From positions 434,001 through 498,000 of the forward strand of contig VRMN01000002.1 in the NCBI GenBank assembly GCA_008690995.1: a stretch of 64,000 nt of DNA. Direction: 5' to 3'. This DNA is from Porphyridium purpureum (lineage: Eukaryota). Made by a program: the position numbers and the translations under genes. Shown here in pieces: positions 1 to 64,000 of this stretch (positions are counted from its first letter, which is position 1; every line of letters starts with the position of its first letter). Below the pieces are notes generated by a model, which had not been told where the DNA came from, made no database searches, and saw nothing but the letters and a program-made list of their open reading frames with translations.

Positions 1-945
1 AGCGCACGGGATGTGCATTCAATGAGCGTGAGCATGGCGTGGGCCTTGGCACTTGGTGCTCGGGACGAAGTGATGCTACTTGTCTTTGTAGAGGATGGCA
101 CTGTGGACCCATGGCGTGTATTTGACGTTGAGCGCATGCTCGTACGTATGACCAAATTCGGGCTCGCGCCAGCAAAAGTGATGTTTGCTGGTCCGTGGCC
201 GTGTACGACCACCGTTAACGAATGCTCGGCATCAGATCCGGCCTATATGAAGTTGGCAGATGACTTCATTTCATCTTCGCCTGGCGCCGTTGTCCTCGAC
301 CCAGAACATTTAAGCGTGGTGCACTATGCGCGTTTCATCGATCGTGAGAAGGATTCGGCCATCTCAGACCACAAAACCGATCGCGACGCCTTTGCGAGTT
401 TGACACCGTATGCGCCGTTGAAAAAAGATCTGAACAAGCTCACGTCGACGTTGCATGGTGCCGTTGCTCTGGTCATGTCAAATCAGTTTGCACTGGAAGA
501 CATTCCCGTGTGGCTCGACGAGGTTGTCAAGAATGAGCACACGGTGCAGAAAGAGGAAGGTGTTGAGGAAGGCAAGCCTTTGATGGTTGTGCTGTGCTCT
601 GATCATGACAGACTGGAGCTTGCCAACGCACATTTAAAGTCCCGGGCCACAGTCGAGGTGCTTGAAACAAGCCCCCTTTCCAGCGTGCCAACAGATCCGC
701 AGGAGGCAGCGTTCTGGCTCGACTTTTACCATCTGGAGATCATGTTACGCTGTGCGAGGATCTACCTAGACCGGCACGCTACACCTGCGCTCATGTACGT
801 CATGCGGTACACGTTGGCGTGGCGCAAGTTTAATGCGCCGTCCCTGCCTCAGGACATGCGACGGCATTCGTCCAACATGAAGCAGCTCAAGGAAAAGGCG
901 GCCTCGCCCCGATTCTTCCAAGTGTTCTTCTTCAAAAGCTGGTAG
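1..945 (+). CDS. 5'-truncated hypothetical protein, weakly resembling the C-terminal part of an O-fucosyltransferase-like (GT-B) protein
   Basis: ORF is open from the window edge to a stop at 945. C-terminal 'WLDFYHLEIMLRCARIY...ALMYV..TLAWR' loosely recalls O-FucT C-termini. Family call is weak. Confidence 0.35.
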   Translation, partial: SARDVHSMSVSMAWALALGARDEVMLLVFVEDGTVDPWRVFDVERMLVRMTKFGLAPAKVMFAGPWPCTTTVNECSASDPAYMKLADDFISSSPGAVVLDPEHLSVVHYARFIDREKDSAISDHKTDRDAFASLTPYAPLKKDLNKLTSTLHGAVALVMSNQFALEDIPVWLDEVVKNEHTVQKEEGVEEGKPLMVVLCSDHDRLELANAHLKSRATVEVLETSPLSSVPTDPQEAAFWLDFYHLEIMLRCARIYLDRHATPALMYVMRYTLAWRKFNAPSLPQDMRRHSSNMKQLKEKAASPRFFQVFFFKSW

Positions 946-1934
946 AAAGCGAGGGCCAAATGCATTGGCTCGCATGCGCTCGCTGGACTTGGACCAGCGA
1001 TGCATGCTGCTATTGAACACATCTCGGGCGGAGCGACGCGTGGCGACGTTGGAACGAGGCGCGGCGAAGAATGGCACGGTTTCAAGGAAGAAAGGAAGCG
1101 ATTGGGTGCGGGATGCGGGCTCTGGTGGATGAAACGGTGCCAGCTGCAGAAACCATGCGCATGTAAAACCAGCCCGAACGTGATGGTGCGTGGCGCCGCC
1201 GGGTCGTGGTACGCCAGCGCGGTTTGTGGGACAATTCAGCGCCCGAGCTCGTTGTGACTTTTCGACAGAGCTGCAGACGTTTCCGTGATGAACGAGCGAT
1301 CTTCGAAGCAGATGACGCGTCCGCACATATCATGCGTGTGGGATGGTGCTGCGTTCATGTGAGTTGACCGCCATCTCGCCCACGCCATCTGCACGGTCAC
1401 ACAAGCCCAACCCACCCATCCAGAGAAAGCAGATGAACGGAACGGACTCCGGACCGGGAGGAAAACCCATTGACTCAAATGAGCAACTGTACACATCGCA
1501 GTACCTCGACCCTTCTGTAAGGCTTTGACTAGCGCTTTAAGATTTTGATTATTTTTTGGTCTTTTTTACAGTGTTAAAAAAAGAGTGTGTGGGAAAGTGT
1601 GCTGATTTTGATATGAGTTTGATCCCGGAGTTGTTTCTTTTTGGGTGGGCAGCGCGCTAACGGGTGAGGAAAAAGACGGAGACAGAATCGAGGTGGGCCA
1701 TAAGAGAATTAAAAGGCGGAGCGGGAAAAGGGACGTGGCAACAACGCTTGACGCGAGGAGGCGGGCAGAGATCTGTGTGTCCGTCGTGCTGCTGCGCTAC
1801 GCTGTTACGGCAAGGATTGGAGGGCTTTTGTCGCCAGGTTGTTTGATTCTTGCCCGGGGGAGATTTGTCCGGTCAAGGGGTTGTTGTGAGCTTGCGCGTG
1901 CCTACGCCCGGTTGCTGGCTCCTCCGTTGCCACA

Positions 1935-3392
1935 ATGGGGAAGCAGGTGTTTGACAAGAGCCGCCTGGATGGAGACAACGTGTTTGAAAAGTATGAGCCG
2001 TCCGCGAAGCTCGGACAGGGTTCGTTTGGCACGGTGTTGCTTGTCAAGCAGCGTAGCAACCCGTCGGTGCAACTGGCGTGCAAGACGCTGTCAAAGGCCA
2101 AGATGACAAATGAGACGCACTTGGAGGACGTGCGGACAGAGGTAGAGGTCATGCGCCGCCTGCAGGATAACGAGAACGTCGTGCGGCTGTTTGAGGTGTA
2201 CGAAGATCAGGACTCGGTGCACCTGGTGATGGAACTGTGCTCTGGCGGTGAGCTGTTCGATCGTATCATTGAGAAGGGCCACTACTCGGAGGCGGACGCG
2301 TCCGAGCTCATTCGCATCATGCTCAAGGTCGTGGCGGCATGCCATGCCAAAGGGGTCGTGCATCGTGATCTCAAGCCGGAAAACTTTCTTCTGGACGGGC
2401 CGGATGAGCACGCAAAGCTCAAGGCGACCGACTTTGGCCTTTCGGCACTTGCCACACCGGGTGTTTTGCTAAAGGATCAGGTTGGCACGCCCGTGTACGT
2501 GGCGCCTGAGGTTTTAAGAGGCCATTACAATCACAAGTCTGACATGTGGTCGCTGGGCGTGATTCTGTACATCCTTCTGTGCGGCAGGCCGCCATTCTAT
2601 GGCAGGACAGCCAACGACGAGTTGCGCATGACACTGATAGGCAAGTATGATATGACCAAGGACCCGTGGCCTACAATCAGTGATAGTGCAAAGGAAGTCG
2701 TGCGCCTCTTGATGCGCATGGACTACAACGAACGCCCGGAAGCTGCAGAGCTCCTGACTCACCCGTGGGTCAAGAAATATGGCGTGGCGTCTACGCAGCC
2801 GCTTGTAGCGTCAGTGCGTGAGAGTATGAAGAAGTTTGCCACCATGAGCAAACTGAAAAAGCGGGCGTTGCAATTTATGGCGTCCAATCTGACCGAGGAC
2901 GAGGTGAAGAAAATGCGCCACCTCTTTGAAAAGATTGATACGGACCACAGCGGCAACATTAGCGTGGGGGAGTTTGAGACTGCTATGCGCGCGACGGGTA
3001 ATCAGTTCTCGGACGAGGATATTGTGAATATGGTCAAGGCGTACGACGTGGACGAGAGCGGCGAAATCGATTACAGCGAATTCGTGACGGCAATGACAAA
3101 TATAAACAAGCTGCGGACGGCAGACAACATGGTGAAAGCATTCAAGAAGTTTGACACGGACAATGATGGCACCATCACCGTCACTGAGGTCATGAAGGCA
3201 CTGGAAGATATTCCGAGCGTGGACGAGGAGTACGCGAAGCGCATGATTGCGGAAGCTGACACGAATGGCGACGGGAAGCTGGACCTCGAAGAGTTTATGG
3301 CCATGATGGTTGAGAACGACGAGGACCTCAGCCATGCCGTGGAGAAAGGCCGCGGCCGCCTTAACACAGCAGACCTGCAGCAGTACATGTGA
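1935..3392 (+). CDS. CDPK: Calcium-dependent protein kinase (kinase domain, junction, 4 EF-hands)
   Basis: GQGSFG, ACK, HRDLKPEN, DFG and APE motifs; junction 'MKKFATMSKLKKRALQ'; EF-hand loops DTDHSGNISVGE, DVDESGEIDYSE, DTDNDGTITVTE, DTNGDGKLDLEE. Intronless. Confidence 0.96.
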   Translation: MGKQVFDKSRLDGDNVFEKYEPSAKLGQGSFGTVLLVKQRSNPSVQLACKTLSKAKMTNETHLEDVRTEVEVMRRLQDNENVVRLFEVYEDQDSVHLVMELCSGGELFDRIIEKGHYSEADASELIRIMLKVVAACHAKGVVHRDLKPENFLLDGPDEHAKLKATDFGLSALATPGVLLKDQVGTPVYVAPEVLRGHYNHKSDMWSLGVILYILLCGRPPFYGRTANDELRMTLIGKYDMTKDPWPTISDSAKEVVRLLMRMDYNERPEAAELLTHPWVKKYGVASTQPLVASVRESMKKFATMSKLKKRALQFMASNLTEDEVKKMRHLFEKIDTDHSGNISVGEFETAMRATGNQFSDEDIVNMVKAYDVDESGEIDYSEFVTAMTNINKLRTADNMVKAFKKFDTDNDGTITVTEVMKALEDIPSVDEEYAKRMIAEADTNGDGKLDLEEFMAMMVENDEDLSHAVEKGRGRLNTADLQQYM

Positions 3393-3857
3393 GTGGGGGG
3401 AAAAAAAATCTGATCGCATAAGTTTCGTTCGCAGGTGAGTACAAGAGATATCATGGCCGTGAAGGACTAGTGGAAACAAAAGTGGAACGCGTGAAACTAA
3501 AATTTTGCTCTACGCTGCAGTACTTGGTCATCGTTCTTGCAATCACGTCGGGCATTTCTTCGATGAACCACCGTCGCCATGCCCATCTTTCGTCGCATCC
3601 CACACAGTATCGGGTTCACCTCTGAGCACCGCGCCCCACTGCAGAAGGGTCACGCGCATGTTCTACCAAAACGACCCCTTTTCCTCAATTTTGCGTGTGA
3701 TTTTAGCGGTTACGTGGTGGTGGTGGCTGCTGCTGTGTCGGAGGAAGCTTTGGCAATTGTGTGGCAAAGGAGGCTGTGCGCGCGGACGCCAAGGACGGTC
3801 TGACACGGCGTGGAGCGGCATTCTTGTTCTGGTCTGACCCGTACAAGGTAAGCGCGC

Positions 3858-5648
3858 ATGCGCCGCATGCAAGCCGGCCGAATGACGACGCGTTCGACCG
3901 ACACGAGGACAAATACGGGCCGCTCGTTCTCAACAAAGGAGCTCATCTCGTGGAGCACGTCGCGACCCAAAAGTCAGCTTCCGACCGGTGGCAGCGAGCA
4001 CGGCCTGCGGCACCACCCCGGAAGCGTATTTCCGCGGCCAGTCGGAACGCTTTTTGAACCTGCCGCTCAGTCAAGTTCAAACCCACACACCACAACAGAT
4101 TTGGACATGGAGGGCGGCAGCACCGACAAGAAGGACCCGGCCGAAGGCGCGGCGACAAGCGAGCACGCGCCTCGTGCAAAAGTCCCGGCGACTAGCATGC
4201 GCGTCTCGTCGGATAAAATGTTCTTTGTGGAAGAAACCGGGGTTGTGCGCAAGCTAGAAGGCACCGAGTGGGACCTGGATTTAGATAATGATTTCAAGGA
4301 CCTGCACACTGTGCGCAACCTCAAGATTGATGACGAGGAAATTCGCACGCTGACTGAGCAGGCCGATGCGCTGTGGTGCACTGATCGCTCTTCGATGGGT
4401 CCCACCACGTCACACGGCTTTGTCAAGTTCGAGGGCGGCAGCGAATTCGACAGGTCGTCACTTGACCGAACGAGGCGCAGCATCACCGGATTTCCGCCAG
4501 ACATGGGAGCCGAGGATCTTGAGTTCACTGCTCCCCGCTCGATAACTGCAAAACTTTTCCAAAGAGTGCGGCCGGCGTCGTCCCCGGCGTTTCGGCGCTC
4601 GTCGACGTCGGCGCGTGACCGACTCAGCCAGACCGGCAGAAGTTACACGAACCAGGCGCAGGATGGCGTAGAGCAGTCGCCAAAGTCAATGCCCCGTGGG
4701 ATTTCGCTTGGTGCTCGTGGTCTGTCCCAAGCCTCACGAGACACAGAACAGGGTCCGCCATCTTTCTCGTTCCCGCGCAGTGGGACAGGCGAAGGGACCG
4801 ACAGCCCTGTGACCCGCTCGCACACGTCCGGGAAGAGCATGGTCGGACGGCGGCAGCACAGCATGAATGCCTTGAGCGGGAAACGCGCTCCACGGTACCG
4901 TGAGGTGGTTGCGTTTCGTGTGACCAAGGTGGACGTACCAAACATTGTGTTTACCGAATACAAGCCAGATAATTGGTCATTAGAGTTGTTTGCGCTGTAC
5001 AACAATGTGATCCGCCGAGATATGGTTGACCTGTTCAAGATTCTCCAGCAGATGGAAATATACGCGCACGTGATGGGCGCGGAAGAATTCATCCAGTTTT
5101 TCGAGTGGTGGGGCGGATTTGCGACACTCACTCGCGAAGTGTTTGATGTTTGGGACGCGGTCGTGTATCCGTGGCTCGAAAGTGTGTTCCCGCTCGAAGG
5201 CGCTCTAAATAAGGAGTCGCGCTCGAGCATGCAGATGCTCATTTTGCAGGTGATGTTGAAGATCGACATGCTGCAGGACGACATGGTGGTGGAAAAAAAG
5301 ACCGACGCCTTTCTGCGGCTGGTTAACTTGTGCGAAAAGCTGTGCGTTGCACTGATGCGGTACATGTCCACGCTCGAGACGGAGATTCCGGAGAAGCTGA
5401 GCATGTTTTACACGCTGGAGGGCAAGGAAGAAATTGACTTGCGCATGCGTGACCACGCGTGGCGGCGCAAGTACGCAAGCACCTTTTTTGGCGCCGTGCA
5501 TCGCTGGGTACAGAACCTGGCCACGTACGAAACGTGGCTCGCGCTCAACGCCAGGGGCGCGCGCAAAATCTTATTAAGCCGCTGGATACGGCAATATGAA
5601 AAGACGCACGTGCGCAATGCCAAACGGCTCATGGAATTTCACATATGA
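3858..5648 (+). CDS. Protein with a disordered N-terminus and a C-terminal degenerate hemerythrin-like domain (paralog of 24624-27908)
   Basis: 596-aa ORF. 'WSLELFALYNNVIRRDMVDL...FFEWW...VVYPWL' aligns by eye with the C-terminal domain of the 24624 ORF. Start uncertain (3858 or 4107). Confidence 0.7.
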   Translation: MRRMQAGRMTTRSTDTRTNTGRSFSTKELISWSTSRPKSQLPTGGSEHGLRHHPGSVFPRPVGTLFEPAAQSSSNPHTTTDLDMEGGSTDKKDPAEGAATSEHAPRAKVPATSMRVSSDKMFFVEETGVVRKLEGTEWDLDLDNDFKDLHTVRNLKIDDEEIRTLTEQADALWCTDRSSMGPTTSHGFVKFEGGSEFDRSSLDRTRRSITGFPPDMGAEDLEFTAPRSITAKLFQRVRPASSPAFRRSSTSARDRLSQTGRSYTNQAQDGVEQSPKSMPRGISLGARGLSQASRDTEQGPPSFSFPRSGTGEGTDSPVTRSHTSGKSMVGRRQHSMNALSGKRAPRYREVVAFRVTKVDVPNIVFTEYKPDNWSLELFALYNNVIRRDMVDLFKILQQMEIYAHVMGAEEFIQFFEWWGGFATLTREVFDVWDAVVYPWLESVFPLEGALNKESRSSMQMLILQVMLKIDMLQDDMVVEKKTDAFLRLVNLCEKLCVALMRYMSTLETEIPEKLSMFYTLEGKEEIDLRMRDHAWRRKYASTFFGAVHRWVQNLATYETWLALNARGARKILLSRWIRQYEKTHVRNAKRLMEFHI

Positions 5649-6026
5649 ACTGTAAGTGAAGACTAATTCTCGAAAGTATATTTCACCATGTGCTCTGGGC
5701 GCTTGCACGTGGGATCCGAGAAACACAACCACTACTTCAATCGCCTTGTCGCCGAACACGCGTGAGAAATGCATCGTGCACGATCACCAGCGACATGTTT
5801 GCCGTCTGCCTCGCTCATAACACTGCTTCGCCCTAACGCCGATAGTGCATGCCTCCCTTTCACGAGTTTCAGGAACAAATGCTCGGAACCTCGTGATGCG
5901 CGCGCACAAATTCACTGACCGAACACGCGTCGGGACTGTACCTCTTGCAGACCTTGCACGTTTCTCACAAAACCTGCATTTACAGAGTTCATAATGTCTA
6001 ATTTTCCCTCCTCCAAATGACATTTT

Positions 6027-6245
6027 GAGCTATTGGTGTAGTGGTTCTAATGCTGTGCGCTTCCGTTGCGCGCAGCGAATTGCGGATCACGTCAGACTTT
6101 TTCCGAGGGGTTGCGATATCGAGCCACCCCTATGGTGCTGAATCGTTTACGATTTGAGTCTTGTGACGGGCAGTTCAGTTTGTAAGTGCTTTACAACTGG
6201 TCTGTAGACATCTGAAGATCAGGGGTTCAAATCCCCTATAGCTCA
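6027..6245 (+). tRNA. trnQ-UUG: Multi-intron tRNA, best model tRNA-Gln(UUG); introns 6047-6085, 6100-6163, 6167-6209
   Basis: Acceptor stem GAGCTAT/ATAGCTC plus A73; D-arm GTGTAGTGGTT|ATCAC; anticodon stem TCAGA/TCTGA; T-arm AGGGG-TTCAAAT-CCCCT. BHB-guided intron removal gives loop CT-TTG-AA. TTTT at 6255-6258. The tRNA body is clear; the isotype depends on the intron model. Confidence 0.8.
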
Positions 6246-6494
6246 AAGATTTCCTTTTGACTGGGACGGGAGTGAAAAAGTAGACGGGGGAAGATGGAGC
6301 TGCGACTGGAGAGAAGTTTGAATCTTCTTTTTTGGTGCCCAAGATCTACGGCGGCAGTGGTCGGCAGCTTCATGCGTAGAGCTCATGCCCGTGATTCTGA
6401 TTTTACATATCTGATTCTTTCCTTGCTTTTCGTCCTGTTCGGGCATCGGACGGCACTGCAGAAAAGAGTATTGGCTGGACATGACCGAGAGGAC

Positions 6495-7202
6495 ATGGGC
6501 CATGGCACGGTGCAGCGTGGTGTGATGATTGTGCTGGATGCGTGCCGAGCAGACGCGGTGTTGGAGTCGGCAAAGAACGAGTTTCCTGCGCTGCGCGAGC
6601 TGGCCGCGCGCGGGAGTTGCGGCACAGTCGTGCTGGATGATGACGCGCGACATGCGCACCACGTCATCATGCGCGCGTGCGCCGACCGCGACACGCCAGC
6701 TCTGCAGTTTGTCGACTCAGTCGCTTCGTTTGAGCTCGCGCGCGCGCGGATCGATGCTCTTGAGCCTAACCATTTTCTGGTCCTGTCTTTGCAACACTTC
6801 AACGAACACGCTAGTGATGGCCTCGTGCTGGCGGACGAGCTCGTGAATCATGTGCTACCCTTATGCGCGTCTTCTGGTGATATGCTTTGCTGCTTTATTC
6901 TGCGCGATGCGAGTGCGGACGTGCCCGCGTGCCTGCTTGATCGCATGCGTCCGCCGGAGCCATTCAGTGCGATCTACCAGAGCTGGATGTACAACGGTAC
7001 GGAGCGCGTGCCTGAGACCCAACGCAGTGGCTTTGCGCGCGGCACCGTGACATGGTGTCACGCATACGCGCGCGTGGATAGGGCGTCCGATCTCACGCTG
7101 GCGCATGCTGCGAAGTACGGAGCACTTGGCGGCATCGCCCTCCAAGACGCCTTGTCTGAGGCGCTCTTTCTCACTGGGCTGACGCCCAAGTACGGTGCCT
7201 GA
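6495..7202 (+). CDS. Conserved uncharacterised protein, probably a degenerate member of the metalloenzyme (iPGM/alkaline phosphatase-like) fold
   Basis: N-terminal 'GVMIVLDAC' and C-terminal 'RVDRASDLT...KYGALGGIALQDALSEALFLTGLTPKYGA' resemble the ends of archaeal-type iPGM-like proteins and a plant family ending in PKYGA. An upstream in-frame ATG exists at 6294. Confidence 0.55.
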   Translation: MGHGTVQRGVMIVLDACRADAVLESAKNEFPALRELAARGSCGTVVLDDDARHAHHVIMRACADRDTPALQFVDSVASFELARARIDALEPNHFLVLSLQHFNEHASDGLVLADELVNHVLPLCASSGDMLCCFILRDASADVPACLLDRMRPPEPFSAIYQSWMYNGTERVPETQRSGFARGTVTWCHAYARVDRASDLTLAHAAKYGALGGIALQDALSEALFLTGLTPKYGA

Positions 7203-7672
7203 TGCCGTAGGCGTCTACCAGCTGTACCACGGCAAGTGACCATCTTTTACAGATTCCTGTTTTCGCTTTCCATGTCGTGTGCTCCAGTGCTTGCAGAGCA
7301 GAACTTGATTATCGACAAACAAAGCACGGCGTCCTTTGCACACGTTCTCAGAGACCGGGTGTCCGCCGCAGACACGTGAGCATGAGCATGCAGGTGTTCA
7401 TGGGAGGCTGGCCAGCGCACGGCGCGGCCAAACCAGATCAGCTTGCGTGCGAGCATTGGGAGACCATCTGACACTGCGCAGATCGTCACTTATCCCGCAG
7501 CTCGTCGTGTTGCTAGTTGACGTGGTCATTGATTATCAGCCAATACAAACAACACATGCAGAAATCTCGAGTCCAGACCAAGTTTCGGAAGAAAGACATA
7601 TCGACCTTGAGGCCACAACCACAGGTTGAACCCAGGCAAGACCTCCTAGTCCAGTCCTTTTCCCCTACAGTT

Positions 7673-8545
7673 TTACCCTGCGGATGCGTCCTTATCGTGA
7701 TCCGCCGTTACATGCTCACTGGAAACCTGCTTCTGAATGTCTCCGAGCTGTTTTTTGGAAGCCGCCGCAGCGCGCAGCAGCTCAAAGTGCAGTACGCTCT
7801 CTTCTCTTTCGATTCGCTGCATCAGCTGCTGCAAGCGCTCTTGAATGACGTCCGGATCGGTGCTGTCACTCGTATGGACAAACGTCCTCTCTTCCCTCCT
7901 CATCCCCGTACCATACTTCATGCCGTCATATCCGCCTGGTGCTCCAGAGCTGGAGTCGTCGTCCTCGTTGGTGTCGCTCCAATAGACATACTCCGTGCTT
8001 TCCTGACCGGTACCCGGGCCAGGCTTGGCCGGGTCGTACATTTCATTCTCACCCTGCGCACTCGTTTCGTCTCCCGCTATGTCATCTCCGCTCTCCGTCC
8101 ACCACGATTCCGCATACGGGTCCTCTTCCTCCTCCTCCTCCTCATCCTCCTCATCCTCATCGCTAAAAAAGTCGTCGTGACGACTCCTATCTTTGGAACC
8201 TGCCGGTGCTGAGTCCACTGTACGATCAAATTCAGCCACCCGATTGTCCACGGGTGCTTTAGATGTCCTTGCATCCTGATAATCTACCACTTGCTCACTT
8301 TCATGTGCCTCAAACTCGTCCTTCCCGGCACTCCAAACTGGCGCTCTGCGTCGTCGTCCCGGCAGGACCCACGCCCGCGACGTGCCCAGATGCATGAACG
8401 GAGCTCGCCAACACCGCACGCTGCAACGACACGCATCCGCGCTCCGCGGACCGCCATCCAGCGCTCGGGCGCGCGCACTCCACGCACCCACAAACACCGC
8501 GTGCATTCTCTCCCAACCCAACCCCACACCAACCCCCACCGCCAT
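7673..8545 (-). CDS. Hypothetical acidic protein, probably plastid-targeted
   Basis: 290-aa ORF with an Arg/Ala/Ser-rich transit-like N-terminus, a D/E tract and a short coiled coil. The 3' end may be spliced. Confidence 0.55.
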   Translation of the reverse strand: MAVGVGVGLGWERMHAVFVGAWSARARALDGGPRSADACRCSVRCWRAPFMHLGTSRAWVLPGRRRRAPVWSAGKDEFEAHESEQVVDYQDARTSKAPVDNRVAEFDRTVDSAPAGSKDRSRHDDFFSDEDEEDEEEEEEEDPYAESWWTESGDDIAGDETSAQGENEMYDPAKPGPGTGQESTEYVYWSDTNEDDDSSSGAPGGYDGMKYGTGMRREERTFVHTSDSTDPDVIQERLQQLMQRIEREESVLHFELLRAAAASKKQLGDIQKQVSSEHVTADHDKDASAG

Positions 8546-9098
8546 CCATGTCGCCCATCACTACCTTTTTCACGCAACCACGCACACACAAAGTACAGCG
8601 CATCACGCCTCTAAGCTGTACACCCACAGACCCACGCTGTACCTCGTCAACAGCAGGTACAGTTCCACATGTCGCCGTCGTCTGCGCGGTGCTCGCGCCG
8701 TTTCTGATCGCACGCGCCCGTTTTCCGCATTTTTGTGCTGTTGTGCGTTTGTGGTTGGGAGGTTCGGAGGTTGAGAGGTGTACACCCGCATGCGCGGCGT
8801 CCCGCGTGTGTCCACTCTAAAACACACCTCTTTTCATGGACAACCGCAAAATGGTTACACGGTTAATTGGTAAAATGGCTAAATGGCTCGCGGCGCAAAA
8901 CCGGGCTCGGAGGAAAAATGGCGTGTGGGTGGACGGACGTGGACGGACGAGGACAGACGAGGGCAGAAGAAGTGTGCGTGAGGGAGGAGGGAGGGTGGGA
9001 GGTGGGAGTGGGCGGTAAGGGTGTGTGGGAGTGTGGGTGGGTGGAGGGGTTGACGTGCGCCGTGGGTGGAGTGGAAGGGGGAGGTGGGAGGCGCGGCG

Positions 9099-10652
9099 AT
9101 GGAGTGGGTTGCGAATGCGACAGACGCGCTGATGGCGCCGCTGCCGGCGGTTCCGGACGACGTGTACGCGACCGCGATGTACGTGAGCGAGCAGTGGGGC
9201 GTGGCCATCGCGTATTTGGATAAGGTGGATGTGACGCCGGCCGCGTTGGCTGGCGGCATTGCAAAGCTGTCGGAGCAGTCTGGCGTCAGTGACGCAGAGC
9301 TCCGTCTGCTCGCGTGTCTGCTCGCGGCCTATCCCATCGGCGCCGCGTGGCGCGCGTGCAAGCCGCCCGCGCTCAAGCACCTCATTTCCGTTGCGCTCGG
9401 CTGGTGGATGATGCAGTTCGTCATTGGGTACCAGTGGGTGCATTGTCTTATTCCGTGCCTATTGGCGTACGCCTGTATGGCCATCGTGGGGCCCGGCGCG
9501 CGCCACCTCGTGTTCGCCATCGCGCTCGGCTACTTGGCCGGCGGCCACATTTATCGCATGTACACAGACTACTTGGGCTGGACATTGGACTGGACCATGC
9601 AGATGATGATCATCACGCAAAAACTGTCCGCGTTTGGCTATAATTATTACGACGGCTCCAATCCCAAGGCTTCCGAGCTGCAAAAGTCTCGCGCCTTCTC
9701 AAAGCTGCCGGGCCTGGTACCATTTCTCTCGTACATTTTGTTCCCGGCGAACGTCACGATTGGGCCGTTTTTTGAGTTTTCGGACTACATGACTGTCGTG
9801 GAGGAGGGCTCGACGGGCATGAAGAAGGGCGCCCCGGCGCCGCCCAGCCCGCTGCTGCCCAGCATGTGGCGTTTGCTGCAGGGAATTTTGTTTATGATCA
9901 TTCATAACGGCGTGATGATGTACCTGCCCACATGGGCGATGGTGACCAGTCCACAGTACATGTCTCGCTCGAACGGCAACATTGTGCTGCGGTACGCAAA
10001 GGTATGGGTGTCGCTTCTCGGCTACCGCTTCAAGTACTACTTTGGCTGGAAGATTGCCGAGGGCGCCGCAGTCATGTCCGGGCTTGGGTACAACGGCGCG
10101 GTTCAAACCGAGTCAGGCCAAGTGACGCACCTGTGGAATCGCATCGACACGGTCGATGTGCTTGGTTTTGAGACAGCCCAGTCGTTGCGGGATGCGGCGA
10201 GCACGTGGAACAAGATGACCAACAATTGGCTCAAGGATTATGTGTATGTGCGCACGCCGGAACCATTCAACCTGTACATGACCTATTTCACGTCGGCATT
10301 CTGGCACGGCTTTTACCCTGGGTACTACATGTTCTTCTTGAGCGTCGCATTTGCGACGCAGGTGCACCGCAACTTTCGCCGCTCGATGCGCGGCTACTTC
10401 GTGAGGCCCAAGGACGACCCGAACGCCAAGCTGATCAAGGCCGTATACGACTTGTTTGGCGCGATCACGACCAGCCTCACTGTCAACTACTTTATCCTGT
10501 CCTTTGTTGCGCTCGCGTGGGACTACAGCATCCAGGCGTTCGACAGCTTATACTGGTACGGCCATATCCTTCTAGCTGTCTTGTTTGTCGTGTTTGGCCT
10601 CGGACTGGTTCGGCCTCCAAAGAAGACACCCGTGGAGAAGAAGAGCCAGTAG
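9099..10652 (+). CDS. LPCAT: MBOAT lysophospholipid acyltransferase (LPCAT/ALE1 type)
   Basis: Multi-TM; 'WNKMTNNWLKDYVY' and 'TSAFWHGFYPGYY' (catalytic His); C-terminal KKSQ di-lysine ER signal. Confidence 0.93.
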   Translation: MEWVANATDALMAPLPAVPDDVYATAMYVSEQWGVAIAYLDKVDVTPAALAGGIAKLSEQSGVSDAELRLLACLLAAYPIGAAWRACKPPALKHLISVALGWWMMQFVIGYQWVHCLIPCLLAYACMAIVGPGARHLVFAIALGYLAGGHIYRMYTDYLGWTLDWTMQMMIITQKLSAFGYNYYDGSNPKASELQKSRAFSKLPGLVPFLSYILFPANVTIGPFFEFSDYMTVVEEGSTGMKKGAPAPPSPLLPSMWRLLQGILFMIIHNGVMMYLPTWAMVTSPQYMSRSNGNIVLRYAKVWVSLLGYRFKYYFGWKIAEGAAVMSGLGYNGAVQTESGQVTHLWNRIDTVDVLGFETAQSLRDAASTWNKMTNNWLKDYVYVRTPEPFNLYMTYFTSAFWHGFYPGYYMFFLSVAFATQVHRNFRRSMRGYFVRPKDDPNAKLIKAVYDLFGAITTSLTVNYFILSFVALAWDYSIQAFDSLYWYGHILLAVLFVVFGLGLVRPPKKTPVEKKSQ

Positions 10653-11207
10653 GCCAGTATCGGTTCCGCACACAGAAAGATGCGAGGTAGACAGTAGTTA
10701 TTCGAAGCGGCGGTGAAAGCCTTTCGCTCAGTCTTCTTTTCTTTGGATCGATGACCACGCGTGTGTTTGCGCTTGTAGGCAGTATGATGGCACAACGGAT
10801 TAAGCAAAGCGACTGACGAGGTCGCGCGCGTTGCTTCCACCTCTCCACATCGATGACCAGTATGACTGTATAGCGCGCTACAGCCAAGCGGGACTGTGTA
10901 CTCTCGCGACGGTCACAGACACGCGCAGATACTGATCACCACGGTCACGCAAGCGAGTGGGGCGCCGATTCTGCATTGTCACTCGACGATGCGCGTGCAC
11001 GCTGCATCGCGCTCTTGGCGTTTCACGGAGGTACAGTGCGGCTGAACACTGCGCACGAGATTGAGGTACAGTGAACTTGCCGTTACGATCCACACATGTA
11101 GCCGTTGCAAGCCCCAGCGCGCAGCTCGACGAATGATGGCAACTGCGCAGGTGCCGTAGTGAGCACACAGCAAGAGAGAGAGAGAGAGAACGAACACACA
11201 TGCCGGG

Positions 11208-11217
11208 TATATAAAGG
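11208..11217 (+). promoter_or_regulatory. Putative TATA box upstream of the E2 gene
   Basis: TATATAAAGG about 250 nt upstream of the ATG at 11462. Confidence 0.35.
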
Positions 11218-11461
11218 CGGCTGGCGGTGCCCTTCCATATGCCATGCGCCCAGATTTGGTGAACCAGTGTGCGTATTTTCGTGGATGCTTCACACTTGCC
11301 TTCGTTTCGGCTAAGACGGTCAAGGAATACATAAAGCAAGGACGACGACCCAAAGAAAGTTTGCTGCGATCAACGTGAGGAGCGTGCAAGTACGAACAGA
11401 GTCAGAGCGTTACGGCACAAGGACGAGCGAACTGAGAAGAAGCGGGACAGATAGAGCGAAG

Positions 11462-11905
11462 ATGGACAGTACGGTGAGCAAGAGGCTTCAGTCGGAGCTC
11501 ATGAGCCTGATGATGGAGAATGTGCCGGGTATCTCGGCTTTTCCAGACGGCGACAGTCTCGAGTCGTGGGTGGCTTCGATTTCAGGCATAGAAAATACTG
11601 CGTACGAAGGGCTCACGTTCAAGCTCTCGCTCAAATTCCCGCACAATTACCCTTACGCCGCGCCCTTGGTGCGGTTCGAGACGCCAATCTTTCATCCAAA
11701 CGTGGATACCAGGGGTAACATCTGCCTAGACATCCTCAAGGACAAGTGGAGCGCAACATACACCGTCCGAACTGTGCTTCTGTCTCTACAGACGCTGCTG
11801 AATGACCCGAACAATGAGTCACCTCTCAATTCTCAGGCTGCCGCCTTGTGGGACAACCAGCGCGCGTATCGCGAAATGGTCAGAAGGACGACCATGGCAG
11901 ACTGA
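11462..11905 (+). CDS. UBE2C: Ubiquitin-conjugating enzyme E2-C (APC/C partner, UBC19/20-like)
   Basis: '[14 protein letters not shown]...GISAFP' and '[21 protein letters not shown]' with the active-site Cys. Confidence 0.93.
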
Positions 11906-12908
11906 GACCCCTCGACCCGCTGGCGCATCGATAGCTGAGCGTCGCGTCAAAAGAAGGGAGCGAGAGGAGGAAGGAAGAAAAGAAAAAATAAAAAAACAGA
12001 AAAAGAAAGGAACATAGTCACATCAGTTTTGAAAAGCAGATCAACGCATAAATCATGCCATAGCAAAAGCGTATTAAAAGAGCGATTCTTTTGCGCAAAC
12101 ATGCAAATTTGCAACCAACTCATCCTACTCTTGTCGCCACGCAACCTCTACACTTTAATGTGATTCAAGTGGCCGCCGCGTAAAAGCGTTCCCAGCGGCA
12201 CAAACTGATGGGTAGAGAGAGACAATGAGATTCTCCTTGTCTCAAACAAGCTCGTCCTTCAGAAAGACGGCTCTTCATAAATAAGCAAGAGGAAAACAAC
12301 GTCGCGGCCAGCATTCCTCCCTCCTGCTGTTTGAGAATCAGCGACCACGAAAGGAAGTGACGGAGGACTGGTTCTGCGATTTGTTCGCTATCTGAAATTT
12401 CAGCCGCGAGCCTTGTTCGTTCGTTTCGGCGACAAACAGGCAAATGATGAAGGACACAAAAAGCATACCGTACAACATGAGCAACCTTTTTCATCGGTTT
12501 CGAGAGTCTCCACCAAAGAATGGGTCGGCGCCACGCATGACCTCTCTGCGGATGTGATGCAAGACAACACAGCGATATATCTTCACATGGTCGAATAAGT
12601 GCCCCGATACACCAAGCAGATCTGCGTACTCCAGCTGCACTTGCTTTCAAGTGCTGGGAGTCATGGCCTGCATTGACGGACATGCTGGCGAGAGTCCGAA
12701 TGGTCTGCTCGCCTTCAAGAGCAAACATTTTTTCCCCGGCATCGCCACATACCTGACAAGACATACCCTTGGAGTCAAAAAGTACCACAGGCGTCCATGG
12801 ACACTTTGCGCAACCCCCAACCTCGTTTTGCAGTAGTTGCCCAACCTTCGATCGAAAGATTCAACAGGCATTTGTCTGAGGATCCAAGCGGGCCCGTCGA
12901 CTACCGGG

Positions 12909-13796
12909 TCAGTCGTTGAGATAGCTAAAGTCTTCGTTCATGAAGGTCACAATCTTCTTCGCCGACTCACGCCCCAGCCCGGAGCTATGGTGTATCCGTA
13001 GTTCATCCTCGCTCATGGCACCGATGCCGCGCAGAGAATGCGCGTCCATGACCTGTGCGCTCAGTTTGCTCGACACGCTTGGTGCGTAAGCTAGGAATTT
13101 GTCGCGTCTCTGCCGAGGTGTAGTTTCATGTCTCTTTTCATCTCCATGCGCACCCGACGATGCGGCCCCGCTAACCTTCAAGCCTGGGCTGGGCACATGA
13201 AACATGCGAACATACCGCGCAAGCTGATCATCATCCGCATAAGGAAGCACCGAACTCCCCTTGGCAAGCATCTGAACCTGCATGGCAACCAAGTCTGGGC
13301 GCGCTTCCTCCTGCCGCTGCTTCTTTTCCACGAGCGTCACATGCACGAGCTGTTTTTCCTTTGCCACGCGCAGCGCATCTTGGATCCGTTGCTGCTGCTC
13401 GCAAACGGCGAGCGCGCGCCCGTGCGGTTCTTCCAGCACAGACAACACGGCGTCACGCACCACCAACACGGCGTCACGCACCACCAACACATCTGGCGGC
13501 AACCCTGCCACAAGCACCATCCGCAGCTTGTACCTTTGCAGCAGCGTCTTGTTCAACGAGTGCAGCAGCCATGCCTCACTGCCGCACAACACTGCCTCTG
13601 CCACCATTGCTGGTTGCGCGAGCAACTGCCATTCATGGATTTTCACGTCGAGCGGAAATCCGGCGAGTGAGTACCCAGACAAAAAGATGAGCAACGCCAG
13701 TAACCAACTGTCGCCTGGCATCCAACGTGCTCGGCCTCTTTCATCCTCTGGCACATCGGCTCGGGCTCGGCTCGGGCAAAAAAGTGTGCCGCGCAT
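12909..13796 (-). CDS. ERCC1/XPF-family inactive-nuclease plus tandem HhH protein, PARTING DANCERS/SPO16-like
   Basis: C-terminal 'FLAYAPSVSSKLSAQVMDAHSLRGIGAMSEDEL...GLGRESAKKIVTFMNEDF' fits a (HhH)2 domain; 'LLIFLSGYSL' and 'GRALAVCEQQQ' recall plant PTD from memory. True start may be Met at ~13721. Confidence 0.5.
   Translation of the reverse strand: MRGTLFCPSRARADVPEDERGRARWMPGDSWLLALLIFLSGYSLAGFPLDVKIHEWQLLAQPAMVAEAVLCGSEAWLLHSLNKTLLQRYKLRMVLVAGLPPDVLVVRDAVLVVRDAVLSVLEEPHGRALAVCEQQQRIQDALRVAKEKQLVHVTLVEKKQRQEEARPDLVAMQVQMLAKGSSVLPYADDDQLARYVRMFHVPSPGLKVSGAASSGAHGDEKRHETTPRQRRDKFLAYAPSVSSKLSAQVMDAHSLRGIGAMSEDELRIHHSSGLGRESAKKIVTFMNEDFSYLND
13443..13490. repeat. 21-bp perfect tandem duplication (x2.3) inside a CDS
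   Basis: CAACACGGCGTCACGCACCAC twice plus CAACAC; encodes VLVVRDA-VLVVRDA-VL on the minus strand. Confidence 0.95.
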
Positions 13797-13869
13797 TGTC
13801 CCCGCACAGATTCGAACTGCGGTCTCGAAATTCAGAGTCTCACGTGCTAACCAGCTACACTACGGGGAC
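13797..13869 (-). tRNA. trnQ-CUG: tRNA-Gln(CUG), intronless, 73 nt
   Basis: Minus strand reads GTCCCCG TA GTGT AGCTGGTTA GCAC G TGAGA CT CTG AA TTTCG AGAC CGCAG TTCGAAT CTGTG CGGGGAC A: a complete cloverleaf. T6 terminator at 13783-13778. Confidence 0.95.
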
Positions 13870-14135
13870 AAGCACGGGGCAAAATAGGAATAATAAAAAT
13901 AAAAGAATTCTAATGCGTGCGGGAAATAGAACTGCTTGGTTTGAAGTGTACACTATGGGAAACGAGGACTGTACACTACTCACAGATAAACTAGGGTTTG
14001 GTTGGAGCGAGCTGGTGGGGGTAAAGAAGAGGGCGAGGGGAAAAGAGTGTGGGCGTGATCGTGGGGAGGGCGGGCGTGGGTGGTGTTTGGTTGGGACGGA
14101 CGTGGAAGGGGGGGACCTGCGGGGGGAAAGACAAA

Positions 14136-14444
14136 ATGGCGACGCTCTATCAGATGTTCAACATGTCCTTTGGCGGATCAAGTCTGGTGACTGTGGGCAA
14201 GTGGACGGCGCTGGTGGTCGGGTTCGGGTACGGAACTGCGTTGAGGAACGAACGGCAAAACGCACTCACCGGTGGGCTCCGTGCGGCGCTCAGCGAGCGC
14301 GACGCAAAAATCCGCGAGCTGTTGACGGAGAAGAAGTACGGCGCCGCGCAGAAGGGCGACGGGGAAGCCGGTTCGGGCGCGCCCGCACAGTCCAGCGGCG
14401 ACCCGCTGACAGACTGGATCAACTCGATGGTGGCAAATAACTAG
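14136..14444 (+). CDS. ATP21: Mitochondrial ATP synthase subunit e-like
   Basis: 'SSLVTVGKWTALVVGFGYG' single TM with GxxxG, matching the subunit-e pattern, followed by a coiled coil; 102 aa. Confidence 0.7.
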   Translation: MATLYQMFNMSFGGSSLVTVGKWTALVVGFGYGTALRNERQNALTGGLRAALSERDAKIRELLTEKKYGAAQKGDGEAGSGAPAQSSGDPLTDWINSMVANN

Positions 14445-14652
14445 GTTCGTGGGCCGGGGTGATCAAGTGACGCATTATGGCCCGGAAGGGTGGGAGAATC
14501 TCGTGTTTGGGCTCGGAAGATGGCCACCCGTCAGCAACTATGCCATCACGTACTCATCCCCCTCGCGGCGCTTCAATTTTTTTTTATGGCATTCTGAAAT
14601 AAAGGGACCGGGGTTGTGTTCCTGTGAGGCGGATCTGTGAAGACGAACAAGA

Positions 14653-15648
14653 ATGCGCGCGTACATGTACGTGCGTCCCGCACTCGCCATGTGCGGGCGG
14701 CGCGCGCTCTCGAATACCAGCTCGGCGAGCTGCTCCGCCGTGCCGTCGACTCTCGTGCACGCCGCGCTTTCCGTGCTCAACACGCCCGACCCGGCGGCCA
14801 AAGCTCAGTTGTCGCAAATGCACGCGCGTCAGTGGCTGTCTGGGCAAATCACGGCGATACGGCCTGACGACAGCGAAACAAAGCTGCAGCCGCCCGACGA
14901 GCCGGCGCGCGGCGAGTGCCCGCCGATCGTTAGTTCTGGTGACATGCCGCGCGTGAAGGATTTGGCCAAAGCGCAGCACATGCTGTTTTACATGCACTCC
15001 ATCGCGCACGTGGAGCTGAGCGCCATCAACTTGAGCTGGGACACGGTGGCGCGTTACGCATGTCTCGCACCGCAGCTGCCGCGCGAGTTCTTCGCCGACT
15101 TTATTCGTGTGGCTGACGACGAGTCGCGGCACTTTTTGATGCTGTCATCGCGGCTCCGCGAGCTGGGCTCGTTCTACGGCGCGTTTCCGGCACATGCGCT
15201 GATTGTACAGACGTTGCAGAACAGTTGCGGCCACGACTGGCAAGCGCTGCTGCGGCGGCTGGTGCTGGGACAATTGAGCCAAGAAGCACGCGGCCTGGAC
15301 GCCGGGCCACGTCTGGCGAATCGCTTACAAGGAGCAGGCGACAATGTCAGTGCGAACATTGTTGCGCAAATCGCTCACGAAGAAATCGAGCACGTGCGAA
15401 TTGGCCTGGACTGGTTTCTGTTTTGTTGTGCGCAGCTCCAAATCCAGGACCCGATGCTCGAGTTCCAGGAGACGGCCATTTCCCTGAGCAACCCGGGCGC
15501 ATTCAGCCCGCCATTCAATCACGAGCGCCGCATGCTTGCCGGACTGCAGCCAGAGTGGTACGAGCCTGTCGCAGAAGCGCTGCAACAGCGGCTCGCCGCT
15601 CTGCCTCCGCTTCGCAACCACCAGCTCAAGCAACCGCAGAAACCCTAG
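14653..15648 (+). CDS. DUF455 ferritin-like diiron protein with organellar presequence
   Basis: 'HSIAHVELSAINLSWD', 'DESRHF', 'EARGLDAGP', 'EEIEHVRIG..WF'. Confidence 0.9.
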   Translation: MRAYMYVRPALAMCGRRALSNTSSASCSAVPSTLVHAALSVLNTPDPAAKAQLSQMHARQWLSGQITAIRPDDSETKLQPPDEPARGECPPIVSSGDMPRVKDLAKAQHMLFYMHSIAHVELSAINLSWDTVARYACLAPQLPREFFADFIRVADDESRHFLMLSSRLRELGSFYGAFPAHALIVQTLQNSCGHDWQALLRRLVLGQLSQEARGLDAGPRLANRLQGAGDNVSANIVAQIAHEEIEHVRIGLDWFLFCCAQLQIQDPMLEFQETAISLSNPGAFSPPFNHERRMLAGLQPEWYEPVAEALQQRLAALPPLRNHQLKQPQKP

Positions 15649-15936
15649 GGCTCCTATCGGTTGCAACTATGTACAGTTTGTACAGCGATGTGTAACTTGA
15701 GCGGGTCAAACCGGTTGCGCGCTGCGGCCGACAGCGCACGTGCGGAAGCGACGACTTGCGGTATTTGAACTCGCAGCGTTCGCCAGCCGACAGCCGAAGC
15801 AGCCGTCGCAGTCTCAACAGCAGAAGCGTCAGCGGCAAGATCAGCACCAGCACCAGTTATATTTACAGCCGCACGCGCGCGCGCAGTGATTGGTGAAAGA
15901 GACGACGGCATAAGCGGGGAGAAACACGGAAGAAGC

Positions 15937-16206
15937 ATGAGTGAAGAATCATCATCGGCGCCAACAGGCCCAACCAAGCCTGCGGGAAGCAGGTACCAAA
16001 CGCCGCCAGACGTGTACAAGCCGCACCGCAAACCACGTATGGACCTCTTGTATATTCCTTTGGCGTACGGCTGCACGATTCCGCTCATGCGGTTCGCGCT
16101 GCAGAATCGCCTCTCGACGCCGCAGCTGTACAAAGTGTATCTGGGCACGGTTTTCTTGGCGCTCGGACATGCCGCGTGGGTGACAGCGAAAGACAGCACC
16201 GTTTAG
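15937..16206 (+). CDS. Small hypothetical membrane protein (89 aa, two hydrophobic helices)
   Basis: ATG-started ORF with protein-like composition and two hydrophobic segments. Confidence 0.55.
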   Translation: MSEESSSAPTGPTKPAGSRYQTPPDVYKPHRKPRMDLLYIPLAYGCTIPLMRFALQNRLSTPQLYKVYLGTVFLALGHAAWVTAKDSTV

Positions 16207-16274
16207 ACAGAGCGTGGAACTCTAGCCATCACGGTACGTAGAAGTCAGGGTGCAGCGCTTTGTTGGCTGTCGAC

Positions 16275-16410
16275 GACCACAATACGATGTGGTCCAAATA
16301 CACTTTTAAGGACTTGGTGGCGTTCCCTAGAAGAAGCTAGTTCCTGCGTAAAAGACATGACCTCAGTATCTACGTGTCATTAGTCTCTCATTTACAAGTC
16401 CAGTACGTGG
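16275..16410 (-). ncRNA. Candidate structured small RNA with U1 snRNA-like layout
   Basis: On the minus strand: ACGTAC, closing helix GGACTT/AAGTCC, a long stem-loop, a U-rich segment (GTGTATTTGG) and a terminal hairpin GACCAC/GTGGTC. Speculative. Confidence 0.3.
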
Positions 16411-17402
16411 CTTTTGGTACCTAGCCGACGTTGGCCTCCGGACCAGCGCCGCGTCGCGCACTACCGTAGACCGGTTGGACTTTCAGCGATGTAAGCGCGT
16501 AAGGCTCAGGGCTCTGCCCAGGCCGCACAATGTCAAGAATGGGAAGGTCGCAAACTCGCCTTCATCTGGCAAATCATTCCACGCACTGTAGACATACGCA
16601 AACTGCAAGCAAGCGCGGGCCTCGGGGCCTGCTGCAAAAAGAACTTTGCCAGGATGAACCACCTTGGAACTCGTCTTTATGCACCCACTGCAAGCGACTG
16701 TGTACACAGGCGAAAGCGTCACGAGGTCCGAGCACCGAGTCAACTGGTCGGTGACGGTCTCGCTCAGACATTTGAGAATTGCATCGTCAATATGTGCAAG
16801 TTCAGATGGTGGCTTATCTTCTCGTAACTCTTCTCGATGCAAACCTTCATTGTCGCAAAACCAAGGGTGCAGAACCCAGTGCGGCGGAACCTCTTGGTCG
16901 TTGATTGTTCGAGCGAGTACTTCAAGTGGCCTCGTGCTCAGCTCTAGCATTTAGGACGACGGGCCGGTGATCCCCGGCAAATGCACTGGCTCAAGGCTTG
17001 ACGGCGTACATCGCCCTAGAAATGACGCCAAGCGCTCATCGAACCCTCTACGTCAACATAAAGACATTCAAACAAACTTCGGAAAGTGTCACCTGTCCTC
17101 AATGAGAACAAGATGGGACACACACGCCGTATGCGCTCCAGTTGCCGGGCACCCGCCGTGCGTGGTGGACAGTTGACCAGGCAAGTAATTCCTGTCTCCG
17201 GGTACCACGGGTGTGTTCAATCCGCGCTGCTTCAATGATAAGTCTCACGACGTTTCCTATCACCTTTTCACAAGTCCGTACCCCGTGCAGCCAGTCTCAA
17301 CAGCAATAAAGCGATTCGACCACACGCGAAAGGACGGCGTGAGCCGGCGTTGTCGCTCCGCCTTTGTTTGCGTGACTCTGTGAGGCCAGGTCGTCGCAGA
17401 AA

Positions 17403-20400
17403 ATGAACGGGCGTGCCGCATGGACCAGGCCCGCGGAGGCGACCGCTTCGCACCCGCTGGACCTTGAACGTGTGCAGAGCGTCCAAGAACTTGTGGGTGT
17501 TGAGCAAAGCATTACGGAAGTACTGCATGATCCAGCGCAGAGCTGGACAGGTCGTCTGCTGGTGGGAGACAATGCGGATGCTTTATTTCCGGCGGGTCGC
17601 GCGTCTGATGCCGCTTCATCGCGCGCGGATCCGGCTTTGCAGATGGGCGCAAGCATCACGCTAAACGATTTTGCGGCGTTCCTGTCCACGACTGGAAAGG
17701 CGTACGGGAGTCTGAAAGAGAAGCAACAAGAAGCCGCGGGCGGTCAAGGAGTCACGCGGAAGGCCATGCTGAGAAGGCATGCGGCGGTGGCTGTTTTTGA
17801 TGCGCAGAATTCCAGCCAGTTGCACGCCGCGGACGTGATTCCGCGACGGTACTTTGAGACCGACTTCAGCGTGCAGAGCTCAGAAGAGCTTCTTGAAGCT
17901 ACCTTGGGCGGCGCTCAAGCTAGCGCGTCAGGTGGCAGCGACGCCGAAGGATACGAAGGTCAGCTCGAAATTTTGAAATCTTACATGGCCATAGTGCAGC
18001 GCGAGCAGGAAAACCTGATTCTCGAGTACCGCTTTGATTTCAACCGTGCAGTCGAAAGCGCCCAAGCGATGCGACCACCACTCGATGATAGCACTGCGAC
18101 TTTGCAGAGTTTGCGCAGCCACACGAATGGCGTGGTTCGCGCTGTGCAGGAAGGTGCACTTCAAATGAACACGCTATGTCGGCGGCGGAACAATGCGCGC
18201 GCTCTTCTTGACGCGCTAGAGCAGATCAGTTTTGTGGTCTCAAGCATTCAGGAAATTGACGCCATGGTTCAAGTTTCAGATTACGGCGTTGCAATCACCA
18301 TGATTGATAATCTTCTGAATCTGATGGCGGAAGCGCCGTTCCGGCATATATCGATGCTTGGCGCGACGCGTGAACGTTTGAGTTCCTTGCGGCTAGACTT
18401 GGCCGGTCGTTTGAAACTGGACTTTGGCGCGTTGCTTCAGGAGCTTCTTTGCGAGTGCAGAGTGTCAGTCGCAGACGTTCAAGAATCCTTGTTTCCGGCG
18501 CTTGGATTGCTCCATGAGCTAGGTGTCCTGGACGAGATTTTGGAAGACTTTTCCGCGCGCCAAAAGCTCCAGTATGACAGGGATACTGGAGAACTCGTTG
18601 AGATGGTTTCCCAAGGTACACTTTCGACCAGTGATGTGAGCCGCAGAGTGAGCGTCGCTACGAAGCCGTGCAAGATATGGTTCAGTCTCGCGTGCTCCAT
18701 CCTATATGTGCTACGGCAGAGAAAGCAGCTCGGAGACGTGCAAATGAATGACCGGTTCGCGCGAGTTTCGGAATGTTTGTCTATATATGCTGATCACGTG
18801 AACCAGGGATTATGCAACATCATGACCTGCTTCTACATCAGCGTGATCGAACCACAACTGGATCAGAACAATTTGGATTCAGTTTCCACCTTTGCTTCGT
18901 TGCTAGAAGAGTGCTTACGCGCGGCGAATGAGTTCGAGGCTGTGGCGTCCCTTTCTCACGTGACCACGTATTCTACAAGCGGCGGCGTCCGAAGTACATG
19001 CAAAGATCTCTCGCGGAAGACTGTGGCCACCGTGCAGAAGCTGCGAATTGCAAAACTCAACAGTGTGGTGCAAGCCGAGCGCTGGACTGCAATCAAGGTT
19101 CCTTCGGTTTTTGAAACAAATCTTCAAGGAGCGCGAATTGGTGCCATCTTCAGACGGCGGGAAAGCACGAGCGCCGCCGCCGTCGATGTCGCAGAGACAG
19201 CGAAGCATGCGGAATCTTCAGCACAAAGCGCAACAAGAGCGCGCAGAGCATTTATTTCACTCGATGATTTTCCAAGCAGTCAGGACGACGGCGGTTCAAC
19301 TTTCTTTTCGCCCTCGATGTCACCTGATTGGGCCTTCAAGTCGGTGTATGACTCGAGCGTTTCGGCGACTGTTAACCCCTCGAATGAATCATTGCTGGCT
19401 GAAATCAAATTCGCATCTGAACGTTTTCGCTTGACGTCGAGTTGTGTGTTTTTGCTTGATACACTGTGTTTTTACTCCGAGCTCGATCGGTGCTTGGCAT
19501 CTGTATACTCTCTGCGAAGCGAGATTTTCCGACGCGCGCTCGACTTGGTCAGAAGCTTTAATGTGAGTGCGAGCCGCCAAGTGTTGGGTGCGAATGCCAT
19601 ACGGACCGCCCAGTTAAAGAACATTTCGGCTCGTCACTTGTGCATTACTGCGCGAAGCGTCTCGTTGGTTAGTGCTTTCATCCGCATCTTATGCACTACG
19701 ATTAATAATAGCGCAGCAGAAGCGGAATGGCTCAAGTCCTTTGACGTGGCAGGAGTGATCGAAGATCTTGCGCAGCACGAGTCAAAATTGCTCGACAAAA
19801 TGGCATCCGTGATGCAGGACCGTCTCAAGTATCACTGCGAAACTATGCGCGCGATGCCATGGGACAATGAGGCAAAGATGCGTGAGGAAGCCTTGCCATC
19901 TACGTACATGGTCCAATTGCTCCGTGAGACCTCGGTGCTACATCAAGTTATGCAAGACTGCTTGCCGAAGGCTCAAGTGCGTCGCGTTTTTCAGCGTGTA
20001 GAAGTGGCTTTTGGTGAGCGTCTAGGTGGGTGCTTTTCTGCCGTTTCCGAAGTGAAAGGAGACTGGGTGCGTCGCCGCCTGGAAGCTGATGTCAACATTC
20101 TCTATTTGAAGCTTCACACGCTCGACATGATGGACAATTCGTCGCCGGACCATGCGCTGAACCGTGTGCTTGTTATGAACGGTGCAAAATCCATGTTGGG
20201 CAGTTCCGCCAGCGTTAAGAGCGTCTCCGAAATCCACGTGAATGAGAGCGATGATCGCGGGGACACCGTGACGGAAGGCAACGAAGAGAGAAATTCAGAT
20301 AGCGCACAAGAGCCGGTTGTCACAGAAGGAGTCACGGGAGGCCTTGAAACGCAAAGCGCAACTCTGACTGTCTTGCCTACTTCTGATGCGGAAACAGAGG

Positions 20401-20633
20401 ATGAAAAGCAAGCTGCTTCTTCGCTCGCCAACCTTCACGCCGGTGAAAATGGCCTTGAACTTCCAGTGGAAACTTCCGCCGGTAGTCCACACGGCGCGCC
20501 TCACGAATTCAGCGTCTCGACACAGACCCTTGGAGGCGTGAGCAACAGCAGGCCTGCAGTCGGTTCGAATTTGTTCGAAGATAAAGCGCCCGGGGACCCT
20601 GTTCGAGAGACGAGAACGGACGAAAGCCAGTAA
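17403..20633 (+). CDS. VPS54: GARP complex subunit Vps54
   Basis: 1076 aa; Vps54 motif 'FNVSASRQVLGANAIRTAQLKNISARHLCITARS'; 'PSTYMVQLLRETSVLHQVM'; N-terminal coiled coil. Confidence 0.88.
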   Translation: MNGRAAWTRPAEATASHPLDLERVQSVQELVGVEQSITEVLHDPAQSWTGRLLVGDNADALFPAGRASDAASSRADPALQMGASITLNDFAAFLSTTGKAYGSLKEKQQEAAGGQGVTRKAMLRRHAAVAVFDAQNSSQLHAADVIPRRYFETDFSVQSSEELLEATLGGAQASASGGSDAEGYEGQLEILKSYMAIVQREQENLILEYRFDFNRAVESAQAMRPPLDDSTATLQSLRSHTNGVVRAVQEGALQMNTLCRRRNNARALLDALEQISFVVSSIQEIDAMVQVSDYGVAITMIDNLLNLMAEAPFRHISMLGATRERLSSLRLDLAGRLKLDFGALLQELLCECRVSVADVQESLFPALGLLHELGVLDEILEDFSARQKLQYDRDTGELVEMVSQGTLSTSDVSRRVSVATKPCKIWFSLACSILYVLRQRKQLGDVQMNDRFARVSECLSIYADHVNQGLCNIMTCFYISVIEPQLDQNNLDSVSTFASLLEECLRAANEFEAVASLSHVTTYSTSGGVRSTCKDLSRKTVATVQKLRIAKLNSVVQAERWTAIKVPSVFETNLQGARIGAIFRRRESTSAAAVDVAETAKHAESSAQSATRARRAFISLDDFPSSQDDGGSTFFSPSMSPDWAFKSVYDSSVSATVNPSNESLLAEIKFASERFRLTSSCVFLLDTLCFYSELDRCLASVYSLRSEIFRRALDLVRSFNVSASRQVLGANAIRTAQLKNISARHLCITARSVSLVSAFIRILCTTINNSAAEAEWLKSFDVAGVIEDLAQHESKLLDKMASVMQDRLKYHCETMRAMPWDNEAKMREEALPSTYMVQLLRETSVLHQVMQDCLPKAQVRRVFQRVEVAFGERLGGCFSAVSEVKGDWVRRRLEADVNILYLKLHTLDMMDNSSPDHALNRVLVMNGAKSMLGSSASVKSVSEIHVNESDDRGDTVTEGNEERNSDSAQEPVVTEGVTGGLETQSATLTVLPTSDAETEDEKQAASSLANLHAGENGLELPVETSAGSPHGAPHEFSVSTQTLGGVSNSRPAVGSNLFEDKAPGDPVRETRTDESQ

Positions 20634-20699
20634 TCATGAAGGCGAACGCCCTGGTCAAATGGTTATCGAGCATGAAGGGCGTGCGTGCGGCTCGGGCGA

Positions 20700-23220
20700 T
20701 GCCTCTCAACCCTCGCCTTTCAGCACCTACGAATCGGCTGCCGGAGTTCGGCCCGGCCACCGTGATGCAAATCGGCGGTACTGTAGAATGGAAGCTTGGC
20801 AAGGAGAAGTCCTCAATGCGAGGGCGAAAACTGCCGGAACGAGTCGTCAGAATATGCTGCCTCGCTACTCCTGAAAGCCAAGCTCGTGCCCGTATGAGGT
20901 TTTCGCGGGGGTCGTTGCATTATGATGATGAGCAGGAATGCGGAATAAATTTCTTGCCTGCTGCGAGACGCCACGTTCTATGAGCGCACAGCACCCAAGG
21001 CGGCGTGCCTTGATCTGAGCAGGCTTGTGCCGCTTTCATTGCTCAGCATTTTCGCTCTTCCATGGATAGAGGCCAGCTGTGGCAAGTGCATTGTATCTCA
21101 TTTGTGCACCCTGACAAGCGGCTGAATCACTCTTGGACGTCTGCTTTTCGCAAAATGGGATTGAATTTGATGCGAAGTCCGCTGCGGCTTCCGCTCGCGT
21201 TCGTGCTCATCCATGTTGCGCTCACGTAGATGCATGCTTGTCCGGAACAGACAGTCATTCCATATCAATGTATGGGTGGATAGTCGTGCGCTCCGGAAGT
21301 ATGTCTTTTGGACTACCATTCTTTGCCAATAGTTTTTGCTGAGGCGGATGTCCGTTTTGTGAAATCTGCAGATTTTGCCACTGGGTCTGGTGCATCTTTC
21401 CGATGCTACTCATAGGCCATGGCGTCAACATGTTCAACAAGAGGCAGGTGCTCTTCAATTTTGAAGACCAAACGGCTCGATTCTCGCCGCGAGCTTCCCT
21501 TTTAAACGAGGAACTTTGGCTCTTACACCATTCCGAGCGTCCTTGTGCGAAGTGGTGGCGGCGGCTGGTTCTGAGAAGCATACAGACGTTCCGGTCAACT
21601 GGCTACGTAGCGCGGCGGGAGTTCTGTCAGTATTCTCGGCAGAATGCCCCAGGTAGCACGCGTACGTCTGCGACAAGGTTCCTACTCTCTTCCTTATTCT
21701 CTGTCTGCAAATCCGGCACGATGCCGTCGTACAACGGAAAGAAAGAACGTAACCAATGCCGTGGAAGCCGTCTTGCATTCGCTTTGCAAACGTCCCACTC
21801 GAAGCTACAAATGCAGATTTGCAGTCAAGCGCTTCTTCCTGAATTAGAAAGTTGGACATGAACTCGCAGCGATAACGCACTTCGAGCGATATCGCCAGCC
21901 GAGAAAACCATGCGCTTGGCGATACGATGCCAAGCGCCACAATATAGGATGGACCGCTCGTCTCCACCGCATGCGAGGAACACCAAATGGCGCCGGCGTC
22001 ACGAGTCGAACACCGTATGCTTTTGTTCGTCTGTCGTCGCGACTTTCGTACATTCGCAAATGATGTTTGAAGCACCTCCAGATACGAGGCCTGGTCGAAC
22101 AAAAGCTTTCGTTTCTGCATTCGCGACGTAGATAGTGCGCTCGAGCAGCTCTGTACTCGAGACTTCAGCAAGAACCAAATCGCTGACGTGGTTGCCAGAA
22201 ACACCCACATGCAGCCTCACCAGCATCCGAAATCGCAGGACTGGCTCGTCTTGATGCGAGCTCTCTGCGAGCTTTCTGCGATGAAGTGCGGCCGCAGATT
22301 GCCCCAGTACCCTGCGTGTGGAGAAGAGGCTTTAATGGCTACCTACCATGCCTTCATTCCATCGCACAGGACCGTGAAAATATCAACTCGTATCAGATGC
22401 AGGCGTGTAGTGGTTGGAAAAGGGATGCGAAGCCCTCAGCGTTCAAGTTCTGCAGCGCTTTCCCACAAAGCATGCCCAGACAAACCAACGTCAATGTCAG
22501 TACGATGGTGCTGGGCGATATGCACAAGTATTTGAAAGCAACTCTCGACCTTGAATGACGCGACCGAACGGACTGTTACTTGAAGACCAAGCTGATAATC
22601 TGACCTGCGCGAAAACGGTTTCACAGGTTCACGGCACGGACGGGTTTAAATACCAGATAGACCGTTTTATGCCCCAACAGAACGAGTCAGCAAGTGGTCA
22701 CGCCTCAGACCTGGGAGAGGAGATCTGGCAGCCCGTTCGAGCCTGCTCGTCGGATTGTCGCGGCAGACCCCGAAAGGAACCACATATGCACCGCTGCGGA
22801 ACGCACTCCAGCACGAATGGACTCACTCGAGTCTGCAAGGCCTCAGAAAATAACGCACGATGGAATCCAGTGGAGCACGCGCCGCTTCTACCAAAAGACA
22901 GGCTACAGACCCCGCAAGACAGCCACGAAGCGGTGGAATGGCGGAGCGATTCCCACCAAATCCTTGAAGCGGTGCTTCTACCCGCTGATGACCAGCTCTG
23001 CAAAGCTGTGCAAAACATAAGCTCGCTAGTCGCTGTTCATTCTCGAGACCGATGTGAGCTTCTGCAGCGCTCAGCGGTTCAAATACCCGCGATGGGAAAT
23101 TCTGCACCAGCCGCCAGGATGCGTATGACGAGGCGGCGTCTGAATCCACATCATGAAGCCCAAAATAAGCTGAACGCCTGTGAATGCACCTGTTTTTGCC
23201 CGCCGAAACGATGAAATCCG
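20700..23220 (+). mobile_element. Decayed Mutator/MULE-like transposase relic (boundaries approximate)
   Basis: No long ORF. Plus-strand fragments occur in MULE order: 'HVDACL...MYGWIVV...GLPFF' (~21220), 'EFCQYSRQN' (~21620), 'VTNAVEAVLHSLCK' (~21750), SWIM-like 'C...GYLPCLHSIA' (~22340), 'RGRPRKE...HRCG' (~22760). TIRs not found. Confidence 0.45.
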
Positions 23221-24623
23221 GCGGTCACCACATCAGGTTCGCGCAAGAAAACGGGTCCACGGGCCCCAACGTTGGACCACGATGAGTGCCTCGCGTCCTC
23301 GCTAGCCAGTTGCTTTGACGCCCATTCGAAGGGTGCAGAAGACCTCGAAACTGGACAAGGCCTCTGAGGAGCTCCGGCTGCGTCAAAACAGTGCGTTGCG
23401 TCGTAGAATCTGGTAGAGGACCTTTGTGAGCTTCAAACAAAATGCCACGCATGTTTCTGGAATTCGTAAGAGACAAAGAGAGAGAGGCAGTCGCCAGTGG
23501 CGTTCTTGCGAAGCACCATACTGGACGATGAGGCCGAGCTACGAGCTACGAACCCCAAAAAACTGAAAGCCATCGGCTGCTGATCTGCAGAGGCCACACC
23601 ACCCGGAGTCCTCTTCTACTCCATCACCCCTCCGCATTTCCGAAACACACCGCGCACCGAAAGCGCCACCACCACCACCACCACCTACCGAACCGTACCC
23701 CCACTCTACCTCCAACTGAACCACGCGTTCTGACACTGTAAGGCGTCAAGGTTCAGTGCGTGCGTGTGTGCGTGTGCGTTTTGTCCTTTTCTCGTCTGTG
23801 TTTCCTCCGAGCTGTCTGTCGGTTTGTGTGTGTGTGTGTGTGAATCTACCGCATTTACATACAAACCGCGCTGCTTTATGTATAGATCCACCCGCCCTTC
23901 ATGCCCCGACAGAAAAAGGAAAAAAGGAAAAAACCCGTTACGTACGTGTCGTGTGTGTGTGTGTATGTTTTGTCTAGTCCTTTGGTTGTGTTTGTTTGTT
24001 CGTGCCGCGTTGCGGTTGGCGGCTGGCTCGGACGCGCGACAAGGAAATCAGCGCACGCGCGTGTTTTACTAGCACAGAGAGAGACGCAATGACCACTTTG
24101 GACAACGACGTACAGTGCGCGTGTGCGTGTGCGTTTGTGTGTTTTGGGTGTTTTGAGTTGTTTTGAGTTGTTTGTTTCTGTCTTGTGCTTGACGGGTTAT
24201 CGGTTGTTTGGGGGTGTTTTTGGGTGTTTTGTGTTTGTTAGCGATGGTTGGGTGGCATAGTGGGTAAGAAGGATGAAGGGTGTGTGTAGTCAGTCGTGGT
24301 GTGTTTGGGGTGCATGGGGGAGAGAGAGACAGAGAGAGAAGGGAGGTGGGTTGGGTGGGTGGGGACGGACGCGGTGTCCGAGGGAGGAGGGGTGAGTGTC
24401 TTGATTGGTGGGGAGCGGGTGGCTGCGGGAGCGATCGTGGACGGGGGGAAGCAGCGCTGTGCGAGGGTGGTGGCGCGGGTGTGGGGGAGGTTGGCGGGTG
24501 TTGACGGCGGGGGGGTGGTGGTGTCAGCTTGCGATTGGGTCGCAGTGGACAGACACCGAGTGTGGCGCGGCACGGAGATCGGGGGCGAGGGAGAGGCGGC
24601 GGTAGCATACGCGCGGCGCAGAG

Positions 24624-27600
24624 ATGGCGTCCAGAATTAAGAGCGGGCCGCTCTCCCCGAGAATGTCCCGCAAGCTCACCACCGAGCAGCAGCAGGAAGG
24701 CGACGGCGGCTCGGTGAAAAGGCGCGTGACAAACTTGGACGACAAGAAGGTGTATCATGTGAACGAGACTGACGAAATGAGCATTCCTGGAGTCAAGTCC
24801 CCGAAGAAGGTCAACGTGAGGCAGTCCATGAACCTCGGCGCGTTGCCATCCGTGTCGAATTTGATGGTGGAGGACGAGGACACCATTCAGCACCGAGCAA
24901 AGGGCGACGCGGTGTCCCCCAAAAGGATGAACAAGCCAGGAGTGGGACCGTCTCCAATTGATGACCTGGGCTCCGGCTCTCCGACCCTGGCCAAGAGCGG
25001 TACGCTGTCCGCGACAAGCTCGCCAAAACGAAGAACAAACGTCGATGACAAGAAGGTTTTTTCGGTTTCGGAAATGCCTGAAACGAGCCTGCCCGGCGTA
25101 AGTTCGCCGCGAACGATGGCAAAGAAGGCGCAGATGAATAACCTCGCGGCGGCGCCTTCCCTGTCGAACATTCATGTTGAAGACGCGGATCACACACAGA
25201 ACCTCATGAAGGAGAAGGGAGAGACAATTCGCAGTCGTCCGCTATCGCCCGCGGGCAGCCAGACGCAAGTGTCGCCGCAGGCGTCGCCGCCAGCGTCCCC
25301 GTCGACAACGTCTCCGAGGCGAAGAACGAACGTGGACGACAAGAGAGTCTTCAAGGTCACAGACATGCCCGAGACAAGCATGCCTGGCGTGAGATCTCCG
25401 CGAAGCCTCGCTAAGAAGTCGCAGATGACCGGACTTGCAGCCGCACCGTCCTTGTCCAACATTCACCTGGAAGATGCCGATCACACACATTCGACCATGA
25501 TCGCAAAGGGCGAAACGCTTCCGTCGTTGCCGCAAAAGCGCAGCAGTCAGCTGTCCGGGGTGGATCGTTTGCCCAAGGAGGGCGAGGAATCAGACCCGAA
25601 TGTGCAGCGCAACGCATACGGGTTGGTCGTGGATCGCGAGGTGTTGTTGAAAGAAGTGGGAGGGCTGAAAAAGCTTTCCGAGTTGCCCGAATATGAGCTC
25701 CTGAAGTCGGGGAAGCTTTCTATGAGGTTGCCGCAGCAGCATATGCCGCCTCCGGCAGCATCGCGCAGCCCGCGTGGATCGCGCAGAGGCCCACAACCGG
25801 ATGAATCCGAGCTACAGAGAAAGTTACGCGAGGAAATCGGCACGGTACGAATGAATGAAACCCCCGAAGCGCAGCTCCGAGCCATGGGCGTCAAGGTGAA
25901 CATTCCAGGGAAAAAGCCGGCTGGCGCATCGCAGACGAATCGCAATCGTCTTTCGGCCAAGTATTTACCCGGCGTGGACGGCAGCCGAGACGCTGGCATG
26001 GACCGGTCGCGTCAGCCGGCGCTGACCGCGGAGGAAATGAAGCGCAAGGCGATCGAGCAAGAAATCGGAGGCTCAAAGCGTCTGAAAGATATGCCAGAAT
26101 TCCAGGTTCTCGCCAACATGGGGGTTGCGGTGCATAAGCCTGGCTACAAGGCACCTCCTGGGCATCGTATGATGATGGACGGTACAATAGAGAAGGACAA
26201 GGCTTCTGCACCCACAAACCTCGTGAAACTGGATGAGAATGGACTCCCTCTGGACACCGGTGCGAAGGACTCTGATGTAGGAACGCTTTTGTCTCAGAAC
26301 CTGAATGACCGACAGCGTGCGAACATTGCGGTGGCCCATGCCGTGATCGGTGTGAAGAATGATAATGCATGGAACCAGCAGCAGAAGAACAAGAAGGCCA
26401 CACTGAATGAATACCTCAAGACGTACGAAGAGTACGACTTGGGCGTGTTCCCGCAGATGAACGAGGAAGAGCTGGCCATGTTCCTGAAACTTATCCGAGC
26501 GGATATGGTGCCCAGCGGTGCGTCATCCACCATGCGTCCGGACCCGCACGCCATGACGGCCGGCGAGAAGGACCGCGACATTGATGAAGTCTTGCGAGGA
26601 ATGCAAACGAACAACTACTTTATGGGCACGGGGACTGCCGCAAACATTGGCAGTCTGATGGCCAACAAATATGTGCTCAAGGAGCCTGTGCTCATTCCAG
26701 CGCCGTATGGAGAGAAGTGGTCGATGGACGTGTTTGCGCTGCCGCATAACGCGTTGAAGCGCGAGCTGCTTGATCTGTACAAGATTCTCGGGTCGCTGCA
26801 GCGCCGTATGATTGATTTGCGGCACTCTGATATTGACGATTTCTACAACTGGTGGGAGGTGTTTGAGGCATTTATTCTGGACTATTTTGATATGGAAGAG
26901 AAGATTGTGTTTCCGTGGATCCAGTCGAGAATTCCGCTCGGCAAGACCAAATTCAGTCAGACTCAGCGCTCGATTCTGAAGGGCCGACTTTCGAAGCTCA
27001 TGCATGATGTCGATGAATGTGAGTACAAATTTTCCTATCTTCCCGCGGGTGAGGTCCTTCCGCGCCTGTTGCAGTGCATGGACAAGTTCAGTCCGCGCCT
27101 GCTGGAGTATCTGGGTGAGCAAGAGCGGCGGCTTCCGCGCGCCTTGGACAAGAAATTTGCGGCCGCGGACAAGGCCGTTTTGGACCAGAAACTGATGGAT
27201 TACATGATGCAGGCCAAATACACAAATGAGTTGGTCACGATCATGACGAGGTGGCTAAATGATGCTCAGCTGAAGGAGTGGAAGCGCACAAATCTGAAGG
27301 GTACTGCTCGTCTCAGTTACACCATGTGGAAGAACTCCCTATACAAGAACCACGTGTCGATTGTGACCGAGATGATCCAGAGGAACAGGGACTTTGTACT
27401 ACCAGGTGATCGACCGGAGAACAGGGCACTCAAGGCGCAGGCTGAAGAGCAACTCAGACTTGACGGCGATGACGAGCTTGGCCTTCCGATTGCAAAGCCC
27501 GGTGTACCCCAGTTTTCCCCCATCCATGGCAAATTTGGCGACAATCCAGATGATGCTGAGGACATGACTGAGCAGCAGAAGGCTGAGCGCGGTATCCGGG

Positions 27601-27908
27601 ATCCCGATAGTGGCGAAGAGGATGCTGGACCGGTTACAACTGACGCAGGTATCGCTGCCAAAGACGCGTCTGGTACTGACGGAGGCGAAGCAGCGTCAGC
27701 GGCAAGCGTCCCTCCAAAGGCTGCAAGTCCAGGACAGGCTACTCAACCAAAACCAGCCCCGGCGGCGGTTCCAGAGGCAGTCCCAACGGCAGGAAGTCCA
27801 AAAGTAGTCGCCGCTGACGAACCCGCACCCGAGGAATTCGTCGACGCTGAAGGTCCGACGGCGCTTGCGAGTGCGCTCGCGGCATCGATGCACGCACCAG
27901 AAGAGTAG
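24624..27908 (+). CDS. Large repeat-containing protein with a C-terminal degenerate hemerythrin-like domain
   Basis: 1094-aa ORF; two kinds of N-terminal repeats; domain 'WSMDVFALPHNALKRELLDL...YFDMEEKIVFPWI...YLGEQERRLP'; Ala/Pro-rich tail. Confidence 0.8.
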   Translation: MASRIKSGPLSPRMSRKLTTEQQQEGDGGSVKRRVTNLDDKKVYHVNETDEMSIPGVKSPKKVNVRQSMNLGALPSVSNLMVEDEDTIQHRAKGDAVSPKRMNKPGVGPSPIDDLGSGSPTLAKSGTLSATSSPKRRTNVDDKKVFSVSEMPETSLPGVSSPRTMAKKAQMNNLAAAPSLSNIHVEDADHTQNLMKEKGETIRSRPLSPAGSQTQVSPQASPPASPSTTSPRRRTNVDDKRVFKVTDMPETSMPGVRSPRSLAKKSQMTGLAAAPSLSNIHLEDADHTHSTMIAKGETLPSLPQKRSSQLSGVDRLPKEGEESDPNVQRNAYGLVVDREVLLKEVGGLKKLSELPEYELLKSGKLSMRLPQQHMPPPAASRSPRGSRRGPQPDESELQRKLREEIGTVRMNETPEAQLRAMGVKVNIPGKKPAGASQTNRNRLSAKYLPGVDGSRDAGMDRSRQPALTAEEMKRKAIEQEIGGSKRLKDMPEFQVLANMGVAVHKPGYKAPPGHRMMMDGTIEKDKASAPTNLVKLDENGLPLDTGAKDSDVGTLLSQNLNDRQRANIAVAHAVIGVKNDNAWNQQQKNKKATLNEYLKTYEEYDLGVFPQMNEEELAMFLKLIRADMVPSGASSTMRPDPHAMTAGEKDRDIDEVLRGMQTNNYFMGTGTAANIGSLMANKYVLKEPVLIPAPYGEKWSMDVFALPHNALKRELLDLYKILGSLQRRMIDLRHSDIDDFYNWWEVFEAFILDYFDMEEKIVFPWIQSRIPLGKTKFSQTQRSILKGRLSKLMHDVDECEYKFSYLPAGEVLPRLLQCMDKFSPRLLEYLGEQERRLPRALDKKFAAADKAVLDQKLMDYMMQAKYTNELVTIMTRWLNDAQLKEWKRTNLKGTARLSYTMWKNSLYKNHVSIVTEMIQRNRDFVLPGDRPENRALKAQAEEQLRLDGDDELGLPIAKPGVPQFSPIHGKFGDNPDDAEDMTEQQKAERGIRDPDSGEEDAGPVTTDAGIAAKDASGTDGGEAASAASVPPKAASPGQATQPKPAPAAVPEAVPTAGSPKVVAADEPAPEEFVDAEGPTALASALAASMHAPEE

Positions 27909-28341
27909 AAGAGATTGTGACTAAATTGACCCTCTGGAATGTAATTTGCCTTTTCCCTGTCGATGTAGGCGGGCGAGATTTAAAGTTGGAAAGGGCTCCG
28001 AGCCATTTCGAGTTCTGAATGCACACGTCTAGAAGCGAATCGCTAAGTACGCGCGGATACGGAGAAATCTTCTCCGACTTCTTGCGGCACCTGCTCTCAA
28101 CGAGGCAACGCACCGTTCGGGCTGTGTACTCATGGTAGCGTAGCTCAATACTCGGGAAATAAAAAGAAGAAAAATCAAGTGTTTTCATTTCCCCCTGTCC
28201 ACATTTCAGCATGTTCTCGCCCGCAGCACCGCAGACGAACATGCCCAGACCGTCTCAGAAGCACGAGCATAGACGGCACTCTTGCCGTCCAACGGGATTG
28301 GGCTACCTTTGAAAGTATGTTCGATCGCACGTGTATCACTC

Positions 28342-37670: not shown

Positions 37671-40622
37671 TCACCGCACAAAATTCCAGCAGTCGGCGTC
37701 CAGATTAAAGTCGATGTGTGGCGAGTAGTTGAGCACCAAGCTCCATGTGTACGCCAAGAGAAATGACGATGCAGAAGGTTTTTCCTCCTCGAAGTAGAAA
37801 ATCGTCGGTTGCACAATCATGTCACCGTAGATGAGGTCCGATAAGAGCTGTGACGACCCTTTCTTTTCGCGCGCACATGCGCTGTCGACGGCGCGAACGC
37901 GCGCATCACTCGCTAGCGACTCCCATGCTCTGGTGCCGCATTGCGTCTCAATTCGGTTCAGAAGCTGGGTAAGGCGCGCCGCGCTGGCGCGGAAGTTAAC
38001 CGAGCCGCACCGGTTCCGCACCGTCATGATGCTTATGCCCCCGTCAACATCAAACAGACATTCGCGCTGGTCCATCAGAGCGCACAGCAAATGTCGCGTG
38101 TTGGGGTTCCTTGAGCGAAAAACCAAGTCCGTAATGGAGAGAAACATGACTTCAAGCAAAGCCCCAACGCTTCGCAGCTCCTGTGAGAAATGATGCGATG
38201 TCGGATATCGCGCCTGTGAATACACCCGATCCCCATCCACTCGGTTGCTGTCGAGCACGCTCTGCTCGACATATGACACCGACATAAAGGACAGGGCGCC
38301 AACAAGTGATCGTGAGAGTTCCGGGCCCCATGAGTGCATCCGTGAGCAAATATTTGAAATGATTGCCGAGCACAGCTTCACAACATACTGATCAGATGCG
38401 AATCGGCGTATGCTCTGGCAGGCTGACAGGACCACAACTTCTGTCAAGCGACACTGGTCCGTCTCGCTCTCACCATTTTTATGAAGTGGAGACAATTCAA
38501 TCTGCCACAGCTCATCAAGCTCTGATGCATTCACTGCACAGCGATCAAATTCATCCACCAACTTCGGAACTTCAGTCAAAAGGACGAGAAGGACATGGCT
38601 TATGTACGTGCTTGCAGCCAAAGGATCTTCTAGTTCATGATTACGCGAGTCATGATTGCGACCGCCCGAACGACAAGCAGCTGATGCGCCTCGCTGACTC
38701 TGCTGCTGCTGCCGCTGGGGAACACTTTGCATTTGACTGGACGAAAGCGTCAAATCGGCATCTCGAGCATGAAGAGCTGAAAGGTCCTGTTCTGTCAAAG
38801 AACCAGACACACAAGTCAGTAGACGAACACACGGTAGAACGATCTTCTCCGCAACATCTCGTCCATTCAGGGGATTGAGCACTTGAGCTCGGAAGCTCGA
38901 GTTCCGCACAAATAACGTGTAAAACAGCATAGCACCTCTTTCATCCATCCACAAATACTCCTCGCACGTTTCCAGTGCGGTTAGAAATCGGTGTTCATGC
39001 ATGGGCCGCGCGGTGGACGAGCCAAAACCGCCGCGAAACCTTAGCTCTTCCAGCATTGTACTACATGTTGAGTGCTCCTTTTCTCCTTGTGTGCACAAAA
39101 GCAGCAGAAGTAGGGCCTGATCGCGTAGATGATCCAGCAGACCATGAAGGGAGTCGCGCACGTGCCTAGCCGATGGAGATGACGAATCTGCTGGGGTCCA
39201 ACGCCCCGGAGTTCCGCTTGCACTGCTGCGGCTTGCCCTACTCAAGGTCGGGATATCGGTACGAGCCGCCTGCGTGGCGTTTCCCTGATCACCGAAAAGA
39301 GGTTTGCCGAAGAGCAGTCTATCTCGCAAGGCTTGATATCCAAATACTGAAAACAAGCTCGAGCCCCCTTCTTGCTCGAGCTGCTGCTGGCGCTGCTTTT
39401 CATGAAGCGCCAAAATGTATTTTGGAGGTGAGTTCAGAACCACGACATCTGGAGAATAGACTGCCGGGTCCAAGCAAATCTCAGGAACAGCAGCCTTCGA
39501 TTCTGCGTTTGCAGCAGGACAGAAAAGGTCCCGGCCAATGAGAAGCCGGGTTAAAGTATCCAGTAGTTGTTTCTGGACTCTCGGATTTTCGGAAAACAGC
39601 TGCTCAGCAAAAACTGGAGTGGTTACATCACCGAGCGTTTCATTGAAGCTCGCACTCGTGCTCATCGCAAGCATGACAAGCATCAAGTCAAGGATACTAC
39701 CGGTAATGTATCCGAGTTCTCGAACCGGAAATGGGCCGACTGATGCTGAACCAGTCTTGTCCTGGGCCAAAACTGTCACGTCCTTCTGGAAGGTACGAAT
39801 AAGCGCACACAGAGTCTCTACGCAACTTTGCAATAAACACTTTGCAAGCCAGCGACCGAACAGAATCGTCTTTTGGCGCTTGTCCTCATGGTTTTCCTCA
39901 TCGAATAAGAACGACGAGCCTAAAACAGCGTACATACAATTAGAATCAAGTTTCGAATGACCCAGCAAAGATGAAAAGTGCAAGCGAAGCAGTACGATCA
40001 GGGCATGCATCTGTGCGAGGTCGGGCGTGGTAGATGCAGTCTGTGCATTTTGTGGACGCTGTTGATGCCGTCGCCGGTGCCGCTGCTGACGACTTTGTTG
40101 ATTTTCATCGTGCTCTTGCTCATACTTGCCCATCGTAACGCCCTGCAAATCTAGCCAGATCAGCTTTAGACGAGCCGCCACCACTCGCGTCAGAACGGAC
40201 ACCCGCTGCGCACGCGAGCCGAGAGGATCCGCCGCCGCGGAGCGGACAAGGGTACGGGCAACCTGCATTTGCTCTTCTCGCTGTTGTGATTGCTGCTCAC
40301 TACCCGCGCTGTGGTTGGTGCCTGCCACATTGTTTGACAGCTCGTAAGGAACGCCCAACACACCGGGACTTTCTTGGCTTGTGCTGGACGAACCAGTACC
40401 GACATGCCTGAGCAACAATCCCACTTCTTCTCCTAGCTGATCAAAGTACGCTTCGTCGCCAACCCGAAGGAACCTGGATCGCTCTGATCCAGAGCCGCCG
40501 TCGCCGTCCGAAAACAGAAAGTTTTCCAGGGCAGACGACCGAAGAAGACCCGCGCGTCTGCCAGCGACCACCCCTGCCTCGATGGCATTGGCACTAGAAT
40601 CTCGAGATGCCGTGCCTCCCAT
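37671..40622 (-). CDS. DYM: Dymeclin-like protein
   Basis: N-myristoylation-type start MGGTAS; 'MLFYTLFVRNSSFR'; C-terminal 'FYFEEEKPSASSFLLAYTWSLV' matches the dymeclin/HID1 end motif. Confidence 0.75.
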   Translation of the reverse strand: MGGTASRDSSANAIEAGVVAGRRAGLLRSSALENFLFSDGDGGSGSERSRFLRVGDEAYFDQLGEEVGLLLRHVGTGSSSTSQESPGVLGVPYELSNNVAGTNHSAGSEQQSQQREEQMQVARTLVRSAAADPLGSRAQRVSVLTRVVAARLKLIWLDLQGVTMGKYEQEHDENQQSRQQRHRRRHQQRPQNAQTASTTPDLAQMHALIVLLRLHFSSLLGHSKLDSNCMYAVLGSSFLFDEENHEDKRQKTILFGRWLAKCLLQSCVETLCALIRTFQKDVTVLAQDKTGSASVGPFPVRELGYITGSILDLMLVMLAMSTSASFNETLGDVTTPVFAEQLFSENPRVQKQLLDTLTRLLIGRDLFCPAANAESKAAVPEICLDPAVYSPDVVVLNSPPKYILALHEKQRQQQLEQEGGSSLFSVFGYQALRDRLLFGKPLFGDQGNATQAARTDIPTLSRASRSSASGTPGRWTPADSSSPSARHVRDSLHGLLDHLRDQALLLLLLCTQGEKEHSTCSTMLEELRFRGGFGSSTARPMHEHRFLTALETCEEYLWMDERGAMLFYTLFVRNSSFRAQVLNPLNGRDVAEKIVLPCVRLLTCVSGSLTEQDLSALHARDADLTLSSSQMQSVPQRQQQQSQRGASAACRSGGRNHDSRNHELEDPLAASTYISHVLLVLLTEVPKLVDEFDRCAVNASELDELWQIELSPLHKNGESETDQCRLTEVVVLSACQSIRRFASDQYVVKLCSAIISNICSRMHSWGPELSRSLVGALSFMSVSYVEQSVLDSNRVDGDRVYSQARYPTSHHFSQELRSVGALLEVMFLSITDLVFRSRNPNTRHLLCALMDQRECLFDVDGGISIMTVRNRCGSVNFRASAARLTQLLNRIETQCGTRAWESLASDARVRAVDSACAREKKGSSQLLSDLIYGDMIVQPTIFYFEEEKPSASSFLLAYTWSLVLNYSPHIDFNLDADCWNFVR

Positions 40623-41634
40623 CTCTACAACGCGTTGCTTGTTGATATTTCCGGCCTCGTGCAAACTGGTGTCGCGCTGATGGACAAACTGCGGAATGCT
40701 TTTCGTTCCGCGCAGGACGCGCGACCGGGAGTGGCTGGCCTGGGCGAAACGTTTCGGGTGGTTGATGAAAGCCTTTGGCAGAGGCAAGCGATGCAGGCAC
40801 GCGCTTGAGACCGCCAAGTGCAAGTCAATGGGCGCCTGCTCACCAAGCTGACCCGTACTTGTGAGCCCAGAGGTTTCCAGTCGTTGTCTCTATAATCTTC
40901 TGAGTTTGCAACTGGCAGCTGGATGCTGGGTTGGAAATGGTTTCCAGATCCAACAAGCCTGGGACCTGCAGAACCGGAGCGAAGGAGTATGTGATTCTCT
41001 CCCGCATATGACAAGGCGAACGGGTCGCGCAAGATAAATGTAGCTGCGATGCCAATAAAAAGGGTGGACCCGATCAATTCGTCTCTAAGAACTTCAGAGT
41101 CATCATACATACATGCCCTTAGAGATCACGACGGAGAGGTGCGCGTGCAGGCTAAATTTTACAGCATAGGATACCGAGTTTGTGACAGCGCAGATAGGGT
41201 GAACGCACAAAGAACTCCATCCCTTTCTGACGCATTATCGCATTCAAGTCCCAGACACAAAATCCCTGATGCTCAATCACGATGCATCGCGGAACAGTGG
41301 CTTTGAATCATCCGGCACACGCTCGTAAGGTATTTTCTTCGGAGGAGCCACCGCCACAGACTTTCTCGCGCGTGTCTGGTGCTCGTGGGACGGTAGTTTG
41401 CTTGAGCCGCCCTGTAAGGTCCGCGGCGGCGACGCGTCCTCATCGCGTGCCGGGGTCTGCGGCTCGCGCGATATGCGCCACGCCGCTCTTTCCCGGAGCC
41501 TTTTCTGCGTGCTCGTCGGGCGTTCACGACGCTGCGCTGAAAACATATCTGCAAGCGTTCCAAGCTCTTCCATGATGCTTCTCACTTCCACATCTCCGCA
41601 TCTTGTTCGAATTTCGGTTCTCTTCAAACCTACG

Positions 41635-41636
<2 letters not shown>

Positions 41637-41669
<33 letters not shown>
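41637..41669. repeat. (GT)n microsatellite
   Basis: About 16 GT units. Confidence 0.95.
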
Positions 41670-41672
<3 letters not shown>

Positions 41673-41714
41673 CGTGTTTCTTGTCAAGATCTTCTCCCAT
41701 TGTCCCGGTGCAGG

Positions 41715-42674
41715 ATGGTATGCTTCGTCTTTTACCCCGGCGCCGCGTCAGCCCAGTTGAGCACGCGATGCCCGAGGCATGCTTCTGAGTTTGTCTGCCT
41801 TTCGTCGGGAGGATCCAAGGCGTTGCGTGGCCGTGCTCCACCAACGCTGCCAAGACCACATCCATCGCGTCACGGCGCGAAAGTGCGTATCTCAGCGGCC
41901 AAGGCGGATGCTGAGGTGAGGCCACCTGGAAGCGTGGGTCGCACGGTAAAAGATATGAAAGAGGCTATCCAGGCAGCACTCTCGTCTAGGCTGAGTCGTG
42001 TCGATATCCAGCTCCCGCCCGGAACCAGCTTTGGGTTGGAAGCCAATGCGTCTGGCGCGGCCTTATACGCAAGCGAGTCGCTCTCGAGTGAGGAGCGGAG
42101 CTCGCGGGAATGTGCGCGTCTAGTGCTGGAAATGTTTGCAGGAACAGAATTGAACACCGCGGTTATTTTCAATGATGCGAGCGCAACCACGGCCGCGCGT
42201 GCCATGTGGCTCGAGCACGGTGATGCTACGCTGCTGGACGCAAAGGCGCTCGCAAAGCGCTCCAAATCCCCCGAAAAGCCACTGGATGTGATGATTTGCG
42301 TGGCTCCGCGCATCAGGGCACTGATGCAGATTAAATCGGCTTCTGAGGAAGCTGGAGACAGGATGGCCGTCATTCTGATCAATGCGCGCCTGGAGTCAAT
42401 CCGATGGCCGAATGCGCCCCTGGCGGAGTTCTTTCTGGGCGGCTTTGAAAACGTGCTGCTCTATGATGTATTGGAAGACGATGGCAGCGGGAAGCTGTCA
42501 CTATATCGAAAGTTTCCAGCAAAATTCACCTTGTGCCGGAAAGAAGGTCTAGGCGCTCCAAAAGTCGTGCACTCGTGGGACAGGCGACCCGAGGCCGCAG
42601 AATTACAAACTGTCGTTCGAAACCTTCCGGCTCCGGCGAAGGGCTTGTTCAGCGGACTCCCCAAGCTCTTTTGA
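41715..42674 (+). CDS. Plastid DUF1995 (LPA3-like) protein
   Basis: Transit-like start MVCFV; 'AIQAAL...RVDIQLP', 'VILINARL', 'LYRKFPAKF', 'WDRRP'. Confidence 0.8.
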   Translation: MVCFVFYPGAASAQLSTRCPRHASEFVCLSSGGSKALRGRAPPTLPRPHPSRHGAKVRISAAKADAEVRPPGSVGRTVKDMKEAIQAALSSRLSRVDIQLPPGTSFGLEANASGAALYASESLSSEERSSRECARLVLEMFAGTELNTAVIFNDASATTAARAMWLEHGDATLLDAKALAKRSKSPEKPLDVMICVAPRIRALMQIKSASEEAGDRMAVILINARLESIRWPNAPLAEFFLGGFENVLLYDVLEDDGSGKLSLYRKFPAKFTLCRKEGLGAPKVVHSWDRRPEAAELQTVVRNLPAPAKGLFSGLPKLF

Positions 42675-42874
42675 CGGGCCCGTTCCAACACCCGCATCGC
42701 TCGATTCGCCGACGCGCCGTGAACCGTGAACCGTTCTGACCATGTAGGAAAGCGCCGAAGCCGAACCGTTTGTGGACTGTCAGACACGAGCGGGCGCGGA
42801 CATGGTCTCTGCCGTGTCTACGTTGGCGTTTGGCCGGCAGAAGCGCACAACGTTTCTAAAATGCATCACTTGCG

Positions 42875-43732
42875 TCAGGCAGCCGGAGTCGGGGAGGCTT
42901 GGGATCCAGCGCCCACAGCTGGTCCGCTCTGCGGCTGCTGCGTTTGCTGATCTTGCTGGAACCCAAGCAGAATGAGCCAGCCAATGCTGAAGAAAAAGAG
43001 CACAACAGGGTATAATGCCAGTCCCAGCTTCCCCGGTGGGATCTCTGCATCTGATAGAAAGCCACCGGCGGCCAGAATAGACCACAGTATTGAGAACGCC
43101 ACCACGGAAAACCTTAGCACGACAGCGAGCGACCGAGTGAGAAAGTGGTTGAAGATAAGGCACAAGGACGAGCTGATCAGCAGAGGAAAGACGCAGTAGC
43201 CTAGCAAGCACACAGTTTGAAAGAATGAAATTCGAGCACCCAGTAATTGAGCATTCATCGTGACAATTGCAGATCCGACCCAAACAATCAAGAAGACAAT
43301 GGAAAACACCACACTGGCTGCGTCGGTCGCTTGCACGCTCAGAATGACGGCCAGACTCATGCAGATAAACAGCGGTCCCCAAAGCTCCCAGTCGCGCAAC
43401 TCTGCGCGCAGCTGGACACACGAATCGCATACAGAAAAGAGAAACAAACGAAACATTCCTCGCTTTGTCAGCCCAACATGATCCATCTCATGTTCTCCAG
43501 GGTGGTGGTCGTGCCAAGGCCTAAGCTTCTACTCCGAGAAGCAACCAAGCTAATCACGAAGCGTGCGATTCACGCAGCAACACTGAAGCAACACAAAGCG
43601 GGCAAAACGTACGGAGCTCAGACCCGGAAGAAAAACAAGGCCCATTCGCCTCGCGACAAGGGCAATGTCGCGAAAGACTGACGCTGCCACGCTCTCGTCA
43701 ATTGTGAAGTCCCCGTCGGCGCTTGGCTCCAT
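42875..43732 (-). CDS. Yip1-domain Golgi protein (YIPF6/Yip4-like); intron 43412-43612
   Basis: 'TIDESV...RDI', 'LRDWELWGPL', 'VTMNAQLLGARISFFQTVCLLGYCVFPL', 'LALYPVVLFF'; GTACGT..GCTGAC..CAG intron joins in frame. An upstream exon is possible. Confidence 0.9.
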
Positions 43733-43940
43733 CGCCTCGAAAGATGGAAGACCCTGAGAGGCGTTTACTTTCACTTGAACCCACTTTCCTTTGATCTACT
43801 TCTACGAAACAGTAAGCGGCAAAAAATAATTTGAGGACTGGCGACTGCAAGACACGATATTGAAGTTGCCGGTGCGCATTTCTAGAGAGAGTCGAAGGAT
43901 CAGAATAAAGCAGGGCTCTAATTCGTACAGAACGAAACTG

Positions 43941-45074
43941 TTAGTGCGCACTTTTTTTCTGCGCGCCCGTAATCTTTCCCCACCAAACCCAATTCAGAGA
44001 TCCAATCACCGTGTTTCCAAATCGAAGCGCAAACGATCCCGCTGTTTCCACCAGTGGATGGGCGCTGTGGAACAGGCGCGGGAATACGTGCATCTCGATA
44101 CCGCTCACAAGCTGATACCTTGTGTTGCTCGAGAGGCCGAGGAACAAGCCGTACATGGCCGCGGTATAAGCAATTTTGGCACCTGCCTTGCCGGCCGCCG
44201 CCGTGACAGGCGCTGCCGGATGATTTCGTTTGCTGACTTTCGAGTTCACAAGGGTCACAAACTGAGACAGAGCGGTTCCTATAGCCGCACAGCAAACACC
44301 CACCACAAATAGTTGCACCGATTTGAACGCGTACGTCGACACGCGCTGACCCATCGTGTATGGAAGTTCTGTTTGAAATACGGAGGATGGCAGCGTCTTG
44401 CCGTACTCAAGCGCTTTTTGAATAAAGCCCGCCGAGGCCTGTTTTGATGATGATAATTGCACGGCGGGTGCCGGAAAGTACGTGAGCCCGAAATCGGCTA
44501 ACAGCGCCATGACCACGTTGGCGCCGACAAAGTCCAGCTCATTCCAAAACGCTTCACCTCGACCCTTGGATTCAGCCACGAGCTTGCCGACCAGGCCGAT
44601 TGCCTGCTCAATGATGATCTTGTTCAAGAAAAGGCCGTCGGCGAGAAAGCGAGCACGCATCGCGTCACCACCCAAACGGACGAAAAACTTGGATGCCGGG
44701 TTCATCTGGAGCCAGAGATCGTTGCGCACGACAACAGATGGCAACTGCCCTTGCTCGTACGCGTGCTTGACGTCCGGCGACACGTCGTCCCAACCCTTCC
44801 CAGACTCCCGGAAGAATTTGTTCAGATTGAACTCGTTCTCTTTATCATCGCCGCCTTCGCCGCCGCCGCCGCCGTGATCCCCTCCGCATCCGCACCCTCC
44901 TCCCGGAACATCACCCCCACCGACGCTCGTCGCCGCCTGACGCAGAATCTTTGCGCGAGCGCGCCTCGACACGGTGCGATACGCAAGACGTGCGCGCGTG
45001 TTGACGTCGCGGCGCGCTTGCGTCACGCGGATCGCACTTGCGCCGGAGCCCACATTCAGGCCAAACGCCGGCAT
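43941..45074 (-). CDS. RETICULATA-related (DUF3411) plastid envelope protein
   Basis: Transit peptide, Gly-rich linker, 'RARFLADGLFL.K', 'AE...RGEAFWNELDF', 'FLGLSSNTRYQLVSGIE', 'RFGNTVIGS..WV'. Confidence 0.92.
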   Translation of the reverse strand: MPAFGLNVGSGASAIRVTQARRDVNTRARLAYRTVSRRARAKILRQAATSVGGGDVPGGGCGCGGDHGGGGGEGGDDKENEFNLNKFFRESGKGWDDVSPDVKHAYEQGQLPSVVVRNDLWLQMNPASKFFVRLGGDAMRARFLADGLFLNKIIIEQAIGLVGKLVAESKGRGEAFWNELDFVGANVVMALLADFGLTYFPAPAVQLSSSKQASAGFIQKALEYGKTLPSSVFQTELPYTMGQRVSTYAFKSVQLFVVGVCCAAIGTALSQFVTLVNSKVSKRNHPAAPVTAAAGKAGAKIAYTAAMYGLFLGLSSNTRYQLVSGIEMHVFPRLFHSAHPLVETAGSFALRFGNTVIGSLNWVWWGKITGAQKKSAH

Positions 45075-45855
45075 TGCCGCTTCATGACCACCACGGCGCT
45101 CCATCCCACCCATCAACGTCCACAACCAACCCGTCCGTCGTCGCGCCCACCACCGCCTTCTCTTCCCGCTGAACAAGCATCACGCGCCTCTCGCCCAACC
45201 GCTCGCAACCGCTCTCGCCGTGTGGGTGTTCAGTTTGTTTCTCATGACGCACCACCCAACTGAACACAGAATGGCACTGCAATGGCGCATTCTTACATGC
45301 CCTGCATGAAAAACGAGCCATTTTATTATGGAGTGCGATCGACGCCCTAATCGGCGAACGGCTTAACGGCTACCCGGGAACCGATAAATCGTTTTGCCGC
45401 AGAAGGATGGGGGGTCTGCGCGCCGTGATGCGACTGTCGGTCCGGCAGGCCAAGGCGCCGCGCGCAGCAGTGCATTTATACGAAGCTGAATACGAGCTGC
45501 GCCTGCAGGCTCGACGTCGAGCGTGCGGGTCACTGCGGTTGTCGCTGTGGACGGAACGGAACGGGAGTGCGCAATGGAAAACGCGGCACGTTGTTTCGCA
45601 CCATGTGGAACGGTTCGCGGTTTGCGTTGGCACGGCGCGAGCATTCTGAACCGCTTCGACACGGCACGATCAGCAGCGTGAATTTGAATGATTTGTGAGA
45701 GAAATACGGGGGGGGAGCCGCTGTACTTCGGGTACAGTTACTATTCTGTTGGATTTTCAGATTTTGTGCGCGCGGCAGTGGCGTGGTGGCGGTCGTGCAG
45801 GTGGGATGTGCGAGATGGAGAGCGAGATGGGTAGCAAGTTTCGTGCAAGCGCGGC

Positions 45856-45879
45856 ACACATACACACACACACACACAC

Positions 45880-45929
<50 letters not shown>

Positions 45930-46018
45930 GTGAGTCGCCTGGCATGTGAGCGTGCTGGCGTTGCAGAGCATGTGTGTCGGCCAGTCAAAGGCAATCGCGG
46001 CGTGACTGTGGACAGAAG

Positions 46019-46050
<32 letters not shown>

Positions 46051-46056
46051 CAGAGA
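45856..46056. repeat. Compound (CA)n/(GA)n microsatellites
   Basis: CA then GA runs at 45856-45923; second GA run at 46019-46056. Confidence 0.9.
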
Positions 46057-46151
46057 GGGACGTACGTGGTTCAAAGGCGTGAATGACGACGACGTAAAAC
46101 GACTCGGAGGCTGAAGGCAAGTGAGCTGCCGTGCGTGAAGGGGTCACAAGT

Positions 46152-47522
46152 ATGAGTGGAGTCGCGGCGAGCGCGTCGCGCGCGGTGATGCGCGGCGTCG
46201 GGGCAGCAGGGGGATCGTGGCTGCTCCGCGGAGCGGCAGTGGCGGGAATGCACGCAGTGCGTACGGTACTCTATCATCGCCGCGGTGTGCGCACGATGTC
46301 GCGCACGCTCCCGGCCGCGCTCGCAGGTACGCTCAAGGTGCGCATTCCCACCAGCGTCAAGCTGGACGTCTATCCTCAGACGTCCGAGGCGTGGGATCAC
46401 TGCGACGTGTTCGTGGATGTCGAAGGTGACGGCGTCACCGAGGAGCATGCGAGTGCTATCAGCACGCAGTTTGGTCTGCAAATTATACACGACACGAGGC
46501 GCAATGCGCTGCGTCTGGAAACGGCAGCGACGAGAGACGTGCCGAGCTCGCCGCACTGGTTTGGTGCACACGGCACCAGGCTGATGGACCTCATTCACCT
46601 ACGCGGTCCATCGAGCTTGTTCAAGACTGCGGCACGTGCACCGGTCAGGCTGACGGCGTACGTACCGAGCAACTTTAATATTGACATAGAGACCTTTGGT
46701 GGCTCGGTACATCTGCACGACACGTTCGAGGGTAAGGAAACCATCGTCTTTTCGACTGGCGCCGACGTGTACGTGGATCATTTGAACTGCACGTATATTG
46801 CGATGGAGACGCGAACGGGAGCAATTCACGCGCAGAGTCTGAACGGGAACACACTGCTGCGTTCGCGTGAAGGGTCTGTGGCAGTAATGAGGCTCCAGGG
46901 AAACACTACACGTTGCCATGTGGACAGTGGCGCCATCGACATTTCGTCCCTGTATTCCCAGTATTCTTTCCTACGATCGGTGCACGGTGACATCAGCATT
47001 GGCACAGCTATGGGCGATACCAGTGTGCGCACTGGCAAGGGCCAGATTACAATTTTGGGCCAGTCCGGGCGTCTGGATGCCGAATCGTCTGCTGGTGATA
47101 TTGCCCTGCAGTTGTCGGAGCCAGGCGACGTCTATGTGCGATGCTACGAGGGCAGTGTCAAAATGGGGCTCACGCCGAGCCTGACTGCGGACCTCGACTT
47201 GGAAGGCGATGTCATCGACATTGATCAGAACTTCCAGTTTCATTCCCATCTCCGCACGCGAGATCACACACTGATGGGTATCTTGACAGGCTCGCGCACA
47301 GCACCGCCGCGTAAGCTGGACTGGAAGTCCAACATCTTTGTGCGCTGCCCGCGCGGCAAAGTGCGCGTGTATCCGCAGGTGTGGGGCATGCTGATGGCAT
47401 CCAAGCAGCACGAAGAAGCGATCCAGGACATAACAACGAGGCGCACGGAGGTCGCCGGCCGACGCGATCGTTCGCGCGCCGTTGAGGAGGCAACGAAACT
47501 TCACGAGCAGCAGGAGTCATGA
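46152..47522 (+). CDS. DUF4097/FAM185A-like beta-solenoid protein, mitochondrial-type presequence
   Basis: Repeated units of the form 'T/S-x-x-G-x-I/V' (IETFGGSVHL, METRTGAIHA, LRSREGSVAV, LRSVHGDISI, AESSAGDIAL). Confidence 0.8.
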   Translation: MSGVAASASRAVMRGVGAAGGSWLLRGAAVAGMHAVRTVLYHRRGVRTMSRTLPAALAGTLKVRIPTSVKLDVYPQTSEAWDHCDVFVDVEGDGVTEEHASAISTQFGLQIIHDTRRNALRLETAATRDVPSSPHWFGAHGTRLMDLIHLRGPSSLFKTAARAPVRLTAYVPSNFNIDIETFGGSVHLHDTFEGKETIVFSTGADVYVDHLNCTYIAMETRTGAIHAQSLNGNTLLRSREGSVAVMRLQGNTTRCHVDSGAIDISSLYSQYSFLRSVHGDISIGTAMGDTSVRTGKGQITILGQSGRLDAESSAGDIALQLSEPGDVYVRCYEGSVKMGLTPSLTADLDLEGDVIDIDQNFQFHSHLRTRDHTLMGILTGSRTAPPRKLDWKSNIFVRCPRGKVRVYPQVWGMLMASKQHEEAIQDITTRRTEVAGRRDRSRAVEEATKLHEQQES

Positions 47523-49118
47523 AACGCAAGGTGACGGCGTTACGCGCCGCACTGTACTCCCACTATTTTTTCGAACATTAAGCATATCTTCGATGAGCAT
47601 GTGATATCACATAGACTCCCATGGACGCCTTTTCGACCCAATCGCCCGGCAATGGAAGGCTCCAGTTTCTTTCAATAAGCCCCACCTACGACGCAACGAC
47701 GGCCAAGTCTTTCGCCGTTCGTTCAGGACCGAACCAGAGCATACCGCTGTCGCTGCTCTGCATTTCATACCACGCAGACAGGACACAAACCACTGCCACC
47801 ATTACGGCTTCAGATACCTGCTGACCACTTTCAAACCGCCATGAATCGTCTGCCCAAGCTGTGGACGACATGCATAGTGCCGGTCATGCACGGCAGCACA
47901 AAGCTGTGCTCCTGCACCACTCGGCTCCCCATGCAAGACTGCTCGCGTGTACACTGAGCTCCAGGTACAGTGGGCGTTGCCGACCGGAACACCGGATTTG
48001 TTTCCAAGGTTGGGTTGACGTCCTCGATGAAACCGTGGACTCGTGACAACAAAGGTGTGAAGAACTGCGACGTAAATGCTTGCGCAAAGCAAGGTCCGGC
48101 GCCGACGCCGATACCGACGCCTGTACTTGCAGCGATGGAAAGTGCCACGCCGGCGCTGATGCCGACAATCGCTCAGCTGTCAAGGCGAGACTTCTCGTGT
48201 GCCGCAGCAAAGTCCTCCGCACGCATTCCTTGTTTGCCGCACGTGAAGACTGTGTGAATTTCTTCGATCGTGATTTCCTCATCCATGCCGAAGCCAAGAA
48301 CATATCGAGTTCAAGATCTCGGTCAAAGCCGTGAATCTCGAGTTCGGGAAGCAGGGACTCTCCAGAGTTATATGTTGACCTTTTGGAGCGCCGCTATTTT
48401 TGAGACCTTTTCCAGAGTGAGCAGCAACATGCAATTCGAGCATTGAAGTCTATGACACTACAACGCGAATATTTCTTATTCTTACCCATCCCACCATCGC
48501 CCAGGAAGCTTGGCTCTGTCTACGCGTTTTGTGTGCTGGTTCTGCCACACTGGGGTAGCGGGGCAGCGAAGGAGGGCGCCACATTGGATATCTTCCACGT
48601 GCAGAGCAGACGCATTCAGGCGTTCTGGAATTGGGTAGATGGCATCCACAACCGCGCTTGAGGTGATGGTCCGTGGCGTGTCTGCGATGCGTATCACGCG
48701 CGGCGCCGCGGGCGCCGCACGCTAGATCCGTCTCCAGCGTATAGGTAATGGCGGCCCGGCAAACTGTTCCGTGGTGACTGGGGTTTATTGAGAGCATCGG
48801 AGCGTTGTATTTTCGGCTCTCTTTGGTCGATAACGGTTTGCGCAGAGGCGCGCGTCATTGCTCATACCGGTCCAAGCGGTTAACTCTTTTTTTAACGTGA
48901 AAAAATAGCCACCGGTTTAACGCTCCGCTGCGTTTCTAGTCGCAAAACCGCGCAACGCGTTGGTACGTGGACAAGGAGAAGCGTTGTGTGCCTGTGGGAG
49001 CGAGAAGGTTTGTGAGCCAGAGAGAGTCTGAAGAGAGAGGAACTGCAGGAGCGGCTGTGTCTCGCACGCACCTTTCCCCCTGCGCACGCCCCGCCTTTGC
49101 CGCCGCGTCTCCTCCAGC

Positions 49119-49791
49119 ATGAGCAAGAACAAGATTGTGAACCGCGAGGGCGGGTACTTGGTCGCCGTGATCGGCGACGAGGACACCGTGACGGGCTTCC
49201 TCATGGCGGGCGTCGGGAAGAAGGACGCAAAGCAGTCAAACTACTTTGTCGTCAGCTCCAAAGAAACCCCCTTGCAGGCGATTGAGGAGGCGTTCATAGG
49301 ATTCACGAATCGCGACGATATCGCCATCATTCTCATCAACCAATTCGTACGTTTGAATCTTTTTCATCTTGTCCGTCAGCTCCGTTCGGGGCAGCTTGTT
49401 TTCCGCACGCCTTGTACTTCTCACCACCGCAGTGCGGAAGCGCTTTGCACGCGAGAAGCTTGAAACCTCATACCGGTTTCTTGCCAAACCGCTGTCGCGT
49501 CGGCGGTCCTCCCTTTCCTGATTGTGTTAGGTGCGTGAAAGTTGGAGTGGTTGTTTTCTAACACAAAACTGTCCTGTTCTTCGCGGGATCGTACCCTCTT
49601 GCGCGTTTTTCGGTGTTTTCACTCCTTTACTTGCGCAAGTGCAGATCGCAAACCAAATACGCCATGTCGTGAACAACTTCCAAAAGCCCGTGCCTGCCAT
49701 TCTCGAGATTCCGAGCAAGGAGCATCCATATCAGCCTTCAAAGGACTCGATTTTGCAACGCGTCAGGAACATGCTAGGTAACACCGACTAA
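49119..49791 (+). CDS. VMA7: V-ATPase subunit F; intron 49347-49644
   Basis: 'AVIGDEDTVTGFLMAGVG', 'DIAIILINQF|IANQIR', 'PAILEIPSKEHPY..SKDSIL'; GTACGT..CTAAC..CAG intron. Confidence 0.97.
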
Positions 49792-50118
49792 GGCGAAGCT
49801 CAAGACGTCGCTTTACAAGACTGTGCGGCTGCCGGTCGTGGCCCCAGGATTGACATGATCCGTGGTGTGCTCCTGGCAAGGATTAATGTACTGAAAGTAT
49901 GTGCTTTAGCGAATTGGACCATTTTTCTTCGAATTTTTCCTTCCTGTTGAAAACAAAGGCCGTCAGTGTCTTTAATCCTTGTTCATGTCTCCAAGAAGGC
50001 CACCACAAAGGCGCCCCTTTCCGTTTAAGCGCACAGAACATAGCTACGTTACAATACGACCCTACAGCGATTGAAATTCTTACACGCCCTGGGGCTCGCA
50101 CAGAGATCCACAGGGATA

Positions 50119-53100
50119 TCACGACAGATGGAAAGCGCCCTGCCCTTCTCGAATTGCAAATTCAAAACGCGCTCGCAAAGTCTCAAGACTAGAATACTCG
50201 GGCACTTTCAGGTAGTTTGTACAAGTCATGACCGTCGGCAACGACTGGTCTGGGGTACTGCCTGCATCCGGATTGCGCCGCACGATCGTGATTTTGGGTC
50301 GCAGCGCAAGAAGGCCACCCACTGGAAGGCGCGGTGAGCCAGTCAGGAACTTGAGGAAGCGACGCTGCCCATCTTCATCAAGGCCGATCATGTATTCGAA
50401 CAAATACCTGACCACGTCGCTGTCATGACTGTACCCATGGTCACACTGTGTAGCGTGCAGCAAGTACTCGGTGTCCCAAGCCTCCCGCGAGGGACCACAC
50501 AGCATAACATCCAGTTCCTCCGGAGCAAAGTACAAGAGCGCCTTGACGTTTAAGATGCTGTCAAACCCGCACACAAAGGCATGAATCTGTTTCACGACTC
50601 CAGTATGAAGCACATACTTGAGCACGGCACGCACATACTCATCCAAATTCTTCCCAGTCACTGCCTTTCCACGGCCGCCAGGAATAAGCTCAAGCGTGTC
50701 GTCTCCGGGTACCACAAAGGATAGGCACATATCCTCGATAACGTCGGTTGCGCCTGACCTGTGCGTCGAGGAAGCATTGAGCTCCAGCATGGTACCCAAT
50801 GATCGAGCAAGAGCCGGATCGACTTCCTGGAGATGATGCATGCTACTTCCTCCGACTTGAAGAAAAGATAACTCTGACTTACTTCTGCGTATGGATGACA
50901 GCCGGGAAAGCTGTGGAGATCGATGTGAGATCGTTTCGCTTGCCGGCAACTGTTCAGCGACCGCCAGGATCAGTCCATACATTGCGCTGGAAATATGAAT
51001 ATCTAACAGCCGACCATCCATCAAAGCCTTTGCGGCGACCTGGCCAAGCAAGCGGAAATAGGCCAAAATCCGCTTGGCCTCCGCGCAGTCTTTGCCGCTG
51101 CCACCGCGTTCTACAGGTAAACAGCGCGGGAAAAGCCCAGTGCCAGTCGGAGTAACGTAGCGAACTGGTTCCTGCAAATCGTCCTTTCTCATCTTCAAGG
51201 TCTCAGCATTCACATTCTGGTTTCTCCAAAGCATCAGGTCCTCTCGTTGGAGCTCGGTGCAAACCAAGGTGTAAAACTCGAGCGTGGGACCCAAGCCAGT
51301 TCCGGCTTCACCTGTGTACTCAATTTCAAGAACGGTCCGATGACTGCCGTACTTGTCCATAATTTTTATGGCAGAATCCAGCACACGACGGCGATCGATA
51401 CGTACCTTTTCGCGATGGATCCGACCAATGCGAAACTCAGGGCGGCCACGATTCGCGCTAGCTGACGCGTGCCGTCGTTCCGTCGCGTCGCTCGACAAAT
51501 TTTCACCAGCAAGAAATCTAGATTGAAGGCGGAGCAGGCCCTGTGCAAGACCCAGCTCGCAGGAACTGAAAAGCGTCATTCGCGTGCGCATGTCAAGAAT
51601 GAAAGGGTATTTGCGCGCAATTTCAAAGCACCACGGTGCAATCAGACGCGCACTCAACGCCAGCGGGTCGCTGAGTTGGCGCAGTACTTTAGCTTGCAGC
51701 TTGCGACACACAAAGAGCTCTGAGTCCACGAGAAACCCGTCACCACTGGAAGGCCCTAGGAAATGAAGATTGCGAGAGCAATCTGGGTTGCTGCTCTCAC
51801 CACCTTTCGTGCTCAAAAGTGCGTGGTGTCTGCTGATCCAGGACACGCTCCGCAGCACGGCCAACGTTCGGCTCGCGGTATCGGATAGAACACCTGATGA
51901 CATTTCAAGGGAAGGAAGTGTCACGTGACTAAAGTTGCCCAGATCGTATGCAACCTGCTTTTCCAGGGTTTGTCCATCAGACCCACGTTCCGGGCGGTGG
52001 GTTGCGCCAGCTTTCTTTGTACCACTGCTGGACGCCTTTCCCGCATCGCGACCGTCATCTGATACCAACCTGCAACCAATCGTGTGGATCTCTTCCCACA
52101 CGCGAGAAATCTGCACGAGCGGTGCTGCAGAAGACCGTGGCGATGATGAGGGCGAGGCCGACGTCCCGAGCGACGGAACATTCTGAGGTCTAATATTCTG
52201 GACGACCGCTTCCAGAATGGAAGCATTCAAAGAAATCGGCGATTCGTGGAAAAAGAACTCAAGATGGTCGCTTGCGAGTCCATCCGTGTCCGACATGGCT
52301 TTGTCAGCCTTACCGCTGCTTCGTCGAGACACGCCCCGAGCATCCTGCGCAGGCCCACCACGTGTCGCAGTGGCATACGACTGTCGCTGACTTGCTCCTC
52401 CCCCACTGCCCGACGAATACGACCTCGCCCTGAAGAAGCCCAAACCCTGTCCACGGCTGATATCCAAGGAAGCAGGAGGAGATGGCGTGGGGGAGACAAG
52501 CTGGTCTAGGTCCAGTTCTGTGGGAGGGAGGGAAGAACTCACACTGCCCAACTCAATGTCCATATCCTCCATATCCTCAACCACATCCTCAACGTCCATA
52601 TCCAGCGTTTCGCTGTCCTCACTGTCGTCGTCACCTCCCTCGCTATCATCATCGTTCTCCGCGGAATTCGCAAGGGCCTCTGCACCAACAACTTTCACCA
52701 GCTCCATCTCTTCTTCTATTTCACTCGCTGACAAGTTCGGTGCCGCTATAGAAGAGGATGTCCCCACATCTTCTCTCCGCGATCTTCCGAGTGCGTGAAT
52801 CAGGCCACTCATGTCCTTGTCTATCGAGTTAGACAAATGGGGCGTATGCAAAGCATCATTTCCTTCCTTCGTCGAGCGAGACGCGTTCGGATCCTCGACA
52901 GGATTCCCATCATCGGCGACCTTCTTGATGAAAGCGTGATCTTCTCCGTCAAATTCGAACATAAGATCTTCTGCTCGTTCCAGCCTCTTGGCCGACTGGG
53001 CACGATCCATTCCACGCGATTTCTCCGCATGGTCCGTACGCGGCGCGTCTTTCTCCTTGCAATCACTCTTGGGGGGGGCTTGAAGTAAGGCAAGGCTCGG

Positions 53101-56011
53101 TGTCAGCTTCTGGCGCACGGACAGCAGCGGCACAAGAAGATGACCCAGTTGCCCCAATCTTTGCCAGCTGCTCCAAAAACGACTCCCGCCTGCCCGAGTT
53201 GGAGGCTCCCTTTGGAACCTTGTCTTTGCTCAGCACGGCCCGGATCCGCGTAATCAAGAAATCGTGCAAACTACTCATATTCGTGAATGCGTCAACCATA
53301 AAAACGTTCTGCATAAACTCCCGCGCGGCCGCAGCATGGTGCTCCTTTTGGCCACCATCTATCTCGATACGAACACGTAACTTCAGCGGTTGTGCGAGCT
53401 TCCGCAAAGAACTTTCAAGCGCCACTTCGTGACCAGAAAAGCCTGTTGAAACAATGCTCGAGTCCTCCTGTGACTCAAAAATGCATATAATACGACGCAC
53501 CAAGCATGCATACGCGGTCGGATGTTCGGCAAAAGCCTTATGAAACAACAGGATGCGCTCTGTCCTCACAGACGCCTCGCACGGCTCACAGAAGAAATCA
53601 AACAGCGCGTCCACAAGGCCGCTCGAAACAAACTCATAGTTTGTAACTTTGTCCGAAATTTCGAGGCGCGAAACCAAACGGCTCACGGCTACTGTGGCCT
53701 TCTCAAGTTCGCCACTCTCCAATAAACCTGAAATTTGTCTAAGCGCGCTCACTGACTGATTATCAGTCTCAGTAGCACTGGCCCCGGAAAAATATGTTTC
53801 GAAAACTGAGATGGCACGTGATAATATATCGGCGGACAGCTCGGCATTAGCCTTGTGCTTTTCCCGCGCGCCGGGCTGAGCACCTTCCGAAATCCGTTGC
53901 ACTTCACATACAATACCTTCCCTTTGCATGAATGGCACGGCCTGTTCCCCGACTTTTGACATGATAAGCTCAACCATCTGCAGTGCTGCGTGATTTGCCT
54001 CCAGTGATTCGTTATCTTTCAGTAAAGACCATACAAATGAGAGAAATTCATCGACACCGCCAGACTCGGTAGCAGTCGTCCGCTTCTCAGATCCATCCTC
54101 TCTGCACACCGACGCGCAAACAAGCGCAACTGCCGGGCGAGGAAGCAATACTCTTGGCGCTGCATACGCCACGTACTTGATTATGACCGCCAAAATCATG
54201 CGTCGCGTATTGGCATTATCTGCGCCCTGGTAAAAGTCAAGGAGGCTTGCCAACACACTCGGGCCCAGCGCGTCGAGGGCGTCACTATTCTCGACCAGCC
54301 ATTCGCGACGAACTTTATCGACAATGATCTGGCTGGACGCTGAGGACGCAATACTGCGCCTGCGGCGTGTCCGTGAGCTCACATGCTCAGCCTCTAGAGT
54401 ATTCACATCCGGTAGGAGAGAATTAAGCACACTTAATGCACTAGAAGCGTTTGACACACTCGAGTCGCGCATGAGACGCGCCAGCAAGTTCAAAAATGAA
54501 CGATGTTTCAACAGGTGAATGCACATGGTCGAGCTACCGCGGCCAAAGACAGCCAACGTCGACAGCGCCATCCGGAACGCAGGCCCGAGGGCCCCAGTCG
54601 ACTGCGGAGCAAGAAGCAAAGCACATAAGGTGTCAAGCAAGACCTGCTCGTTTCCATTCGAGCTGCTACATCCACCAATGACTTCGAGTTTCTCTGTATC
54701 GGCACGGAAAGATTCACCAAGCCGGTAAAAGGCGCTAATAGCCGAGCCTTGAATCCTCTGATCATCGCTGTTTAACAAACCCAGAAGATTCGGAACAATA
54801 CCGGATACGCTCTCGAATGCATCCGCTGGGCAATTGCGGCACAGATTGCAGGCAAGCGAGGCCGCGGTGCGCTGCACAGGAATGCTGAAAAAATCAATAA
54901 ACAACAGCGCGGCAGCGAATCCTGAATGCTCAATAATGGGACCTGGGAAGTCAGCACTGAGACGATTCAGAACCGATAGGGATTGCTCGGCAAGATCAAT
55001 GTACTCGATCGAGAGCAAACTATTGCAGAGTGGCTCTAGGGCGCCCGACTTGACAATGAAGGCGTCGCTTGCGGGAACCACTTCCAGCAGCTCGTTCAAA
55101 ATTCGTGCGGCAACCAGCAAGGTCTCGGCGTCATTTGGCGGCATCAAACATTCTACTACTGCAGTCACCAGAGAGTTGATCGGGAAGGTTGCCAGAGCTT
55201 CCTCAGTACTTACTGAAATGATCTCACAGATCTCGCTCAGAACAGCCATCTTCTCAAAACCCTGCTGCGCGGTCCGCAGATGCTGAATTTCCGCCTTCAA
55301 CCGAGATTGCGTCGATCCCGCGCCGGGAAAAAGTTCTTCGACGCCTCCAGCTATGCGTCGCAGGAGGCTCTGGATGCCAAAGGAGGCCCCACCGCCCTCC
55401 GAAGTATTTGGTACGGGCGGAGACGAAGCATTCGCTGCAGCGCCATTTTCTGAGATGGAAGCGCGCCCTTGGTTTTTCTCAGATGCGTTGTCCATCCTGA
55501 ATCGGGTCGCGCGCCGCGCGCTGCTTGGAATTTCAGACCCTCCTACTTTTCGGACACTTCTACCAGCACTGCTACCGATTCCTTCCTGCGTGATTAAGAC
55601 TTTTGAAGGGCCAGCACCCGTCCCGACCTTTCCCTTCAACCCGTCGTCCACAGGGTCTCGCTTCCGCTTGTGCGAAGGCTTGCCAGAAGCCGCAGGTTCG
55701 GCAGCTGATATGAAGGAGCTGGCTGCGCTGCCAATTCCCGGTGACAACAGTTTTGAGCTCAGGGCCGAGGCAGACGGAGCACTAGAAGATGAGGGCAGAT
55801 TCCCGGGCGATGCTCTAGCCAATCGGCCACCGGTACGCTGTCCTGAAGGGTCAGGTAGTACTGAATCTTTCTCACTTCTCGCACGGGATGGTCGTCGCTC
55901 TTGAAACTGCTCGCTTCGTGTCTCATGCGGTAGTGTTCTCTTCTGTTCAGGTCGGAGTGGTCGCTTGGGTTCCTGTTGCTTTTGGCTCTCAGGGTTCGAT
56001 TTGCCTCGCAT
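50119..56011 (-). CDS. UPL3: ARM-repeat HECT E3 ubiquitin ligase (UPL3/TRIP12/Ufd4 type), interrupted near 53071-53118
   Basis: N-terminal ORF has 'LLSIEYIDLAEQSL' and 'FIDFFSIPVQRTA'; C-terminal ORF has HECT motifs 'GEAGTGLGPTLEFY', 'FLTGSPRLPVGG', 'LPTVMTCTNYLKVPEYSS', 'GQGAFHLS'. The two ORFs overlap in different frames. Confidence 0.93.
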
Positions 56012-57429
56012 ACTTTCTACCCAAATCCACCAAATAGACCAAGCGGCAATGCGCTGGTCAAGAGAACGAGCGAGCCGTGCGACAAACCCACGGCAGACTC
56101 AGCAACGCCTCGAACACGCGCTCTACCAGACAAATGCAGTTTCTCTTCTGACTCGTCGCCCGTTCTCACCGTCGCAAGACCCGCACGCAATTAAATTCGA
56201 CCAGAAACCAAGCCCTGCCTCATTGAAACGCGACGGCTCGCGGTAATTCCCAGACAGACCAGAGATGAAATTCCTTAAGCTCTCATCGCGCTGCGCGTTC
56301 TCCTCAGCTCCAACCCCATTGACCGCGGGACGCGCCTGGTTGCGAGCGTCCACACCAGCACCCCCGAAGCAGGCGTCACCGGCCACGCCACGCCTTCCCA
56401 CGCCGTTGCCAAGCAGCAGCGCTAGCCGCAAAGCCCACGAGGATACCAGCGCTCGTCCCTGGGGACTGCGGCGCAGCCTCGACTTGGCGTCACGTGACGC
56501 GAGTCCGTGCGGAAAGCCCGCGGCACTCGTGCTCGTCGCAGTGAGCCGTCACGCGCACGCGCGTCGCGGTGCGCTCAGCGACCAGCCTGCTGTCGACGCT
56601 CTCTTCCCTGGCGCACTCGGAACCCCTTCCGATTTCCCTTCTCTCCTCTCTCCTCCCGGCCTTTCCCACCGCAAGCACGCCCACTCGCCTTCCTCGGCGC
56701 GCCTCTTTCCCACCCTCTTCACAAGTCGCCTCTAATCCTTGCACGCGGCTGGCCCGCTTCCGCGCTGGCTCCAACATGCCAACTGTACACTACCACGATC
56801 GCCGCGTTTTCATACAAACTCGCGCCTTTATCACACGCCGCGCGCCGTTTGTGAGGAGCCACCACTGTGACAACGCAAGAGGTACAGTGAAATCATGTAC
56901 AGTGTGGGTGTACAGCGTGAGCGCGCGCGCTGCAAGAGCCACCGCTCTGGGAAACCTCGCTCCGCTGCTGGCCAACATCCAATCCAGCAACCGTGCGGAT
57001 GGAGTCTCGGACGCGCACGACCTATGTAAAACCGCCGTGGACGCGCTCGGCGCCCGAGCTTCGTGCGCAGGTTGGACATCAACAGACCGTTGCTCCTGCG
57101 TTCGCGCCGCCAGCCGACCATCGCTGCCAAAAGGTTCCCGTGCTCGAGCCACCCACCGCCCGCAGCAGTGGCCAATTACCGGTTTAACGGTTTAAAAAGG
57201 ACTCGTTAACCGTTAACCGATCCATACGTTTGTCTGCGCAGGCGGAGGTACAGTGATAAAGTACAGCGTCTCGTCACATTTTCCGCACGTGTGCGCGTGC
57301 GGCCGCGCCGGGCGAGGGAAAGGGGCGAATGGCATGAAGGGCGGCGCACCGAGAGATAAAGCTGCGCGCGGCTGAGGCGCACAACGCTGGTCGGCAGCTT
57401 TCGCGCACGCGGGGCGTCCTCGAGCGAGC

Positions 57430-59781
57430 ATGGACGCCGGAGCGGACGAGCTCCAGGATGATCTCCTGAAGTATGTGCTGCGCGTCCACGAGGAGCTCAT
57501 GCGAGCCGTCGCCGCGCAGCGCGAGGGTCTGGATGGCGCTGCAGATGCTATGGCCCAGGGCGCGCACGAAGGCGGGCCGGCAGACGAAGAGGATGAGGTG
57601 GCCCTGCTGGTGCATAATGCGCTCGGCGAGCTGAAAGGCTACCTGAATGTGGTGGCGCGCCATCCGCGCGCGAGCAGGCTGCTCGAGGATTTCGCACGCT
57701 ACGCGTCCGACTCGGACATCCGCGAGCTCGTGCAGAGCCTTGTTCTGCAAGGCGGAGCGTCCAGGTTATCCCGCCTCGCCGAGCACCGCGCCGCTTCTCA
57801 CGTGCTTGAATCGGTTTTTCGATGCGTTTCGGACAAGTATCGAGCTGCCGCTTTGCGCGCAGGGCGCCCAGTCTCACTCGACGTCGTGCCGGCGGCGCAC
57901 GTTTTGGTGGACGTTGCAAAGCTCATGAGTGCAGATGTTTTTATGTCAATGGTGTCCGATGAGCGCGCTTCGCATGTCGTGCGCACGCTCATCAATTGCA
58001 TGTGCGGCACGCAAGGGCTTGAGGTAACCGAAAGGTCCGAGGACGATGGGAACTTGATCACCGTCACAAAGACGAGGTCTGCGCTCACCCAGAACAGCCG
58101 TGCCCGTCACGAAGGCACGCAGGACCCAGCAAACCTGGCCCGGCCCGAGCTGGCTCCGGATGCATACATTAAAGCAATCGTGCAGCTAGCCGACAGCCTT
58201 GTCGAGCTGGACATGCTACAGAGGCAGGAAATGGAGATTAAGGCGCCCGCCGCCCAAACACCAATGCAGGCGCTGTGCTTCCTGACGTCCGGTAGCACTG
58301 CGTTACAAACACTGCTTCTTGGTTTATTTGCTCACCAAAGTACAGAGGTGTGTCACTCTGCCGCGTTCGGGTTGGCGAAAGTGTTGGTGGCAGGTCAGCT
58401 TCTAGACTTGTGCTTCAATACTCCTGGCTCTCGCCTAGTCGAGTGTATTGTTTCAAACGTACCACCAGACTTGGTGGGCAGTCTGTATGCTGATAATTTC
58501 AAGGAGCACATGTTGGAACTTGCGGTGGATTTTCGCGGTAATTACGTTGTGCAGAGGCTGATTGAGGCCACAGCGAGCGAGCCTGGGCAATGCACAAAGG
58601 TCTTCAAAAACATCGTGGAAGAGCTGACCCCTCATTTTGAAACTCTATTTGAGCGTCGCCGATCGGGTGTCGTACTTGCCCTTCTTCGTGCGTGTGCAGC
58701 TTTCGGACGATGCGCTGCCACGGCTGTCCCGAAATCACAAGAAAAGATTCTCAAGGCGATTATCAAGGGCCTGGGAGGCACTGGCGCGGAAGATGGAGAG
58801 ACTAATTTGTTCCTTGAGGTGCTCTGCATGTCGGCCGATCACGCGGCGGAATGGCGACTGTACTGGGCTGACAAAACACTGGAGCATGCTCTACGCCTAG
58901 ACTTTGCGCGCCGTGACGGCTTGAGGGATCACCAAGAGAACTACCAAACCCCGCGGATACCGACCCTGGGCTCTCTGATTGTACAAAGTATTGTGAAGCT
59001 TCCCGTGTCCAAGCGCAAGGCCAAGTTTTCACGGTCCATGCAAACGCTGACCGAAATAGAGTGGGCCGCATTGATGGCAGACCGGTCAGGCAGCCCCGTT
59101 GTTGAAGTTTGTCTGCAGGAGCGATCTGTCGTGCCAGAGAAGACACAGTCTATCTTGTTTGAAGTGATCAAGAAGTCTGCAGCGATGCTATGCTGGAACT
59201 CATGCGGAAGTCGCGTGCTAGAGTGCGCCTATCGATGCGAAACGGATGTTACTAAGAAAAGAGACTTGGTCCAGGAATTGGTGACACAGGAAAAAGATGT
59301 TAGCTCAAGTCCCTACGGCTCGTTTGTCGCAAAGGCATGTCATATCCACCAGTTCAAGTCTGATCCGAGGGCGTGGGCTATCAGAGAACGATCGCAAATG
59401 ACTAGGCAGAATTTGCTGGATGATGTGCTTAGCGTGCCGCATCACAGTCAAACCGCCATGCCTCATCCCCGAAATGAAAGAAAACGCGCATCCATTCCGA
59501 GCCTGAACTCACCAGAGTCAAACCGGTCGAAGGTGTCTCGAATTGATGAGATTGCGGACGCGCTCGCGGATCGAAAACAAAAGGACGATGTCACAAAGCC
59601 GGATGAGCAAGGAGGCACCGGGAGCAGGGAAGCGTCCAAAGTTGAACATGCACGTCTTTCAGAGGAGGAGGGAGAGCGATTGCGAAGAATCGTCGAAGCG
59701 ACCATCACAGGGAACGGAGCAAAGTTAAATGAGAGCGCGAAGAGATCAAAGACGTTAAAACAGAAGCGAGTGTCAAAGTAA
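57430..59781 (+). CDS. NOP9: Pumilio-repeat nucleolar protein NOP9/APUM23-like
   Basis: Puf repeats with SRLLE, SHVLE, SHVVR, STALQ, SRLVE, NYVVQ, SLIVQ, SPVVE, SRVLE; 'SPYGSFVAKACHIHQFK....W'; basic tail. Confidence 0.88.
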   Translation: MDAGADELQDDLLKYVLRVHEELMRAVAAQREGLDGAADAMAQGAHEGGPADEEDEVALLVHNALGELKGYLNVVARHPRASRLLEDFARYASDSDIRELVQSLVLQGGASRLSRLAEHRAASHVLESVFRCVSDKYRAAALRAGRPVSLDVVPAAHVLVDVAKLMSADVFMSMVSDERASHVVRTLINCMCGTQGLEVTERSEDDGNLITVTKTRSALTQNSRARHEGTQDPANLARPELAPDAYIKAIVQLADSLVELDMLQRQEMEIKAPAAQTPMQALCFLTSGSTALQTLLLGLFAHQSTEVCHSAAFGLAKVLVAGQLLDLCFNTPGSRLVECIVSNVPPDLVGSLYADNFKEHMLELAVDFRGNYVVQRLIEATASEPGQCTKVFKNIVEELTPHFETLFERRRSGVVLALLRACAAFGRCAATAVPKSQEKILKAIIKGLGGTGAEDGETNLFLEVLCMSADHAAEWRLYWADKTLEHALRLDFARRDGLRDHQENYQTPRIPTLGSLIVQSIVKLPVSKRKAKFSRSMQTLTEIEWAALMADRSGSPVVEVCLQERSVVPEKTQSILFEVIKKSAAMLCWNSCGSRVLECAYRCETDVTKKRDLVQELVTQEKDVSSSPYGSFVAKACHIHQFKSDPRAWAIRERSQMTRQNLLDDVLSVPHHSQTAMPHPRNERKRASIPSLNSPESNRSKVSRIDEIADALADRKQKDDVTKPDEQGGTGSREASKVEHARLSEEEGERLRRIVEATITGNGAKLNESAKRSKTLKQKRVSK

Positions 59782-59883
59782 GCGATTCATTTCGCCCGTC
59801 GCTTTGCTTGTTTCCTTTGCATTTGCCAACGTATTCCAAAAAGAAACTGATCCAAAAGCAAAGCAAGCCTTTTGACCTTGTTG

Positions 59884-60906
59884 CTAGCTCTCTTGTGGGA
59901 CCGGCTTGGCGCGCACCTTCCGTTTTGGAGGGATATTCTTGCGCCTGTAAAAGTAGATCGCGTACGCCGACAGGATAATCGACAGCAAGAACCATGTGAC
60001 GGCGTAATCAATGTGCGTCCGAGGCATGGTTGGAAAACGGTAAAAGTCCTCTAACCCCTTTGGAAATAGTTGCTGAGAATCGTCGCCGCGCCGGGCGAGA
60101 TCAATAGCCTCAACGTATCCCAGACACTCGGTCGCATTCGGATAAAGTGAAATGGTAAGCGCGTCCAAATCAATCCAGTGCCAAGTGCCTTTCTCAGGAA
60201 CATTTTCTGGTGTCCACGTACGCCTAGAGTCTCCTGCACCGACTATGGCGTCAAACTCAACAATGTCGTCGGCCCTTTGGAGAGCTGGATCCCACTCGGC
60301 TTTCGGACGCTTGCTCATCCGATTGGATACCCATCCGCGGTTGACGAGGATTCTTTCCTCGAACTTTCCGTCCCTCAAGACACGCAAAGGGGTCAGTACA
60401 AGAGCACCGGTGGCGCCGCCCCAGGCCTTGACCTTTTCAGGGGTGGCTATCGGTGCGGAACGCGGCAGCACAAGGACGGTCTTATCGTGTTCCAGTACAC
60501 CTTGGACGCGCACCCGCCTGTACGGGTTCAGTACATCTCCGTCACCGACCGCGCGGTGCCATTCGACAGGATCCTGTAGCAGCGCGGCTTCGCGCTCAGC
60601 AACTTTGGCTCTTTTCTCCTGCAGTCTCATCACTTGCCAGCAGCCCAGCCCGAAAGAAACCACAGCCGGAACTGTAAAGAAAGCGGCCCAGGAAGCCCGG
60701 GACCGTGTGAAAATGTGCTCATTCAGACTGCTACGCTCCCCTTCCTGATGTTGTGACGCACCGCCCGACGACGTGGAGGCGGCCGGCGACTCCGAGGCAA
60801 GCGCTCGGCGCACCTGTCTTCTGGACATGTCATGACATTGGGTTCCTCCGCGACCCAAGATGGGCAGGCATCTTTCAGCACACATCTTACGCAGTACAGA
60901 CCGCAT
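59884..60906 (-). CDS. SURF1: SURF1/Shy1 cytochrome c oxidase assembly factor
   Basis: 'FGLGCWQVMR', 'VLTPL', 'ILVNRGWV', 'PENVP...W.WIDL', 'HIDYAVTWFLLS'. Confidence 0.95.
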   Translation of the reverse strand: MRSVLRKMCAERCLPILGRGGTQCHDMSRRQVRRALASESPAASTSSGGASQHQEGERSSLNEHIFTRSRASWAAFFTVPAVVSFGLGCWQVMRLQEKRAKVAEREAALLQDPVEWHRAVGDGDVLNPYRRVRVQGVLEHDKTVLVLPRSAPIATPEKVKAWGGATGALVLTPLRVLRDGKFEERILVNRGWVSNRMSKRPKAEWDPALQRADDIVEFDAIVGAGDSRRTWTPENVPEKGTWHWIDLDALTISLYPNATECLGYVEAIDLARRGDDSQQLFPKGLEDFYRFPTMPRTHIDYAVTWFLLSIILSAYAIYFYRRKNIPPKRKVRAKPVPQES

Positions 60907-61104
60907 CTCGTTCGTGTATGGATGGGAATCCGCGCCGCGCGACTGGCAAAAGCACAGAAAACCTCGGCATCAGTTGCATCGCACGCCTGCATCCACCTTG
61001 CAAATTCCGAGTGGGGACGAATGAAGTTCGGTATATTTACGACGTGGTTGAATGATAGGGTCTCTGGAGTGTGCAAGGTCAAAGCTCGGCGACAGACGGG
61101 GGGC

Positions 61105-62208
61105 CTAGACCTGTGCTACAAAAGCGTGCACGATGCTTGCAACCTCTTGAAGCTGCTGAGCCTCGTCCATGCTAGCCGGAAGATCCCATGGCTGGAATTC
61201 GTAGCTAAGGAACTGTCTGTGGTTCGCACCCGGTAAGATCGTCATTGCGGTTTTTGCTGGCATTCTCTGCTCGTGATCGGCCTCCATCCACTTGATAAAG
61301 TCTTGTGGGCTGGCCCACGCATCATGAGAGCCAACAATGGCGAGATACTTGATTCCGCGATCGATAATCTTTTGTCTTGGCTTGCATCCCATCGAAACAA
61401 TGCCGTGAATCTGAGCAACTACCTGCCGATTGCGCAAGGAGTCTATGGCCGCGAGTATTCCGGCAGAGTGAACCAGCAAGGTAAATTCGAATGGCTCTCT
61501 GTTTTTGTCCGATGTGCTCACAGCCATTCGGTCTGCGAGCGCCTTTCGCATGCTTTGCATTGTGAAATAAACGAGGGACCCATCGACAGGTATTGCATAT
61601 GGGAAGCGACACACTCCCACTGCGATGCCCCCGCGGGCAAGTAAGCGTGCCAGGGGTAGCGCTGCGTCTGCGTCCACAAGGTAGCCCGTCAGAAGCACGA
61701 CACCGTGCGTGAAAGCCGGCGCGGAATCATCGTACACAAGGATGTACTCCTCCGTTCTCCGTATACACGTAGAGTCTTCACCGCTGAAGAGCGAGCCCTG
61801 CACGCCGGGCGTTGCCTTTTGCGGCGTCGCCGTCACGATACTGATCGCGCAGCGCAGCCCATCACGAGCAACTTGCATGAGTGTCAGAGCCGGGCGCGTC
61901 TTCAACCATCGGTGCACGACAATGAGTGGGAAAGACAGAACGAATACTGCACCTTGTACGAGCAAGAGAGCACGCGCGTTCCTTCTAACCAACGCACGCC
62001 TGGCCTCATAGTCGTACACTCCGGCTGATTCGTCTCCTTCTCCGTCCGTCTTTCCGAGCGACGCACGGGAGCGAGTGGGCGTGGCGACTTGTAGGCTAAA
62101 ATACAACGCCAGCGCGAGAAAGAGACACAGCATGATCACCAACGGGACGCCGGCCTGCGCCGCGCAACCCCATGGCGCCGTCCCGCAGCCGGCCTGCTCT
62201 GTACCCAT
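61105..62208 (-). CDS. Membrane-anchored alpha/beta hydrolase
   Basis: Two hydrophobic segments; 'TGYLVD...PLARLLA', nucleophile elbow 'VHSAG', 'GSHD', 'ILPGANHRQF..Y..Q..D'. Start 62208 or 62133. Confidence 0.8.
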   Translation of the reverse strand: MGTEQAGCGTAPWGCAAQAGVPLVIMLCLFLALALYFSLQVATPTRSRASLGKTDGEGDESAGVYDYEARRALVRRNARALLLVQGAVFVLSFPLIVVHRWLKTRPALTLMQVARDGLRCAISIVTATPQKATPGVQGSLFSGEDSTCIRRTEEYILVYDDSAPAFTHGVVLLTGYLVDADAALPLARLLARGGIAVGVCRFPYAIPVDGSLVYFTMQSMRKALADRMAVSTSDKNREPFEFTLLVHSAGILAAIDSLRNRQVVAQIHGIVSMGCKPRQKIIDRGIKYLAIVGSHDAWASPQDFIKWMEADHEQRMPAKTAMTILPGANHRQFLSYEFQPWDLPASMDEAQQLQEVASIVHAFVAQV

Positions 62209-62812
62209 TTGTGCGTTCACTCTGGGACAGCTTTTCGGGGCGCGTAAGCCCTCGCTGAAGAATAAGCGCTACGCGCTGGTCTGCAAGGCGTCTGGTGGTG
62301 GCGGGGAGGACGGGCACGCTTCACCGCGATTGGTTTTGAGGCAAGGGCGTAAGCAGGACCTCGCATTTATCCGCAAAAGCCTGTTCGCAGAGTCGATGAA
62401 TCCTACCATTGCCGGCGTCGAGCGTTTTGTGGTTGCCGAGACAGCGGAAGAAGGGCTCAGCGACGAGGAGGGCTCGCGCAAAGTTGTCGGATTTGGTCAA
62501 GTTCGACCCGTCTCGGATTCAGCCCAAGAGCTTGCCTCCGTCTTTGTTGAAAGGGAATACAGAAGGCGCGGCATTGCGTCCGCAGTGATACAAGAGCTTG
62601 TGACATTGCATGCGGAGGATGAGCGGGGGATATATTTGATGACGCTCAGTCGAACTGTAGGGCTTTACGAAGCGCTTGGCTTCCGTTCGATTCCCGCAAG
62701 CGAGCTGCCTTTAAGCATGCGGGTAGAATTCTTGCTCGGGCGTGTCGTCGCGCGAATAGCGGCAGGCGGGGAGTCGCTCGCCGCCATGCGACTTTTGACT
62801 CCTCAGAAGTGA
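62132..62812 (+). CDS. GNAT N-acetyltransferase, probably plastid-targeted
   Basis: 'VVGFGQVRP', 'ELASVFVEREYRRRGIASAVI' (acetyl-CoA motif A), 'LYEALGF'. Confidence 0.9.
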   Translation: MITNGTPACAAQPHGAVPQPACSVPICAFTLGQLFGARKPSLKNKRYALVCKASGGGGEDGHASPRLVLRQGRKQDLAFIRKSLFAESMNPTIAGVERFVVAETAEEGLSDEEGSRKVVGFGQVRPVSDSAQELASVFVEREYRRRGIASAVIQELVTLHAEDERGIYLMTLSRTVGLYEALGFRSIPASELPLSMRVEFLLGRVVARIAAGGESLAAMRLLTPQK

Positions 62813-63417
62813 TGGACCTCAGACGTCGAAGAGACACCCTCAATCGGCAGGGCGCTTGTGTATGCCCTCACTGCGTCTTTCATTTCTACTCGTGACCAGA
62901 TCTTTTGAGCGGGTCTAGTTGAATTGGTTCGCGATTCTGCTCGGCGTGCTAGCGTGCGCTCTTTCTGTGATGTCGTTTTGCGAGTGCGCGACCTGGATGC
63001 AGAAGCGAGCTCACAGCTAGCGATGCTCAATGTGGCCGACGAATATTACGGTGGCTGAAGGACTCATTGGCAGCACAGTTCTTCCCCGAAATCGTGTTTG
63101 TCTCGGTACCCAGACGGAATGCACTCTTCCGAGATAGCTTGTGTCATCTCCGCACTTTAGATTCGCTCGTTCCGGTCTGTATTGAAGGACCTAATGTTGA
63201 AAGCCTTTGCGGCTAATTATATGGCCTCGGTCCCTTTATGTGTGTAGGTGGGTGGGTGAATGCCTCCACGGACTGTTCGTGCTTCAAGTTTCACTCTATA
63301 TTTCAGAAATACATGTCGAAGCCTATCGGTGCATGCTCATTTACAGCAATGCAAAATCACAAGACAGAAGACGTAGCCTGCTCCTCCGCTCTGCGCGTCA
63401 TTTTTTCAGTAGGCTCG

Positions 63418-64000
63418 TTACGGCATGGTGTAATCTTGTTTTAAGGCCGGCAAAAGCTCTCGTTCAATGAGCTCCAGTACATTGTGGAGCTCTTCGATGC
63501 TACCTGGCGCGCACGTGCGCACCAAAACGAACGTCATGATGAAGGTCAGCTTTCGTCCCGAGCCATTACATAACAGGGCAATAAACGCATTATGACGTCG
63601 AGCCCTGCGTGTTCTCGAAATGGGAGGTATACTTACCGTAATTTGCCTGGATAGCATGTTCGCAAACTCCTGCACTATATTCTGCAGCGGTCACCTGCAC
63701 AGCACGTAGAGGAAGACCAACGTATTGAAATCATCAAAACGGGTGAGATGTTAGCATGGCTTTGAATCAATCTTGTCATCAACGTGGCAAACGAGCGACC
63801 ACACTTTGAGAGCTGCACTTGAGTATGCACATTTGAACGTGGACAACGCAAGCAAGGCGAAATTACCTACGTCTTCTTCAAGTCGGTTGAGACGCTCATT
63901 GGTTTGACGCATGTGTACGTTCCAGGACATGGGCTTTTCAAACGATAACTTTTTGCGCGACGCGGCGGGCGTCTCTGCACCAAACTGTCCGATTTGGCGT
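63418..64000 (-). CDS. 3' part of a spliced small coiled-coil protein; introns 63695-63870 and 63504-63636
   Basis: GTAGGT..GCTAAC..CAG and GTAAGT..GCTGAC..CAG introns join '...ERLNRLEED|VTAAEYSAGVCEHAIQANY|GSIEELHNVLELIERELLPALKQDYTMP*' in frame. Confidence 0.65.

Follow-up and report, generated by a model that had tools for sequence, protein, structure and literature searches.

In a 64,000-nt window of contig VRMN01000002.1 of the red alga Porphyridium purpureum, we identified a locus on the + strand (positions 6027-6245 of the window) that is most probably a functional nuclear tRNA-Gln(UUG) gene, whose single precursor would contain three introns, one of which splits the anticodon and is likely removed before the canonical one. 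We place the probability of this reading at roughly 0.8, and hold the exon structure on which it is built, as proposed by a first, sequence-only reading of this DNA (intron 2 at 6100-6163 and an exon of 3 nt), with the same confidence. The Gln(UUG) identity, which is obtained with either of two registers of intron 2, is firmer and very probably correct, and the locus is a real feature and likely a working gene.

Inspection of the sequence placed all four tRNA arms (4/4) in normal order across 219 nt. Exon 1 (6027-6046, 20 nt) carries the 5' strands of the acceptor and D stems and the D-loop to position 20a, and is followed by intron 1 (6047-6085, 39 nt), which interrupts the D-loop at 20a/21 and contains a 9-bp GC-rich inner hairpin (6052-6076) and a weak bulge-helix-bulge (BHB) motif. 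Exon 2 (6086-6099, 14 nt) covers positions 21-34, its last base being the first base of the anticodon, and intron 2 (6100-6163, 64 nt), with two inner hairpins, then interrupts the anticodon itself at position 34/35. Exon 3 (6164-6166) consists of 3 nt, positions 35-37, that is, the last two anticodon bases and A37. Intron 3 (6167-6209, 43 nt) lies at the canonical 37/38 position and contains a long hairpin, with G6207 able to pair with C32, and exon 4 (6210-6245) supplies positions 38-73, comprising the 3' strand of the anticodon stem, a 5-nt variable loop, the T-arm, the 3' strand of the acceptor stem, and A73. When these four + strand exons were joined, they gave a 73-nt cloverleaf that ARAGORN called as Gln(ttg), retaining the conserved bases of the D- and T-loops and a loop of seven nucleotides of the form Y32-U33-N3-R37, as expected of a class I tRNA. 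The boundaries, motifs and four arms over 219 nt were all found as the sequence-only reading had described them, and its proposals of Gln(UUG) identity, three introns, a 34/35 site and a 3-nt exon are supported by the cloverleaf, by an enumeration of possible readings, by the published tRNA list and by shuffled sequences.

Two other architectures were considered and rejected. A circularly permuted tRNA gene does not agree with exons in normal order and with the lack of a 5' half or D-loop motif downstream, and group I or II self-splicing introns do not agree with introns of only 39-64 nt (against a ribozyme core of several hundred bases) that gave no Rfam intron match. A motif scan for further interrupted tRNAs in the window found none, its four T-arm-like and six A-box-like matches being paired only at the two known genes.

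We enumerated all readings that leave a loop of 7 nt flanked by the 5' and 3' strands of the anticodon stem. None of the eight single-intron readings gave a purine at position 37, and three of the 2,408 two-intron readings passed the BHB filter, namely Gln UUG with A37, UUG with U37 (a slipped register of intron 2) and Thr(AGU) with G37, so that the UUG/A37 reading was the only Gln reading to pass with a purine at 37. Single introns with strict motifs (6100-6205, leaving an 8-nt loop, and 6099-6206, leaving a 6-nt loop) were rejected as products. Among 1,000 dinucleotide shuffles of 6099-6209, an equally good two-intron solution was allowed by two, a figure that is optimistic since the thresholds were taken from the observed motif, and by one with a purine at 37. 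The rebuilt loop was also similar, at six of seven positions, to that of an intronless tRNA-Gln(CUG) gene located 7.6 kb away in the window (13797-13869, - strand, with a T6 run lying 14 nt beyond it); the two genes have G26, A73 and the 5' strand of the D-stem in common, and their acceptor and T stems are not alike.

It is extremely improbable that the locus instead yields another anticodon, or several anticodons by alternative splicing, such as His(GUG) by a cut at 33/34, Thr(AGU) by removal of 6099-6184 and 6189-6209, or Gln(CUG) by use of 6138-6141. The Thr reading passes the filter, and His and Thr genes are also absent from the published tRNA list, in the part of it available (PMC10496412). 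However, the Thr(AGU) reading carries an energy cost of 14 kcal/mol, disrupts the intron hairpins and results in G37, the His(GUG) cut is supported by one of four central pairs, and the Gln(CUG) reading is not among the three that passed. The CUG (via 6138-6141) and GUG loops had been put forward beforehand as alternatives to the UUG loop, and both fail the motif filter. Intron 2 contains CUG and then AA at 6138-6142, as in the loop of the Gln(CUG) paralogue, and no motif supports the use of these bases.

The anticodon-splitting intron 2 has a BHB motif on the + strand with a central helix (6094-6097/6158-6161) of four Watson-Crick pairs out of four, an outer helix (6090-6093/6165-6168) of four pairs, an inner helix of two pairs and two 3-nt bulges, which agrees with the BHB definition given in the available text of 10.64898/2026.10.13.758758 (a central helix of 4 bp, bulges of 3 nt, a minimum of 2 bp in the flanking helices, and a cut after the second bulge base). 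These helices pair tRNA positions 25-32 with the intron's 3' end, the 3-nt exon and the two leading bases of intron 3. Intron 2 was lowest in energy as a relaxed, one-bulge version in the same register, in which the 5' side was relaxed and the 3' bulge kept to the 34/35 register, and the strict two-bulge form lay 5.8 kcal/mol higher; relaxed one-bulge motifs are described as an accepted class for archaeal and algal introns in the available portions of PMC3728597 and 10.64898/2026.10.13.758758. Motifs equalling that of intron 2 are frequent, with 107 on the + strand of the 64-kb window, and the weight of this motif therefore comes from its position. The fold of 6086-6172 was only modestly stable relative to shuffled sequences (z -1.86, 12/200).

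A shift of the intron 2 register by one base deserves attention, as it lies only 1.1 kcal/mol above the 34/35 register. Intron 2 would then be 6101-6162 (at 35/36), the middle exon would be 2 nt (6163-6164), and intron 3 would be 6165-6209, yielding Gln(UUG) with U37. This arrangement passes the filter, with a central helix of 4/4 Watson-Crick pairs and an outer helix of five pairs, and the RNA junction described below is as compatible with a cut before 6163 as with one before 6164. However, its inner helix has one pair only, and its U37 differs from the A37 of the Gln(CUG) paralogue, position 37 being nearly always a purine. We regard the shifted register as improbable, and refer to the 34/35 register with its 3-nt exon in what follows.

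Intron 1 has the weakest motif of the three. Its central helix is fully paired (4/4), but with one Watson-Crick and three G.U pairs, and its flanking helices have one contiguous pair each, continuing after a 1-nt offset as the D-stem and as the 9-bp hairpin. The motif had a pair probability of 0.03 in the isolated precursor and lay about 9 kcal/mol above the best fold. The boundaries of this intron are mainly set by the requirement for a normal D-loop.

The sequence-only reading had described the order of intron removal as obligatory, and the part of this claim that concerns intron 3 was borne out by our computations. In the unspliced RNA, intron 3 was without its outer helix and had a central helix that was only G.U-rich. 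In ensemble computations the anticodon stem had a probability of 0.01-0.03 while intron 2 was present, because the helices of intron 2 occupy positions 25-32; we consider this exclusion the stronger reason for an order of removal. After removal of intron 2, intron 3 formed three of four central pairs, five outer pairs and four inner pairs, the central pairs including the C32:G anticodon-intron pair that had been predicted for this canonical 37/38 intron (C6097:G6207). By computation, the gene thus behaves as a nested pre-tRNA, in which the motif of the last intron is blocked until another intron has been removed. The converse part of the claim did not stand, since with intron 3 removed, intron 2 still retained four central, two outer and two inner pairs, which is the published minimum; in the ensemble the probability of its outer helix was then 0.0. 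Removal of intron 2 before intron 3 is therefore strongly favoured, both by the modelled structure and by the rule in Cyanidioschyzon merolae that the 37/38 intron goes last, but it is not strictly forced.

After removal of intron 2, the isolated RNA favoured a competing hairpin, formed by the leftover outer helix (probability 0.74-0.90), over the anticodon stem (0.08-0.09), and since the gap is 1.4 kcal/mol in isolation, a refolding would be required after ligation. The intron 2 outer helix had a probability of 0.1 with intron 1 present versus 0.65 once intron 1 was gone. Introns 2 and 3 have similar 3' ends (6158-6167 and 6200-6209, 7/10 bases in register), each of which is able to pair with the same stretch of exon 2; it is possible that this likeness is a trace of duplication, or it may offer a route to mis-splicing.

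Both tRNA genes of the window appear in a published P. purpureum table made with tRNAscan-SE 2.0.9, where, in the part available, an entry of 219 nt is named "Lys(TTT)" and one of 73 nt Gln(CTG), on opposite strands (PMC10496412), with 5' ends 7,842 nt apart, an exact match to the window. Among the 30 genes of this list, Lys(TTT) appears once more, as a gene of 91 nt, and Gln(TTG) is absent; there is likewise no entry for Asn, Asp, His, Cys, Thr or Trp, and the list includes (S4d/S6c) a Pro(GGG) gene 106 nt in length, two undetermined genes (113 and 162 nt), and many genes longer than 110 nt (PMC10496412). It is likely that this list hides more miscalled or missed interrupted tRNAs. The split gene had been expected to be missed by standard scanners, which was the case for ARAGORN and Rfam, which miss or miscall it, but not for tRNAscan-SE, which finds all 219 nt and reports them as Lys(UUU). 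On the raw window, ARAGORN called an Ala(ugc) at 6155-6246 by treating intron 3 as arms, a call that we rejected. A search of the window with Rfam at the gathering score found only the Gln(CUG) gene and not the split gene, and at E up to 10 gave a partial tRNA match (6168-6245) together with two chance matches.

A CUG anticodon does not read CAA codons, so a Gln(UUG) gene is needed, and the split gene fills that gap. A check for other Gln(UUG) genes, which the sequence-only reading had recommended, turned up none in the available part of the published list (PMC10496412); as that list is incomplete, another, hidden Gln(UUG) gene is possible.

Acceptance of the published call (PMC10496412) would make the locus a tRNA-Lys(UUU) gene with a D-loop intron and a 107-nt canonical intron (6103-6209), cut by a ruler-type enzyme, which we consider very improbable. 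With the anticodon stem formed, such an intron would have the C32:G pair and a 5-bp outer helix, and this fold lies 2.4 kcal/mol above the best one. However, a Lys(UUU) tRNA needs A37 and this reading leaves U37, the D-arm and loop resemble those of the Gln(CUG) paralogue, and both the intron 2 motif and the RNA junction at 6163/6164 would be left unexplained. Furthermore, another Lys(UUU) gene is already listed, and Gln(UUG) would be missing, in the available part of the list (PMC10496412).

Spliced joints were not found in the eight runs that we searched, none of which is on record as a small-RNA library and whose libraries are poorly suited to tRNA; in the three raw-read runs, depth over the gene was only 0-14 reads, on both strands. 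Unspliced contigs were present in X5 (6071-6297, depth 151 versus 22 for the next gene), X7 (6071-6192, depth 246 versus 17-21) and X9 (6040-6300, depth 17 versus 17), contig depth being a poor measure of expression that cannot rank expression and carries no strand. The lack of coverage of 6027-6070 in X5 and X7 carries no evidential weight. Run X7 is labelled "DNA?", and we read it as RNA from its uneven coverage, which breaks off at 5857, is absent from there up to 6070 and differs by a factor of ten; coverage in X6 is even. Termination at an internal T5 run (6098-6102, + strand), which spans the boundary of exon 2 and intron 2, had been named beforehand as an outcome that would speak against the proposed gene, and was not seen: the X5, X7 and X9 contigs cross this run unbroken, and it is apparently read through. 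In the 3' trailer (6246-6333, + strand), a T4 run (6255-6258) is followed by a T6 run (6328-6333) that is the likely terminator, and the high-depth contigs end at 6297-6310. An AT-rich stretch upstream of the gene (5990-6026, + strand) is a candidate external Pol III promoter, by precedent with C. merolae. A sigma-70 promoter scan, which is not applicable to Pol III, gave no match.

One X7 contig (record 12, 123 nt, depth 47) runs through 6218-6310 and then through 6163-6192 on the + strand, a strand assignment that assumes its coordinates to be read as in the other minus-strand records. In this contig the trailer is thus joined to 6163/6164, where the 3' cut of intron 2 is predicted, and intron 3 has been retained; because of a shared G the junction is ambiguous by 1 nt, and 6310/6163 may equally be 6311/6164. 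This junction suggests that an RNA end existed at the predicted 3' cut of intron 2 and was joined to the end of the trailer by ligation or by a jump of the reverse transcriptase, and a 148-nt circle or an end-to-end product of the cut precursor are possible forms of it. About 10 of the 240 covered positions would count as a match, corresponding to a chance of about 1 in 25, judged post hoc, and the junction comes from one contig of one run and fits both intron 2 registers. A DNA tandem repeat is an unlikely source of it, as depth peaks outside what would be the repeated unit and falls to zero in the intergenic gap.

When two X6 contigs and one X9 contig were compared with the window, strain variants were found at 10 sites within the gene, nine of them intronic and one exonic, with no indels. 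The exonic variant, A21G at 6086, changes the conserved A21 and occurs in one X6 contig only; exons 1 and 4 carried no variant. Six sites are located in intron 2, none of them in its junction helices or bulges, and the intron 1 variant (6062) is located in the hairpin loop. The intron 3 variants at 6170 and 6175 convert G.U to Watson-Crick pairs and strengthen the hairpin from -12.1 to -15.7 kcal/mol, and the variant at 6133 strengthens intron 2; one haplotype weakens the inner hairpins of intron 2 from -21.5 to -14.7 kcal/mol. Depletion of variants was not significant for the exons alone (P=0.10) and gave P=0.02 for exons plus junction bases, a grouping defined post hoc. Double-sided changes were not seen among the X6 and X9 contigs. 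Two metagenome scans for orthologues in other species found none: the exon-4 pattern had 0 matches and the intron-2 pattern matched four loci, none of which was a tRNA.

These observations bear on whether the gene might be decaying or non-productive, its precursor being made but not matured while CAA is read through another, undetected Gln(UUG) gene. Such a state would agree with the lack of spliced reads in the eight runs, the internal T5 run, the A21G change in one haplotype, the incomplete published list, and the seeming abundance of unspliced RNA, as compared with C. merolae precursors that are below northern detection in the available text of PMC3728597. It is nevertheless quite improbable, as the acceptor, T-arm and anticodon stems are intact, exons and junctions are avoided by the variants, three of which make intron helices stronger, and the X7 junction falls at a predicted cut site.

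Multi-intron tRNA genes of other red algae offer the closest parallels to a working split gene. In C. merolae, according to the available text of Soma et al. 2013 (PMC3728597), three genes have three introns, and introns are 11-69 nt long; the P. purpureum gene is like these in being a nuclear gene with as many as three predicted BHB-type introns, in the D-loop and at 37/38, in its AT-rich upstream stretch and in the predicted removal of the 37/38 intron last. Of the 42 C. merolae introns, 17 are located at 37/38, 14 in the D-loop, five in the D-stem, four in the T-loop, and one each in the variable arm and the T-stem, so that, unlike in the P. purpureum gene, introns of the anticodon loop are solely at 37/38 (PMC3728597). 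In addition, the C. merolae motifs mostly form independently and are not nested, according to the authors, whereas those of the P. purpureum gene are interlocked, and the shortest exon among the 17 genes of their Fig. S1 is 5 nt (Glu UUC) versus 3 nt here (PMC3728597). Chondrus crispus (PlantRNA 2.0, 10.1101/2021.12.21.473619) is similar in having a D-loop intron at 20/21 and a 37/38 intron, with splicing observed by RT-PCR, but has a maximum of two introns, only at 20/21, 37/38 and 58/59, as opposed to the three introns here. The multi-intron genes of both species are spliced in vivo (PMC3728597, in its available text; 10.1101/2021.12.21.473619). For C. merolae and C. crispus, the only sites named in the available portion of a 2026 review (PMC13578239) are in the D- and T-loops, and Porphyridium is not mentioned there.

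Nesting itself has archaeal precedents. In Thermoproteales (Sugahara 2007 and Tocchini-Valentini 2009, via the available text of PMC3728597 and PMC3978253), genes have up to three introns, and the last motif forms after other introns have been removed, as we predict here; ARMAN-2 tRNA-Pro(GGG) has two introns in one loop, at 53/54 and 59/60 (PMC3239211, available portion), as the P. purpureum gene has two in its anticodon loop. Both precedents involve an archaeal enzyme and host, unlike a red algal nuclear gene. A Methanothermobacter tRNA-Pro may have introns at 32/33 and 37/38. The non-canonical archaeal positions given in the source texts, as far as available, are 20/21, 22/23, 25/26, 29/30, 30/31, 45/46, 53/54, 56/57 and 59/60 "etc.", with 34/35 not named, and the split junction of Nanoarchaeum equitans Gln(UUG) is at 32/33.

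The group I intron of tRNA-Leu(UAA) is located at position 34/35. This cyanobacterial and plastid intron also splits the anticodon, being placed "within the anticodon region" in the available text of PMC4090602, but it is a self-splicing ribozyme of several hundred bases; intron 2 of the P. purpureum gene has 64 nt and no Rfam match, which argues for protein-dependent splicing. Genes of the Guillardia theta nucleomorph, a eukaryotic genome derived from a red alga, have two or three introns each, at non-canonical sites said to include the anticodon stem-loop, but these introns are 3-24 nt long and most are without a BHB, unlike those described here (PMC4090602, available text). In our literature searches, neither this gene nor an intron removed by endonuclease splicing at 34/35 was found described, slash position labels not being searchable; the claim that 34/35 lacks a precedent is fairly secure where the two curated sets of red algal nuclear genes are concerned, and weak in the case of archaea and nucleomorphs. 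What is new is the anticodon-splitting site and, for a nuclear gene, the pair of introns within a single loop, while three-intron red algal tRNA genes and an archaeal nested order are known.

We propose the following model for the maturation of this tRNA. Pol III would start from the upstream AT-rich element, an external promoter being suggested because intron 1 breaks the A box, and would read through the T5 run and stop at the T6 run near 6330. A tRNA splicing endonuclease and a ligase would remove all three introns, with introns 1 and 2 cut by local motif recognition in archaeal style, possibly in either order. Ligation of U34 to U35 would build the anticodon, and the RNA would refold from the leftover outer helix to the anticodon stem, a change that tertiary folding or base modification may tip, thus placing intron 3 at 37/38 with its C32:G pair. 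Intron 3 would be cut last, as are the 37/38 introns of C. merolae. The fold of intron 2 would hide both the 37/38 site and the site after 6102 at which a mistaken ruler cut would produce a UUU anticodon, and the product would read CAA codons, which are beyond the reach of the intronless Gln(CUG).

A broader hypothesis, to which we give about even odds, is that this is the first nuclear eukaryotic tRNA gene without a genomic anticodon triplet, with endonuclease splicing at 34/35 by way of a 3-nt exon and an interlocked order, in which intron 3 lends bases to the motif of intron 2 and intron 2 hides the stem from the ruler cut that would give a false Lys(UUU), and that more such Porphyridium genes stand behind the miscalled or missing tRNAs. 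The red algal splicing endonuclease is uncharacterised (PMC10485636, available text), and Soma et al. left open, in the available text, whether the enzyme switches between motif and ruler recognition (PMC3728597). As one precursor would need motif and ruler recognition three bases apart, with a defined wrong product for each mode, it may serve as a ready substrate from a cultured alga. The locus also illustrates a type of annotation error, in which an anticodon intron leads tRNAscan-SE to give a wrong amino acid rather than nothing; the P. purpureum tRNA set needs curation, and codon-usage work built on this set is affected (PMC10496412, in the part available).

The genes flanking the tRNA gene are long open frames without apparent introns. 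The frame at 1935-3392 encodes a calcium-dependent protein kinase, most of whose named best relatives of similar length are red algal, and those at 9099-10652 and 11462-11905 we take to be membrane acyltransferase-like and ubiquitin-conjugating-enzyme-like, respectively; none of the three had a link to the tRNA gene. At 5850-6017, low-depth reads (2-7) of X22 and X23 were found only in minus-strand RNA orientation, running away from the tRNA gene. At 6293-6333, within the presumed tRNA trailer, the next mRNA appears to have its start, at about 6293-6298, and the ATG at 6294 is therefore unlikely to be its start codon.
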